Assembly: GCF_041146345.1 (NCBI RefSeq) | Contig: NW_027191404.1 | Span: 1,736,001-1,800,000 of the forward strand | DNA: 64,000 nucleotides | Source of the DNA: Neodothiora populina | Taxonomy: Eukaryota | Direction of reading: 5' to 3' | Shown: positions 1-64,000 of the stretch, piece after piece | Layout: each line of letters begins with the position of its first letter | Numbering within the stretch: position 1 is the first letter of the stretch | Notes under the pieces: model-generated | Told to the model about the DNA's origin: nothing | What the model saw: the letters and a program-made list of their open reading frames with translations, nothing else | The model's database searches: none | Made by a program: the position numbers and the translations under genes

Positions 1-913
1 GGAGTTCTTCTTTAGCTTTGATATCCTTCTTGACACGATTGAGGTGGCCGCGAAATTGATTCACTTGGTCTGGCGTAGCCGTTTGATCAAGGATGACGGC
101 AAGCAGGTCCATCATACTCTGGTCCAAAAGACTCTCGTTGTAAATCTCGCGGAGGCATAAACCAAGGGTAGGGTTGTTGACTTCTCGCGATTTTCTGACT
201 GCTGCGTCGATGATTTCCGGCAGGTTTGGTCGAGCGATCTTGACCTGCTGAACGGTGGGTTTTGGAGTGGTGGATTTTCGCGGGGCACGCTTTGACGCAG
301 GAGTCGCAGATGCAGGCTTTGCAATTGTTGAAGGTGTGGCCGCGTTGCGAGTGCGCCCAGAGGCTTCCGAAGGCGATTTACGTGGTGCGATGACAGGAGT
401 TGACTGAGCCGGGGTAGATGCAATTGCAGGAGACGAAGCAACAGTTCTGGCCAAACTGCTCCTGGAAGTCTTTCCTTTGCCCGTCTTTTTGGCCTTACGA
501 GGCATGTAGTCTTGATCCTTTTCGTCGTCGAAGATGACTAAAGGCGGCTCTTGTGTCATGGCAGCATCCTCAGGGAGCGCAGGGAGGTCGAGCGAGGGAG
601 TCATCTCAGGAGTGTCCTGGGTGTCTGAGAGAACGCCGCCAGCACTGCTCTTGCCTGATACGTTCTTCTTCGGCGCTGGATCTCCGCGCACCCTTGATCT
701 CACTTTGGCATTAGGAGCCTGGCCTAATGGCAACATGTCTTCCAACACTCCGAAAGCTGCGCCTCCGTGGTCTTCATAACTCGCTTTGGGGTTTTCCAGG
801 GGCGGCTCTATCCACCCCGTGCTTTCGTCATCTTTTTTCTCCTTTGGCACTGACTGCGATGCTCGCGCGTGACTACTCGAATGTCTTGATCTGCCGTTAT
901 TCGTTCCAGGCAT
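1..913 (-). CDS. 5' part of a nuclear protein, possibly of the fungal PHD-finger (Rco1/Cph1-like) type; runs off the window edge
   Basis: Not in the ORF track because it has no stop in the window. Hand translation from ATG 913 is open to base 1: MPGTNNGRSRHSSSHARASQSVPKEKKDDESTGWIEPPLENPKASYEDHGGAAFGVLEDMLPLGQAPNAKVRSR...DDEKDQDYMPRKAKK...MMDLLAVILDQTATPDQVNQFRGHLNRVKKDIKAKEEL. The WxEPPL...DH...GVLExMxPLG block resembles N-termini I recall from Pezizomycotina PHD proteins, but no PHD is visible here, so the product is tentative. Confidence 0.7.
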   Translation of the reverse strand, partial: MPGTNNGRSRHSSSHARASQSVPKEKKDDESTGWIEPPLENPKASYEDHGGAAFGVLEDMLPLGQAPNAKVRSRVRGDPAPKKNVSGKSSAGGVLSDTQDTPEMTPSLDLPALPEDAAMTQEPPLVIFDDEKDQDYMPRKAKKTGKGKTSRSSLARTVASSPAIASTPAQSTPVIAPRKSPSEASGRTRNAATPSTIAKPASATPASKRAPRKSTTPKPTVQQVKIARPNLPEIIDAAVRKSREVNNPTLGLCLREIYNESLLDQSMMDLLAVILDQTATPDQVNQFRGHLNRVKKDIKAKEEL

Positions 914-1770
914 GACTTCCGGATACCGCCTTGGGGTTGTGTGGTTTCCGTACACTTAAGTGGTTCCTGCCTCACAAAGTCGAGCCCGGTTCCCGTGTGA
1001 CGCCTCTGCACATGTTAGCGATTGCCTATTCTTCCGCTACGGGATCATCCTCCTACCCAGGGCTGTCCAATTGCGGGCGGACCTTTCAGTAAATCAGAAG
1101 ATTCTATACGTTCTATCACGTCTCGGCGCGTCGTGGCGTCAATATTTGGTTGAAATAACGCGATGCGTTGATGCAGTGCACGAAGTTCGGAGGTCAGCGA
1201 AGTGCACCACCGATCTAACTGGGCTTCTAACAACTCTATTGTTGCTATGCCTGGATTGTTGCTGTACGGATAGGGGCAAATTTTCCCAGCCACTCCACTG
1301 GGTGTATATCAAGACGAATGCTCTGTTGAATAGATGTGAGAAATTCACGTGATGTAACATATATCCGTAGCTGCCTCGTTCGAAAATTATTGGGTTTCGT
1401 GTTACACAGCAAGGTCAGAGGCAAGACCAGCATTAGCATTAGGCTGCTACACTGCTTTGTTCAACCGAATGCATATGACACTCCTTCACCTGCACACTCT
1501 AATGGATCTCTGCAATGCGCTGCACAATGCTTGTCTTTCAATACAGTCGAAATATACTCTACTGTACTTCATATTGTGTCCCAAGTGTCCCATGCGTCAA
1601 CTTTTTTTCCTATATCTTTGTGCTTCGTGGCCATTTCCCAAGACTAGGCCCGAGGGCGCTGCATGTATCTGCTATATGCGTCACGAGGAAATGGCGTATT
1701 CGCATAGTAGCCAAGCTTGTGTGGCCGCTCATGCGTGATTCAGCTCTGCCTTTGGGTAGAGATGTTTCTT

Positions 1771-3195
1771 CTACGCCTCTGTCTTGGCAGCGGGCTTCTT
1801 CTTGTTCTTGCTCTTTGTCGCCTTAGCGAGAGGCTCTTCGAGGATCTTGAGGATCTCCTCATCGGTGATCTTCTTGTCCGTCTTGTACTTCTCGAGATCT
1901 AGTGCAGGAGGAGCACTCAATCTAGTGAGGCCGTTCTTGGTAATGGCTGAGTTTGGGAATTAGCTTTGCGCACACCAAGACAATTGCTGAATCTCGAAGT
2001 CTTTGTGAACTTACCAACAGTGCTGAAGACACGGGAGACGGCCTCGTTGTCCTTGTCACCGATGACCTCGTACTGGCGAATGACGCCACCGCGGACGCAC
2101 TCAACAACACCGACCTTGGCGGCACGCTCATCGTCGAGTTGACGGAGAGAGAAGGGGAAGGTTCCGAACTTCTTGACAACCTCCGAAAGGGTGGCTCTTG
2201 AGCTGGGGCGCTTGAGACCGTAGGTGGTGGTGGTGCGACGGTGCAGGGTAGGGCGGTTGCTAAGAGTCTTGACCTTGCCGGTACCAACACTGACACCAAC
2301 TTCTACACCCCAAACCTCGCCAACCTCGGGAAGTCCCTCTCCGCGGACACCCTCGCCGGGCTCCAGGATGATCTTCTTCTTGCCCTCGATTTCATTTCGC
2401 TCGAATTGCCAGCAGGTGGTGTTCTCGACCAAGTTGCAGCCGTAGCTCTTGACAACCTTCTCCAACAGCTGCGTAATTCTGCCTTGGCTGTACGGCTTCT
2501 GGGACTGGGCCTTGGCCTTCTCCTCTTCGCTGCCCGTGGCAAGGAGACCTGGGGGCACCATCAATCGCAAGAGCAACTCGTTGGCGTAGTGTGTAGCAAG
2601 AAGAAGGTTGGCCTCCTGTTCCTGGACCTCCTTGGAAGCCTCTCCGGCAACGATGATGGTGTCGCAAACAATGGATCCGAAACCGTCGATCTGTGCTCCG
2701 AGCTGGATCTTCACAGCCTCTGCGGCCTTGAGAGTGGTGGCAGCCTCCTCGGCATCGGCCTTGAGAGGAGTGTAGGGAGTGACGTATGAGCTAGGAGACA
2801 CGGTGGTAGGGTGTGCGATACCCTTGGAGATCTTCTTGCCCTTGTAGACCTTGGCGACCTCCTCCTCGAGCAGCTTGTCGCCTCTCTCGCAAAGATCAAC
2901 GATGCTGGCGCCCTCCTTGCACCATCCTAGAGCAGGTCAATTGGGGTGATTCGACATGTGACCGATCATGCGAGTGTACCTGAAACTGTCTCGAGGACTT
3001 TGTGGGAAATCTGAGCGGCAGTCTTGTACTTGGTAAGGCTGTTTCCATGTTAAAATTGAGGCAGGTGACCTTTGCACAATCTATGATTCATACGTATCGG
3101 GGTTGTTCAGAGAGTAATCTGAGAGATGGATTCAGTAATTTTTCACATATCCAGTAAGCGGCTGACTTACCGATCTCAACCTTTTCTTCGGCCAT
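1771..3195 (-). CDS. cdb4: Curved DNA-binding protein / Ebp1 (PA2G4)-like, inactive M24 peptidase fold, 60S-associated
   Basis: Spliced model: MAEEKVEI|DYSLNNPDT|LTKYKTAAQISHKVLETVS|GWCKEGASIV..., then KIQLGAQIDGFG, HRRTTTTYGLKRPSSR, KKFGTFPFSLRQL, and a lysine-rich C-terminus (KATKSKNKKKPAAKTEA*, stop 1771-1773). Canonical GT-AG introns; the first two exons are 25 nt each. Confidence 0.9.
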
Positions 3196-4716
3196 GATGG
3201 GCAATAGTGGATTAGTGGTGTATAGTGGGGATGTGATATAATGTGATGTGAGTGGAAGAAGGCCAAGAGAGCTTTGCGTCTTCCGCACATGGATTTCACT
3301 CCAGCTCCCAAATAGGTGGGGTTTGTCTTGTCTTGTGCTTTGTCGAGAGCCCCACGCATGACGATGCATCACACATCCCGCCTTCGGCCCAATGACCAGA
3401 CCTTGGCTGCATTTTGTATCAAGGCATTGGTTTACAGTGGATACAGTGATCATCACCACAACATAAGTGATAACGGCGGACTCAGGCTGGATGAGAACGC
3501 AACCTCGAAGACTCTCCTACGTCTGTCGCATTTGACTGCCCTTTCGAACCACGACCGCTACGATACGTCCATTCTACGAGCTTCGAGCCATCATTGAGCC
3601 ATCCTAAGTCAACAGCTCAAGACCGATATCGTATCCAAGGACTTGACTTTTCCAACCCTCGAAGCTGCAATACCTTGGCTGCAATACTGTAAATAAATCA
3701 TGGAATGGTGTAGCGTGACATAGAAGAAACAGAAGTTTTGCGAATGTAAGGCTAATAGAGTAATTAATAATTGAGCCATGAACTTGAATGCTATCCTGTA
3801 GACCGCTTAATATTATGGATATCAGAATCTAGAATACAACTGACTGAGCCATTCGAAAGGCTGGAATCGAAAGAATCGTAGCCGTGCCGCGCCTCGTATA
3901 CTTCACGTACGTCGAAGAATGACCCGCGTTACATCACTTTGGTGTACGAGAGACACAAAGCGTGGCCGGCCTCGACCAGGCTTCACAGCTCGAAAAGGAG
4001 GACGCTCAGACTGGGAATTGTGCATGATCTCTACTGGGGGTATAAATCATACGACAGTCATGATTCAAGATCAACGTATCTGAGGAGATTGATTGCGGTG
4101 ATCTTGGCATAACATCTGGCCTCCGCGCTAGATGCCCCAGAGGTCAGCCAGGGGATGGTCATCAATCCGATACTTGACTGTATGTAGACACAGGTCCTGT
4201 ACGACCAGCCGAACAAATATAGCTACTTGGGAAAAGTTCAAGCTCGGTCCGTCATTATTATTGTAGAATTACTCGTTAGATATATTGGACGCTTGCGAAC
4301 AGGAAACCGTTGAGAGGTTTACTACCATGGTGGGATCCAGGCGCACGACAGATCGAGTCTGCCACAAGTCTTGGTCTGTGTTGGTTCGAGCTCACCAGCC
4401 CAGCGCCCGCTTGTTCTGCCCCGTCCGCTTGCAAGTTCACACGTCACAGCGGCGCGGCCACTCGGGAAACTTCTGGATGTGTTCCTGAAACCCGCTCTTT
4501 CCATGTTCAAGGATCGACTCTCTAAAAGATATTGAACCTCCTCACTGCCTACCTTCACTTGTCAAGCTTCTCATTCTTCATTGTGGTCCGTGTTTCTTGT
4601 GGTCGTGTTTCTTGTGGTCGTGGTTCCAGTAGCTAGCAAAGACCAACTGAGCAGGAGGCTCCCAAAATTGAGTGACTGGTAGTTCTCACCCCTCTGCTAC
4701 TATCATAACAATCAAG

Positions 4717-4812
4717 GTATGACATGTCTGTGACCTCAACGAACGTCGAACCGAATTCTCAATTATTTCTTCGACATTTTGCACAAAGTCTCAATTGCTG
4801 AACGCACTACAG
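4717..4812 (+). other. Probable 5'-UTR intron of TPS2
   Basis: AAG|GTATGA donor at 4717, GCTGAAC branch-like site near 4797, and CTACAG acceptor ending at 4812, 31 nt before the ATG. Confidence 0.55.
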
Positions 4813-4843
4813 GAAGTCACTGTATCAGCGGGCATTTTTCATA

Positions 4844-7806
4844 ATGTCGAACCAACGCCCCCTCATGGATCGTAATATCTCTATCAACCCAGCTCTGGCC
4901 CCTGAGAACACAAATATACCCGTCACACCAGCAGGTGATGCCTCTGGACAATCAGCCTACTTTGACTCAAGACAACAAACTCCAAGTGAAGCTCAGGTCA
5001 ATAGCTTAGGTATGGTCAGCTTACCTGCGTTCGTGAACATTGCTAACGAGCCCGTAGATTTCAAGAACCAACAAGCTACCAATTCTACTGGCGAGCAGTC
5101 GGTGCCAAGATCGGCTTCCATTGGAGAGCAGCCGCAGCAACCTGATTCTGCCGATGTTGATCCTAGAGACGCTCACCCGGGTCTTCATTTGAGTGGCAAT
5201 GTGATAAGCGCAAGCTTCTGCGTCCCATACGATATCACGCACGCATCTGAGGGCGAATGGGTAGGTAATCTCTTGTGGCCAAATTTTTACAATTGCACTG
5301 ACACGGCGTAGATTTTAACTTCTCGACGCGGCACGTCTGCTTTGTTCGATTCATTTGCTTATCTGTCTTCTCCAGAGTCACCATGGAATCATACCCTGAT
5401 TGGCTGGACTGGGGAGATCAAGAGATCCAGTATTGAACATCCGCATCAAAAAGCTAACATGACGTCGATGGACATTGCTCCCCTGAACAAAGCGTCGGCT
5501 CCTATACCTGTACCTGGGCATGCTCAAACATCCCAAGCGGCACAGCACGAAGGGTTGAGAATAAGCGAGGCGGATCGCCTGAGCCTTAACAAGCAACTCG
5601 AGCGTGACCAAGGCGGCAAAATCATTCCCGTATGGCTGCCCGACGAAATGGACGGTGATGTGATGATCCTTAAGGAACAGAACAAGTGGCGCCGCTACGC
5701 TGAGCACGAGCTCTACACTTTGTTTCACTACAAGCAGAATGAGCCCACAGATGGACGATCGATACGCAAGTCTTGGGCAGATTACTTCCGTCTCAACAAG
5801 GCTTTCGCGGATAAGATCCTCGAGACCTATAAGCCAGGCGATGTGGTCTTGATCCATGATTACCACTTGCTGCTACTACCGAGCCTCCTCCGTCAAAGAG
5901 TCCCCAACATCTACATTGGCTTCTTTCTGCATGTGCCTTTCCCCAGTAGCGAATTTTACAGATGTCTTAGCCGACGGAAGGACGTCCTCGAAGGAGTACT
6001 AGGTGCCAACATGGTCGGGTTCCAATCTTTCAGCTACTCACGACACTTTTCGTCCTGCTCCACGAGAGTACTTGGGTTCGATTCTTCAGCAAGTGGCGTG
6101 GATGCATACGGCGCCCACGTTGCTGTTGAGGTATTCCCCATAGGCATAAATGCATCTGCCACCCATCTAATGGCATTCAACGATGCTGCTGTTGACGAAA
6201 AGATTGCTGGCATCAGGGCGTTGTATGCCGGTAAGAAGATCATTGTTGGCAGAGATCGTCTCGACTCTGTCCGCGGCGTAGCTCAAAAGCTTCAAGCTTT
6301 CGAGATCTTCCTTGAGAGACATCCTGAGTGGCACGACAAAGTTGTCCTCATCCAGGTGACGAGTCCTACCAGTGTCGAAGACAAGGATGAGAGCACCGAT
6401 AAGACCGCGAACAAGATCTCTGACTTGGTCGCAAGAATCAACGGCAACTATGGTTCTCTCAGCTTTACCCCTGTGCAGCACTATCCACAGTATCTTTCGA
6501 AGGAGGAATATTTTGCGTTGCTCCGAGTGGCAGATGTCGGTCTGATCACTAGTGTCAGAGACGGTATGAACACGACGGCATTAGAATATGTCATTGCGCA
6601 GAAAGACAACCACGGACCTCTGATAATATCCGAGTTTTCGGGTACTGCAGCAAGTCTTGGTGACGCAATACATATCAACCCATGGGATTTGGGAGGCACC
6701 GCAGACGAGATCCACAAGGCTCTAGTTATGGAGCCCAAGCAAAAGCAAGTGATCCACGAAAAGCTATATCAGAGTGTAACGACAAACACAGTCCAGGCAT
6801 GGATCAGCAACTACCTGAAGCGATTGCTCACCAACCTAGCCTCTTTCAACAACTCTTTTGCCACACCGGCACTGGACAAAATCAAGTTGCTCGCTCAGTA
6901 TCGCAAATCGGAAAAGCGACTATTCATGTTTGACTACGATGGCACCCTCACGCCTATCGTTAAAGATCCTCAATCGGCTATCCCATCTGACCGAGTGGTT
7001 CGTACGCTCAAGACCCTCGCTTCGGATCCTCGTAATGCGGTCTGGATCATAAGTGGTCGCGACCAAGCCTTCCTCGATGAATGGTTGGGGCACATCACGG
7101 AGCTCGGACTCAGCGCTGAACACGGTAGCTTCTTGCGCAAACCCAAGCACGATATCTGGGAGAATCTCACCGAGAAGGAGGATATGTCTTGGCAGAAGAA
7201 GGTCATTGAGGTTTTCCAGCATTATACTGAGCGGACACAAGGTAGCTTCATCGAGCGCAAGAAGATTGCGGTGACATGGCATTACCGTCGTGCGGATCCC
7301 GAGTATGGTGCTTTTCAAGCTCGCGAGTGCCGCAAGGAACTAGAGAACACAGTTGGCAAGGAGTACGACGTCGAAGTCATGCCTGGCAAAGCCAATCTAG
7401 AAGTCCGACCCAGGTTTGTAAACAAAGGCGAGATCGCAAAGCGTCTCATCGAGGAGTATGGTGAAGAAGCTGGCGCTGCACCTGAGTTTGTGTTTTGCTC
7501 TGGTGATGATTTCACGGATGAGGGTGAGTCACAAATCCACTTGTCGCCACAACTGGCTTTGTTTTCGGCTATCGCTAATTCTTTTCTACAGACATGTTCA
7601 GGTCGCTACGCGATTCTAACCTCCCCAGGGAGCACATGTTTTCCGTGACGGTCGGTGCCAGTTCAAAGCAAACACTCGCAACTTGGCATCTGCTTGAGCC
7701 TGCCGACGTGATATCATCCATTGCCTTGCTTAACGGATCCACAGACGCTGGCAACAGTGGCCCAGCGTCAGTACTGGACGGCGTTGTGCCCGAGAAACGA
7801 CCTTGA
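4844..7806 (+). CDS. TPS2: Trehalose-6-phosphate phosphatase (TPS complex subunit; GT20 domain plus HAD phosphatase domain)
   Basis: IHDYHLLLLP, GFFLHVPFPSSE, GRDRLD and RDGMN motifs; HAD motifs FDYDGTLTPIV and GDDFTDE. Introns at 5261-5311 and ~7524-7591. Confidence 0.95.
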
Positions 7807-8976
7807 GAAGAGAAGATATCTCATGGAAACTAGAAACAAGCGTGCCTATATAGACAAGGTATGAAGGAATACTACAAGGTGCAAAGCATGAGTTTCAATT
7901 GCAAAACAAAGTAGCTTACTTTACCCGGTCAAGCGACAGAAAACTAGGACAACGCAAGCTCAGCTTCGTTTCAAGGTTACTTGTGCATGGCTGGCTGTCA
8001 ATTAGAGCAGGGGCCGTGTGGCCCAGAATAATAACAACAGTTTACTTACAGAATACGAAGTGAGGTCACTTCAAGCTTCGCAACTCGCGTGGCACCTGCA
8101 TGCGGCACATGTTGGGCCCTGAAACCTGCGCCCCAGCTCCAGCTTCACACCCGCCGATCACCAGTCACGAATTGCGTCGACACTCTCTTCACCTCCTGCA
8201 TGCCGTGACCGCGTAATCGCCTCTGGTGGAGACGTGACCTCTCCCTCTCACGAGAGCTCACGTACAGCAACGTACCCGCGGTTTTTGCGGGACAATGGGT
8301 GCCAAGATGAAGCTGCGCGATAAATGATTTGCTCGGTCACGGACGGCTCCTGAGTCCACGGACCGCAACTTGATAATTGCTGCAGGACGCCAACCCACGC
8401 TTGCGGCAGGGCTCAGCATCAAATCAATTAACCCATCAGGAACACTCCCCCATTCCAACTGCAATGCTGCAGTGCCTTCGAACCGACCCTTTCTCTGCCT
8501 ACCGCAAAGCCCCTCTTCAAAGTCCTTCCTTTTCTGTATATCTCTTATCTAGAAACTGTTCAGTTTATTTTTTCTCTTCGCCCTTTCCCGCGCGCGCGTG
8601 CCTTTTAACGAAACCCCCCAATTGTCGATCTCTCTATTCTCCTTCTCTCGCTCCTTTGTAGTCATCTTCGGGCATCGCTTGATATCCAATACGCGCATCA
8701 CCCCACCAAAACCGTAACTTTCTCGAGTATCCCATAAAAGCCAGAGCTCGAGCTTGACTGTTGTAGACGTATCTGCGGTTTCAGACTCGGCATAAAATCA
8801 GCTGGACCACTCGAGATATACTTTCTCGAAACCACAGGGAGGGGGAAAGAACAAAACGTCGCCTACCACTACACTCCCTTAAGCTTGATATCGACCGCCT
8901 ACAAGGTCCGATCCCTGATCACGCATACACAAGACGAACACACATACACACACGCACACACACACATATATCCACA

Positions 8977-9249
8977 ATGGGGTTCATGGAACAGCTACGT
9001 GCCAAATATGAAATCTACCGCCTGGAGCAACGTTACACGCGGCGCGACAAGCGCAAGACGTACACGACCGGGGCGACCTATGTCGACGGAGAATACGTCT
9101 ACGGAGACTCGCCCACGACGTCGACGACGACGACCAACAGTTCGGCGACGTGGGGGGAGAGCATGAACGGGCGGCTGGGCGCTAGCAAGAGGAATGCGGG
9201 CGTTAAAGTCAAGGACATCATGTCGTCGTCGAAGGGGACAAGGATATAA
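8977..9249 (+). CDS. Small uncharacterised protein (90 aa)
   Basis: Good start context (ACAATGG) and GC3-biased codons. The motif AKYEIYRLEQRYTRR...YVDGEYVY resembles a small Pezizomycotina family I recall. Preceded by a CA-rich leader. Confidence 0.75.
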   Translation: MGFMEQLRAKYEIYRLEQRYTRRDKRKTYTTGATYVDGEYVYGDSPTTSTTTTNSSATWGESMNGRLGASKRNAGVKVKDIMSSSKGTRI

Positions 9250-9881
9250 GAGCTTGGTTCTCTGTTTTCATCTCCCTCATGTCACGTATTTGTACGTTCG
9301 TCGTTGGGACATGGGCATGAAATAGTCTGGGAGAGGGGCATGGAATATATACCCCATGCAGATGTTATTCCTATCTTCTCTCTGTGGTCTCAGACGAGGG
9401 AGCCTGCGTGCGAAACCTCATTACAGGAGTTTCTATGATATGATTGATTTTTTTCAAAAGCACAGCGGCCCCCTAGCTCCAAACATGCGATGATCCAATG
9501 CTACACAGAAATTGGCAGGATCTCGGAGCTTGGATGGTCGCTGGTTGTTTTCTTTTCTTTTCTTCACCGTGCATCACACGGGTCCTCTTTCGCTTCTTGT
9601 CAATAGATCATTGAGCGAATTTCACTTCTCTCATTCTCCATTCGATGCCGTTGCAGAGATACTCGCGATGGGCTCTCGCGCGTGCAGGTAGTGAAAGCTT
9701 GGGTCTCGTTGCTGGGCTGGGTTGCGCTCTGTGCTCAATCGCCTGTTGACCTGAGTATGCGCATGATACGTGCATGTGGTCCTGGAGCCAAGAATGGATG
9801 GTACACCTTGCTAGGTGAGAGTCACATGGGACTGGTGAGTGAAAACGCAGCAATCATAATTGCCGTCCGACGGTAACGTTT

Positions 9882-11546
9882 TCAGTCCTCGACGAGCTGT
9901 AGATTTCTCATGAGATCGTAGTACAAGCGCACGGCTTCGACGTGAGCGCGCATGTCGATGCGTTCGTCAACCGTATGCACACCTTTCGTCGTTCCTGACC
10001 AGCGCGGAGAGAACCTGTATATGTTCCTTGACAGATTCCAGTAGTGGACTGTATCCGTGTTTCCTGTCATGATATCTCCGACGGGCACAACCATTGTGAC
10101 TGTGGGATCTCTTTTCTCAAAGACGCTGCGGATAGTACCGGCGAACACCCGCCAATACGGTATGTCGCTTCCAGTCGGAGTGATGGGTGACGGAGGCAAC
10201 TCGTCCTTTGTAGTGATATTGAGCACTCCGTTACCGGTATCGATATCTGTGTAGCCAAAGCCATTCACCCCGACCTTGAAATCATGTGCGATCGGGGCAA
10301 GAAAGTCTGCTATTGTCCGGAACATGTTGTCTGTATTGTCTGTAGGCAGTACACGATAGTTGACGACGACTTCGACACTTTCTGGTACAACATTGTCCGC
10401 CACACCGCCGCTGATGACATCCACAGACTGCGACGTTTGGAAGGCCCAGCGGACTGTGTCGCCTCGTGAGTCTATCAATCTCTCGGCCAGGTCCTTTCCG
10501 CTCCGGAGTTCTTTTGGAAGCCACGACTCGACACTGCCCGGCGAATATTGTGCTTGACATTCGAGGTAATTTCGGAAAGGGTTGTTCAAGTCGAGGTTGG
10601 GAGGCATAGGGTTTTCCTCAAGCTCCTGTATGAATAGGGACATGACGCCGATAGCTGTATGCGGCGGTGGGGCCGAGCTGTGCCCACCAGTCATCTGCAA
10701 TTGTAGGACAAGATCCACGAAGCCCTTCTCTGCGACGCCGGGCCTTGCGTAAGCGATGTCGTTGATCTGCTCAATGCCCATGCCGCCTTCGTCCAAAATC
10801 ATGGCGACGCTTTGAGACCCGTAGATTTTCTCTATGTGAGCAGCAAGACTCTTCGCACCGCGTTGCCCGCCAGTCTCTTCGTCGTACCCGAACGAAAGCA
10901 TGATTGTGCGTTTGTTCAGGAAACCTTGCTGGAGCAGCTCTTCAAGAGCGCTAAGCAGGCCAACGAGGTTATTCTTGCAGTCAACTGATCCCCTACCCCA
11001 AAGCCATCTCCCGTCATAATGTCCGTCGAAAGGAGGATGGGTCCATGTGGACGGGTCAGTCACAGGAACGACGTCTTGATGGGCCATGAATATGATGGGT
11101 TGGAGGTCAGGAGAACTCCCTTTGAGTGTATACAATAATCCAAATGTGTTCACTTTTTCCAACTCAGTCTTCTCGTGGACTTTTGGGAATTTTGAGCGTA
11201 GAACATCATGTAGCTCTTTGAAGCTGGACCATCTTGCGTCGGCATCAGGGTCACCATTGTCATTATACGAGATGGTCGCCACCTTTACCGCGGCGGACAG
11301 TCGCTCGACCTGCTGGGCCAGGAATGTTTCATTCACAAAGCTTTCAGAAATGGCCATTCCATCGTCGGCTGCGATCAAAGGTTCCGGGATAGCGCACCAT
11401 TCCGGCTCCTTCAGCAGTGAATCTTGACTTTCTAGATTCAATGGTTTATAGTGCTTGAAGACTGTTGATACAGCAGTCAGCAGTCCGAAGACGACTACCA
11501 TGAACAATAGCAGCCTATGCCATGCCAAATTCTCGTGCCACGCCAT
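9882..11546 (-). CDS. CPS1: Gly-Xaa carboxypeptidase (carboxypeptidase S-like, peptidase M20), type II membrane anchor
   Basis: Intronless ORF with an N-terminal hydrophobic anchor (LLLFMVVVFGLLTAV). Zinc-ligand motifs AHQDVVP, WGRGSVDCK, GYDEE, DEGG, GGHSS and HTVDE. The first ATG is at 11546; the ORF track starts at a TTG. Confidence 0.88.
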   Translation of the reverse strand: MAWHENLAWHRLLLFMVVVFGLLTAVSTVFKHYKPLNLESQDSLLKEPEWCAIPEPLIAADDGMAISESFVNETFLAQQVERLSAAVKVATISYNDNGDPDADARWSSFKELHDVLRSKFPKVHEKTELEKVNTFGLLYTLKGSSPDLQPIIFMAHQDVVPVTDPSTWTHPPFDGHYDGRWLWGRGSVDCKNNLVGLLSALEELLQQGFLNKRTIMLSFGYDEETGGQRGAKSLAAHIEKIYGSQSVAMILDEGGMGIEQINDIAYARPGVAEKGFVDLVLQLQMTGGHSSAPPPHTAIGVMSLFIQELEENPMPPNLDLNNPFRNYLECQAQYSPGSVESWLPKELRSGKDLAERLIDSRGDTVRWAFQTSQSVDVISGGVADNVVPESVEVVVNYRVLPTDNTDNMFRTIADFLAPIAHDFKVGVNGFGYTDIDTGNGVLNITTKDELPPSPITPTGSDIPYWRVFAGTIRSVFEKRDPTVTMVVPVGDIMTGNTDTVHYWNLSRNIYRFSPRWSGTTKGVHTVDERIDMRAHVEAVRLYYDLMRNLQLVED

Positions 11547-12191
11547 GTTCAAGACGTCTTTCCGTTAGTTGGGTACATTGGTTATCATGGCAGGTTGATC
11601 GACCACAACTAAGGTGAATGCATCATGGAAGCTCGGACCAAGAACTCTGAGTACATAAGGTAAGGTACCTTAAAGTAAGGTGTGGTACCTCAAGGGACAG
11701 TAGGTGCGGTATTACGGCAGGAATATGCTGGTGCATTGTGATCGTTTACATTTCAATACACGGTACAGCAGGTAGTCGGGGGACTCGTCGGTGTCGGTCA
11801 TCTAACCGATTTACATGTACTTGTACTGTGCATTGCGATCAATCAGTACTCACAAGGCAGGTATGTCTTTCATGGCATTGGCATAAGTACAGTATGGGTC
11901 AACGGACTGGACGGATGCTTTAAATCCGACGAAAATCTCGCAAGGATTGCCAGATCAGGCTAAGGTTGTGGGGAGTCAGCGCCTCAATTGATCCTCCACT
12001 TATTGGATCCCCGTATACAACCTTAGTGCTGCCTCACTGCTCCATTCACTTCATCAAAGTCCGTGAATGGTATGTGTAGCGAGGAACCCTAGAGTATGGG
12101 CAGTCCTAGCTGTAATCGGTTGATTATCGTATCATCCTCTAATCACAAGTCGTTGTGAGCGGCCTGCCTGCGTGGGGCGTTTCTTTGCATC

Positions 12192-14055
12192 ATGGTCTAT
12201 GGCGGAAGACCAAGCAGAGGTATAAGTCCCCGAAAACCTGCATCAGACTTGGACTAATGTGATCTGTAGGGTGTGAAACATGCAAGAAAAGGAAAATCAA
12301 GGTACAAGGCTTCCAAGATCGACGACCATTATGCCTGCTCACGGACTAATCGAGTGTAGTGCGATGAGAAGCGGCCAACATGTCTGCAATGCAAGAAAAG
12401 CTCGCGAACATGTCTGGGATATCCAGATGAAGCAGACTTGATATTCCGCAATCAAAACGACAAGATTGCTGGACGATCACAGAAGTCGAAAAAACCTAAA
12501 GACAGGCCATTGCCAGCTCCTGAGTAAGTATGCTAGACGTCGGTACATATCAACAGCGATAGTTCTCAACTGACCACTTCCGGCTCGCCAGTAGTACGCA
12601 AAGTGAATCTGGAAAGACTGCTTTGCAGCTACGCAGGAAACATGATCGTGCAGTCTTGCCGTCCTCAGCCGGTTATAGATTTGAAGATGTGCCACAAGAA
12701 GGCGCTACGTTCTCCCTGCATCCGCCTCCTACTGTTCCAATGGAGGAGCAAGTTGTCCAGGTGTACTTCAAAAACTTCAGGGCCTTGTATTACAATGAAG
12801 ACACGATCCAAGGCTTTTTGCCCTACCTAGTGCCAATGTACCAGACTTCGAAACGAAATTCGGCTCTGAGAATTGCCACGCGCGCTACAGCGCTTTGTGC
12901 TATTTCTCAGCTTCCTGCACAACGACATCTGACCTATCATGCAACTGCAATGTACACTAGAGCGATCATAGCAGTCTCATCTGCGCTGCAAGATCCAGCG
13001 GAAGCAAGGTCAGATGAAACTCTACAGGCCACTTTGCTTCTCTGTCTTTATGAGGTATGTTCATCTCAATTTGTTTTGGTGCTAGTCTGTTGTGTCTGAG
13101 GATGACAACTTGCTCACACATATTTTAGTCGATAAGGGCTTCCGACAACACTATCACGGCGTGGTCTAATCATGTCGATGGTGCTACCGCGCTGGTTCGA
13201 GCGAGAGGAAGCAGTCAATTTGCCAACACGCAGAGCTTGTCGCTATTTCGCGCAGCTAGGACCCAGATGCTCACGAACTGCATTAGACAGGAGATTCCAC
13301 CCCCTCCATTCCCTGGAGAACGGGGGTGGCTAGGCGATGGCGTCTACACTGGCGAGCTACAGGATCTCACACAATGTGCAATAGACTTGTCACATTTGTT
13401 ATCGCAAGCCAAGGATCTGCTTAAACAAGAACGCAGCCCTCCAACAATGAGGACTATGTCAAACTTCATCGAGATAGCATACGCCCTCACTGTCAGAATG
13501 ACGAAGATTGTTCCCAGTTTGCCTGATTCGTGGCAGCCAAGGACAATAGCCTATATCAACACAGAACCTGAGGATCCGGGGTCAGCCGAAGCATGGGTTG
13601 GCCCAGTGCATGCGTACACTGATGTCTACATCGCCAGTGTACTCAACAAGCTTCGATCTGTTTGCATGTTCTCCACGTGGATCGTCATGGATTGCATTGC
13701 CTGGCTTTTTCCAGATAGCCACGAGCTTGATGGACGGTGGCAACACAGTAAACATGTGGAGCAGACAATGATCGATGATATGTGCTCGAGCGTCCCATTC
13801 GTACTACGATGGCGATCAGAAGCAACAGCCAAGTCACTTGATCAGATGGAGACTATTGCCGATCTGATAGGAGGCCTCTCTTTGGTATGGCCATTAGGGG
13901 GCGCTGTGTTCTCGCCTCGGATTGACCCGGGACAGAAAGCGTGGATTTGGGGCAGACTGCGAAAGATTTCACAAGAAGGACTCGAACAGGCATCATTGCT
14001 GGAAACAGATGTTAAGAGAACACTTGATTCATTTCTAAATCGCCCATTATACTAG
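12192..14055 (+). CDS. Zn(II)2Cys6 transcription factor
   Basis: Spliced N-terminus MVYGGRPSR|GCETCKKRKIK|CDEKRPTCLQCKKSSRTCLGY, from exons 12192-12219, 12270-12301 and 12360-12523, then 12592-13054 and 13129-14055. The middle region has ALQDP...DETLQATLLLCLYE...HVDGATALVRARG. Confidence 0.9.
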
Positions 14056-14686
14056 GTAGAAACAAGCTTCGCTGACCGCGGGTCGATCAGTAAGAAACAA
14101 GGTCAAGGTACAGGGTAACAGCATGTCAGGGCTGGCAGTGGTAGCTACCATCGTCAATCAATAAAGTTTTCGTCTCAGCTGCTGAAATTGTTCGATGTGA
14201 TGAAGGAATGTCACACGATGCTCCGATAATCTTCATAGCACTCCACTAGGATATGACTATGAGGTATACTGTAGTCAGCCTTGTGCGTGTGCAAGACATT
14301 TTTAGATGATTGATTTGAACAAGCTTTCGCATAATTAGGTAGGTGGTTCATCTCCTCGATAGCGGAACAAATGAGCTTGGCTGTCTCCGAACTGCTTGAG
14401 AAGCATTCGCAATCGAAAGTGGACCACATCGATTAAGCTTGACTATCGGATCCGCGCCAAGTGCCCCGGATTCGTGTGTGACGCTGCTCAGGTGGGACTT
14501 GGGCGGCTGTGCAAAGCAAGCATGACATTGACAGTCTTGATTTCCGCCCACAATAACCAAGCAAACCAAGAAACCTTTCGTGTTTTAATCGTACACTTCC
14601 CACCCACTATAATTGACTCCGTATCCCTTTTGCTTTCGCAATCATCGTATAAGTCTTGTTCTGGTCTCATATTGATTACCGACGAT

Positions 14687-15329
14687 ATGGGTGCACTCGG
14701 CAAACTTCTCCCCCTTGTGGTTCTCCTAGTGATCGTCGGGATCGCTGCGTTCGTTGGATATCAGGTAAAGTACCACCATTGTATCATCCTGACTCGGAGG
14801 GTGATCCCTTGTGGTAACGAAATGTGGCTAATCATTCTTTGTTAATCACCTTCAGATCTATCTCTGGAGCAATGAGATGGCAGACCGCGGCAAGCGTCAC
14901 ATGGACAAGAAAAATGTATCTTTCTCCAAGGAAGGCATGAAGGTCGGCGTCAAGCAAGTGAATGATGAAGAATACGCGGACAAGACGCAAAGGTAAGCTT
15001 AACTTCGACGGCTTGGTCATGTTATCATCAGCTGATATCGCATACAGCTATCTGGTCAAAGTGTGGAATTACTCGTCCTTTCCGGCGTACAAGTCGCGCC
15101 TTGGTTGGAACTCTCAAGCAACACCTAGTGCTTCGAGCTCAGGCTCAACGTAAGTATGCTCCTAAAGCCGCTTCTCCACAGCCACAACCGTCTTGACGCA
15201 AATCACAGCAAACCGCCACAGAGTCGACCAATTTCTAAGTCCAGCTCGAGCGCGCCAGGGCTTAACGTTCCCAAAGAGACCATTATTGGGTCTCGCAAGT
15301 CTGTCAGCCCAGGTGCTTTCCCACAATGA
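14687..15329 (+). CDS. Small N-terminally membrane-anchored hypothetical protein (~145 aa)
   Basis: Four exons (14687-14764, 14856-14992, 15048-15149, 15209-15329) joined by canonical introns give MGALGKLLPLVVLLVIVGIAAFVGYQIYLWSNEMADRGKRHMDKKNVSFSKEGMKVGVKQVNDEEYADKTQSYLVKVWN...PGAFPQ*. Confidence 0.8.
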
Positions 15330-18300
15330 TGGGTTCTTTCTTATAGTGTTGGTGTGCTGAGATTGAAAACCATCGCCTCGCGAGGCTACTTGACTCGCTA
15401 GATATTACAAGACCTTATGCCACACTTTGACGATAAAGCCCCAGCTAGTGCTAATCTCCGCTGTCTTGTGGGCAGGCGAGCTAATGGAGCCATGAACTCG
15501 AGCGTAGCTTCTTCCACCTAGTATATTACACATCTTATGCTCTTCCTTACCAGCTATCACGCACTCAGAACGCTGGCTGTCTCAAGGCACTCCGCCTATG
15601 CAATAATGAAACCGCAATGCTATTCACTGGGGCGGAAATTGCGGGGGTTCGCCGCCCTTGCCCGGAGCTGAGCAGACAAAGCAACCATAGCTAAGGGCAT
15701 CTTTAACCGCTCTAGGTGCTTGACCTCGGTACGAGTGGAAGAGTCTAAAGCTCGTATCTGACATGCCGGGTGGCCTCTACCGATACGCACGTAATTGGGA
15801 CCAAATGTCAATCGTGCGAAAGGCCATGCAACCTTCGTAATACGATAATCATGGAGTGACTAAGCTGTGGTATACTGCACATACAGAACAACTTGAGAAT
15901 TTCTACATGCTCATCGAAATCAACCCCCTTGGGCGGAGCAACACGCATGGACGTGATACAAATATTGGTCAAGGTGATGACACTCGGAGGGTAGCGCTAG
16001 AAAGATACGACTTGTTCTAGCGGGGCGATTGACGTCCGGCACGATCAGGCTTGCCCAATGTCTCACGTGGGTGCTGGACAAGGTATAATGAAGCGAGCTG
16101 AGCCTCAAATCTTCACCTTTAATTTCCTACCTTAACAGGGAAGCCAAATTCGACCTCAGGCCAAGGCTCTGTGCCCGTTGCGCGCGTGTCATGCAACATC
16201 GCTGGAGGCATTTGATTGTGGAGGATGCGAGATGATGGACATTAATGCCAATGCCCACCCATGGCTAAGACTCCTTGGCTGGAGTTACTAAGGACGGGGG
16301 GCAGCAGCCCGTAAAATGTGCAGAGTATTGCCTATGGCTGGGAGCAGGGGAACTCCACTAATAGCGATACGGTCTCACGACGGTCCCGAAGACACCATCT
16401 ATGCGGAACAGAGGCACCATAGAACTGCTACGGAAATCGGGACCAAATCCTAGGAGTGCAGCTCAAGGGCTGCTGCTTGTGCTGACGTGGCCCACAAAAG
16501 TCGAATCAGGGTAAAAGTCCAAGAGCGCAGTGCCCCGATGACCTGTCGTTCATTACCCAAGAAAGGATAAGGTAGGCCAAGCCTGCGGCTTGCCATGCGT
16601 AATTCAAGCTTAAACTGTTTTGAATCAGCTGAGCCCACAACGCCATGACCTCGATTCGATGTGCACATCGGAGGAGCACACTTCGGCGTATCCTGGCGAT
16701 TGATATACACGCGGACAAGCGACAATATTTCGTCCAAATGATAATTGGTTCATCTATGCATCCCCTGCCTGTCTGAACGATATTCCACAGGTGCAAGGTG
16801 CGGTACTGGACGCATGAGTCCGTCTCTTTCCGATGAGAGGATTGAGCGGCAAACACGATCTTGGCAGTCTTGGGCTAAGGCGAGCCCAGCCCTTGTGGGG
16901 CAACACGAATGCTTGGCCCGAGTAAGCATAGTGAGGGCGATAGAGTTGGAGGATCAAACGGCATCTAGTCTATCTCATGACATCGAAGACACAGAGGTCT
17001 CATATCGAAGGATCCAGTCTACCGTAGCCGCGCTGATTATCTCTGTCAGAGACTCAACGTTGCCAAAATCACGATCAGTGTGTGGGCAATGGGACAAGGA
17101 ACGTTGGTCTATTGGGGCACCGAACAAGCGCCACTTCGCGTAGAGATGTAACATATGTGGGTGAGGGCACAGATAAAGTTATGCTTAACAATTAGGCGTG
17201 ACCCGCTCAAGACCAGGCAAGACATGGTGCCGCGTGAGCAAATGGGGGACCACGAACAGCCGCACGTCTGTGAAATCGCTGGGTTGTACAGAAGCTTCGG
17301 CGAATCATTGGGCAGAGATGACACATGACGAAAATCGAAGCCCTGTGGACGACGATCTGGATGTGCTTACCACGTCGCACTATGCTCAGTGGCAGTGTCG
17401 TATATGTTCTATCCTCCAGGCGCCACTTCAGCCTGCGCATGCAGCTCTGCAGACTTCGACGAACTGGTGTTCGGTAGTCAACGAGGAGCCTCGATTATCT
17501 GCACGAGGAGTGGCTCCTCGGGTCTGTCGGCAGCAAAGGAGCAGACTATCAACGCTCCGTTATGTCCGGTAATTTCATCAGGTAATAATATGCAAGTGAT
17601 GGAGATCACGTACTTAATGGTAGTCAGAAATTAGAGGCCATATTACTCACAGATCGTGGGTGGGGTGGGAGTGTGCGCTTAGGAAGAATTGGGGGGTGTC
17701 AGATAAGCAAATCGTAGCTTACCTTAAACCTCTCGTTCCAGCCACCAAGCTCAAAACGATGGGGAATCTGGGAAGGCAATGAGCGGCGCAAAGTATCTAG
17801 TAAATCTTGGCTCTCGGCTCGACCAGCGAAAGCGCGCGCAACACGGTAAGGCACATGTATTCGTATCATTCCTTTTCTTACCATAAACTCCTGTCTTTCC
17901 GTTCTTTCCCTCTTCTCGCCCGCTTTCCTTGTTTTGCCTATTACGAGTCACGGTCCGCTCACCATCGAACCGCCGGTCCGTCCCCCATAACTTCAACACG
18001 ACAGCCGTATCTTCATACAATTCAGCACCGCTGCCTTGCCTATAGTCCAAGACTGGACTTTGTGATACGAGGGAGGCTGCTCTGATTCTTTCCAGCTACG
18101 TTGCGAGGACTGGTTCATCGCGTAGATCATAGCAAACATTGCCTGGTGACTGGCTGCAAGAGGTTTTCCTTTTCGACGCCTGTGAATTGCAATTAAGCAT
18201 TGAACTGCCACACTTTTAAAGTCAAGTGCGCCTCCGCCTGACGTGTGTTGTTCCTGTCTGATCACGACTTCTTCGAGAAATCAGACAAGACCTTTCCAAC

Positions 18301-18365
18301 TTTCATTTTCAATCATTCTCAGTCATCACCCGTAATTTGCGAATCAAGGATCAAAAGCAGAAGTC

Positions 18366-19817
18366 ATGGAGACGTATCACGGACATGTTCGCACGCCTGC
18401 GGATGCCATCATCCTTTTCGAGGCGTGTCGCGTTGGCTTATTGCCCCGTGTGCAGCGTCGCTTGTCTGAGAAAGAGCGCCTGTCAATCAAGTCTGGATCC
18501 GTCTTTGTGTGGGACGAACGGGAGGCAGGCATGAGGCGCTGGACGGACGGCAAATCATGGAGCGCAAGTCGCGTGTCAGGCAGCTTCTTGACTTACCGAG
18601 AGATGGAGGGAAAGCGCGGAGGCAATGGCTTCGCTGCCCCAAGATCTAATAGAGATGGCCTGAAAGGCAGCGAGCATGAGTCTGCCGACGACGGTCCTGA
18701 TGGCTATCGCTACAAGCCAGATGGGCTCATGAAGCAGTCCTTCAGCATCACCACATCAACTGGTCAGCACTTGCACCTCATCAGCTACTTTGCCCGTTCT
18801 TCGGCGGTCTCGCAGAACCTACAACAGCCGTCGAATGACTCACAGCTTCGTCACATCCGTCCGGAGAAGGGCATGTATCCCGAGTCAACTGTGCATGAGC
18901 AGAACACCATTCCCGCCGTCACACGTGGGCCAATGACGAGTCCGGCATTTGCTCCTTCTCCACATCAGCCTGCCAATATGGGTAATGGCTTGTCATATGC
19001 CAGACCACCACCTCACCCATCTCATTATCCGATGGGCTACGCACCTGGTTGGGCTCCACCGAGCCCGATGCACACCCCACCGCCATACTCCCCATATTAT
19101 CACAATTCTCACCAGCAACATCCCCAGTCGATCGGCCATTCGCCGCACCCTTCAATTGGACACTCGCCGCTGCAACATATGCATCACGCCTACCCACCTC
19201 CTTCACATGCCTACGCACCGGTCCTTACTCCGTTCGATCGCGCTCCAGCTCCGCTCACCAACAGCAACACGTTGCCTCCACCGCCACCGCCGCCGTCGTC
19301 AACATCTCATCAACATATGCCACCTATGCATAATGGTCCCATGCCGCCTATGCACAACGGCCACTCGTCCCACCACTCATCGCATTCGCATTCGCATTCG
19401 CATACCCTCCCTGAAGTGTCGCCTCGTCCGGATGTCAGGCATGAGCAGCCATCTCACGCGCCGTCTAGATCTGCCAACATGGTCATAGATCCGAGTCTGA
19501 CCGCATCAACAAACAATGATGCGAAGAGATATGAGAGTCACTCATCCTCGCATGCTTCGGCCGGAGCACAGAGGACTGATGATCACAAAGGCCACTCAGC
19601 TCAACCACCACCGAGCAGCGCGACTACGATTCCGAGTATCAGCGCCCTCATCAACGAGACCTCAGGCCCTGCTCCTCCAGTTCGATCAAGTAGCCGTAGT
19701 CCCAACGGGCCTCAGCAGCGCCATACACAGGATATTCCTCCTTACAAGATGGGCTATGATCCTGCAAGAGACGTCCAGGCGCTGCGTCACCTGGATAAGG
19801 CGACCCTGAGGTTTTAA
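18366..19817 (+). CDS. pac2: Gti1/Pac2 (WOPR) family transcription factor, Pac2 type
   Basis: METYHGHVRTPADAIILFEACRVGLLPRVQRRLSEKER...SGSVFVWDEREAGMRRWTDGKSWSASRV...YKPDGLMKQSFSI...HLISY is the WOPR domain with the Pac2-type signature. Followed by a Pro/His-rich tail. Confidence 0.93.
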   Translation: METYHGHVRTPADAIILFEACRVGLLPRVQRRLSEKERLSIKSGSVFVWDEREAGMRRWTDGKSWSASRVSGSFLTYREMEGKRGGNGFAAPRSNRDGLKGSEHESADDGPDGYRYKPDGLMKQSFSITTSTGQHLHLISYFARSSAVSQNLQQPSNDSQLRHIRPEKGMYPESTVHEQNTIPAVTRGPMTSPAFAPSPHQPANMGNGLSYARPPPHPSHYPMGYAPGWAPPSPMHTPPPYSPYYHNSHQQHPQSIGHSPHPSIGHSPLQHMHHAYPPPSHAYAPVLTPFDRAPAPLTNSNTLPPPPPPPSSTSHQHMPPMHNGPMPPMHNGHSSHHSSHSHSHSHTLPEVSPRPDVRHEQPSHAPSRSANMVIDPSLTASTNNDAKRYESHSSSHASAGAQRTDDHKGHSAQPPPSSATTIPSISALINETSGPAPPVRSSSRSPNGPQQRHTQDIPPYKMGYDPARDVQALRHLDKATLRF

Positions 19818-22696
19818 GGGATATATGACAATGACTGGCCATTTTATTCATGCGCTGTTACACTATACTACTAGTCTTTCTTACATGTTACGAGCCTCAC
19901 CCGACCACAGGTGCATGTTTTACTTATTTGGCGCAAAGGGAGGACGACGTTGTCGCATCACAGAGGCTTTCTTTGAGCGATTCATTCCAGGCAGGCGTTG
20001 GCCTTCACTTGTTGTAATTCTTCGACACGTAACATAGCTCGGCGCACGAGCGACACTTTGATCTGTATCTCGTGTCGCAATATCATACAGCGAGGGCGCA
20101 AGTTATGCGCTCTCACCGCCCGTTTTGTTCTCCTTGCATACTTCGCGACCTCTAGTTTAATGAATTGGCATCGCTATCTTTCTCCCATATCAGCGATGTC
20201 CAAGGTAGGGATCTTGCATTGGTCCTCTCGCTACAATGTGTACTTCCTTAGCTGTGCTTGTAGGGGGGCCTCATCTACGGCAACAATGTAGATATGCAGG
20301 GTGCAAGAATGGATGGTCAAGAGACCCGACAGAGATGGTGAAACACCCATGCGGGAGAGACCAGGGATGCGGAAAGGACTCGGGATACGCACGTCGTCGA
20401 ACACGAACATGAAAATGAAGTGATGGCGTTTGGAGGAGGAGGCTCCCACGTGAGATTCTGTTGTCAAAACACAAGCTTGCTTGGTTTCGAGTGCGAGGTG
20501 TACTACAGTACAGTACATGAATGTTTGAGGTTCTATCCCTTCCTTGTTTCGCGAATCTGAAACATGGAGGATACCCGTCTGCAGTTCAAGGAGTCCTTAT
20601 CTGCCTGGGCGTGAGTGTGTGTGTGACACGTATTTGGCTTGTCTGAATCGAGGCGTTCCACTGATCATCGGAACACAGGGTGCGTTGTTAGTTAAGGTAC
20701 TTGTACTTGACACTGTGCGGTGTGAGATCTCGTGCGTGAAGCTTGTTCAACTGTTTCATCGTTACGGGTCACCTCGTCCTCGTGTCTGCATAGAGTATTA
20801 TTGCAAGTAGCCTTTACATCTACTTCGTACTGCATGTGCCTAATATGATAAAGTCTTGTTCTTTCCTCCCATCCGGACGATCATCTACTAGAACGTCATG
20901 CTTTCCCTGACATGTGCCAAAAGTGTAAGGTACCTGCTTTTTACCTTTGCCTACCTTGCATGTACAAGCTACAGTCTTTGCATTACTGTAACCTTTCGCT
21001 CTGCGGCTGTCTTATGTGCATCAAAACTCCGCCTTTCGCGAAAGGTTCCAGGATTAAGGTTGACTATTCCTTGTCCTGCCCTGTTTTTCCACGTGCTCGA
21101 TCGAATCGATGTTGTAGGTGCGGAATCCTGGCATTATTTGCTGCTTCCGAAAGCAAGTGTATTCGACCAGGTAGGTACCTGAGGTAGCTAGGTATGCACG
21201 CAAGCACGGGGCAAGAACGTGTGTTTGTCTTCGGTGCCCTTGTTCGAACCTATTATTGGGGGGGTTTGCCGTCTATAGGAGTTACCTTCTTTTGCCGCCG
21301 CCTGTCTTGTTACGCTCGTCCTCCCGAGCCGATGATCGACTCGGATATCGTCTCTCTCACATCTGAGTCGTCGGATCCGAAGTTTTATCGTTTGCGAGGA
21401 GGATCTAACACATGCGGCCCGTCTGCGAAACAAAGTCGATGTACTCGATATATATGGGAGCGGCGAGAAGGCCGTACAGGTTGTGGATATGCAAGGTACA
21501 CTCGCTGACTTCCGCTGGTCCACCCATCAATCGCCTGTTGTATCTCTGGTGTGCTGGTCAAGTCAAGATAAGGTTATATGGGATATAATGTACGACACGT
21601 CGAGTAAAGTCGGAGTTTTGGTTCATTCGCTGGGCTGCGCAGCCCGTCTTCTCCTGGACTTGCATGTACGTTATGTTTTTGGAAGATACGGTACCATCTT
21701 TAGCACCTTGTCCTTTTGCAAGTACGGAGTATCTAGGAGAATCTCACTGTACCTTCCATGGATTGCACGATCGACGTTCGGTCGTCCCACATCTCTACCC
21801 CGCGTACGGTGCTCCAGCTTCGATGGATAGTCGTGGAGGCTGAGAGATCGTGGCGTTTTGTTTGCGAAGCTAGCAGCCTTGTAGCTGTCGTCGAAGAACG
21901 AATAAGATGACAAGGAAAAAGGCCCTATCTACAGTAGGTAGTATTTTGACTTCGGAGATGGCGCGGGGAGGCGGCCTCACAAACACTGTGTCTGCTGTGT
22001 AAGGTCAGTTAGCCACGCCTAATATTTCCACTGTTATTTCTATTAGCAAGAACAGGCCTAAGCCTGACCTACTTTTATCGTATGACCACAGCTCCTGCAA
22101 CTTCATGCCACAAGGTCAAGTTACGGTGAGATCCTTCTGTACCTCGTCTCGATCTGCGAAATGTGCTTGCTTGCTTTTGCTGCTTGGCCCACGTTGTATT
22201 GCGTTTCAATTCGATTATCATTGCTAGCGCTATCGTTCCTCTTCTGGGTACACGTATAGCAACAAGGATGTTGGTCCTCCTCCTTCCTCTCTCCATTGAG
22301 CACTTAGGTAATGGTCCCCGAGCAGTCCTGGACCATGTAACATAACAAAAAAGAAACAACTGTTGTACTCATTACTAGACAATGATTTTGTATGTCTTCG
22401 CACGCGATACAGCGTCCGCACCATATCCAGCCAGCCGAGGTAGCTGTGGTTTATACTTGTATGTGTGATTATGCGGGGTTCTATATATTTACAGTAGGGT
22501 TCGTATAGCATCCATCTATCCATCCATCCCATACTATCCAATCACCGTCTCCTCATTAGTACTTCGCTACTACAACTACACCACCACCACCACCACCAAC
22601 AACACCTTTGGCGCATAACAACCAATACCAGAATAAAACAAGGAGTTTTCAAGTATCATAGAGCAGAGAATTGAAAAAGAAGAAAAAGAAAAAGCA

Positions 22697-23128
22697 ATGT
22701 CCAAATCCATATCCCCGTCCGAAGTCAAGGAACACGGCAGTGTTGAGAATGGACTGTACATCATCATAGACAATGGCGTGTACGAAATGGTGAGTTTTAC
22801 TGTCTTCCTCACCTGAAGCAAAATGATTTCTTGTGCCGTCGATATACAGTGTTTCGACCCTTGAGTGATTCATTGTTGGCTGATCGAACACTCCAAAGGC
22901 TGGTTTCGTGGACGAGCACCCCGGCGGAGCCAAGATTCTTAAACGAGTGGGTGGTAAAGGTAAGCAAAAAATGCCATCTTCCACCGCGACTACAAGAGAT
23001 ATAGGCCGGTGACTAAACGGGGAATAGATGCGTCAAAGCAGTTCTGGAAATATCACAACGAGGGCGTGCTCAAGAAGTATCAGTCGAGATTAAAGATTGG
23101 GGAAGTCAAGGAGGAGGTGAAGTTGTGA
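22697..23128 (+). CDS. Small soluble cytochrome b5-like heme-binding protein (~84 aa)
   Basis: Three exons (22697-22789, 22899-22959, 23028-23128) give MSKSISPSEVKEHGSVENGLYIIIDNGVYEMAGFVDEHPGGAKILKRVGGKDASKQFWKYHNEGVLKKYQSRLKIGEVKEEVKL*. Contains the HPGG heme motif and a second His; no transmembrane tail. Missed by the ORF track. Confidence 0.9.
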
Positions 23129-23316
23129 GATGGACTAGAGGTCAGCAGTCCGTTAGCACGATTTATAGAAATACATGTGACATCTTCGAGCCAACGATAA
23201 TTCAAATACAATGCATTGTGAAAGTAGCTCGTCGCAAAGGAAGGGGGTATTATATCATTGCTCTCTATTCTTTTTCCGCAAACCTCTATTGGGAAAGACA
23301 AGACAATGCCACGAGA

Positions 23317-24668
23317 TCACAACTCATCGTGGGAAGCCGGAGCAGGACGTCCACTGTCCTTTCCCAGGTCGACTCTGCCTTTCCTATGCTTCTCCCACGT
23401 GTTCCAAAAGTCCTTCTCCATGCCCTTGTCCATCTGGTCGGGCAAGACGACGACGTATTCGACGTGAAGGTTGCCGTACTCGGGTCCGTCTTCGTGGTGG
23501 AATACGGGCATTCCCTGGCCCTCTAGCACCTCGACGCTACCCGGTTGCACCACTTGACCTCTCTTGCGGGTGAGTCGAACTTCGTGTCCGTCCAAGTGCG
23601 TCAGCACACGTGTCCAGTCACCCATCCATGCTTCGCGGAGACTGAGCGCTTCACGCCAGAACAGATCGTTGCCTTTGCGCCTGAAGAAAGTGCCGTCTGT
23701 GCGATCCAACTTGTCACTGCCAATGCGCGGTTCCGCCTCGACTACATGGACAATCAGGTCACCCGCGACATACTCTGGGCTCTCGTCTGCCTCGTTCTCG
23801 AATGTGATGCGGACTCCATTGGGCATGCCCTTTTCTATGTGTAGAGTATGCGACTCTTCCTCGCGGACATGTGTGGTTCCGCCGCACGTCTTGCATTTGT
23901 GTCGGATGGTCGTTCCCTTGCCGCCGCAAGCATCGCAGGGTCTTTGCATCTGTTGGAAGATCCCTGGCGCGAGTTGGACCTTTTGAATCATGATGCCCTG
24001 GCCGTTACATCGCCCACAAGGGTCGACTTTGTGGTCTTCGCTACCTGTACCCTCGCATGCACTACAGATTGCTTGTTTCTGAAGCGTGATCTCGTGCTCT
24101 GCGCCGTTATAGAAGTCGCGAAGGGGGATCTGGACCTTGACTTCCATGTTGGGGCCTCTGCGTTGATCGGGGGTGCCAAAGTGCCCGCCTCCTCCAAAGA
24201 AGCGGGAGAACAGATCGAATGGGTTCTGTTGGGGTCGCCCGCCGCCCTGCTTGTGTTGCTTGACACCTTCGTGGCCATATTGGTCGTAGATCTTGCGAGT
24301 CTCGGGTTCGTTCAGTACTTCATATGCTTCTGCGACCTCGACGAACTTTTTGGCTACTTGGTCATCGCCTCTATAGCACGAAGAAGGCGCAGTCAGCTTT
24401 GGAGGACAATTTCATTGGGATCTCCTGCAGTTCGCACTCACGGGTTCTTGTCTGGGTGATACTTCTTGCTCAGAGTGCGATATGCCTTTTTGAGTTCGCG
24501 CTCTGAAGCACCCTTATCTACTCCCAGTAGCTGTTTATATAGTCAGTCTGAATGATTTTCATGTTACGCTCCCATATGCCAACGGGCACACACCTGATAG
24601 TAGTCCTCGGCACATAGTGCTAGAAGAGGTAATAGACACAGGAGTGCCAAAGTATGAAATAACAACAT
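23317..24668 (-). CDS. SCJ1: ER-luminal DnaJ co-chaperone (Scj1/Spj1)
   Basis: Signal peptide [21 protein letters not shown]-domain with HPD, CxxCxGxG zinc-finger repeats and C-terminal HDEL. Two introns near the 5' end. Confidence 0.92.
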
Positions 24669-25478
24669 CGAGGCGACACGAGCGCCAGACGTGGTAAAGT
24701 CCGAATGGGCTTTGTTTAACAGTCGAATTCTATAGTAGAACTATCATTCCGAGGCGTGAAGTTTGCCTGGCTGGGGCATATATAGGATATGTTCTGAGCG
24801 TAGTGTAGTCGAGACAGGGGACTCGAATAGCGGACAGCAACAACACTACTGAAGCTGTTTGAAATACGTAGACTGTCTCCAATGAGACCGAAGATATGCA
24901 ATAATACCTTACTCAACCCTTACGCTCAGCGGCCTCGCCAGCTGGCATATCCGGACTTTAGGCTTGTCTCCGGGAGGGTTTTATCTCGATTTATTGGTAT
25001 CTTCTGAACCCTTGCAAGTGCCGTCAACTTCACCTCGAGCCCCGACTTGCAGACACAATGGAGTTCGAGCCTTTGTCATAACATAGCAGCATATAAAGTG
25101 CTTCATAACTTGGGAGAGTTAGTCGACAAGTAAAACTGACAAGTCTGTGTACTTTGCACTGTCTCGTCTTATGCTTGATCTAAAAAGTGCCTTGCGCCTC
25201 GCAAAGATTTGTCCCTCGTTCCCAGGTCTGTGAACCTTCTTGCAGTGGTATCGTTCCGCCCTACAGCCATGTGTTTTCCCACAGTCCGCAAAAGCTCCTA
25301 TTATCATATACATAGAAGGAAAGAATAAAAAACATAAAAAGAAAGAATTTTGTTTAAAAAAAAAAGCACTCGGCAGAAAAGGAATTAGAATGCAGATGCG
25401 TGAAAAGCCAATATCGTTACACATCCAGTGGAACCAGCTTCAACTCTTCTCCGTGATTGTAAAGCCAGTGACGTGGTA

Positions 25479-27619
25479 TCAGTTCAGGCTCAGAACACCT
25501 CCCTGATGAGCGAAAGTCGTTTGGTACTCTCGCAAATCTGCCCAGTGACGCAGCTCCGCTTCTTCATCTTCGGGCTGGTCTGGGTCGCCGTTAGCGGGAC
25601 TGACCCGTTCCAGCTTGACTAAGATATCTAAGAAGGCGGCGAGGTATTGCTCGGCCTGCTGGGCAACCATGCCCTTGCGGGACTTGGGAACATCGAGGAG
25701 TGTGCTCGCTACGGATCGAACCTTTGTTGTCTGCTCATATGTTAGATGATAAAATTCGTGAAAGGTCACTGACAAAACTTACGAAGCTGTCCGCATTGGG
25801 CTCCATGTTCACTCGATCAATGGTGCTGAGAACGACGAGAAGACCTTTGACGATTTCATCTCGCTCGCGCGTCATCTCGTCTCCCGTCTCCTGGGCACTC
25901 ACGGCCGCTTGTGCAAGGAGACCATCAAGACCAACTCCCATCACGCCCGGTGATACTGGAGATGAGTTGGGTTGCTGAGACTTGACCTTCTCGTATGCTT
26001 CACAAAGGTTGAAGTACTTCTCCACGAGGTATGATCGTGTGGATAAGCTGCTCGCGTATATATTGGCCTTCTGGATCTCGTATTGTCTTCGTCGGCGATC
26101 TTCAGGTGTCGCGTCAACATCGTTGGGGTTCAGGGTCGCAGGATCGTGGGGCACAGAGAATTGGCCGATGTCGAAGCCAATCTGATTGCCGTTCTGCTGG
26201 TCTTGGAAGTTCGAAGCAGGCCAGACGATGAGTTCCTGAGGAAGGTTGTGGATGGCTGCTTTGCATTTATGCAAAGACTCGTGTAACACCTTCTTTTGCC
26301 TCTCCCAATCAATTACAGCATTGATGCCCCACGCTAGCTCCATGGTGGACAATGCATTGTATGACTTGTAGATGCGTACATTGGCATTGAACCCTGCAAT
26401 CATTGGCAGCAGGCCGGGCGGCTGCGGTTCGATGTGGTGAGGGAATATGCAGAAGTCGTCAACCTCGGCAGGCAAGGGCGGGTAAGGGTCAGACGGGGTT
26501 TCTGGAGGAATGACCAGCTCGCTGAAGACGGAGCCCAATTGACGGATTGACTTGCAACTGACAAAGATGGTCCAAAAGATGCGGCGGCCCATCTCCAGCG
26601 TGATGTGGTCCACTGGCTGGTCTCTGTTGCCTTCAAAGTTGGGTCCATTGAAACCGAGGGCAGGGGGCAGGCTACCTAGCCGGTTGAAGCCTTGGTCGGT
26701 AGGCTTGTGAAGTCCCAAGGCCTTGAGAATAGACAGACTCTCTCCAAAGTAGAGGCGACCTTGGCGCCATCTGAAGGTGTACCAGCCTGTGAGGCCTAGG
26801 AAGTAACTCGTCGCCGCGTCGTGAACGCTGAGAGATTCGCTCTCCAGATAGCCTACTCCACGTGCTTCGGCACAGACCTTTTGGCACCTTTGCACAAGGG
26901 CCATATGATTGGGGAAGGCACGCTCCTTGCGTTGGGCTTTGAGATGCAGTCTCGGCTTGCGGGGGAAAGAGGCGACAAGTGCGGCCAACATAGAGGCCAA
27001 GAGTGCCAGGAAGGGTCTGTTGTTGTAGTCTTCTCTCCGCTTCCAAGCCTCACGAAAGCTCGGTTCATGTGGGAAAGGGCAGAGAGGATGAATGTATGTG
27101 AAGAAGTCATTGACCAGTAGATCTAATGTTTGAAAGTCGCAGATAGACTCGGCGGAGAGCGGCGGACTGGCAGGATGCGACGATAGCGCCGCAAGAGCCT
27201 GGGCAGCGTGAGTCGGAGATGAAGGGGTAGATTGGCCGGATAGGTGAGGAGATTCTAGACGTCGGCGCTTGATGGCTTCGGCATGTCGATTGGGAGGACC
27301 GCGGCGGCGGCTGGGACGCTCGAATGTGCAGGGGATATCGAGAGCTGCGCAAGCTCTGCAGGGAGGTCCAGACTCGTCACACTGTAATTCGTTAGCAATC
27401 CGATCCTTTGGGATGAATAGCGGACTCTGGTAAAAGTCGGACGTACCTTGACCTTGCGGATACTGCAGGAGTCGCACGCCTTCCGCAGGCGATTAGCCTT
27501 CTGCGGTTGATCGAGTTGCGATGGCGGCCCTGACTGCGGCTGGATGGGTGAATGCTGGTGCTGCTGTAGCTGCGCATGGGCTAGCTGATGCGGAGAGGGT
27601 TGTTGCGATAGTTGTTGCG

Positions 27620-27656
<37 letters not shown>

Positions 27657-27689
27657 GTGATGCTGCTGCTGTTGTTGTTGTTGTTGTTG

Positions 27690-27737
<48 letters not shown>

Positions 27738-28052
27738 TTGCTGAGGCACCGGATGAGGCTGTGATAGCTGCTGATGTTGGGCGTGCTGAGGTTGGACCTG
27801 ATGCTGTGATTGAGGCGGTAGAGACGCCGGTGGCTGCTGTTGCAACTGCTCGATTCTCTGCTCGATGTGATTCGGCGCATTGGGATCCAGAGGCTCACTC
27901 TCGACCTTGGGGTAGATGGATGAGGTCAGATGGGAAAAATTCAGCTGCTCCTGCTGCACGGGGTCCAGCAGCTGCTGCGCACCGGTGGTGGTGGGATAGA
28001 GAGGCGTGTAATGCTGCTGGTCCGGCTGCGGTGGCGGAGGATAGTTGGACAT
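25479..28052 (-). CDS. Zn(II)2Cys6 transcription factor with a long polyQ N-terminus
   Basis: KACDSCSIRKVK|CDESGPPCRACAALDIPCTF is joined across intron 27446-27382. Fungal TF middle region FFTYIHPLCPFPHEPSF...RRIFWTIF. A second intron spans 25782-25731. The start is uncertain: there are in-frame ATGs at 28052 and further upstream to ~28136. Confidence 0.9.
27612..27742 (-). repeat. Coding CAG/CAA microsatellite (polyglutamine)
   Basis: On the plus strand, blocks of (tgc)n, (tgt)n and (tgctgt)n encode roughly 40 glutamines interrupted by HH. Confidence 0.95.
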
Positions 28053-28770
28053 TTGTGCGTCCATCCACACCTGGAAATGATGGTTCTGTTGCATAAAGGG
28101 TAAGTTGTGGAAAAAGACCGGCATCGTGGTGCACATGGCGGACGAAAGAGGTAGTAGCTCCCTATGACAGAGGGGCTGACTAGGGTAGAGCGAGGTAGGG
28201 CAAAACGCGACACTGGGATCAATGTCCACTCGAGTCACGCGTCGAATGAGCCACAAACAATGCTGTCGAGAGGCTTATGATTTGCAGTGCGCAGAGACAA
28301 TGAAACGTAACAGATTCCCCAAGGACGGTGCAGGTACCAGATGGGATCGCGTGTGCCAGCGTAGTATGTAATCAAGAAGGGCCAACGGACGTGAGAGCGA
28401 GACGGGGATCAGGGGAATAGGTATTAGGGGGGTGTGAACGAGATGGGGAGGGAGGGAGAGAGTAATGTCAAGGAGCCAAAAAGTGCGCCGGCACGCGTGG
28501 TTTTTGACTTACCCACAACGATGACTAGCAAGGTCTAGTGATCGGGAGAACGGATTGCAGTGGATTGGAGGCAACAGAAGGGTACTGTACTTCTGGGTGG
28601 AGGTTCATGGACCGTCTGTATGATGCGTTGCCATCGCCGCAGAGATGCGCAGAACAGTACGGCGTAGCGTAAGGTAAGAGCAGCAGAACAAGTCAAAGCA
28701 CAAGCACAAAAGTACGCACGAGCGCCAGAGGCTCGTCGGAAGCCGCAAGCGCAAGCAAGCGTAAGCGCGT

Positions 28771-28857
28771 CCCTTTGGCTCCGCTTGGCTCCCTTTGGCT
28801 TCCTTAGGTTCGTTCCCTTAGGTTCGCTCCCTTTGGCTCCTTTGGCTCCTTTGGCTC
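28771..28857. repeat. Imperfect tandem array of CTTTGGCTC-like units upstream of the polyQ Zn2Cys6 gene
   Basis: Six TTGGCT cores and two CCTTAGGTTCG units within 87 bp. Confidence 0.85.
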
Positions 28858-31800
28858 ATCATCCGCCCGCTTTGAACGCCGTGAAATCCCTCGTTCTGCT
28901 CGTTCCGGAGCCTAAACCTGCCGAAGCTTGCTTCCACACCTCGAACCTCCACAGCACATCTTACCATAAATTACCATAACTCAGCACATAAACTTCACCC
29001 TTTTGACTTCGTCCATCTATACCTGCACTATCTTTGTTCCTTTTTCATGTACTACCGGTACACTGTACCTGTCTGCGTTACGTGTCCGTTCCCGTACCAC
29101 TCCTTGTGACGCCTTGCCTAGTGCGTGCGATCCTCCCCTGTATGGCGCATCTAAGACTCTGTGCAGGCAATACCTTCGAGACAAGTACGGATGGTGCACT
29201 GTCTTCTGCTAGTACCTCTGTACCTTCGGTACCTGACCTCACCATCGGCACACCCTGCGTACCGTCTTTAACGGCACTCGTTGCATCGATTTGTGTACAG
29301 GAGCCTCACCTTATTCTACAATGGGGCCTGGTCGTGCTTGCACCCCATTCCGCCCATGTGTTAAGCCTATTTCTGACTACCTCATCATTCCTCTTTCCGA
29401 TACTTCCATGGGTACTACTGTACGATCCAAAGCTCGTGCACTTTGTACCTCTCGTGCATGCATCAGGACTGCGTCTTTGCCTCACATGTATTATTTACTG
29501 CTCTGTTTCAGCTTCTACTCCGGTATCTGAGGTTTCTCTGCCGTCAGTGCTGATCCCGTCCGTCCGGACAACGTCTATTTACTGCAGTACAGAGTATGTT
29601 CTTACGTGCTGTTCAAGATCTATTATTCTACAGGCAATGCGCATGTCGATCCCTGACTCGGATATGAATGTTGAGACCTTTACTCACCATGCCTGTATAG
29701 AACTGCGCTTTCCACGCACTAAGAAGCCACACCTGATACTCATCAACGTGCTTCTGATATCTTCATCTCCATTTGATCAAACGTGCCAATTCAGCATGAG
29801 AAGTCGGACTTCTCGCCATCCCCCATCTCTAACCCCGATGCCATGCTCTAGCGCTGCCATGATGCCAAGCCTCATTAGCCTCACGAGCTTGGCTTCAGCC
29901 TACTGTACTGTATTGTATGGGCATGCAGAATGATGCAACCAAAAGCAGGTAGGGCGTAGCGTGGGAAGACTACCCGCTTTCTATGCATGCAGAGAAGCTT
30001 CGGTTTTCCTTCTTTTGGATGCCATGCTTGGCCGCGGTGCGCCTTCTAGATTGCTAACTTTACTCTTCTTCATATTGCCGTGTTTCATGTCGCCACGAGC
30101 GGAGCTCTGTTTTTAGATCCAGCCAAACCTGCTGAAGCAGTGCACATTATACACCACCTGAATGCTGGTGCTAAGACGAACAGTAGCCTCACTTGCTTGC
30201 ATTGCTCGCTGAAGCCTGTCACCACCGCTGGTCCGGAGGTCGAAGGTGGCCGATCGAGCAGTGGTACAGGTTGCCATGATTCACCTCATCCTTACCATTC
30301 CTTGCGCAACGTTCGATGTCTCCTGTCGGCCTTATTATATCAGCGTGTATACGCTAGTCTCCAGCGACTCTGCTCATAAAGTTTACTTCTGATGCGCTGG
30401 TAAGATCTCGCCATCTGCTCTGTGTTTATGGACCCGCTCATGAGCACATTCTGATCATGGTCTTACTGCTCTGCAAGATATTGTCATCCGCGTTTCTTTG
30501 TATTGGTCCATCGATGATCGAAATAATCTCATCCTCTTTAGCGTGTTCCTTTGACACCAAAATTGTTGCTGTCGCCCTCGACACTTCGAAAACTTTAAAT
30601 TCGTAAGTCATGGTATGCGGAAGCGGAGTTTTGCACAATCAGCCGCACGCGTTGTGTTGTCCCAAAGCCGATAATTGGAATTTGCAAAGCCGACTACCAG
30701 CTCATCCGAAGCCGTACTGCACATGATCCCATTTCAATGTGGGAATGACTTGATTCCGTGATCACTCGTCTCTCTAATCCCTATGTAGTCCTCTGGCCTG
30801 TGCATTGACGATCGTGTGATGTTTATAGGCATACTGTACGAGAAAGGAAGCCGCCACATCTGACAGACACTGCTCGCTGTGACTCCCAACGTCAACTGCG
30901 AAGTTGATGTGGAACATGCATGCATGCTGAGCGTATACGAGACACGGCTGTATGAAACAACGAATGCTTTTGTCTGTGCCGCAAAAGTGTTGTCGAAGAA
31001 AAAGACGGGTTTCCCCCCCACCACTGTCATAGCCACGTGTATACATGCAAATTATACACCCTCGAGTCTACAGTAAATGCGGCGTCAGGCATTTTCAGCC
31101 TGTGGCACGTGCGCGACTCTACCTTACAAGGGCCTAAGACCTCTCTGGTTGGGCATTACAGATCTGTTTGTTGCAACGCCTAGTGTTCAGCTCACCCTTG
31201 CACCATATGAAAGTCATGTTATTGGGGGACTATGAGCGCTACCTTGATTCCTGATCGACACAAGATCAATCCGTGCGGTATGTATGTGCGCCAGGATCAT
31301 GCGTATAATCACCATGACAATGGGTGTTGGGAGACGACTCGACCAAAAGGATACCTTAACAGTAAACTCTGCCTGGGCTCAGGACAACGCAGGCAGTATG
31401 CTAGGTCGCTAGATCGCGTCAAAGGGTCTAGATGGAGCTGATAAGCCCATCCATCTTTGTAGGCAGCTCAAACTCAAATCAACTGAATCGCAGACCTGCT
31501 GGGGCCATAGGCTCTGACGCTTTTCATTTTGTTGTGATATCAAAGAAACAGTAAGTAATTACTATGCGTCTGCCATGTCGGGACAATTCGAGATTCCTTG
31601 TAGCGTTTGAGGCTCCTAAACCTCTAGCGTAACTGCCGAGTCAAGATAAGGTACTAAACTCACGGGATCGAGCTAGTTTGTGGGGATGAGAGCGGCCTCT
31701 ATCCCGCTTTGTCCGTGACCGAATCCCCAGCTCCTCACTCAATCTCCTAGACCCGACCGTTCATGTCGTCTCTCGAGTTTATTCCACCCCATCCTTCGTG

Positions 31801-32004
31801 TCGAGTGTCCTCAAGAAGCCAAGAAATCCTTTTGAACACAACTGCGGGCCGTTCTCCGAACATTGTCCATTTTGATAAGAGGCCAGAGTCAAAAACGACA
31901 AGAGCACAGACAGCTTGATTGGCAACCTCTCATCCATTGTTTTACGTACTGTACCACACGTAGAAGATATGCTATGCTAGGTTTAGTGTACCCTCTTGTT
32001 GCCC

Positions 32005-34503
32005 ATGGCGGCTTCGGCGCGGCTGATCCTTGCAAATGCCGCATCAAATCCTAATTCCTCAATAACTTCTTTGTTACCAAACGGACCATGTAGTTATCGC
32101 AAGCTGGATGCTGGGCACCAAGCGCCCGTCTGTGGCTGTCAACAGTTCTGGCTCGATGAACCCCAGTTCCAGAGCAGTAGTAGCGATCGAGGGAATGCCA
32201 GGGCTTGGTGCTTCTGTGGGCACCATGCGTGCTTTCATTACCTGGGCTCCGAACACCATCCGACTGTTGGGTCCAGACTCCTCGACTCATGTGAGGCCAT
32301 CGGTCAACAGCCATCGCAAGCATCTTATCTACCGTCTACAGCGCCGCCTAGTGTGGCTTCCCATATTGACACACGATCATTGCAGGATACATATGAGGGT
32401 CAGAGGGACGCATGGGGCCGCAATGCGGGCTTGACAGCTGCTCTCGATCGTGCTCAGACCCCTGAAGATGCGAATGGCAGTGCGACAGAAGTGAATACAC
32501 CAAGTCCCCGGATTGAGATACAAACCAACGTGACACGCAGCTTCAGCATTCCTCAACCAGCTCGAGCCGATGCTTTGCCAGATTCGGTCCGAAATGGAGA
32601 GGGCGACTGTGAACTACATACTGGAAAAGAGGTACCAAGTCCTGTGATACTACCGCACCAGCAGCCTTCGTCCACGTGTATAAGCAAAAGCCTCCCGCAC
32701 GAGCTAAGAAACATTATCCAGAGCTACGCTCGACGTCTTGATACCCTAGAGCATGCTTCCTTCTCTTTGGTACCTGTCGAAGACATGCAGGAAAAGCTCG
32801 AACTAGTGGACGGTCGATTGCTTGATTTGGAAGGATGGCGAGCTGACACGGAAGCCGCAGCGGGTGTGCAGGACCACTCCGATGCGGACTCCAGGAACTC
32901 CATTGATTCCAAGATCGAGGCAATCGAACGACTCAACGACATCGAGGCTAGGTTAGATGTATTGGAAAGTGTGCTGCCTTCATTCGCACATCCCTGGGAG
33001 CTCGAAGTTGTAATGCTACCTTGGGGGAAGGACTTACAAGGTATCTGGGTGTCGCCACCAAGATGCGATGAGAATGGTGAACACAACTTATCGAGGCGTT
33101 TTGGAACATTGGAATCTTGGAACAGAACGAGTTCGTCTGGTCCGAGGTCGTTCACAAATCAAGATGATGTGGACGATGATCATGTAGGATGGATGCCAAC
33201 ATGGTCCATGGTCGCCGAAGACGGACTGATACCAAAAGCTCCTGGACCTAACAGTGTCATCTTCCGAAGATTACAGAGTCGAGGTCTCGTTCGCAAAGTC
33301 AGCATAACAGACTGTGGTGCGAGTCACATTTGGGATGCAGTCATGGATGCCTTCCATGCATTCCTGGTTCAGAACGCTGCACAAAGCGACCGATTTACAT
33401 CAATATTTGCCGACTCTCAGGGGGTGAAGCAACCGATCTTACCGCTCCGAAAGGTTCGTCGCTCTCCATACCTTCGATTCCTGGGATCGCATGAGATGCT
33501 CTCATCAGCGCTCTGGGATTTTGCCTTTCTCAAATCAGGCATACTCATGAAGGTCAATGGATCTTATCGGCTCTATGTGACCACTTCAGATGCATACGCA
33601 CAGACAGACGTTTGTCATTGGTCTTGGTCATCCATTCGCGATCTCCCACGTGAACCTGATCAACACGGTCTTATGGGCTCAGAGCGGCCGAACGGCCGTA
33701 ATTTTGACTATAGCGCAAGTGACGAACGGTGCTGGGGTCGTCACCCGATACTGGATCGAGTCCCTAGTTCCCAGCCATCGTCGCCATCGTCTGATGAGGA
33801 ATCCGAGATTGGCACTACAAGGATGCGAGCGCCACGCTCTTTCGACGACAGGACTCCGTCACGGAGACTCTCATCGCCCATACCATCCATGGCAAACACC
33901 CAAGGCACGCGGCTTCAAAGCGTATCTGCCCGGGCTACCACAGAACGCACACCGATGCCATCGTCCTCGAAGAGAAGTTATGCCTCCTTCGAGGATTCTC
34001 GATTGCACCAAAAACGACGACGGACATCCAAATCAGCGGAGACGGAGCGGCGACTTTCGCGTCTGACGCCACGGTGGTCAAGCGAACCAGAATCACATGT
34101 CCTGCCGCCAATTGATGCACAGCACGACTCTGTTCACGAGATGGAGGATGGGGGCCCCCAATTCGCGTACGCTACACCGCACAGCAACAGTGTTGCCGCC
34201 TTCTACGTGGATGATGGGGGTGACACGGAGCGAGACTCTGACGTAGACGTCAGATTAAGATGTACCTTGCCATCTTCCTCGGATAGTGAAGCCGAATGGG
34301 AAGGGGTAGACGACGAAGAGCTCCCTACTGTGTCATCTGCCAGATTCAGCGATGGTGAGTCGGTCGTACAAAGCGTCGGCGGTGAAGGTGTCGCAGGCTC
34401 GAGTCTCAAGGGTCAGATGATGTCCTCTGGTGGCGAAGATAGCGATGACGACATGTACGATGATATAGATGAAGGCTTGACAATATACGACGCCCGACTA
34501 TGA
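32005..34503 (+). CDS. Hypothetical protein (832 aa) with an N-terminal Cys/His cluster and coiled segments
   Basis: Intronless 2.5-kb ORF with GPCSYRK...CGCQQFW...WCFCGHHACFH, PSFAHPWELEVVMLPWG, RLQSRGLVRKV and LPLRKVRRSPYLRFL, plus an acidic disordered tail. Confidence 0.85.
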   Translation: MAASARLILANAASNPNSSITSLLPNGPCSYRKLDAGHQAPVCGCQQFWLDEPQFQSSSSDRGNARAWCFCGHHACFHYLGSEHHPTVGSRLLDSCEAIGQQPSQASYLPSTAPPSVASHIDTRSLQDTYEGQRDAWGRNAGLTAALDRAQTPEDANGSATEVNTPSPRIEIQTNVTRSFSIPQPARADALPDSVRNGEGDCELHTGKEVPSPVILPHQQPSSTCISKSLPHELRNIIQSYARRLDTLEHASFSLVPVEDMQEKLELVDGRLLDLEGWRADTEAAAGVQDHSDADSRNSIDSKIEAIERLNDIEARLDVLESVLPSFAHPWELEVVMLPWGKDLQGIWVSPPRCDENGEHNLSRRFGTLESWNRTSSSGPRSFTNQDDVDDDHVGWMPTWSMVAEDGLIPKAPGPNSVIFRRLQSRGLVRKVSITDCGASHIWDAVMDAFHAFLVQNAAQSDRFTSIFADSQGVKQPILPLRKVRRSPYLRFLGSHEMLSSALWDFAFLKSGILMKVNGSYRLYVTTSDAYAQTDVCHWSWSSIRDLPREPDQHGLMGSERPNGRNFDYSASDERCWGRHPILDRVPSSQPSSPSSDEESEIGTTRMRAPRSFDDRTPSRRLSSPIPSMANTQGTRLQSVSARATTERTPMPSSSKRSYASFEDSRLHQKRRRTSKSAETERRLSRLTPRWSSEPESHVLPPIDAQHDSVHEMEDGGPQFAYATPHSNSVAAFYVDDGGDTERDSDVDVRLRCTLPSSSDSEAEWEGVDDEELPTVSSARFSDGESVVQSVGGEGVAGSSLKGQMMSSGGEDSDDDMYDDIDEGLTIYDARL

Positions 34504-35187
34504 AATTGTACAAGGGTGATTCATGGGCGGATCGATTCCTGGATTTGGATTGTTCGGAAGAGTCTCCACACTACAAGCGGCAAGCCTGTAATATAGAGTA
34601 CGGATGGTAAGGTACATAAACATAGATAAATATAAATCTTCACTCTGAGCAATAGCCTGCTTCTCACTCATCGCGCCGACCATCAGAACCCCTGACAGTG
34701 GCAAGGATGATAAGATCTGCAGACTAGACTTGCGGTGTTTGAGGTTTGGAGTGGCAGACCAGGCATCATCATATTTAGCGCAGGGGGTTGATGTGTAGGT
34801 TCTGTGCATACAAGTACTGTAGTCGTGCTATTCTTGGCAAAAACATAATTATGTGGGGGAGGGTCGAGGCTCTATTTACTGTACATGTGCTCCATACTCT
34901 AGAAGCAGCCATGTCTGTCTTAGTTGTCGAGTGTCACTTCCGGACCCACAACAACAGCCCTTGGATGGAGATTGCGTTTCGTAGTCACAAAACAGCTGAA
35001 TTGACAGCTCTCGATAGCTCCAACTCAAGACGCAGCAGGAACATCTGAAAGAAGCAGCGCCGGCTCTGGCAGCGCCAACATACCACGTTTCCCTGAGCAT
35101 GAACTATACTTAGTGCCTGTATGGTCCACAAATACATTCCAGTCTGCGCTCAACATCAACACACTTCTTTCTCGTATCTAGAGGCTA

Positions 35188-38100
35188 ATGGCCGAGTTCT
35201 CTTTCACCGCGGGTGCTCTGGGTTCGCCAGCCAGGACACCGCTGGGAACACCTTCGGCTGATCCGAATGGCAACAAAGCGAATCGCTTCAGACCACCTGT
35301 CGCCCCCAGTCCTGGAGGCTACCAGCAAGGCAGCGGTACCCCTGGTGGAGCTACCTCTGCATACAATGCGCCAGGTGGTCAATCGGCAGCAGGAGGCTAT
35401 TTCCCAGAGCAGCCAGCGGTGCCACAGCAATACTCTCAGCCACAGCAGCCATACCCAGCAGCCCCGATGCAGCATCCAGTCGCACAAGAGCAGGGAGATG
35501 TGGACGGTCTGGCAGGTCACATGGGAGCCATGGGTCTGGGGGGAGAGGTTCCTGTTGCTCCGCGTGCGCACAAGAAGAAGGACAGACATGCATACCATCA
35601 ACTCGATACCCCTGCTGCTTCGGCTCCTTCTCCCGCCGCTGCACAGTCCCACTTCTTGAACACGAGCGGCACTCCCGCCGTACCAGGTGCGGGCAGTCCA
35701 TATATGTCGACTTTCCCGGCTCCTGTCGCACCACACTTCAATTCGACATATGCTGCCCCTCCAGCAGGTACACACGGCGATCAATTACTTGGTGCACCTG
35801 CATCTTCTGCCCAAGGCCGTGTAGATCCAGACCAGATTCCCAGCGTCCCCAAGTCGCGAGACGGCCCTGCACGTTACTACCTCGAGCGCATCTATCCCAC
35901 CATGGAGCTTCACCTTCCGCCACCCGCTGCGGTCCCCTTTGTCGCTTTCGACCAGGGCAACTGCTCGCCCAAGTTTGCGAGACTCACACTCAATTGTATT
36001 CCCACCACGGCGGACGCGCTGGCGAGCACTGGCTTGCCTCTCGGCCTGATACTTCAGCCACTCGCCCCTCTGCAGGAGGGTGAACAAGCCATTCCCGTGC
36101 TAGACTTTGGCGATGCGGGCCCGCCACGCTGCAGGCGCTGCAGAGCATATATCAATCCTTTCATGACTTTCAGGTCGGGCGGCAACAAGTTCGTCTGCAA
36201 TATGTGCACGCATCCCAACGATGTGCCGCCAGAATACTTTGCGCCCACAGACCCATCCGGCATCAGAGTCGATCGCGCTCAGAGACCGGAATTGACCTTG
36301 GGCACTGTCGAATTCATGGTTCCCAAAGAATACTGGGCAAAGGAGCCGGTGCCCTTACACTGGCTGTTCGTGATAGATGTTACCATGGAGGCTTCCACCA
36401 GGGGGTTCCTCGAGGCTGTGTGCAAGGGCGTCCTCCGTGCCATATACGAAGATGTCGAGCCTGCAGACGGTGCCACCGAGGGTACGAAGAAGAGCAGACT
36501 GCCTCCCGGTGCCAAAGTGGGCATCATTACTTTTGATCGCGAAGTCCATTTCTACAACTTGAGCGCCGGCCTGGACCAAGCACAGATGATGGTTATGCCT
36601 GACGTCGAGGACCCCTTTGTTCCATTAGCCGAGGGCCTGTTCGTTGATCCGGAGGCATCAAAGCCGTCAATCGTGTCGTTGCTCGAGCGATTGCCACAAA
36701 TGTTCGCCGCCACAACGAATCCAGAGCCAGCGTTGTTGCCCACACTTAATGCTGCACTCGCTGCGCTCGCCCCCACTGGCGGCAAGATCGTGTGCTCCGT
36801 CTCCACGCTACCGACATCTGGTCCGGGCCGACTATTCATGCGAGACAAGAACGAGGGTCGTGACACAGATGCCGAGAGGAAGCTGTACACAACAGAACAC
36901 CCCGGCTGGAAGAAGACGGCTGCGAAGATGGTCGAGTCGGGCGTTGGTGTCGACTTCTTCATGGCGGCCCCAAGCGGCGGTTACCTCGACATAGCCACGA
37001 TAGGTGAGTGCAATTACTGTCACACATTGATCATCTTCCACTAACACTGTGCAGGCCATTGCTGCGAGGTAACTGGCGGCGAAACTTATTATTATCCAAA
37101 TTTCCACAACCCGAGGGACCTTCTCAAGCTCGAGAAGGAGATACAGCACACCGTCAATCGCGAAACGGGCTACCAGTCGCTGATGAAGGTGCGCTGCTCG
37201 AATGGTCTACAGATATCGGGTTATCACGGCAACTTTACGCAACACACGTTTGGTGCAGACCTCGAGTATGGTGTCATAGACGCGACCAAGGCGCTCGCGG
37301 TCCTGTTCAGCTACGACGGCAAGCTCGATGCCAAACTCGACGCGCACTTCCAGAGCGCACTCCTGTACACGACCGCGTCCGGCGAGCGTAGAGTGAGATG
37401 TAGCAACATTGTGGCGAGCGTCAGCGACGGAGCAATGGAGAGCATGAAGGTCGTGGACCAGGATGCTGTGGTGAGCGTCATCGCAAAAGAAGCAGCAGCA
37501 CGAGCAACCGAGCGCACCCTGAAGGATGTCCGAAACGCTCTCGCCGAGAAGACCATTGACATTCTTGCTGGTTACCGAAAGAACTTTTCCGGATCGCATC
37601 CGCCGGGACAGCTCGTCCTTCCGGAGAATCTCAAGGAGTTCAGTATGTACATGTTGGGATTGATCAAATCCCGCGCGTTCAAGGGAGGTCGCGAACCCAG
37701 CGACCGAAGGGTACACGACATGCGCCTGATCAAGTCCATGGGCCCAATGGAGCTTTCACTTTACCTATACCCTCGCATCTACTCGATACATAATCTAGAC
37801 CCCCAGGACGGCTTCGCAGACGAAAACGGTCGGCTGCGCATGCCCGCCGCCATCCGGGCATCATTCTCACAAATCGAAGAGGGTGGCGCATACCTCGTGG
37901 ACAATGGACAGACGTGTCTTTTGTGGCTACATGCTCAAGTGTCACCCAATCTCATAGAGGATCTCTTCGGCCCCGGTTTGAATGAGCTACAGCAACTGGA
38001 TCCGTTCTTGTCGAGCGTTCCGGTACTAGACACGCTCCTGAACGCCCAAGTCAGGAACATACTACAATACATGGAGATCAACAGGGGCTCCAAAGCGTTG

Positions 38101-38384
38101 ACCATCCAGATGGCTCGCCAGGGCCTCGATGGTGCAGAATATGAGTTTGCACGACTGTTGTACGAGGATCGCAACGGCGAGGCACAGAGCTATGTCGACT
38201 GGCTTGTCCACGTGCACAGGCAGATACAGATGGAGGTAAGCCAAGTAGCATCACACTGGTTTTAGTCTATGCATGACTGACACGTCGACAGCTATCTGGG
38301 CAGCGCAAGAAGGATGAAGCATCCGGCGATCTCACAGCTTCTGTGGCTTCTACATTTGCAGGTTTGAGACCTCATTGGGGCTGA
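35188..38384 (+). CDS. SFB3: COPII coat Sec24-family subunit, Sfb3/Lst1 type
   Basis: Pro-rich N-terminus; zinc finger PPRCRRCRAYINPFM...CNMC; trunk domain FVIDVT; beta-sandwich MKVRCSNGL; helical LPENLK; gelsolin-like C-terminus. Introns at ~37003-37054 and 38236-38291. Confidence 0.9.
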
Positions 38385-38818
38385 TAGCACGACTGATTGT
38401 ATCGGATGACGAGAACACGAACGCATCGCGAGGGATGAAGGGGGGGCGTCTTCTCTGCATAATAGCGTAGCGACGTATAGGTGCTAAAAGTGGCGGTCTT
38501 AGAGCTAGAAGCTAGCAGGAGTATCGAAAGACTTTGTGAGCGATACCATTATTTTATTGAAGGGTTGTGTTTGTCTCGATCGAAAACATGTATTGTACTG
38601 TGTATATGCAATTCACGACACGAGTCATGTTGGTGTCCACACTTGAATCAAGCTCAATACAGCTGTGGGCTGGGTGGAAGCAGTCCGCCAAGATTTCGTC
38701 TGCACGTGATGCGCACAAATCAGTGCCTTGGCGAATTCAATCTCCCACACTCAAGTTCGGATTTTCTTGAAGTTCGGTTTCTGAATCTGACTATCGACAC
38801 GACAAGTACTTCGACAAT

Positions 38819-39486
38819 ATGCCTACCAGACTCAGCAACACCCGCAAGCAGTATGTCATCACTCTTGATTTCGAGCATCGCAAAGAAAGCAGTATCGCAC
38901 ATTTCCAAAATACCGGAGACATGCGAGAATTGCTGCGAGAGCCTTGAGAGGATCCTCCGAAATGGATGAAGAACACCAAATACTGACATGAGAAAAACAG
39001 CCGCGGTCACGTTTCGGCCGGTCACGGTCGCGTTGGCAAGCACAGAAAGCATCCCGGTGGTCGTGGTATGGCCGGTGGTCAGCACCACCACCGCACCAAC
39101 ATTGACAAGTACCATCCCGGTTACTTCGGAAAGGTTGGTATGCGCTACTTCCACAAGCTGCAAAACCAGTTCTGGAAGCCCGTCATCAACCTCGACAAGG
39201 TATGTGTTTTGCCCTTTTTTCGGATTCAAAACATCTCGAGCAAGGTCTGACTTTTCATCTTCAGCTCTGGTCCCTCGTCCCTGCTGAGCAGCGCGAGAAG
39301 TACCTCGCTGGCAAGGGCTCCGCTGAGACCGCCCCTGTCCTCGACCTCCTTCCCCTCGGTTACTCCAAGGTCCTCGGAAAGGGTCGTCTCCCCGAGGTCC
39401 CCCTCATTGTCCGCGCCCGCTACTTCTCCAAGGATGCCGAGCGCAAGATCAAGGAGGCCGGCGGTGTCGTCCAGCTCGTCGCATAA
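38819..39486 (+). CDS. RPL28: 60S ribosomal protein uL15 (yeast L28 / L27a)
   Basis: Exons 38819-38850, 39001-39199 and 39265-39486 give [62 protein letters not shown]...[13 protein letters not shown]. Confidence 0.97.
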
Positions 39487-40125
39487 GCGCGTCACCTCCA
39501 ACCACCACAAAAAAAGTCGTGTTTTCGAGATACCCATACTTTCATCTTGGCTGATGGGTTAGCTGGGGACAAAACCAAAGAGAAACTGGCAAGGCATTTT
39601 TATTAGGGTTTTTTCTTTCTGTTCTGAAAAGAAAGAAACAAAAACTCTTTCAGCGTGGTGGCTGAGGGATGCAAGATCATTCACGTAGCTTAGCTGCAAT
39701 GAAATCGAAAGCTCCCTGAACAAACCAAACCTCTTGAGTGGGCAGAGGTGCCGGCCTTTTTTTTTTCTGCGAAAGGCCACCCTCTTGCTTTTCTTCTGTG
39801 CAAGTGATGTGACGTCGCGACGCTTTGATTGTGTGACCATATGACATGCTACTAACATGTGCCGGCAACAGGCGCGATACAACCATCTGATCTTTATGTG
39901 CTCAACTGTATATCCAAGTACTCATGAGGTATAGGTGAGCTTTGCTTCTACATCAAATTCGACATTCAACGTTCAGTAGCCCATATTCCGTAGACTTGTG
40001 TAAGAAGAATCTTTATCAGACAATAAACGAAACATCCCAAATACCACCCCAAAAAAAACCCCCACTTCTTGTACCTGCCCTCTGGTGACATCTTCAATCA
40101 GCATAAAAAAACACCCTTTTGCCAC

Positions 40126-40845
40126 TGCTGCTGCTGCTGCTGCTTAAGTGAAAAACAGATATTGCTCACACCAAATGATGAACATCGCATCTATGCTAGG
40201 TCTTCATTTTATGTATCAAATACGCTCTGGAAATCCATAAGTTTTCCTCTCATCTTACTCCTCTTTCCCTGCATCTCCCCTGCGCCACCGACGCGTTTAG
40301 AGAGCTCGCTGGCAAGCGTGTGTGGGATCAGTCATTCAGTCAGTCATTCGGTCAGCCATTCAGTAAGTCAATCAGTGAGTAAGTCGTCCAAAGCAGAAAG
40401 AGAGCAGAAAGATGACCACGACCACAGATTACGTCAGCGCTCTGGCCGGCCAGGAGGGGGAGGAGGAGGAGGGGGTGATGTGAACGGACAGGACAGGGTC
40501 GCCCTCTCCTCTGTTTGCTTCAGTATACCTTCCACACCTCATACTTTCATATATAAGAGAAAGAAATAGAAAGGGGATATTTAGACGATATGCAATAGCA
40601 TCTCTTCTTGCCCTGGGAGGTCCCTGAGGGGCGTTATTCGTCTCTCAGATAGACTTGGACCTCTGTCTGGATCTGGGATTGGGCTTGGGTGTTTGGTATA
40701 TACCTTGTCTGGTCTAGTCTGGTCTAGACAAATGCTTCCATGTAGGGTTTTGCTGCTTTCGTCTTTCGTCTTTCGTCTTTCCTCTTGACTCTGGTATATA
40801 GTGTATAGTGTATGGTGTATGGTGTATGGTGTATGGTGTATGGTG
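40126..40845. repeat. Cluster of simple sequence repeats
   Basis: (CTG)6 near 40126, CAGT/CATT tetramers 40329-40380, (GGA)n near 40455, (CGTCTTT)3 40760-40780 and (TATRGTG)7 40797-40845. Confidence 0.9.
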
Positions 40846-41273
40846 CATGCTGCATGGGCGAGTAGATTGGAACGTGAAAAGAGCTGGACTGGATGGATAT
40901 GTCTCTATTCACAAAAAAACAATACTCTGGATCGTCGTTGGGGGTATCTCAGGTACTCCTCTTCTTTGCATCTTATATGTTGCTGTGTGTACATTATGTG
41001 TAGTTTGAATGGTTTGACGGTGTACCTCTCATTGTCTATTTCTTGTTCTTATGTCTGTTTCTGGGGGGTGATATAGCGAGTACGAGAAGAGAATGACTGG
41101 GCAGTAATCCGCGTGGCTTCTATAGTACATCTTTCATGTGTCCATTTCTCGATTTTGATATAGCGAGTACGAGAAACGGAAGACTGGGCAGGATTCGGAT
41201 GGGAAAAGTCTATGGTTTCGCTATACTGTTCGAGAAGTGCAGAAAATGACACTTCTACTACTACTAGTCTTCA

Positions 41274-44200
41274 TTATAGCTCATCGTGAGCACTCTTCGC
41301 CTTCGCCGCCGCCGCAGCAGCCTCCTCAGCATCCTTCTTCTGCATCTCAGCCTGCAGCGAAGCACCCTGCCCGGCACCGCCCACGACCGCCAAGTTCTCC
41401 AGCGCCTTCCGCTTGGCCACCTCTGCGATCTCCGCATCATAGATGCCCCACTCGGGCACCTGGCGTCTGGCTCTGTCGAGCTTGGGCTCTTTCGTCAGCG
41501 GGTTGTTGCACAGGTCAATAGTCCTGGCGACGCCGAGACTCTCATCGCTGCACCACGTTTCGCACCAGAGCCATTCCTGCGGCAGGCTGTGGATGGGCAG
41601 CACGTGTTGCATGTGGTTCGGCAGGTCTTGATCCAAATTGCTCAGACTCGCGGGGTCGGCCGAGAGTTGGTGGTATTGCTGTCGCAGACGGTCGCCTGCT
41701 GCGATCTGGCGGAAGCGGACGAGATCGACCACGTATAGTGCTGAGATGTGGTAGGGGAGGCCGCGCAGGAAGTTTTTCCAGTAGCCTTGTTTCCAGAAGC
41801 GGAAGCCCTCCATCTCGGTGCGTGAGTCGCACATGGGTGTGAAGCCGTATGGGGCGCCCTTGAGGTCGTATTGCACGAGTTCATACATGTCTGTTCGCAC
41901 GATCTGATCTGCATCGACGAAGATGACTTTGTCGAGGTCGAGAGGGAAAAGAACGTCAAGGAACAAAATCTTGTATCCCCAGATCTCGCGTTGCTTTTCC
42001 TTTTGTGAGCGTAGCCAGTGTGGCCATTTGTAAGTCACCATCTCGTAGCGGAAGCCGTATTCTTCGGCCAGAGTCGGCAAGAAGGCCTTGAACGACGGCG
42101 ACAAGAACTGCTCGATGAACCAGAACTTCACTGTGTGAGAGGTGTGTTTCATGACCGACAACATCATAATGTTGAGCATTCGCTCGTAAAGATGACCGGA
42201 GGCAACAGAGAAAATGTTAATGTCTGCATGAGGCAGGGTCTGAACATCAGTAGTGCTGCTGTACTTTCCTGACAGGAGATTGTTGCCGAGTTTCTGGGCT
42301 TTGGATAATAGATCGCCTGACTTGACGTTACCAAGTCCCACTTTCGACAGTAGAGCGTCTGTCTTTCGTGCCACCTCATCAACAGCTGTCTTGGTTGCTT
42401 CCAGCACATCCTCGTCTTCCATGCCTGGCTTCCTCGACAACATCGGGAACAAGGTATTGCCACGGAACGTCGTTAGGGCAATCTGGGTCGTCGGCTCACC
42501 CTTTTGTTCCTGAGCCCCTACGCTGTCAATGTGGAAGATCTCCTCGCTACGTCCTTGCTGCAGGGTTAGGTTATAGTATCCTGGGTTCGCTTTGAACTGG
42601 AAGTAGCCTAGATTAGACATGATGATCGTGTCGGCGGAGTGAGGATTCTTTGCAGTGCCTAGGACCAGTTGGGCTCCTCTAGGTGCTGAACCCACAGTCA
42701 CATCGCGGGAGTGTCCTTCAATGAGAATATACTGAAGCCCATAGATGGCGTTGATGTCAGCGCCGTCCTTGACTGAGCTCAGCTTGATGTTGTCAAGGTC
42801 GTGAATACTGTCTATCGGTGCGACAACCCACGAGGGAGGTACATCCATTGCCATGGTGAGCAAAGCATCCGCAGGTAGTCCATCGAAATGCGCAGCCAGG
42901 GCCTTTAGACTGCCGGCCTCATCGAATGAGGGCTTCGACTCCAGGACATGTCTATAGAAGCGTTTGACAGGCAGTTCTTCGAGTCTGTCTTTTGGATTCA
43001 CGAAGATCCGTGTATGAATTCCCTGCATCTCAGTGAGAACTTTGATGATGGGGACCCATCGCTGAGCCACCTCAGATGCAGGATCTATGGACGCCACAAC
43101 TTGTATGCTTGCTGTGCTAATATCGCCAATCTCGATGGCGGTGAAGTCAGAACTCCATTTTTCAAAGACTGCGGTTCGTGCAGGAGGGACCGAGTCGAAG
43201 ACACCTTCAGGTACGTCCGAAGATGACGAAAGGGCAATCAGATTAGTGAGCTTAGCAAAGGCCAATGGCGTGTTGGTCCTGCTTTCCAAGCCTAATTCCT
43301 GAATTGCCGCTGCGGCTGGAATCAGATGCTTTTTCCTCTCATATGCAAAGAGAGTATCGAAGGCTTCGCTGGTGAATTCGACATCTGCAGGCAAAGGACC
43401 AACAACACGACCGTTGAGCAGGATGGTGCTATCGCCAGGCTTGATGTTTGCAATCTCTAACAAGGGTGCTGCAGCTGTCCAACTGGACTGAGTACGAGCA
43501 GTGTCAGACTGTTCGTGTTCTCCAGTTTTGGCCAGTAAGTGTTCGATGCTCTCAATGCTGACATCTGCCGCTCCAGAAAGATGTTGGTAGAGGTCTTCTG
43601 AAAAGCCCACAGACTCTGCGTTGGCAGTTGGGCTGTGGACGAAGATGAGCTCTACATTGTCATACTCTTTGCGGAATGCCAAAGCCTGCGAGACGAGATT
43701 CTTGCCAGCATCAGAGTCCAAGTCGGAGACGACGATCATGTGAGCCAGCTCGGACTCGATTGTATTCTCATTCGCAGGGATGCTTTTCAATTGCCCCAAG
43801 AACTCGCCAGCTGCTGCATAAATTTCAGACAGACTGACATGACGAATGTCTGCTTCATTCTCGGGAATGATGACAGGGTTACGGCGGGATGACGAGCCTG
43901 TGAGAAAGAGGCTGGGGACATAATCATCGTCGCCGATGACCTCTTCATAGACAGCCTTCTGGATTACTCGGGAGTCAAGCGTGACTCTGTTGCTCATCTC
44001 CTGTAGCCAGTCGTCTGTCCTCTGGATGGTGACCCCGTTTGCGAAATACGGAGGCGCACTTCCCGTCGCTCCAAGTCGTTGCAGATATTTCTGTGCTGAT
44101 GCTAGTTGGCCTTGTGATTCTTCGTTCTGAAGTACCTGTTCCATGGACAGAGCTTTTCGGTCCTTTCTCAGCTTGCGGTCTTTGACTGATCCGTCGAATA

Positions 44201-46042
44201 CGGCCTGGGCGGGTGCCAGCGCTTTTCTGCCGTGCTTGAGCGAGATCTATGTATCTCCAGTCAATTCATCATCATCTCAAATTGAACAGCAGCTGTACGC
44301 ACCTTTTCGAGATAATCCATGACCGCACTGGGGCCATATGTCCGGAGCAAGTGGTAGACAATCTGAGCCTGCGCGGAGGAAGCGTCCGAATCCGTTCGTG
44401 GAACAAGACCGAATCGTATGGGAACCTTGCGCACTACAAAGTTCTGCAAGTTCTCCACCACGAGCTGAACATCCTTATGGTCGGCGAAATCGATTGGTAG
44501 GATCAGAGTGTGAGCTTCCTTGCGGACCGGAGGCAATTGTCCTGGGAATGTTCGTTGAAGGAACTGGAAAGGTTAGCAAGGAGGAGAGTCGCTGTCTTCA
44601 GTCAAGTGAACTTACAGCTCTGACGACGGATGTCCACTCTGCATATCTTTTGTCGTGTTCTATATCATTGAGCCACATGATCACATTGCCTCCTTCCAGC
44701 TCGTCCTGCCAGTTGTAGCGTTGAGGCTCTTGCTGGGATGCTTCTTGAGCAATAGAGGGGTGAGACAAGAGCTGGATGGCCTCGTTGCCAGAGAGCCCCA
44801 GCTCGCCAGCACTGCCAATGAGCTTTCTTTCCTTTCGTAAAAGTTCAAGGACAAAGTAGGCGTCAAAGTCACGAGCAAGCACTTGAACACCGTTGATCCA
44901 GAGGATATTGAAACCCGGAGGCAGGAAGATGTCCCGGTTGGAACTGTGTTCCTTCTTGAAGTCGACGGAGATGTTGTTGGCGGCCATGGCCTGGGAGTGT
45001 TTCGGGAAGTCCTGAACCAGCCTGTGAAGAGTGTCGAGAGGGTCTGCACTCGCCATGACGAAACTGGCGGCCTTCAGATCGAGTCCGCGAAGCTCGGAAG
45101 CCGAAAGAGGCTTCAGGTCTGCCACTTCTGTGTCCTTCAGAGTAGCCTCCGGGGCAACGGTTTCTTCGGTAGCCTCATCGTTCTCTGACTGGCGATCATC
45201 GATGACAATGTAGTCGGTTCTCTTCAAGGCCAATTCAACACCATAGCCGCTCACTGACAGCGGGAGTCTTGGTGCAGCAGATGACGGCTTGTAGCGCACT
45301 CTGTAAGACGTCTTTCCGGCTTTGGCTGTCGCGCTCACAGTCTGGTGAAATCGACGGAACTGCGGCGACATCAGGTCTGCGTAGAGAATCGACGGTGTCT
45401 TGCTGGCTGAATCTCCAAGGATACGGTCGAAAGGCAGATCACTCAGGTCACTGTGAGCGGTCAGCTCGTGTAAATCTTACAGCTGTGATGCAGCAACAAC
45501 ATACCCTTCCTTGACAGCGGCCCCGGACGTGGCAGCGAGGTCTGGAGTGCAGTACTGCCGTCCATTGAAGTGCATCCAGCTCTCGCAGCCATCCCCCTCT
45601 CCGTTCTGTATTGAAGGCAGCACAGAAGTGTTGTAGAACTGATAGTGTGCCTCGATCCTCGGAGCAGTAGAGTGGATAGAAAGAGCGAACTGGAAAGACG
45701 ATAGAGACACGGCATCAGCAATGTGACCATCGTCTTGTAGTGTGTGCAGGAATAGATCATAGAGGTCGGCGTCGGTCTTCACATGGTCGAAATGGCCTTC
45801 CGCAATGCGATCCAAAAGTGGGAAATAAGATGTGGCATTCTCATCCGCCGCTGTCTCTCTATGGGAAGCGTCAGTTGGAGGTAGAGTAATGATCAGAAGG
45901 GTGAGTTGGATTACAATAGTTCGACGAGAAAGGGTGCCGAGTCAAAGGATGCATGCAATGCTACATTGATCGCTGGACTCGCATACACACCCACAGTACA
46001 ACTTCCAAGAAGCGCCAACAGTGGTGCTCTGTTGAGTATCAT
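41274..46042 (-). CDS. KRE5: UDP-glucose:glycoprotein glucosyltransferase (UGGT, GT24)
   Basis: Signal peptide; SGYGVELALKRTDYIVIDDR; catalytic domain INIFSVASGHLYER, YKILFLDVLFP, FVDADQ, DQDLPN, WLWCETWC; C-terminal HDEL. Several introns in the 5' half. Confidence 0.95.
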
Positions 46043-46433
46043 GGTCAATAGTGTGCAATGATCGGTTGATAGAGTGCAAGAGTAAAAGAGGATTTGAATT
46101 GCATGTGATTATAGTCACTTCGCGGTCAAATCAGCGCACTAGACTCGCATGCTGGAAAACAGGCATCTGGAACACAAGTGATGCTCCTTGAATTGTATAT
46201 AGCAAGGTATGAAACCACACAGACAACCTTATAAGATATAGAGGATTATATCATGTTGCTGTTTCAAAATGGCCAAAGACACATGTCATCTGGGGTAAAA
46301 CGCGTATTGTTTGACGTGTTTGTCGACGAGACGGACATAAGAAACTCGTGTATCCGAGGGACCACTGGTTGTTCGTAGAAGCCATTACATTATTCTGATT
46401 CCTTCTTATCTATCGTGTCTCCATCATCGTGGT

Positions 46434-48570
46434 TTAGTCGTCCTCTATCTTTACCTTGTCCGCATACTCGAGAATGTTGGAAACAACGGTGTTTTCGATC
46501 AGATGCCCTTTGCCTCCAGCAACCCGGAGGATGAGATCATTCAGCGATGATCTGCCTAGGATATCGACATGGTCGCCTGCAATTCTTATATTAGCCAACC
46601 TGGACTCGTATGTTTTCGCGTAGTGGCTTGACTCACCTGTATTTGGGCCGCCTCTAGGTGAGAATCGATCGGGCTCGTGAGGCATCTCGAAAGTCGTGAT
46701 TTTGGCACCCGCTGGGTTGTACCTCTTCATCTTCCATCCCTTGTTGCACATGTACCCTGTGCTGAGCAGGTTCACCGTGCCATCACCTTCGCCCATGACC
46801 ACACCGTGATCGACGCCTGGATCTGGGAAGGTGGCTGCTGTGTCGAGTGTAACGTCATTGCGGCCCTCGGCTTCACTGTCTTCTCGGTAGAAGTAGGCTC
46901 TCTCGGTGGGTTTGCCGATACCATAGAAGCAATAGATCTTCAAGCTCGGCGCAAGAGGGAGACGAGTCTCGAGTGGGTTCGTCCATTTGGCCGGGATCTT
47001 TTGGTTAGCTTCAACTTCTTTCGTGCTGTGTGCTACTCCAAACGAATAAGCGTCAAGCACCGCTTTCTTGTACCATTCCTCGGAATGTTTGAAGAGGAAA
47101 GGAAGCGCCTCTTCTACCGTCAGGTTCTTCGAAGCGGCCAAGGTGGAGTTCTTAGGAGCTCTGAAGTTGAGGAAGCGACCATAAGTGACGTTCTGGCCAG
47201 GCATATCGTCGGGGGCTCCGGTTTCGTCACCCCAGACTGCATTGCCTCCCATGGGAAGCATACTCGAAATACCTGATGTCCTGCATTAGCAATTGACAAT
47301 AAAAAGCGACTGCAATGATTGTTACCTGGCATCGCGCGGAAGATCTCCGCCCTCTCGTGTCTACTGAGAAACTTCTCGAGACCGTATACAGCAAAAGCAT
47401 TGAGCTGAGCAGTGTCTTTCATTTCACCAGATAGCACGGCAGGCATACCCTTCAATGCGCCCAGCATACAGCCAGAAATATTGATCCACGAATCCACGTG
47501 CTTCTCGACCCAGTCGTGGCCACCGTTTCCATGCTCGTTTGACTCGACCCAGTGGAAGAAGTAGTAGAGCACCTGCGATCCCATGGAATGGCTGAGAAGG
47601 ACAACCTTTTTGTCGGAGATGAGCTTTGCCAACTCGATGTGCGTCTTTAAGCGTGTGAAATATTGATCTCTTTTCTCGTAATTCATGTAGCTCATTCTCC
47701 AGTCGTAGGCGGCCGTGAATGCATTAGACGGGTCATAGCCGATGGTGGCCAGGTTCTCCAAGATCTTGTTCCAGATCCAGTAGCCAGTGATGAAGAAATC
47801 AGTGGCGTCGAATCCCTGAGCCGCTCTGAGCTTGATGCCCGGTGGATCCATTCCAGTGTTCTTGTCGAGCATGATGTGCCGTTTCCATCCTGCCTTGTCG
47901 AGGACCAGAGCGCGCATCATGCTCCAACTGCCCCACAGCCTCTTTCTGAAATACTGTCGCGACGAGTCGTCTGTACCCCAACTCTCCAGACCGGTCGAGA
48001 TGACTCCAGGGATCATGATGACGGGATGGCTGGCTCTGATGCCCTGCGATTGCGCATGCAGACCGACGGAGAAGGAATCGTAGTTGACGGCATCGCGCTC
48101 ATGTCTCTAACAAACAGCATCACAAGAGTTAGTCTTCAGTCGCATCGAGAGGGAAATATGATGTAGGTAAGTAAAGGCGACAGCAGTAACAACAACATGA
48201 GACCAACCTGCAAGTCACGCGCATCATTGATCAGACCAGCCGGCAACACATCGAAGATGGAGTCGAGATTCAAGCCTTCGAGGGAGACCAGATCCATCAG
48301 ATCATTACTGCTTGCAAAGAAGCCCGCCAGCACGAGACCGAAGAGGCCTCCGAGGCCAAAAACCCAGGCATTGCGCCTCTTGCTTCCTTTTGATTTCTTG
48401 GATTTCGTCGAATCGATGTCGTCGGCTTTACTCGCAGGCACGACCTTGTAGTCTCTGGCATCTGCTGCGGACGACGGACTGCCTTCTCTCGATGCCTCCT
48501 GGGACGACGGCGCGAGAGCAGGCGAGTCTCCTCTGCTGACGCCAAAGATGCGCCTACGGAGCTCTGACAT
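46434..48570 (-). CDS. LRO1: Phospholipid:diacylglycerol acyltransferase (LCAT family)
   Basis: Single N-terminal TM segment (WVFGLGGLFGLVLAGFFA); MIPGVISTGLESW; AYDWR; nucleophile motif SHSMG; GDGTVNLLS; HVDILG. Three introns. Confidence 0.93.
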
Positions 48571-48994
48571 GGACCCAGAAAGGCCGTGAGTGGTTTTGAT
48601 GGGCGGGTGGCGGTGGAATTATGTATACAGTATATCTATATTTATTTCTGGGCGGCGCGGCGAGCTAAGATGACACCAGCAATAATATATGTAAGTGATC
48701 GCTGCGGCGGCTATGGCGCATTAGTTACTGTCAAGTTACCCTTGACCTTTAACCGTGTCTGTGTACCTTTTGACCAACCCCATCGCTAAAAGAAAGACAA
48801 GACTCATCGGGCATAAAAGTAACCTAATTCCAACCAGCAGGTCGGGGGAAGTGGAATCTGCCAGACAACGTCATTGCGAACACGGCCGCCCCGCGCTGAG
48901 CTGTACTGTAATTACTGTCCCTTGCACTGAAGTGGAAACCCGCGTTTGCATCCATCGACCAACAGCTGTTGTATGATCATTCTCCTTGGATGTT

Positions 48995-49683
48995 ATGAGC
49001 AGTCACGCGCCCGCGGACAATCCCACCGTCACTACTGAGGATGGTGCAGCAGCACTTCGGTACATCCAGTATGATGCGCAAAAGGAGAACGAGCATCTGC
49101 CTGCCATCCGAGACTTGATCTCCAAGGATCTTTCCGAGCCGTACAGCATTTATGTCTATCGATATTTTTTATATCAGTGGGGAGACCTCTGTTATATGGT
49201 GTGTTTTGTGGCAACAGAGATCTTGTTGATGTTCATGCAGATACTCATGATTTGCTTACTATTTTTCTAGACTCAAGACCAGAATGGAAAATTGATTGGA
49301 GTCGTCGTCTGCAAACTTGAGCCTCACCGTGGCGGCCCCTTACGGGGTTACATTGCAATGCTTGCAGTGGAGACCACGCATAGAGGCAAAGGCATTGCTA
49401 CCAAGCTTGTTTGCATGGCTATCGATGCCATGATTGCAAAGGGTGCAGACGAGGTTCGACCCTCACTGAACCTTGACCAATCCAGGTACTTTTGCTGACC
49501 GACTCGCAGATTGCTCTGGAGACCGAAACCGACAACATTGCTTCTTTGAAGCTATATGAACGACTGGGATTCCTTCGAACGAAGCGGTTGCATCGCTACT
49601 ACCTCAATGGCAATCCTGCCTACCGACTGATCTTGTACATCACCCCTGGAACAGGACTGAAGCCTACAGTCCCACCGTTCTGA
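48995..49683 (+). CDS. MAK3: N-terminal acetyltransferase NatC catalytic subunit (Naa30)
   Basis: DLSEPYSIYVYRYFLYQWG, RGYIAMLAV...RGKGIATKLV, ALETE...LYERLGF...RYYLNG. Two introns. Confidence 0.95.
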
Positions 49684-49781
49684 TCTAGGACACATGGGAC
49701 CTTGCATCCTTTATTTTTTATTTTTTTGTAGCAACGTGTAGAATACCCATATAGTTCAAGTAACCGCAGTCTTGTGTAATA

Positions 49782-51681
49782 TCATGACTGCAAAAGCTCC
49801 TCAATTACCTCTCTCGCCTTCTCTGCCTCCACAGTACCCTCCTCGGCGGTCCTGACAACTTGACCGACGAACCACATGATCTTTCCCTTCTGCCCCTTTT
49901 CTCGCACCGCCTTGACCATGTCTGGGTTCTCGTCCATGATCGAAGTGACGAGTGACACGAGCGCCGGCCGGTCCATTGGTCGTAGACGAAGATTACCTTC
50001 ATCGATTCGTGCATCTACAGTCTTGCTGTCGTCCGGGTTGTCGTACAGCTGTTGGAGAAGCTGCTTGGCGACCCGGCCCGTAATTTGCTTGCGGAGCAAG
50101 TTGGTCAAGATGGCGGCTAGATCCTCTGTCGTGACTGGCATTTCTGACCATTCTCGATCATCGGATGTGAGTAAACCTCCGATCTCATGTATGGCCCAGT
50201 TACCCGCAAGTCTGCCGACCTTGGAGATGTCGTTTGACGCATCCGTTTCGAGGGCAGCGAGGTTGCGTGATACCTTGGTGACAGTCTCTGCACAGTATTC
50301 GAGGCGTTCCCCGTCATCGAAAGCCAGTAACGTTTTGGCATCCTTCAAGGTCAGGCCAAAGTCCGAGACTGCTCGGGAAAGAGTGCTGTCCGGTAGCTCA
50401 GGCATTGTGGATCTTAGATGGTTGACCAGCTCCTCAGAGATGAACACTGGCTTCAGGTCCGGGTCAGGCATATATCGGTAGTCTACTTCTCCCTCCTTGC
50501 TTCGAAGTATCGTTGTCTCGGTGCTGCCAATTGTCCAACCTCGAGTCTCGCTCTCCACGACGCCACCGCTTTCGAGTACTTTGATTTGCCGATCTCTTTC
50601 TGCCTTTACTGCGTCCTCGACGGCTTTGAACGAACTCAAATTCTTGATCTCCGTCCTGGTCCCGAGCCCCTTGACTCCAGAGTATTCGTTGTTGTTGCCT
50701 TGTGACCCTCTTTTCTTGACACTGACGTTGACGTCGGCGCGGAGACCTCCCATCTCCATACCAGCTACACATGCGTCTACCGATCGCAGTAGCGATTGGA
50801 TCTTGCGCACCGTCGCGGCAGCCGTGGCTGGTGAGTGAATGTGGGGTAAGGTGATGATCTCGATCAATGGATGGGATACCCGATTGAAGTCCAAGAGATG
50901 CGTGGCAGGAGGCTGTAATGTACTCTTCGCGGTATCCTGCTCCATCTGAAGCTGCTTGATGCCGATAATTAGACTCGGCACAGAGGATGTATTTGGCGCT
51001 CCTTTCAGGTCATTCGGATCGATGCCATCTTCTAGTAGCAAAGTCAAGGATCCATCGCGAGCAAAGGGTTCTGAAGTGCCTGATCAGCCTCCGAGACGTC
51101 ATGTCACAGTAGTGAACTGCCATACCATAGTATTGAGTGATCTGGTAGCCATTAGGCTGATCCTGGTAGAAGTAATGCTTGCGATCCCAACTGCACCGCG
51201 GCTGGATCTGGCAATTGAGAGCCAGCGCCGCACGTAAGGCAGGGATCAGTGTGGCCTTTTGGAACAACGGTTGAGCTCCAGGGAGAGCGGCATCAAAGCG
51301 AGCAACGTGTGTATTCGGCTCTGCGTTTGTCGAGGTACACGCCTCGGAGAACAACTTGTGCGCCGTGTTCAGCTCGGCATGCACTTCGATGCCGACGGTC
51401 AATTCCCAGGCGCTTGCTGGATCCGCGGCTTCGGATGTCTGTGTGTTTGTCGCTGATGATGCTTTGGCGAGCTTCTTTTTCCTCTTAGCTTCGTCTTTCA
51501 GCTGCTTGCGAAGAGGCGTCGCATCAGACGCAGGCGGTGCATGGTTGCGGCGGCATGTGGACGAGATGGAGCGCACAAAGGGAGCTGCACATGATCTCGC
51601 TTCTCTCAATGCATTTTGTCTAGCATATTGCACGATGAGCCTCCCGTAGTTGGAGCTCTGCGGGCGCACGTGTAGTGGCAT
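49782..51681 (-). CDS. PET112: Mitochondrial glutamyl-tRNA(Gln) amidotransferase subunit B
   Basis: Basic presequence; VGIEVHAEL...[55 protein letters not shown]. One intron at ~51126-51071. Confidence 0.93.
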
Positions 51682-52078
51682 TGAAGCATGATGCGTCGCA
51701 GAGGACGGATTTACGAATGGAGATGCATAAGATACTTTCGGATGCAGTACATGGTCCCGAGCCGCCGAACCACAATTTGGCTGATCGATACTATATCGAG
51801 TCCTAATGACAAGGTATCAAGAGTTGTCCTCATGGTGCTAGATGTACAAACATAGACATATTGATGTACAGACATAGACATGTTGTCACTGATTTGACTT
51901 TCAGTCGAAACCAAACATCCCCGGTTCACATGGTCAAAACCACAGCGGCAAGGTGAGAACAGGTTATCTCTGAAGAGCATGTCTCATTGATAAGAGGTGG
52001 TTATCTAAGCACCCAGAATACGCCCAATTTGACCAAGAAACCCATTAACACGAGAAGCAATCATTCCAGACCTAGCAT

Positions 52079-53136
52079 TTAAGCAGAGGTCTCGAAAGCG
52101 TCGGGGAAACGACGGACGTTGTACTCGAGGGGTCCCTTGTTGCGGAGGAACTGGACGTAGGCACCGTCGACACGGACGCGGCCCTCCTGGCGCTTGGCGA
52201 CGTACTCCTCACGGCGAAGAGGGGTGAAACCCCAGTTCTTGGAAATGATGATCTTTTGGCGACCAGGGAACTTGTACTGGGAGCGGCGGAGAGCCTCGAG
52301 GGCGGTGGCCTTGTCTGCAAGCGGCGGATCAGTCTCTGCCGTCAACTACATCATTTGGAGCGGTATAACTTACTGGAGTCACGGGTGCGGACGGACAGGA
52401 GGACCTGGCCAATGTTGACACGGGCAACGAGACCGTTGGGCTTTCCGAAAGCACCACGCATACCGGTTTGCAGTCTATCGGCACCAGCGCAAGACAACAT
52501 CTTGTTGATACGGACGACGTGGTAAGGGTGGGCACGGACACGGAGATGGAAAGACTCCTTTCCTCCGACCTTGACGAGGTACCTTTTGTGCTTGTCAGTC
52601 TCTGGCTTTCGTCTCTTTCTAGGGTGGCGCAGGCTCACTTGTTGGCGCAAATACGGGCGGCTTCGAGAGCCTCAGAGCTCAACTGCTCGTACTCGTTGGA
52701 GACGAGATGGATGCAGAGGGGGAACTCATCGACGTTGGCGCGCTTACGGCCAAGATCGAAGATTCTGATCTTTGCATCGGGCACACCGCGGTTGAATCTG
52801 CTCTTGGGGTAGGGCTTGTTCCTTTGCGAGAGAATCAATGTTAGTCAGGTCCGAGTAGTCATTTGTCGAAGTCTCTCATGGAACGCTTTTGGACTCTGGA
52901 GAAGTCCGTTTCGCTTCGAGCTGTTTCGGAGGGAAAAGGTGTTTTCTTACTTGCAGTAGCTAGAGAAATGTTAGTAGAGGCTCAGATGTGATTTCGAGGA
53001 GGTTTGCGTAGCAGAAGGCTCGAAACTCGGACTGTGACGCTGTTTCAAGCGCAAACCGCATCTACAGTCCAAACAACTCCTCTGCTTCGTCCAGGATGAT
53101 AACATACCGGTAGCAACGAGCTGGACGACGGGCCAT
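52079..53136 (-). CDS. RPL10: 60S ribosomal protein uL16 (L10/QM)
   Basis: Exons 53136-53108, 52959-52951 (9 nt), 52821-52639, 52582-52374 and 52314-52079 give [28 protein letters not shown]...[25 protein letters not shown]...YKFPGRQKI. Confidence 0.97.
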
Positions 53137-53667
53137 TTTGTCGGTTTGTCGGGGTTGTCGATGGGTGTCGTTGGGTGGTGGTGACGAATTCCAAGTGAAA
53201 TCGGCGTCGTCAAAATTGACAGGATGTCGTGGGGGATTTCTGATTGCAAATCACAAGTCACGTGCCGAAGTCTTGGCGCCGCCACCTCTCGGTGCATCAC
53301 TTTACAGTGGGCAGCCTGCTTGATTTATCATGATGGATTTCCAAGCAAGGTGGCTGCCCTGAAATTATGACATGCACCATGTCGGCTGTATGACATCTGC
53401 GTTCATCAGGTATAGCCGACCACTCACATGCGACTGTGTCCGTCTACTATATTCGTACGGCTTATTCACAAACGGGAATGCTCCAGACTGCGCCAGCATA
53501 CATTGCGACTATATCACTTGTCGAAGATTGTCACATCACAGCTTGATCTACACAAGAAAGAAGAAAGAAAAGTTTCAGGCGAGTTGGCAAAATGGGGTAT
53601 CTTTTTATTTTTGAAGTCTACCTTCACACTATCACCAACCCGTCCGGCGTCACACTGAGCGATTGAC

Positions 53668-54183
53668 CTAAGCAGTGGACTGGGAGAGGATGTCGGAGTC
53701 ACCAGCATCAATGATGGCCATGGTGGAGCAACGGAAGAGCTTACCGCAGGCGGTACCGAGCTCAATCTACAACATATGTGGTCAGCCAAAGGTGTGCTCT
53801 CCAAAGCCCGGGCTGAGGCTTCTTCGCAGAGCGAGTAAGTAGCCCTACTCGCCCGGAGGCCAGTCGCTGGGCTATATTCAAAATGGGGTCTTACGTTGTT
53901 GCCGTTGAAGTGGTGGACGGCAGTCTTGGCGAGCATGGAGTAGTACTCGAGCTCAGACTTGCGGAGAGGAGGGGTGTTGCCAGCAATGATGATGAGCTTG
54001 GCCTTGCCGCTACGGAGAGACTTGAGGGTAGACTTGTATCCGAGGGTGACTGTGCTATGTGTCAACGACTTGGGCGCTTCGCGAGATGTGCGATTATCCA
54101 GCTTTCGTACCCTTTCCGGACTTCATAACAAGCGCGAGGCGCGAGTTGATGGAGTCGGAGGTCTTGGTCTTCTTGGGGGCCAT
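53668..54183 (-). CDS. RPL30: 60S ribosomal protein eL30
   Basis: Exons 54183-54111, 54049-53895 and 53766-53668 give [66 protein letters not shown]...[32 protein letters not shown]. Confidence 0.97.
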
Positions 54184-54234
54184 CTCTGCGGTAATTGACT
54201 TGAGTGCTGGGTCGTAGTGGGTTCCGCTCCGGTC
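54178..54234 (-). promoter_or_regulatory. L30e-binding kink-turn in the RPL30 mRNA leader, overlapping the AUG
   Basis: The minus strand reads GACCGGAGCGG (54234-54224) ... CCGCAGAGAUGGCC (54191-54178). This matches the S. cerevisiae RPL30 autoregulatory element GACCGGAGUG...CGCAGAGAUGGUC. Confidence 0.85.
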
Positions 54235-55039
54235 TGTCGTTGCTGAAGATGGGAAACAAAAGAAAGTCTTGAGAGGAAAGTGTTGATGAAGATTCAATGT
54301 GTGGAGTGGAAGTCTGTGCGCCCGAACCCGCCTCAAGCGAAAAGAAACCGCAGGGTAAAAAGCTTGGCAGGTCCCGATCGTCCATGGAAACCTAAAGGAG
54401 AGCGAACCCCTTTAGGGTTTGGCATAAAATAAATGGATTAACGAACAATCACCGCTTCACCGACAATACGATAACAACAACCGCGAGACATGCCGTGAGC
54501 ATGAAGAGACTCGGTGAGGCTTGACTGAAGACTCAAGGTCTATGGGAGGCCACTAGATTGGAGTTATAGATACCTTAGAGACTTGTATGGTGGAAGCTGT
54601 ACAAGTACAGTAGATGCGAAGCCTGACTTGAGGCTCTTTTAAACGAAACAATATCTCACCTTTATTGAGTATCAACAATACTTTACTGCAGTAATCCAGC
54701 TGTGTGATTGTTCTCTACTTACTCTACCGTATCTCTTCTGGTACATGGCCTAGCTACTTACAGTACACGCACATGCTCAGAAGCTCGGTGCATCTGCTCT
54801 TAGCTCACCCTTGGTCGTTGGCTCCCGTCAGATAATAACAATAATAATAACAATAATCTTTAAGAGGGTAGTACCGAAACATAAACTCCACTACCGGCCC
54901 CTCGCAATCATACGAGGTTTCACTCTGTCAGATCCCGAGTGCAGTCCATGTTACCCCTCGCTGTCACTGTCAACATGCACCTTACTCGATAGTGATAGAC
55001 TAATATTACCACTACCGCTTTACCATTACCACTATCGCC

Positions 55040-55080
55040 TTACCACCACCACCACCACCACCACCACCACCACCACCCAC
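55040..55080. repeat. (ACC)n microsatellite upstream of the coiled-coil gene
   Basis: About 11 ACC units. An (ATA/ACA)n tract lies at 54832-54857. Confidence 0.9.
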
Positions 55081-55341
55081 TACCCACTACCGCCGCGCCC
55101 AGAACGTGTCAGCTTGACGTGGCAGTGGTGTCTGTCTTCAGCCTTGATTCTCACCTCACCTCTACTCCTGCCGTCTCTGCCTGAGGTGTTGTACATTGCT
55201 GTTGTTGTCTCCGTTCGAGAATCATAAGTGTGCCGCCAACATTGTTGTCTCCACTCATTCGCTACCTACGAGTATTATAATTCCAGGAGTATTGATCAAC
55301 AACAACGTTAACAAGGTCATTCAATTCGTCTCTCTCCTGTC

Positions 55342-57516
55342 ATGTCGACACCCACGAAGGCTTCCACGCCAACGTCTGGCGCGAATCGTCGTCCACCCCT
55401 TGCTCCTACAAAAGCCTCTAGCACACCGCCGAGAACACCGTCTCGGCTGACGACTCCCACTGCTGCAAGTTCTGCTGCAAACACCTCGGCCAAGGCTCGA
55501 ACCGTCCGAACTGGGGCAGGTGCAGGTGCAGGTACGGGCACGACGACCCCTGCACCTTCTGCTCGTGCGGCTGCTCGAAAGTCGGTGTCTCACATATCCA
55601 AGACAGCAGGCCCAGATGCCCAGGCAGAGAGTGATGCAAGGGCAGAGGCTGCCGCTGCCTTTGAGGATCTGCGTGAACGTCTTCAGAAGGCAGAAGCTGC
55701 CGCCGAGGAACACATGAAGCAGGCCGCTACCCTGCAGGCTCGTCTGGACGATGCCACGAAGGAGCAAAGCAAGTTGGAAGAGTCCGTCCACGAGCAGCAA
55801 GAGCGAATGGAGGAGCTGGAGAATGAGAAAAAAGAGAGCGTCAGGAAGCGGCGTGAGATCGAGAACATCTATGAGACCGAGTCGGCTGCCGCCATAAAGG
55901 AACGCGAAGAAGCACAGGCTCGAGAGGAGGAACTTCGCAACACTGTCCAGAGACTGAAGGAGACTCTTGCTCAGAAGGACCAGCGCGTCGAGGAAGAAAA
56001 GAGACCCGACACGTCCAGATCCTGTATGCAACTTACCTCTCTTCTCCACGCGCAGGGCTGTGGACAGTCTGCTCTACCGTAGCACAACGCTGACTCTTTG
56101 TTTCTAGCAAGCTTCCGAAGCAACGCTTCTCCCCGTCCGGACGCCTCTCAATTCGCCCCTCCCTCATCCCTGGAGCGTAGTGATTCCCGCAGCTCTTCCA
56201 GACTTCTGTTGCAGAAAGACAAGATCATCGAGTCTCTCAGGCTCGAGCTTGCCGAAATCCAGATAAAAATTGCAGAGCTAGAGAACATGGGAGGAGGACG
56301 AGTGCACGAACTGGAAAAGGCATTGTTGGAGGCAAAGGTGGCCAACGGCAGACTGATGGAAGACAACGAGAGCTTTCAGCTGCTCCTCGCTGAAAAGACA
56401 CTACACGGTGATTTGCCTGCTTTTCTCAAACCTCCTTCTGATTACGGCTCTCGTCCACCCTCGCGGGACCGACCCACCACATCCACTCTGGCTGACGAGC
56501 TTAACGACGATGCTTCCATGATCTCCCGCGTACCCTCGCAATCCGGTGAGATTGATCCCGCCGAGCACCGACGACTGCTTTCTGAATTATCTACCCTCAA
56601 GGACCAAAACAAGGCTCTCAACTTGTACATCACCAACATTATCTCTCGCCTGCTGCAGCACAAGGAGTTCGAAAACATCCTCGACCGCACGCCTAACGCA
56701 AACCCTGCCCCGGCGGCGCCAAAGGAACAGTCTGCGACTCCTGCGGATGTCGACAAAGACCTGCCCCCTCCACCGCCGCCAAAGGATGCGCCTGCTCCGT
56801 CTTTCCTGCAGAGGGCCACATCCGTAGTGCGTGGAAGGCCACGCCCAGCACCCCTGGATGAATCATCCTCACAACAGCAAGACAAGTTCGTGCCCCCGAC
56901 ACCGGGAGTGACCGAAGATCCGGCGACCGCACCTAGAGTACCGCTGGGACGACCGCTGGGAACGCGCCAATTGAGCGGTGGCCACCGTCGTGCCAACTCG
57001 GAATGGACACACGCAAGTGTAGTGAGCAACATGTACCGAGGACCATCTCCCGGCTCAGGCCAGAGAAGCCCGGGAGTCGCACCCCAGAGAGCCAGCACAT
57101 TCTTCGGGCCAAACCACCCAGCTGCAGTCGCCAGAATGCCATCTACAGGCTCGGTGCCACGTTTCACAGAGACCATAAGCGAGAGCCGACGAGCCAGTAT
57201 GCAGCAGGCTCCCACCCCACCGTCTGGTTCCAACCGAGACAGCAAGATAGGAAGCAGCCGCAACAGTATTATCAGCGACTCGGGCATCGACGCCGGCAAC
57301 GATCCCTCCCCGCCCCCTAGCACCACCAGTGGATCAGACAAGCCATCTGGCGCCATCATCGGCGGTAACAAGATGCGTCCGCTGCGTCTCGTGCAAGAAG
57401 CCAATGAGGAACAGGAGGCGCAAAAGAAGGCCAATAGAAGTAGCTGGATGGGCTGGTTCAACAAAGGCGCCAACGCTCCCAAACCTGGTGTCATAGAACC
57501 TCCTCTCAAGGAATAG
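55342..57516 (+). CDS. Coiled-coil protein of unknown function (M-protein-repeat-like), with a possible FIP-RBD-like motif
   Basis: Exons 55342-56023 and 56108-57516 join in frame (T|CA). Basic S/T/P-rich N-terminus, long E/K/Q/R heptad region, KDKIIESLRLELAE...LMEDNESFQLLL, and C-terminal MRPLRLV...NRSSWMGWF. Confidence 0.85.
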
Positions 57517-59183
57517 AGCTAACCGCATGTGGTCCCCTTTTGTTCACTCACTTCCTTACTAACGACCTCCCCCGCTGTTCTCGACTTAGATGACCTGTTT
57601 ATTGTTGTTGGCTGTCGCCTTTTCTGTTTGTTGGGGAAAAGAGGCCCGCGATGCAATTTGTACAAGTCATATACCCCTTCCCACGTCCTCTTACCGATTT
57701 CCCTCTGATCTTGTAAGATGTATGCCATCCATATGTATATAGATGACGCAAGCAGCCCCCGACCTGTACGGATATTCAATCACGCACTAGACCGCCTATA
57801 ATGGAAGTCATGCATTCATGAACTATCTGAGCCCTCACTGAGAACCTTCCCCGTTGCCTACACATATGTGAATACACTCGCCGCCGAGTCGTTACCACAC
57901 CTCATCGACTCAACAACAACGAGCCGTGTCTTCCAGAATCATCATCACTCCCGGCCGCCCACGGCGATAAGAAAAGGCTCTACTCAAAGTAAAACTTAAC
58001 GACATGAACATCACAGCTTCTCACGTATAACTTCGACCCCCCAAGTCAACACTGCGTAGGTGACCAGTTCACTACAGTGAAGGACAGGTAGGTTACAGCA
58101 AGTGGACTAATAAACATGAATTTGTTCCATCTCCTCCATCCCAGCCTCAATCAAGTTTCTGTCACCAATCCAAGATCAGAGATGATGATAAAAGTGAAGA
58201 TACCTATGTAGGTCAGCAATTCTTCCGGCAGTGGCGTACTGTAGTCGGATTCCGTCTGCTCTATGGAGGCAGGCACAGGGGACAATTTGTCAATATGAAA
58301 ACGTATCTCACAGCATCAGGCACCGCGCCAGAAGACGAGCCCTGGACCCGGTGGCATACAAGGAGCCCACTCCCCCGCTTCGTGCGCCTCTCCTTCGAGA
58401 GAGGTTGGCATGTCTCATCCAAGGGTCTGCTTTGCTAGAGCCTTATACCCTCCGCTGGCGTAGCTAGCTCGGTCCGAGCTCGGTTTTTGCTGCTCGAGAC
58501 TATCTTCACAATCATTTTTCACGTATGTAGCTATGCCGCTACGGATAGTTACTTTAAGCATATCCTTCCTTAACCCCGAGACGCCGCCCTCCTCGAACCC
58601 CTCTGTTCTCACCTCACTAACCTCGAGCAGGTCCGTGGCAACCTTACTCTCTCCCCCGCCCAGGCGAACGCTGTGGCCGCCTTACGCCCGAGGAAGAGCA
58701 AGAGTAGGAGCGCAGGCTGACACAGGAACTGATATCTCGAAATATGACATCTCCCTCATAATAGGCTGAGAAGCAAGGCATGATGTATTATGATACCCAC
58801 GTACAGTCTATGAGATGCTGATCTGGAGCGTGTGCCTGCCTGTTGCTTGTTCGGTCTGGCCATAAGTTCACCGTAGGTGGGGTTCGTGTACCATTCAGGT
58901 ACTTTCAATGTGGCGAAGGTAAAGCACATGTCCTCTAGAATGGCTATAGCACCGTCTTCGTCGACCGTTACCAAGCGCTATGAACAGAGGAAGGATACGG
59001 TATGCAAAGGAACTCGTACTGAGTCATCAACCCTAGCCATTGAGGTGTCATGGAAGACTCAACGACCATTGACCGGGGAGTCATTAATTAAAATTGCGCT
59101 CCTTTGCACACAACTCGGTATCATGTTAGACTCACCAAGAAGATATATAAATGATTCCAGATATCCAGCATACATGAATAACA

Positions 59184-59269
59184 GCCCTCTTAGCTCAGTT
59201 GGTAGAGCGCGGCACTAGTATCACTGCTATGCAATGCCGAGGTCGCCAGTTCGACTCTGTCAGAGGGCA
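59184..59269 (+). tRNA. tRNA-Thr(AGT) with a 13-nt intron (59221-59233)
   Basis: Acceptor stem GCCCTCT/AGAGGGC; D arm GCTC-AGTTGGTA-GAGC; anticodon stem CGGCA/TGCCG with CT-AGT-A; T loop TTCGACT; mature length 73 nt; T5 Pol III terminator at 59277-59281. Confidence 0.95.
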
Positions 59270-59601
59270 TCTCAACTTTTTGTCTGTTAGGACCCCTCCG
59301 TCCACTATAGTCACATAATCGTTTTTTATGTGTCTGGATGGTTCATTGCGTCGCATTTCTTCGTTTTGGACATGTCAGTGCTGTTTGCAAGATCGATGTG
59401 TTCAAGTTCTCTTTCTTAGGTGGTGGTCCAAAGATTGGTTACTTCTTTCACTGCTTCTACACATTCTTACCACTATGCTTCACAATACTGTCATGTAAGT
59501 AGGATAGAAGTGCTTGCAGATGAGAATACACTCGATTGACAATGAATTCTCGAACTGTCTACAACTGTTTCTCTTATGCTGGAACGCCATCTAGTCTACC
59601 A

Positions 59602-62600
59602 CTAACCCAAGTAACCATGAGCAGATAGCCATTCCCTGATGATGTCAAGATCGTTCTCTCTGTACCTCGCACTTCCCTTGATAGTGTCACCGACGACTGC
59701 GAGTCCACGATCGTAACCGGTATTGTCCTTGTCGCCGAAGAATGCCTCAATGTCCTTTTCCACCTCGTAGCTGGCGAACTTGTTCAAGCTCATGCGTAGG
59801 TATCTCTCGAGCACAACCATGTTGCCGCCCAGTCTCTCGCGAAGCATTGGCCAGTTCGACTTGATAAATTCCCACACGACAGGCCTTACCTTTGAGTTGA
59901 GTGCGACGGCACGAGCAGGGCTGTGGACATCCTGAGTGGCAACAGCGCCTGAGAGAGACCATTCGAGATACTCCTTGGCAAGCTCTTTGTCTTGGACCCT
60001 GCCCATTGCTTGCAAAGCGATTTCTTTGCTGTCCACAGACGAGCCGTGCAGGTATTCGTTCTTGACGGCTTCGTAGGCTTCTTTGCCGCTCTCCTTGACA
60101 GCGATCTTGAACGTTGGGAGACGGAGAGACGGATGGATTGCTTTCTTGTCGCCGTCCTTTGTGTAGGCCGCAAATCGCTTCTTAGCCTCGTCAATGACGC
60201 CTTGATGACCTGCCATGCCAGCAGATGTAATAAGAAGAGCTCGGAGCTGACCAGTAAGGAAGTCGTCCTTGGCGTCGAACTCCCAACCAATCTTGTCAGT
60301 TGCATCGGAGACAAGCTTCAGCACAAAGCGGCGCAGACCCTCGGAGACTTGCGCATCCTCGGAGAAAATAGAGCGCACATTGCCCAAGCTGGAGAGCACC
60401 TCAGACCATACGAGGTAGTTCGTCTCCTTGTTGAACCCTTCCAGGAAGCTGAGGACACCAGCTGTTGTTGCATCACCAGACACAGCCAAAGCAGCAGCAT
60501 CACCGATCAAACCGATCTTGTCCTGGACAGACAGCTTGTCAAGCTGGCCACCGAGGGAGGTCAGGCGCGCTGGTGGCAAGTTTGTACGGTAGAAGCCAGT
60601 CTGATCAGCATTGAGCTTATAGAACTCAACGTCGCTGCCCACGGCCTTGAGAGTCTCCTGCTTGCCCTCCAGAGAAACATGGGTGACATCAGTAGCTTGC
60701 GAACCTGCCTTCAGTCCAAGAGGGATCCACCACGTGGTCTCGTCCTCTTCAGGCTTTACGTTACCACCACTGAGGAAGCGCGATTGCTTGACTCCTATTT
60801 GTCCAGGCTCTTCGGCAACAGTGACGACGGGAAAGCCAATCTTCTTGATCCAAGGATTCATGAAAGTGTCAACGTCCTTGCCAGAGGCCTCGCTCAGAGC
60901 AAACCACAAATCGGTCGTCTTTGCGTTGCTGTATTTGTGTGCTTTCAGGTAGTTAGATACACCCAGGAGGAAGGTCTCAACGCCAAGATGAGCGGCAAGC
61001 ATGCGGATAACAGAACTGCCCTTGAGGTAGCTGATGTGGTCAAAGATCTGGTCAACCTCGAGGGCATTCTTCACAGGAACCTCGATAGGGTGGGACGTTC
61101 TGAGTGAATCAAGTTGGAAAGCCATTTGCATGGAGTCGGTAACAAACTGGCCCCAAACGTCCCAATCTGTTTTTGTTTGTTAGAATTGCTTATCGCAAGC
61201 ATCTTGATAGTGACATACCGGGGTGCAGATGATCGACGGCAAACCAGCCAACCCAGGTAGCGAAACCCTCGTTAAGCCAGAGCTACTACATGTCAGTGTC
61301 TGTTTCGCTACTTGTATGAAGACCACAATCGTACCTCATTCCACCAGTCCATTGTCACGAGGTTGCCGAACCACTGATGAGCCAGCTCGTGGGCCACCAC
61401 GTAGACAACACGGTTTTTGTACTTCTGATCCGAGGCCTTCTCATCGAAAAGGACGGCAGTTGTTCTACAAGCAAGCGGTTAGTGCCGGTGAATGCGCGAG
61501 GCGATGCACGGAAGACTCACCTGTACGTAATGAGACCCCAGTTCTCCATAGCGCCGTGAGACTAGAAATGTCAGCAGAAGAACACACACAAATGGCGGAG
61601 GAGAGACATATGATAGCCTTGCCGGGTCAGAACGAGTTCGACATGGGCAGAAGACTTGAGCAGGAGGAAACGTAAGACTCACAAATTCATGAACAGCCAG
61701 CAGATCAACCTTTGGCAGAGGATAGTCGATGCGGAAAATCTCCGAGAAGTAGTCGACGACCTGGTGTGCGCTCTCCAATGCAAGCATGCCCTGGTCCTTG
61801 AGACCCTTGGTGGTGTATACTCGCACTGGCAGACTCTTGCCATTGTACTTTCTTCTCGTGAAATCCTCCACGTACTCGAAGTCGCCGAATGCCCAGGCAA
61901 GCAAGTAGGTACTCATGACCGGTGTCTTGTCGAAGCTGACGACCTTGGTACCAGCCTTCTTGCCCTTCTTGACCTCTTTCTCCGGCATGTTGGACAGAGC
62001 GACCTGATCCTCGGGAATCTCAATCTCAAAATCAAAAGTGGCCTTGAGGTTGGGCTCGTCGAAACAAGGGAAAGCGCGGCGGGCATCCGATGACTCAAAT
62101 TGTGTGGAAAGCATGTAGTGGTACTCGGAGTCTCTAGGCACAGAGGCAGCGGCGGGAGCAGCAGGCTTGTACTTGGAGCGGTAGAAACCAGCCATGTCAT
62201 TGTTCATGACACCGCTGAAGCTGATAGAAAGCACAGCTTTATGCGATTGGGGAATCTCCTGGTCGAAAGTGAAGGTGGTGCGCTGGTTCTTCTCATCGTA
62301 GCTGATGTTACTAGCCCTGACGGCTTCCTGTGTCTTTCCCTGGCTGGTGCTGATCTCGGCGCCATGGATCTTGAGCTGGTGTGTATTGAGGACAGCTTCA
62401 CTGGTGTTTTCCTTGATCTCGACCTCGATGTCGACTTTGCCTTGATAGGTCCATGATTCGAATTCGAGATCGAAAAGGGAGAGGTTGTAGTTTATAGGCT
62501 TGAGACTATGGATCATCAGTCTCAATGGACTCGTCTATAGGCCCGAGTGATAGACCTACGTGTTGGGAAGAACATCTCTGTCCGACATGGTTTTGATAAG

Positions 62601-62891
62601 AGAGCTAGAAGCACTACTTGAGCAGTGCCTGATGGAGGTAGTTCTGGTGAATTCAGAGCTTGCTGGAGAGCAAGGAGGCAAGAATCGACTCTTGAGCTCT
62701 GTGGAATAAGCACGAGATGACTTCTTAGATTGACTCGATGGTGTCGCAAAAGATGAATGAGTAACAATTTGGGAAAAGTCACTGCTGGACAGACAGCGAA
62801 ACGATTGCTTGAAATCGCTCCTGCCTGTCCTGGATGCCCCTCCCCCGCATTGACGCAGCCCTTGCCTAATGAGGGAGGTATTGACCCTCAT
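59602..62891 (-). CDS. APE2: M1-family zinc aminopeptidase (Ape2-like), with an optional N-terminal extension
   Basis: MSDRDVLP (ATG 62588); [46 protein letters not shown]...[21 protein letters not shown]1-type C-terminal domain. Five introns. An upstream in-frame ATG lies at 62891. Confidence 0.95.
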
Positions 62892-63423
62892 TTGAGGCAG
62901 CTACCAATTGTCAAACACGACACCTTGTGGTTCGATCTCCGCTATAGAACCAGCGTGAATTCTTTAGCTCAACTCGAGCACTTCTACACACTGGTGTGAG
63001 CGGCTACAGTCGGCGTAGGCCACTAATCTGCGAAGCCCTAAAGTATGGGGTGATCATCTTCAGAACTACCAGTCAGACAACCAGAGGCCCATTCGGACAA
63101 GGTCGTAATTAGAGAGGATCTGTCAATCAACCTCTCTCGTACAAGTCATCTTGCGTGGACGTCGATGAAGGGATTGGACGTTTGACACAGCACCGCAGGG
63201 AGAAAGGTTGCTGCAATTTTGGTTTGTCTACTCGTCCTAAATCGTGTGTCACGAATAAATCCTGAACCCCTTATATCCATGCTGTTCCGGTCCATCGTGA
63301 AGTCCAAATGTATGAAACCGCCAACTCCAATAGATGCTTCGTTGCAGAAAAGGCGCATTGCATGTTCTTCCTGGAAATAATACAAACTTGATCATATCTA
63401 CCTTCTATCTTTATTGCACTTCA

Positions 63424-63927
63424 CTAAAGGCGGATAGCAATGTCGAGGCAGGATATCCGCCATTCCTTTTTCCCAACAATCTCTCTAAACCACTCAGCTG
63501 CACTTATCGAAGGCTGTACATCCAAACTCGATTTCTTTCTGACCGCATCAACTGCGCCCTTCACCACCGATCCAGCTGTAGAATTGAGGACGGAAGCGGC
63601 AAGTGATGCGCTTTCTATGGCCGCATGTTGTAACATAGTTTTGGTCTGGGGTTCTGAAGTCTCATAATCGAGCGGTGGCAATGATCCGGGCTGTGACTCA
63701 AACCAGTCGCTGTGGAAGTCGTAGAGACAGAAAACGAGGATCGTGAGGAGGAGAGAGCAGTAAATGCATGGTCGATTGAGGTAATATGTTGCGCCGACGA
63801 AGAGGACAAAGTATAGAGGGGAGACATTAGAGCTGCTTACAATGTTAATACGTGAGTTCTTTGATCATGGTATAGCATGCCAATACATGAAGAAGAGCAC
63901 CGGTATCCATGTTCGTAGACAGAACAT
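63424..63927 (-). CDS. BC10/BLCAP-domain small membrane protein (149 aa)
   Basis: Exons 63927-63887 and 63832-63424 give MFCLRTWIPVLFFISNVSPLYFVLFVGATYYLNRPCIYCSLLLTILVFCLYDFHSDWFE...EWRISCLDIAIRL*. MxCLxxxxP and the RPCxxC motif between two hydrophobic segments are the BLCAP/BC10 signature. The ORF track shows only the 3' part. Confidence 0.88.
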
Positions 63928-64000
63928 TGTGGCCGCAGCGGCTCGTTGTGGGCGGCTTGATACTTTGAGCAGCCTCAGTATTGCGCGCGACGATTACTCC

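Follow-up and report, generated by a model that had tools for sequence, protein, structure and literature searches.

The eL30 gene and its protein

The window (i.e. the whole stretch of DNA that was analysed, 64,000 nt of Neodothiora populina, NCBI RefSeq assembly GCF_041146345.1, contig NW_027191404.1, positions 1,736,001 to 1,800,000 of the forward strand) carries on its minus strand a gene for ribosomal protein eL30 (RPL30), which has three exons and is located downstream of the leader that is the subject of this analysis. Exon 1 (54111..54183; 73 nt, i.e. 24 codons plus 1 nt) opens with the start codon ATG, read directly at 54183..54181, and is followed by intron 1 (54050..54110; 61 nt, GT..AG), exon 2 (53895..54049, located by its matches to PDB eL30 chains), intron 2 (53767..53894; 128 nt) and exon 3, which includes the stop codon (53668..53766, located by alignment to the yeast chain 1t0k_B). 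The first intron joint (54049>54111, with 61 nt skipped, GT..AG on the minus strand) is present in public contigs of all four runs, while the second (53766>53895) was seen in contigs of runs X1 and X12. These spliced contigs put the first 5' splice site at +74, which is 70 nt 3' of the G of the AUG and agrees with the preliminary description of this DNA, according to which the first intron starts 73 nt into the coding sequence.

Exon 2 matches PDB eL30 chains with E values of 6e-24 to 8e-21, the yeast chains 1t0k_B and 1ck2_A included, and the best full-length PDB matches of the protein are 7r81 and 7olc, which, like the short introns of the gene, agree with a fungal origin. Between exon 3 and positions 76-102 of 1t0k_B the alignment is gapless and places residue 11 (F) of the exon on position 85 of the yeast chain, F85 being the main RNA contact of yeast L30 (PMC3706390). 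Exons 2 and 3 are both covered by gapless alignment to L30 of 1t0k, the entry of the yeast L30-mRNA complex, and, judging from these alignments, the trans factor eL30 is conserved.

Kink-turn anatomy around the start codon

Two short stretches of the leader, which read exactly as the preliminary description had given them, would, by prediction, fold into a kink-turn. Its 5' (non-bulged) strand, GACCGGAGCGG (54224..54234, minus strand), was located by sequence, by a strict pattern and by a covariance-model match, and consists of CCG (one half of the NC stem), GA (the sheared partners 2n and 1n) and GCGG (one half of the C stem). It is followed by an A/C-rich loop of 32 nt that is closed by the C stem (54192..54223, minus strand), and then by the 3' (bulged) strand, CCGCAGAGATGGCC (54178..54191, minus strand), located by sequence, strict pattern and covariance model as well. 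The bulged strand can be divided as CCGC-AGA-GAUGG-CC, i.e. the other half of the C stem, a bulge of 3 nt, the sheared G and A, and then the U and GG of the NC stem.

The pairing that follows from this is the one described earlier, namely a stem GCGG/CCGC, an AGA bulge, tandem A.G/G.A pairs, G.U and two C-G pairs, with the AUG inside. As far as sequence can tell, the C helix is made of 4 Watson-Crick base pairs and is positioned 5' of the bulge, and the AGA bulge is directly followed by the tandem sheared pairs G(1b).A(1n) and A(2b).G(2n), in which G(54184)-A(54183) are opposite A(54228)-G(54229). The NC helix starts with U(3b).G(3n) and continues with two G-C pairs, beyond which there is an A/C mismatch and possibly one more G-C pair. 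The AUG of eL30 takes up kink-turn positions 2b, 3b and 4b, so that its three nucleotides would be held in the sheared A.G pair, the U.G pair and the first C-G pair of the NC stem, respectively. No upstream AUG is present in the visible eL30 leader. The element, as a sequence-level prediction, is a textbook kink-turn in its anatomy, and a complete one.

The kink-turn of yeast RPL30 is presumably near-identical in sequence, with a U.G pair in the stem and a splice site directly after the AUG. Compared to yeast, the window differs in its first 5' splice site (at +74) and in the second pair of the C stem, which is C-G, as had been noted. The fourth C-stem pair also differs, being G-C in the window versus C-G in most of the metagenomic relatives considered below.

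Transcription of the 5' strand

A kink-turn can form in the RNA of this gene if its 5' strand is transcribed, for which public sequencing runs were considered. The best share of the window's sampled words in any run was 0.14 (none reached half), and the contigs of these runs count as those of relatives. A contig of 382 nt from run X1, belonging to a close relative, spans 53669 to 54234 with neither of the two introns. It contains 10 substitutions and 3 gaps in 124 nt of leader and exon 1; the four of these 10 substitutions that are listed affect the loop, a wobble position or exon 1, and the others may include bases of the kink-turn. The contig is best explained as cDNA (the run was labelled RNA by guess), and as it lacks introns and reaches 54234, the mature transcript of that relative would include the 5' strand. 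The earlier assumption that the 5' strand is transcribed is hereby supported in a close relative, by a spliced, cDNA-like contig whose end at 54234 carries no information on where transcripts begin.

The minus strand is rich in pyrimidines directly upstream of the 5' strand, where it contains the tract CTTTCCTCTC...TTTCTTTTGTTTCCCATCTTC (~54241-54290). Such tracts are typical of fungal core promoters, and its position suggests that transcription may start a few nt before the kink-turn. Further upstream, at a distance of ~205-235 nt from the AUG, the minus strand contains AAACCCTAAAGG ... CCTTTAGGTTT (54388-54419), an inverted repeat that is imperfect and includes the telomere-repeat-like CCCTAA; sites like this one presumably resemble the Tbf1-type sites of fungal ribosomal-protein promoters.

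Conservation and covariation

The strict pattern (CCGGA and a stem of at least 3 pairs, followed downstream by the other half of the stem, NNN and GATGG) would occur about once in 199 kb by chance, as estimated from 20 shuffles (counts of 0-3), i.e. ~0.7 times per window when both strands are considered, and one match alone therefore means little. The sole strict match on either strand of the 64-kb window is, in fact, positioned exactly on the eL30 AUG. The pattern was also searched for in 80 eL30 loci, which are metagenome contigs that encode a relative of exon 2 and were picked without reference to the leader; 'fungal-type' is used for them in the sense of protein similarity and intron style only. 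It is present at the eL30 AUG in 30 of these loci, which represent 26 distinct sequences, and no other match was seen on the forward strands, compared to 3 (2 distinct) on the reverse strands, which served as 198,893 nt of control DNA. That a strict match falls on the eL30 AUG in the window and in 30 out of 80 loci is far beyond chance. L021 is the sole further locus with both anchors at the AUG, its stem being shorter than 3 bp, which means that the pairing filter removed one out of 31. A relaxed pattern with degenerate anchors gave hundreds of irrelevant matches and was dropped.

For covariation, the 26 distinct hairpins were aligned together with that of the window (27 sequences), in which the MAFFT columns are out of register at the distal hairpin (P2). 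The C stem varies in a compensatory way: pair 9-69 is GC in 24 sequences and GU in 3, pair 10-68 is CG in 23, UG in 3 and AU in 1, and pair 11-67 is GC in 22, AU in 4 and UA in 1. Pair 12-66 is CG in 17 sequences, GC in 1 (the window, a double change) and UG in 1, and is of another kind or unpaired in the remaining 8. The covariation score of the C stem amounts to 0.183 versus 0.096 ± 0.012 in shuffles (0 out of 500 reach 0.183), changes on both sides are found in 16 cells versus 6.2 ± 1.9 in shuffles, and every slid control scores lower. GATGG and CCGGA, the G.A pairs and the three NC pairs are invariant in all 27 hairpins, but these were the selection criteria. In addition, start codon, Kozak context and the Met-Ala codons all put constraints on GAUGG, and its invariance is for that reason not independent evidence. 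De novo prediction with RNAalifold returned just the C and NC helices, at a weak energy of -1.15 kcal/mol. The bulge reads AGA, AAC, AAA, CGA, TAC or TAA across the loci, always with a purine in the middle, which is position -3 of the Kozak context.

A covariance model was built from the 26 distinct metagenomic leaders, leaving out the window, with a rough calibration. In the 64 kb (both strands, E up to 10) it gave a single match, at 54177-54235 on the minus strand (34.5 bits, E 1.9e-07). In the 80 loci it gave 33 matches, 30 of which are training sequences or duplicates of these. Two of the others are new matches at the AUG (L014, which is cut by the contig end, with 38.1 bits, and L021 with 37.5 bits), and the last, in L080, is a weak match away from the AUG (E 0.49). 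Overall, the element is present at the eL30 AUG in 32 of the 80 metagenomic loci, and by the covariance model it is absent in the other 48, at least 15 of which have a mapped Met-start and at least 130 nt of upstream sequence.

Judged by the model, the element is common, not universal, among eL30 genes and is dispensable in many lineages. Where it is present, the aligned leaders predict a conserved and covarying structure of the kink-turn type on the AUG of many fungal-type eL30 genes. Alignment of related leaders had been proposed earlier as a check, and as carried out here on metagenomic relatives it turned out in favour of the element, both in its occurrence and in the covariation of its C stem.

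Folding of the free leader

Minimum free energy (MFE) programs ignore sheared pairs, and the MFE structure of the leader contains no kink-turn and has no excess stability (z +1.45). The hairpin of the window has a predicted energy of -3.6 kcal/mol, versus -3.9 kcal/mol for shuffles (z +0.16), and z is below -1.5 in 10 of the 27 sequences. Neither was significant structure predicted for the 206 nt of leader, exon 1 and intron 1 together (z -0.24). A plain MFE result is what would be expected of a motif that is built on non-canonical pairs and counts neither way. In these predictions the leader would not be stably folded alone, which fits with folding that is induced by a protein.

In many of the relatives, the 3' strand is immediately preceded on its 5' side by a distal hairpin of 5-8 bp, the sequence of which differs by locus, with stems such as CAAGAT/ATCTTG, CTACT/AGTAG, CAGGAA/TTCCTG, TAGGAA/TTCCTA and GAAGTC/GACTTC. 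It was observed in L008, L009, L011, L012, L016, L017, L019, L022, L023, L025, L028, L032, L043, L045 and L074, and is absent in the window and in its nearest relatives L006 and L024. Since the C stem of the window consists of 4 bp that close an unstructured loop of 32 nt, without the distal hairpin, its affinity may be low.

Position of the first splice site

Among the loci that bear the element, the distance between the A of the AUG and the first 5' splice site varies widely. It is at +4 in L030, at +5 in L020 and L033 and at +8 in L073, then at +40 in L027, +42 in L074 and +59 in L019, and in most element-bearing loci it is found at +61 to +86, as in the window. In L039 it is located as far as +149, and in L014, L043 and L045 there is none within 180 nt. 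The kink-turn is kept irrespective of the position of the intron, and the AUG inside it is the constant feature. A 5' splice site within or directly next to the kink-turn, which is the yeast-type arrangement, is not found in the window, and the preliminary description was right in setting the element apart from the first 5' splice site, given the offset of +74. L020, L030 and L033 do resemble yeast, in their 5' splice site (+4/+5), in a U.G pair at the second position of the C stem and in an AGA bulge. As the module persists from +4 to beyond +180, an action that does not depend on the splice site is favoured, most likely translational repression by free eL30.

The exon-1 peptides of L006 and L024 match that of the window over all aligned residues (23/24 for L006), and the first 5' splice sites are at +69 in L006, +74 in the window and +84 in L024. 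The differing offsets point to intron sliding or to alternative sites among these close relatives.

Relation to known motifs

Li and Breaker (2017; BMC Genomics 18:785, PMC5640933) reported an 'rpl30 motif' in the 5' UTRs of L30 genes of filamentous ascomycetes, with 47 examples in 26 species. Its hosts include at least Ajellomyces, Arthroderma, Aspergillus, Botryotinia, Chaetomium and Coccidioides, as well as at least Gibberella, Leptosphaeria, Magnaporthe, Myceliophthora and relatives of Neurospora. The motif is described as a large hairpin with a conserved purine-rich internal loop, for which autoregulation by L30 was proposed. Yeast is cited there (as 'L32') as a precedent only, references 89, 90 and 92 being papers of Vilardell and Warner and of Li et al. 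1995; for L30/RPL30, Vilardell and Warner 1994 is also cited in PMC11585973. In the passages of PMC5640933 that concern the motif, it is not named a kink-turn, nor said to contain the AUG, nor to be the orthologue of the yeast site.

The element of the window is likewise located in the 5' UTR of a fungal L30 gene, where it overlaps the AUG, and likewise has a purine-rich internal loop (GA opposite AGAGA), the distal part of the hairpin being absent. The metagenome-based model has the same architecture as the rpl30 motif, the two probably being identical to judge by the text description in that paper, and in the published 'large hairpin' the distal hairpin of the relatives probably makes up the upper part. 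In S. cerevisiae, RPL30 (formerly RPL32) has a kink-turn that is formed from the leader and the AUG region, like that of the window, and yeast L30 binds this kink-turn in its own pre-mRNA and mature mRNA, through which splicing or translation is controlled (PMC3706390, PMC11585973). The best explanation, on comparison of these architectures, would be that the element is a case of the fungal rpl30 motif and corresponds to the autoregulatory site of S. cerevisiae RPL30.

A more distant parallel exists in archaea, where L7Ae represses translation via a kink-turn in its own leader that folds only upon binding (PMC6298567). Here too, a protein of the L7Ae family acts on a kink-turn in the leader of its own mRNA, and the RNA is expected to be unfolded in the absence of the protein (PMC5539422, PMC6298567). 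It differs in that it concerns another domain of life and another protein and, according to the abstracts, has no AUG inside the kink-turn, which makes it an analogy of mechanism only.

In the literature searched, the term 'rpl30 motif' was found only in Li and Breaker 2017, and there was no paper that joins eL30, kink-turn, autoregulation and fungi. A search of Rfam 15 with positions 53500-54600 (E up to 10) did not return a family for the leader. It did return two C/D-box matches antisense to exon 2 (17.7 and 13.9 bits), which are far below gathering and were rejected as chance. One of these, to the archaeal C/D-box sR32 (53985-54051, plus strand), has 17.7 bits versus a gathering threshold of 40 (E 0.042) and is caused by ATGATGA, which stems from K-L-I-I-I codons.

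The preliminary description regarded the element as a feedback circuit conserved in a filamentous fungus. This interpretation is reasonable, whereas its novelty was overrated, since it had in substance already been proposed in print, as autoregulation by L30 (PMC5640933). The present analysis makes some modest additions: it spells out the anatomy of kink-turn and AUG, links the element to the yeast site and shows that it does not depend on where the intron lies.

Proposed function and alternatives

The most plausible function, which we consider probable though by no means certain, is that excess eL30 binds the leader and makes the kink-turn form, by which the start codon would be sequestered near the 5' end and initiation would fall. 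The free leader RNA would be essentially unfolded and translated. Once more eL30 is present than ribosome assembly uses, the protein would bind the leader and induce the kink-turn, which would tie up all three nucleotides of the AUG near the 5' end, the A in the sheared A.G pair, the U in the U.G pair and the G in a G-C pair. A scanning 43S complex would then be blocked, or be unable to read the AUG, and the synthesis of eL30 would fall. The putative binding and repression, as well as the level at which eL30 would act, are taken over from yeast, while it is the sequences themselves that show the anatomy, its conservation and the lack of any dependence on intron position.

Alternatively, the action could be nuclear, with bound eL30 inhibiting the splicing of intron 1 at a distance or causing retention or decay, and with translation not being the target. 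With the first 5' splice site of the window located 70 nt further downstream, the site is unlikely to be occluded directly as it is in budding yeast. However, in yeast U1 can still bind in the presence of L30, whereas U2 is blocked (PMC11585973), which is not simple 5' splice site occlusion, and in S. pombe one rpl30 paralogue lowers the splicing of the other (PMC4695336). Moreover, with an exon 1 of 73 nt and a tiny intron 1, a bound protein would be within ~70-130 nt of all splice signals. Nevertheless, the element is conserved in loci without an intron in the first 149 to more than 180 nt (L039, L014, L043 and L045), no significant long-range structure between leader and intron is predicted in the 206-nt fold mentioned above, and it is the AUG itself that is always embedded, which together make a nuclear action unlikely. 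That the structure is real and has another role seems more unlikely still; it could be bound by another ligand of the L7Ae family (Snu13, Nhp2 or similar), several members of which recognise kink-turns (PMC3706390), or it could constitutively tune mRNA stability or the choice of the start site. Against such a role, the element is found on eL30 genes only, with a single model match in the 64-kb window and all matches in the loci located at the eL30 AUG except for the weak one in L080 (E 0.49), and in the yeast precedent the ligand is eL30 itself.

Finally, the conserved letters might reflect a DNA-level element (a core promoter or transcription-factor site) combined with Kozak and coding constraint, or mere chance, without any RNA structure. 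CCGGAG is indeed located near the likely transcription start, GATGGC is constrained by the AUG and an Ala codon, and roughly one strict match per window is to be expected. Such an explanation does not account for compensatory changes between strands that are 6 to 50 nt apart, for the same position on the AUG in 32 loci, or for the presence of the 5' strand in a spliced contig, and we deem it highly improbable. The preferred reading remains that of translational repression by excess eL30.

A wider, more tentative possibility, to which we give somewhat less than even chances, is that eL30 feedback in ascomycetes has this module, a kink-turn with the AUG inside, as its ancestral and conserved core, which acts on translation, and that control of splicing exists only where an intron is located at +4 to +8. 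The rpl30 motif would then be a true orthologue of the yeast site and not a parallel case. If true, the textbook 'splicing autoregulation' of RPL30 would be a lineage-specific add-on to an older translational switch.

Autoregulation of ribosomal proteins has been well mapped in bacteria and in budding yeast and hardly tested in filamentous fungi. The locus and its 32 relatives offer a compact, mutable test (~57 nt) of whether eL30 feedback survives without an adjoining splice site, which would show whether translation is the conserved target. As a candidate motif from 2017 is hereby tied to the solved yeast L30-RNA complex, precise mutants can be designed. There is also a modest practical value, in that fungi could be equipped with the element as a small translational switch that responds to a protein.

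Other sequence features

Upstream of the eL30 gene, trinucleotide-repeat tracts are found at ~54830-54890 and 55040-55110 (e.g. (CCA)n-like at ~55040-55108), which translate as runs of I/Y/T and H/P/T/W/G in all frames. In the metagenomic loci L053, L055, L059, L060, L062, L064 and L066, a conserved block, CAGCGGCGTTTCACACGCTTAAGAAGGCTGT, is located ~40-90 nt upstream of the eL30 start. These eL30 loci are non-fungal-looking, and the block may represent an element of promoter or leader in another lineage of eukaryotes.
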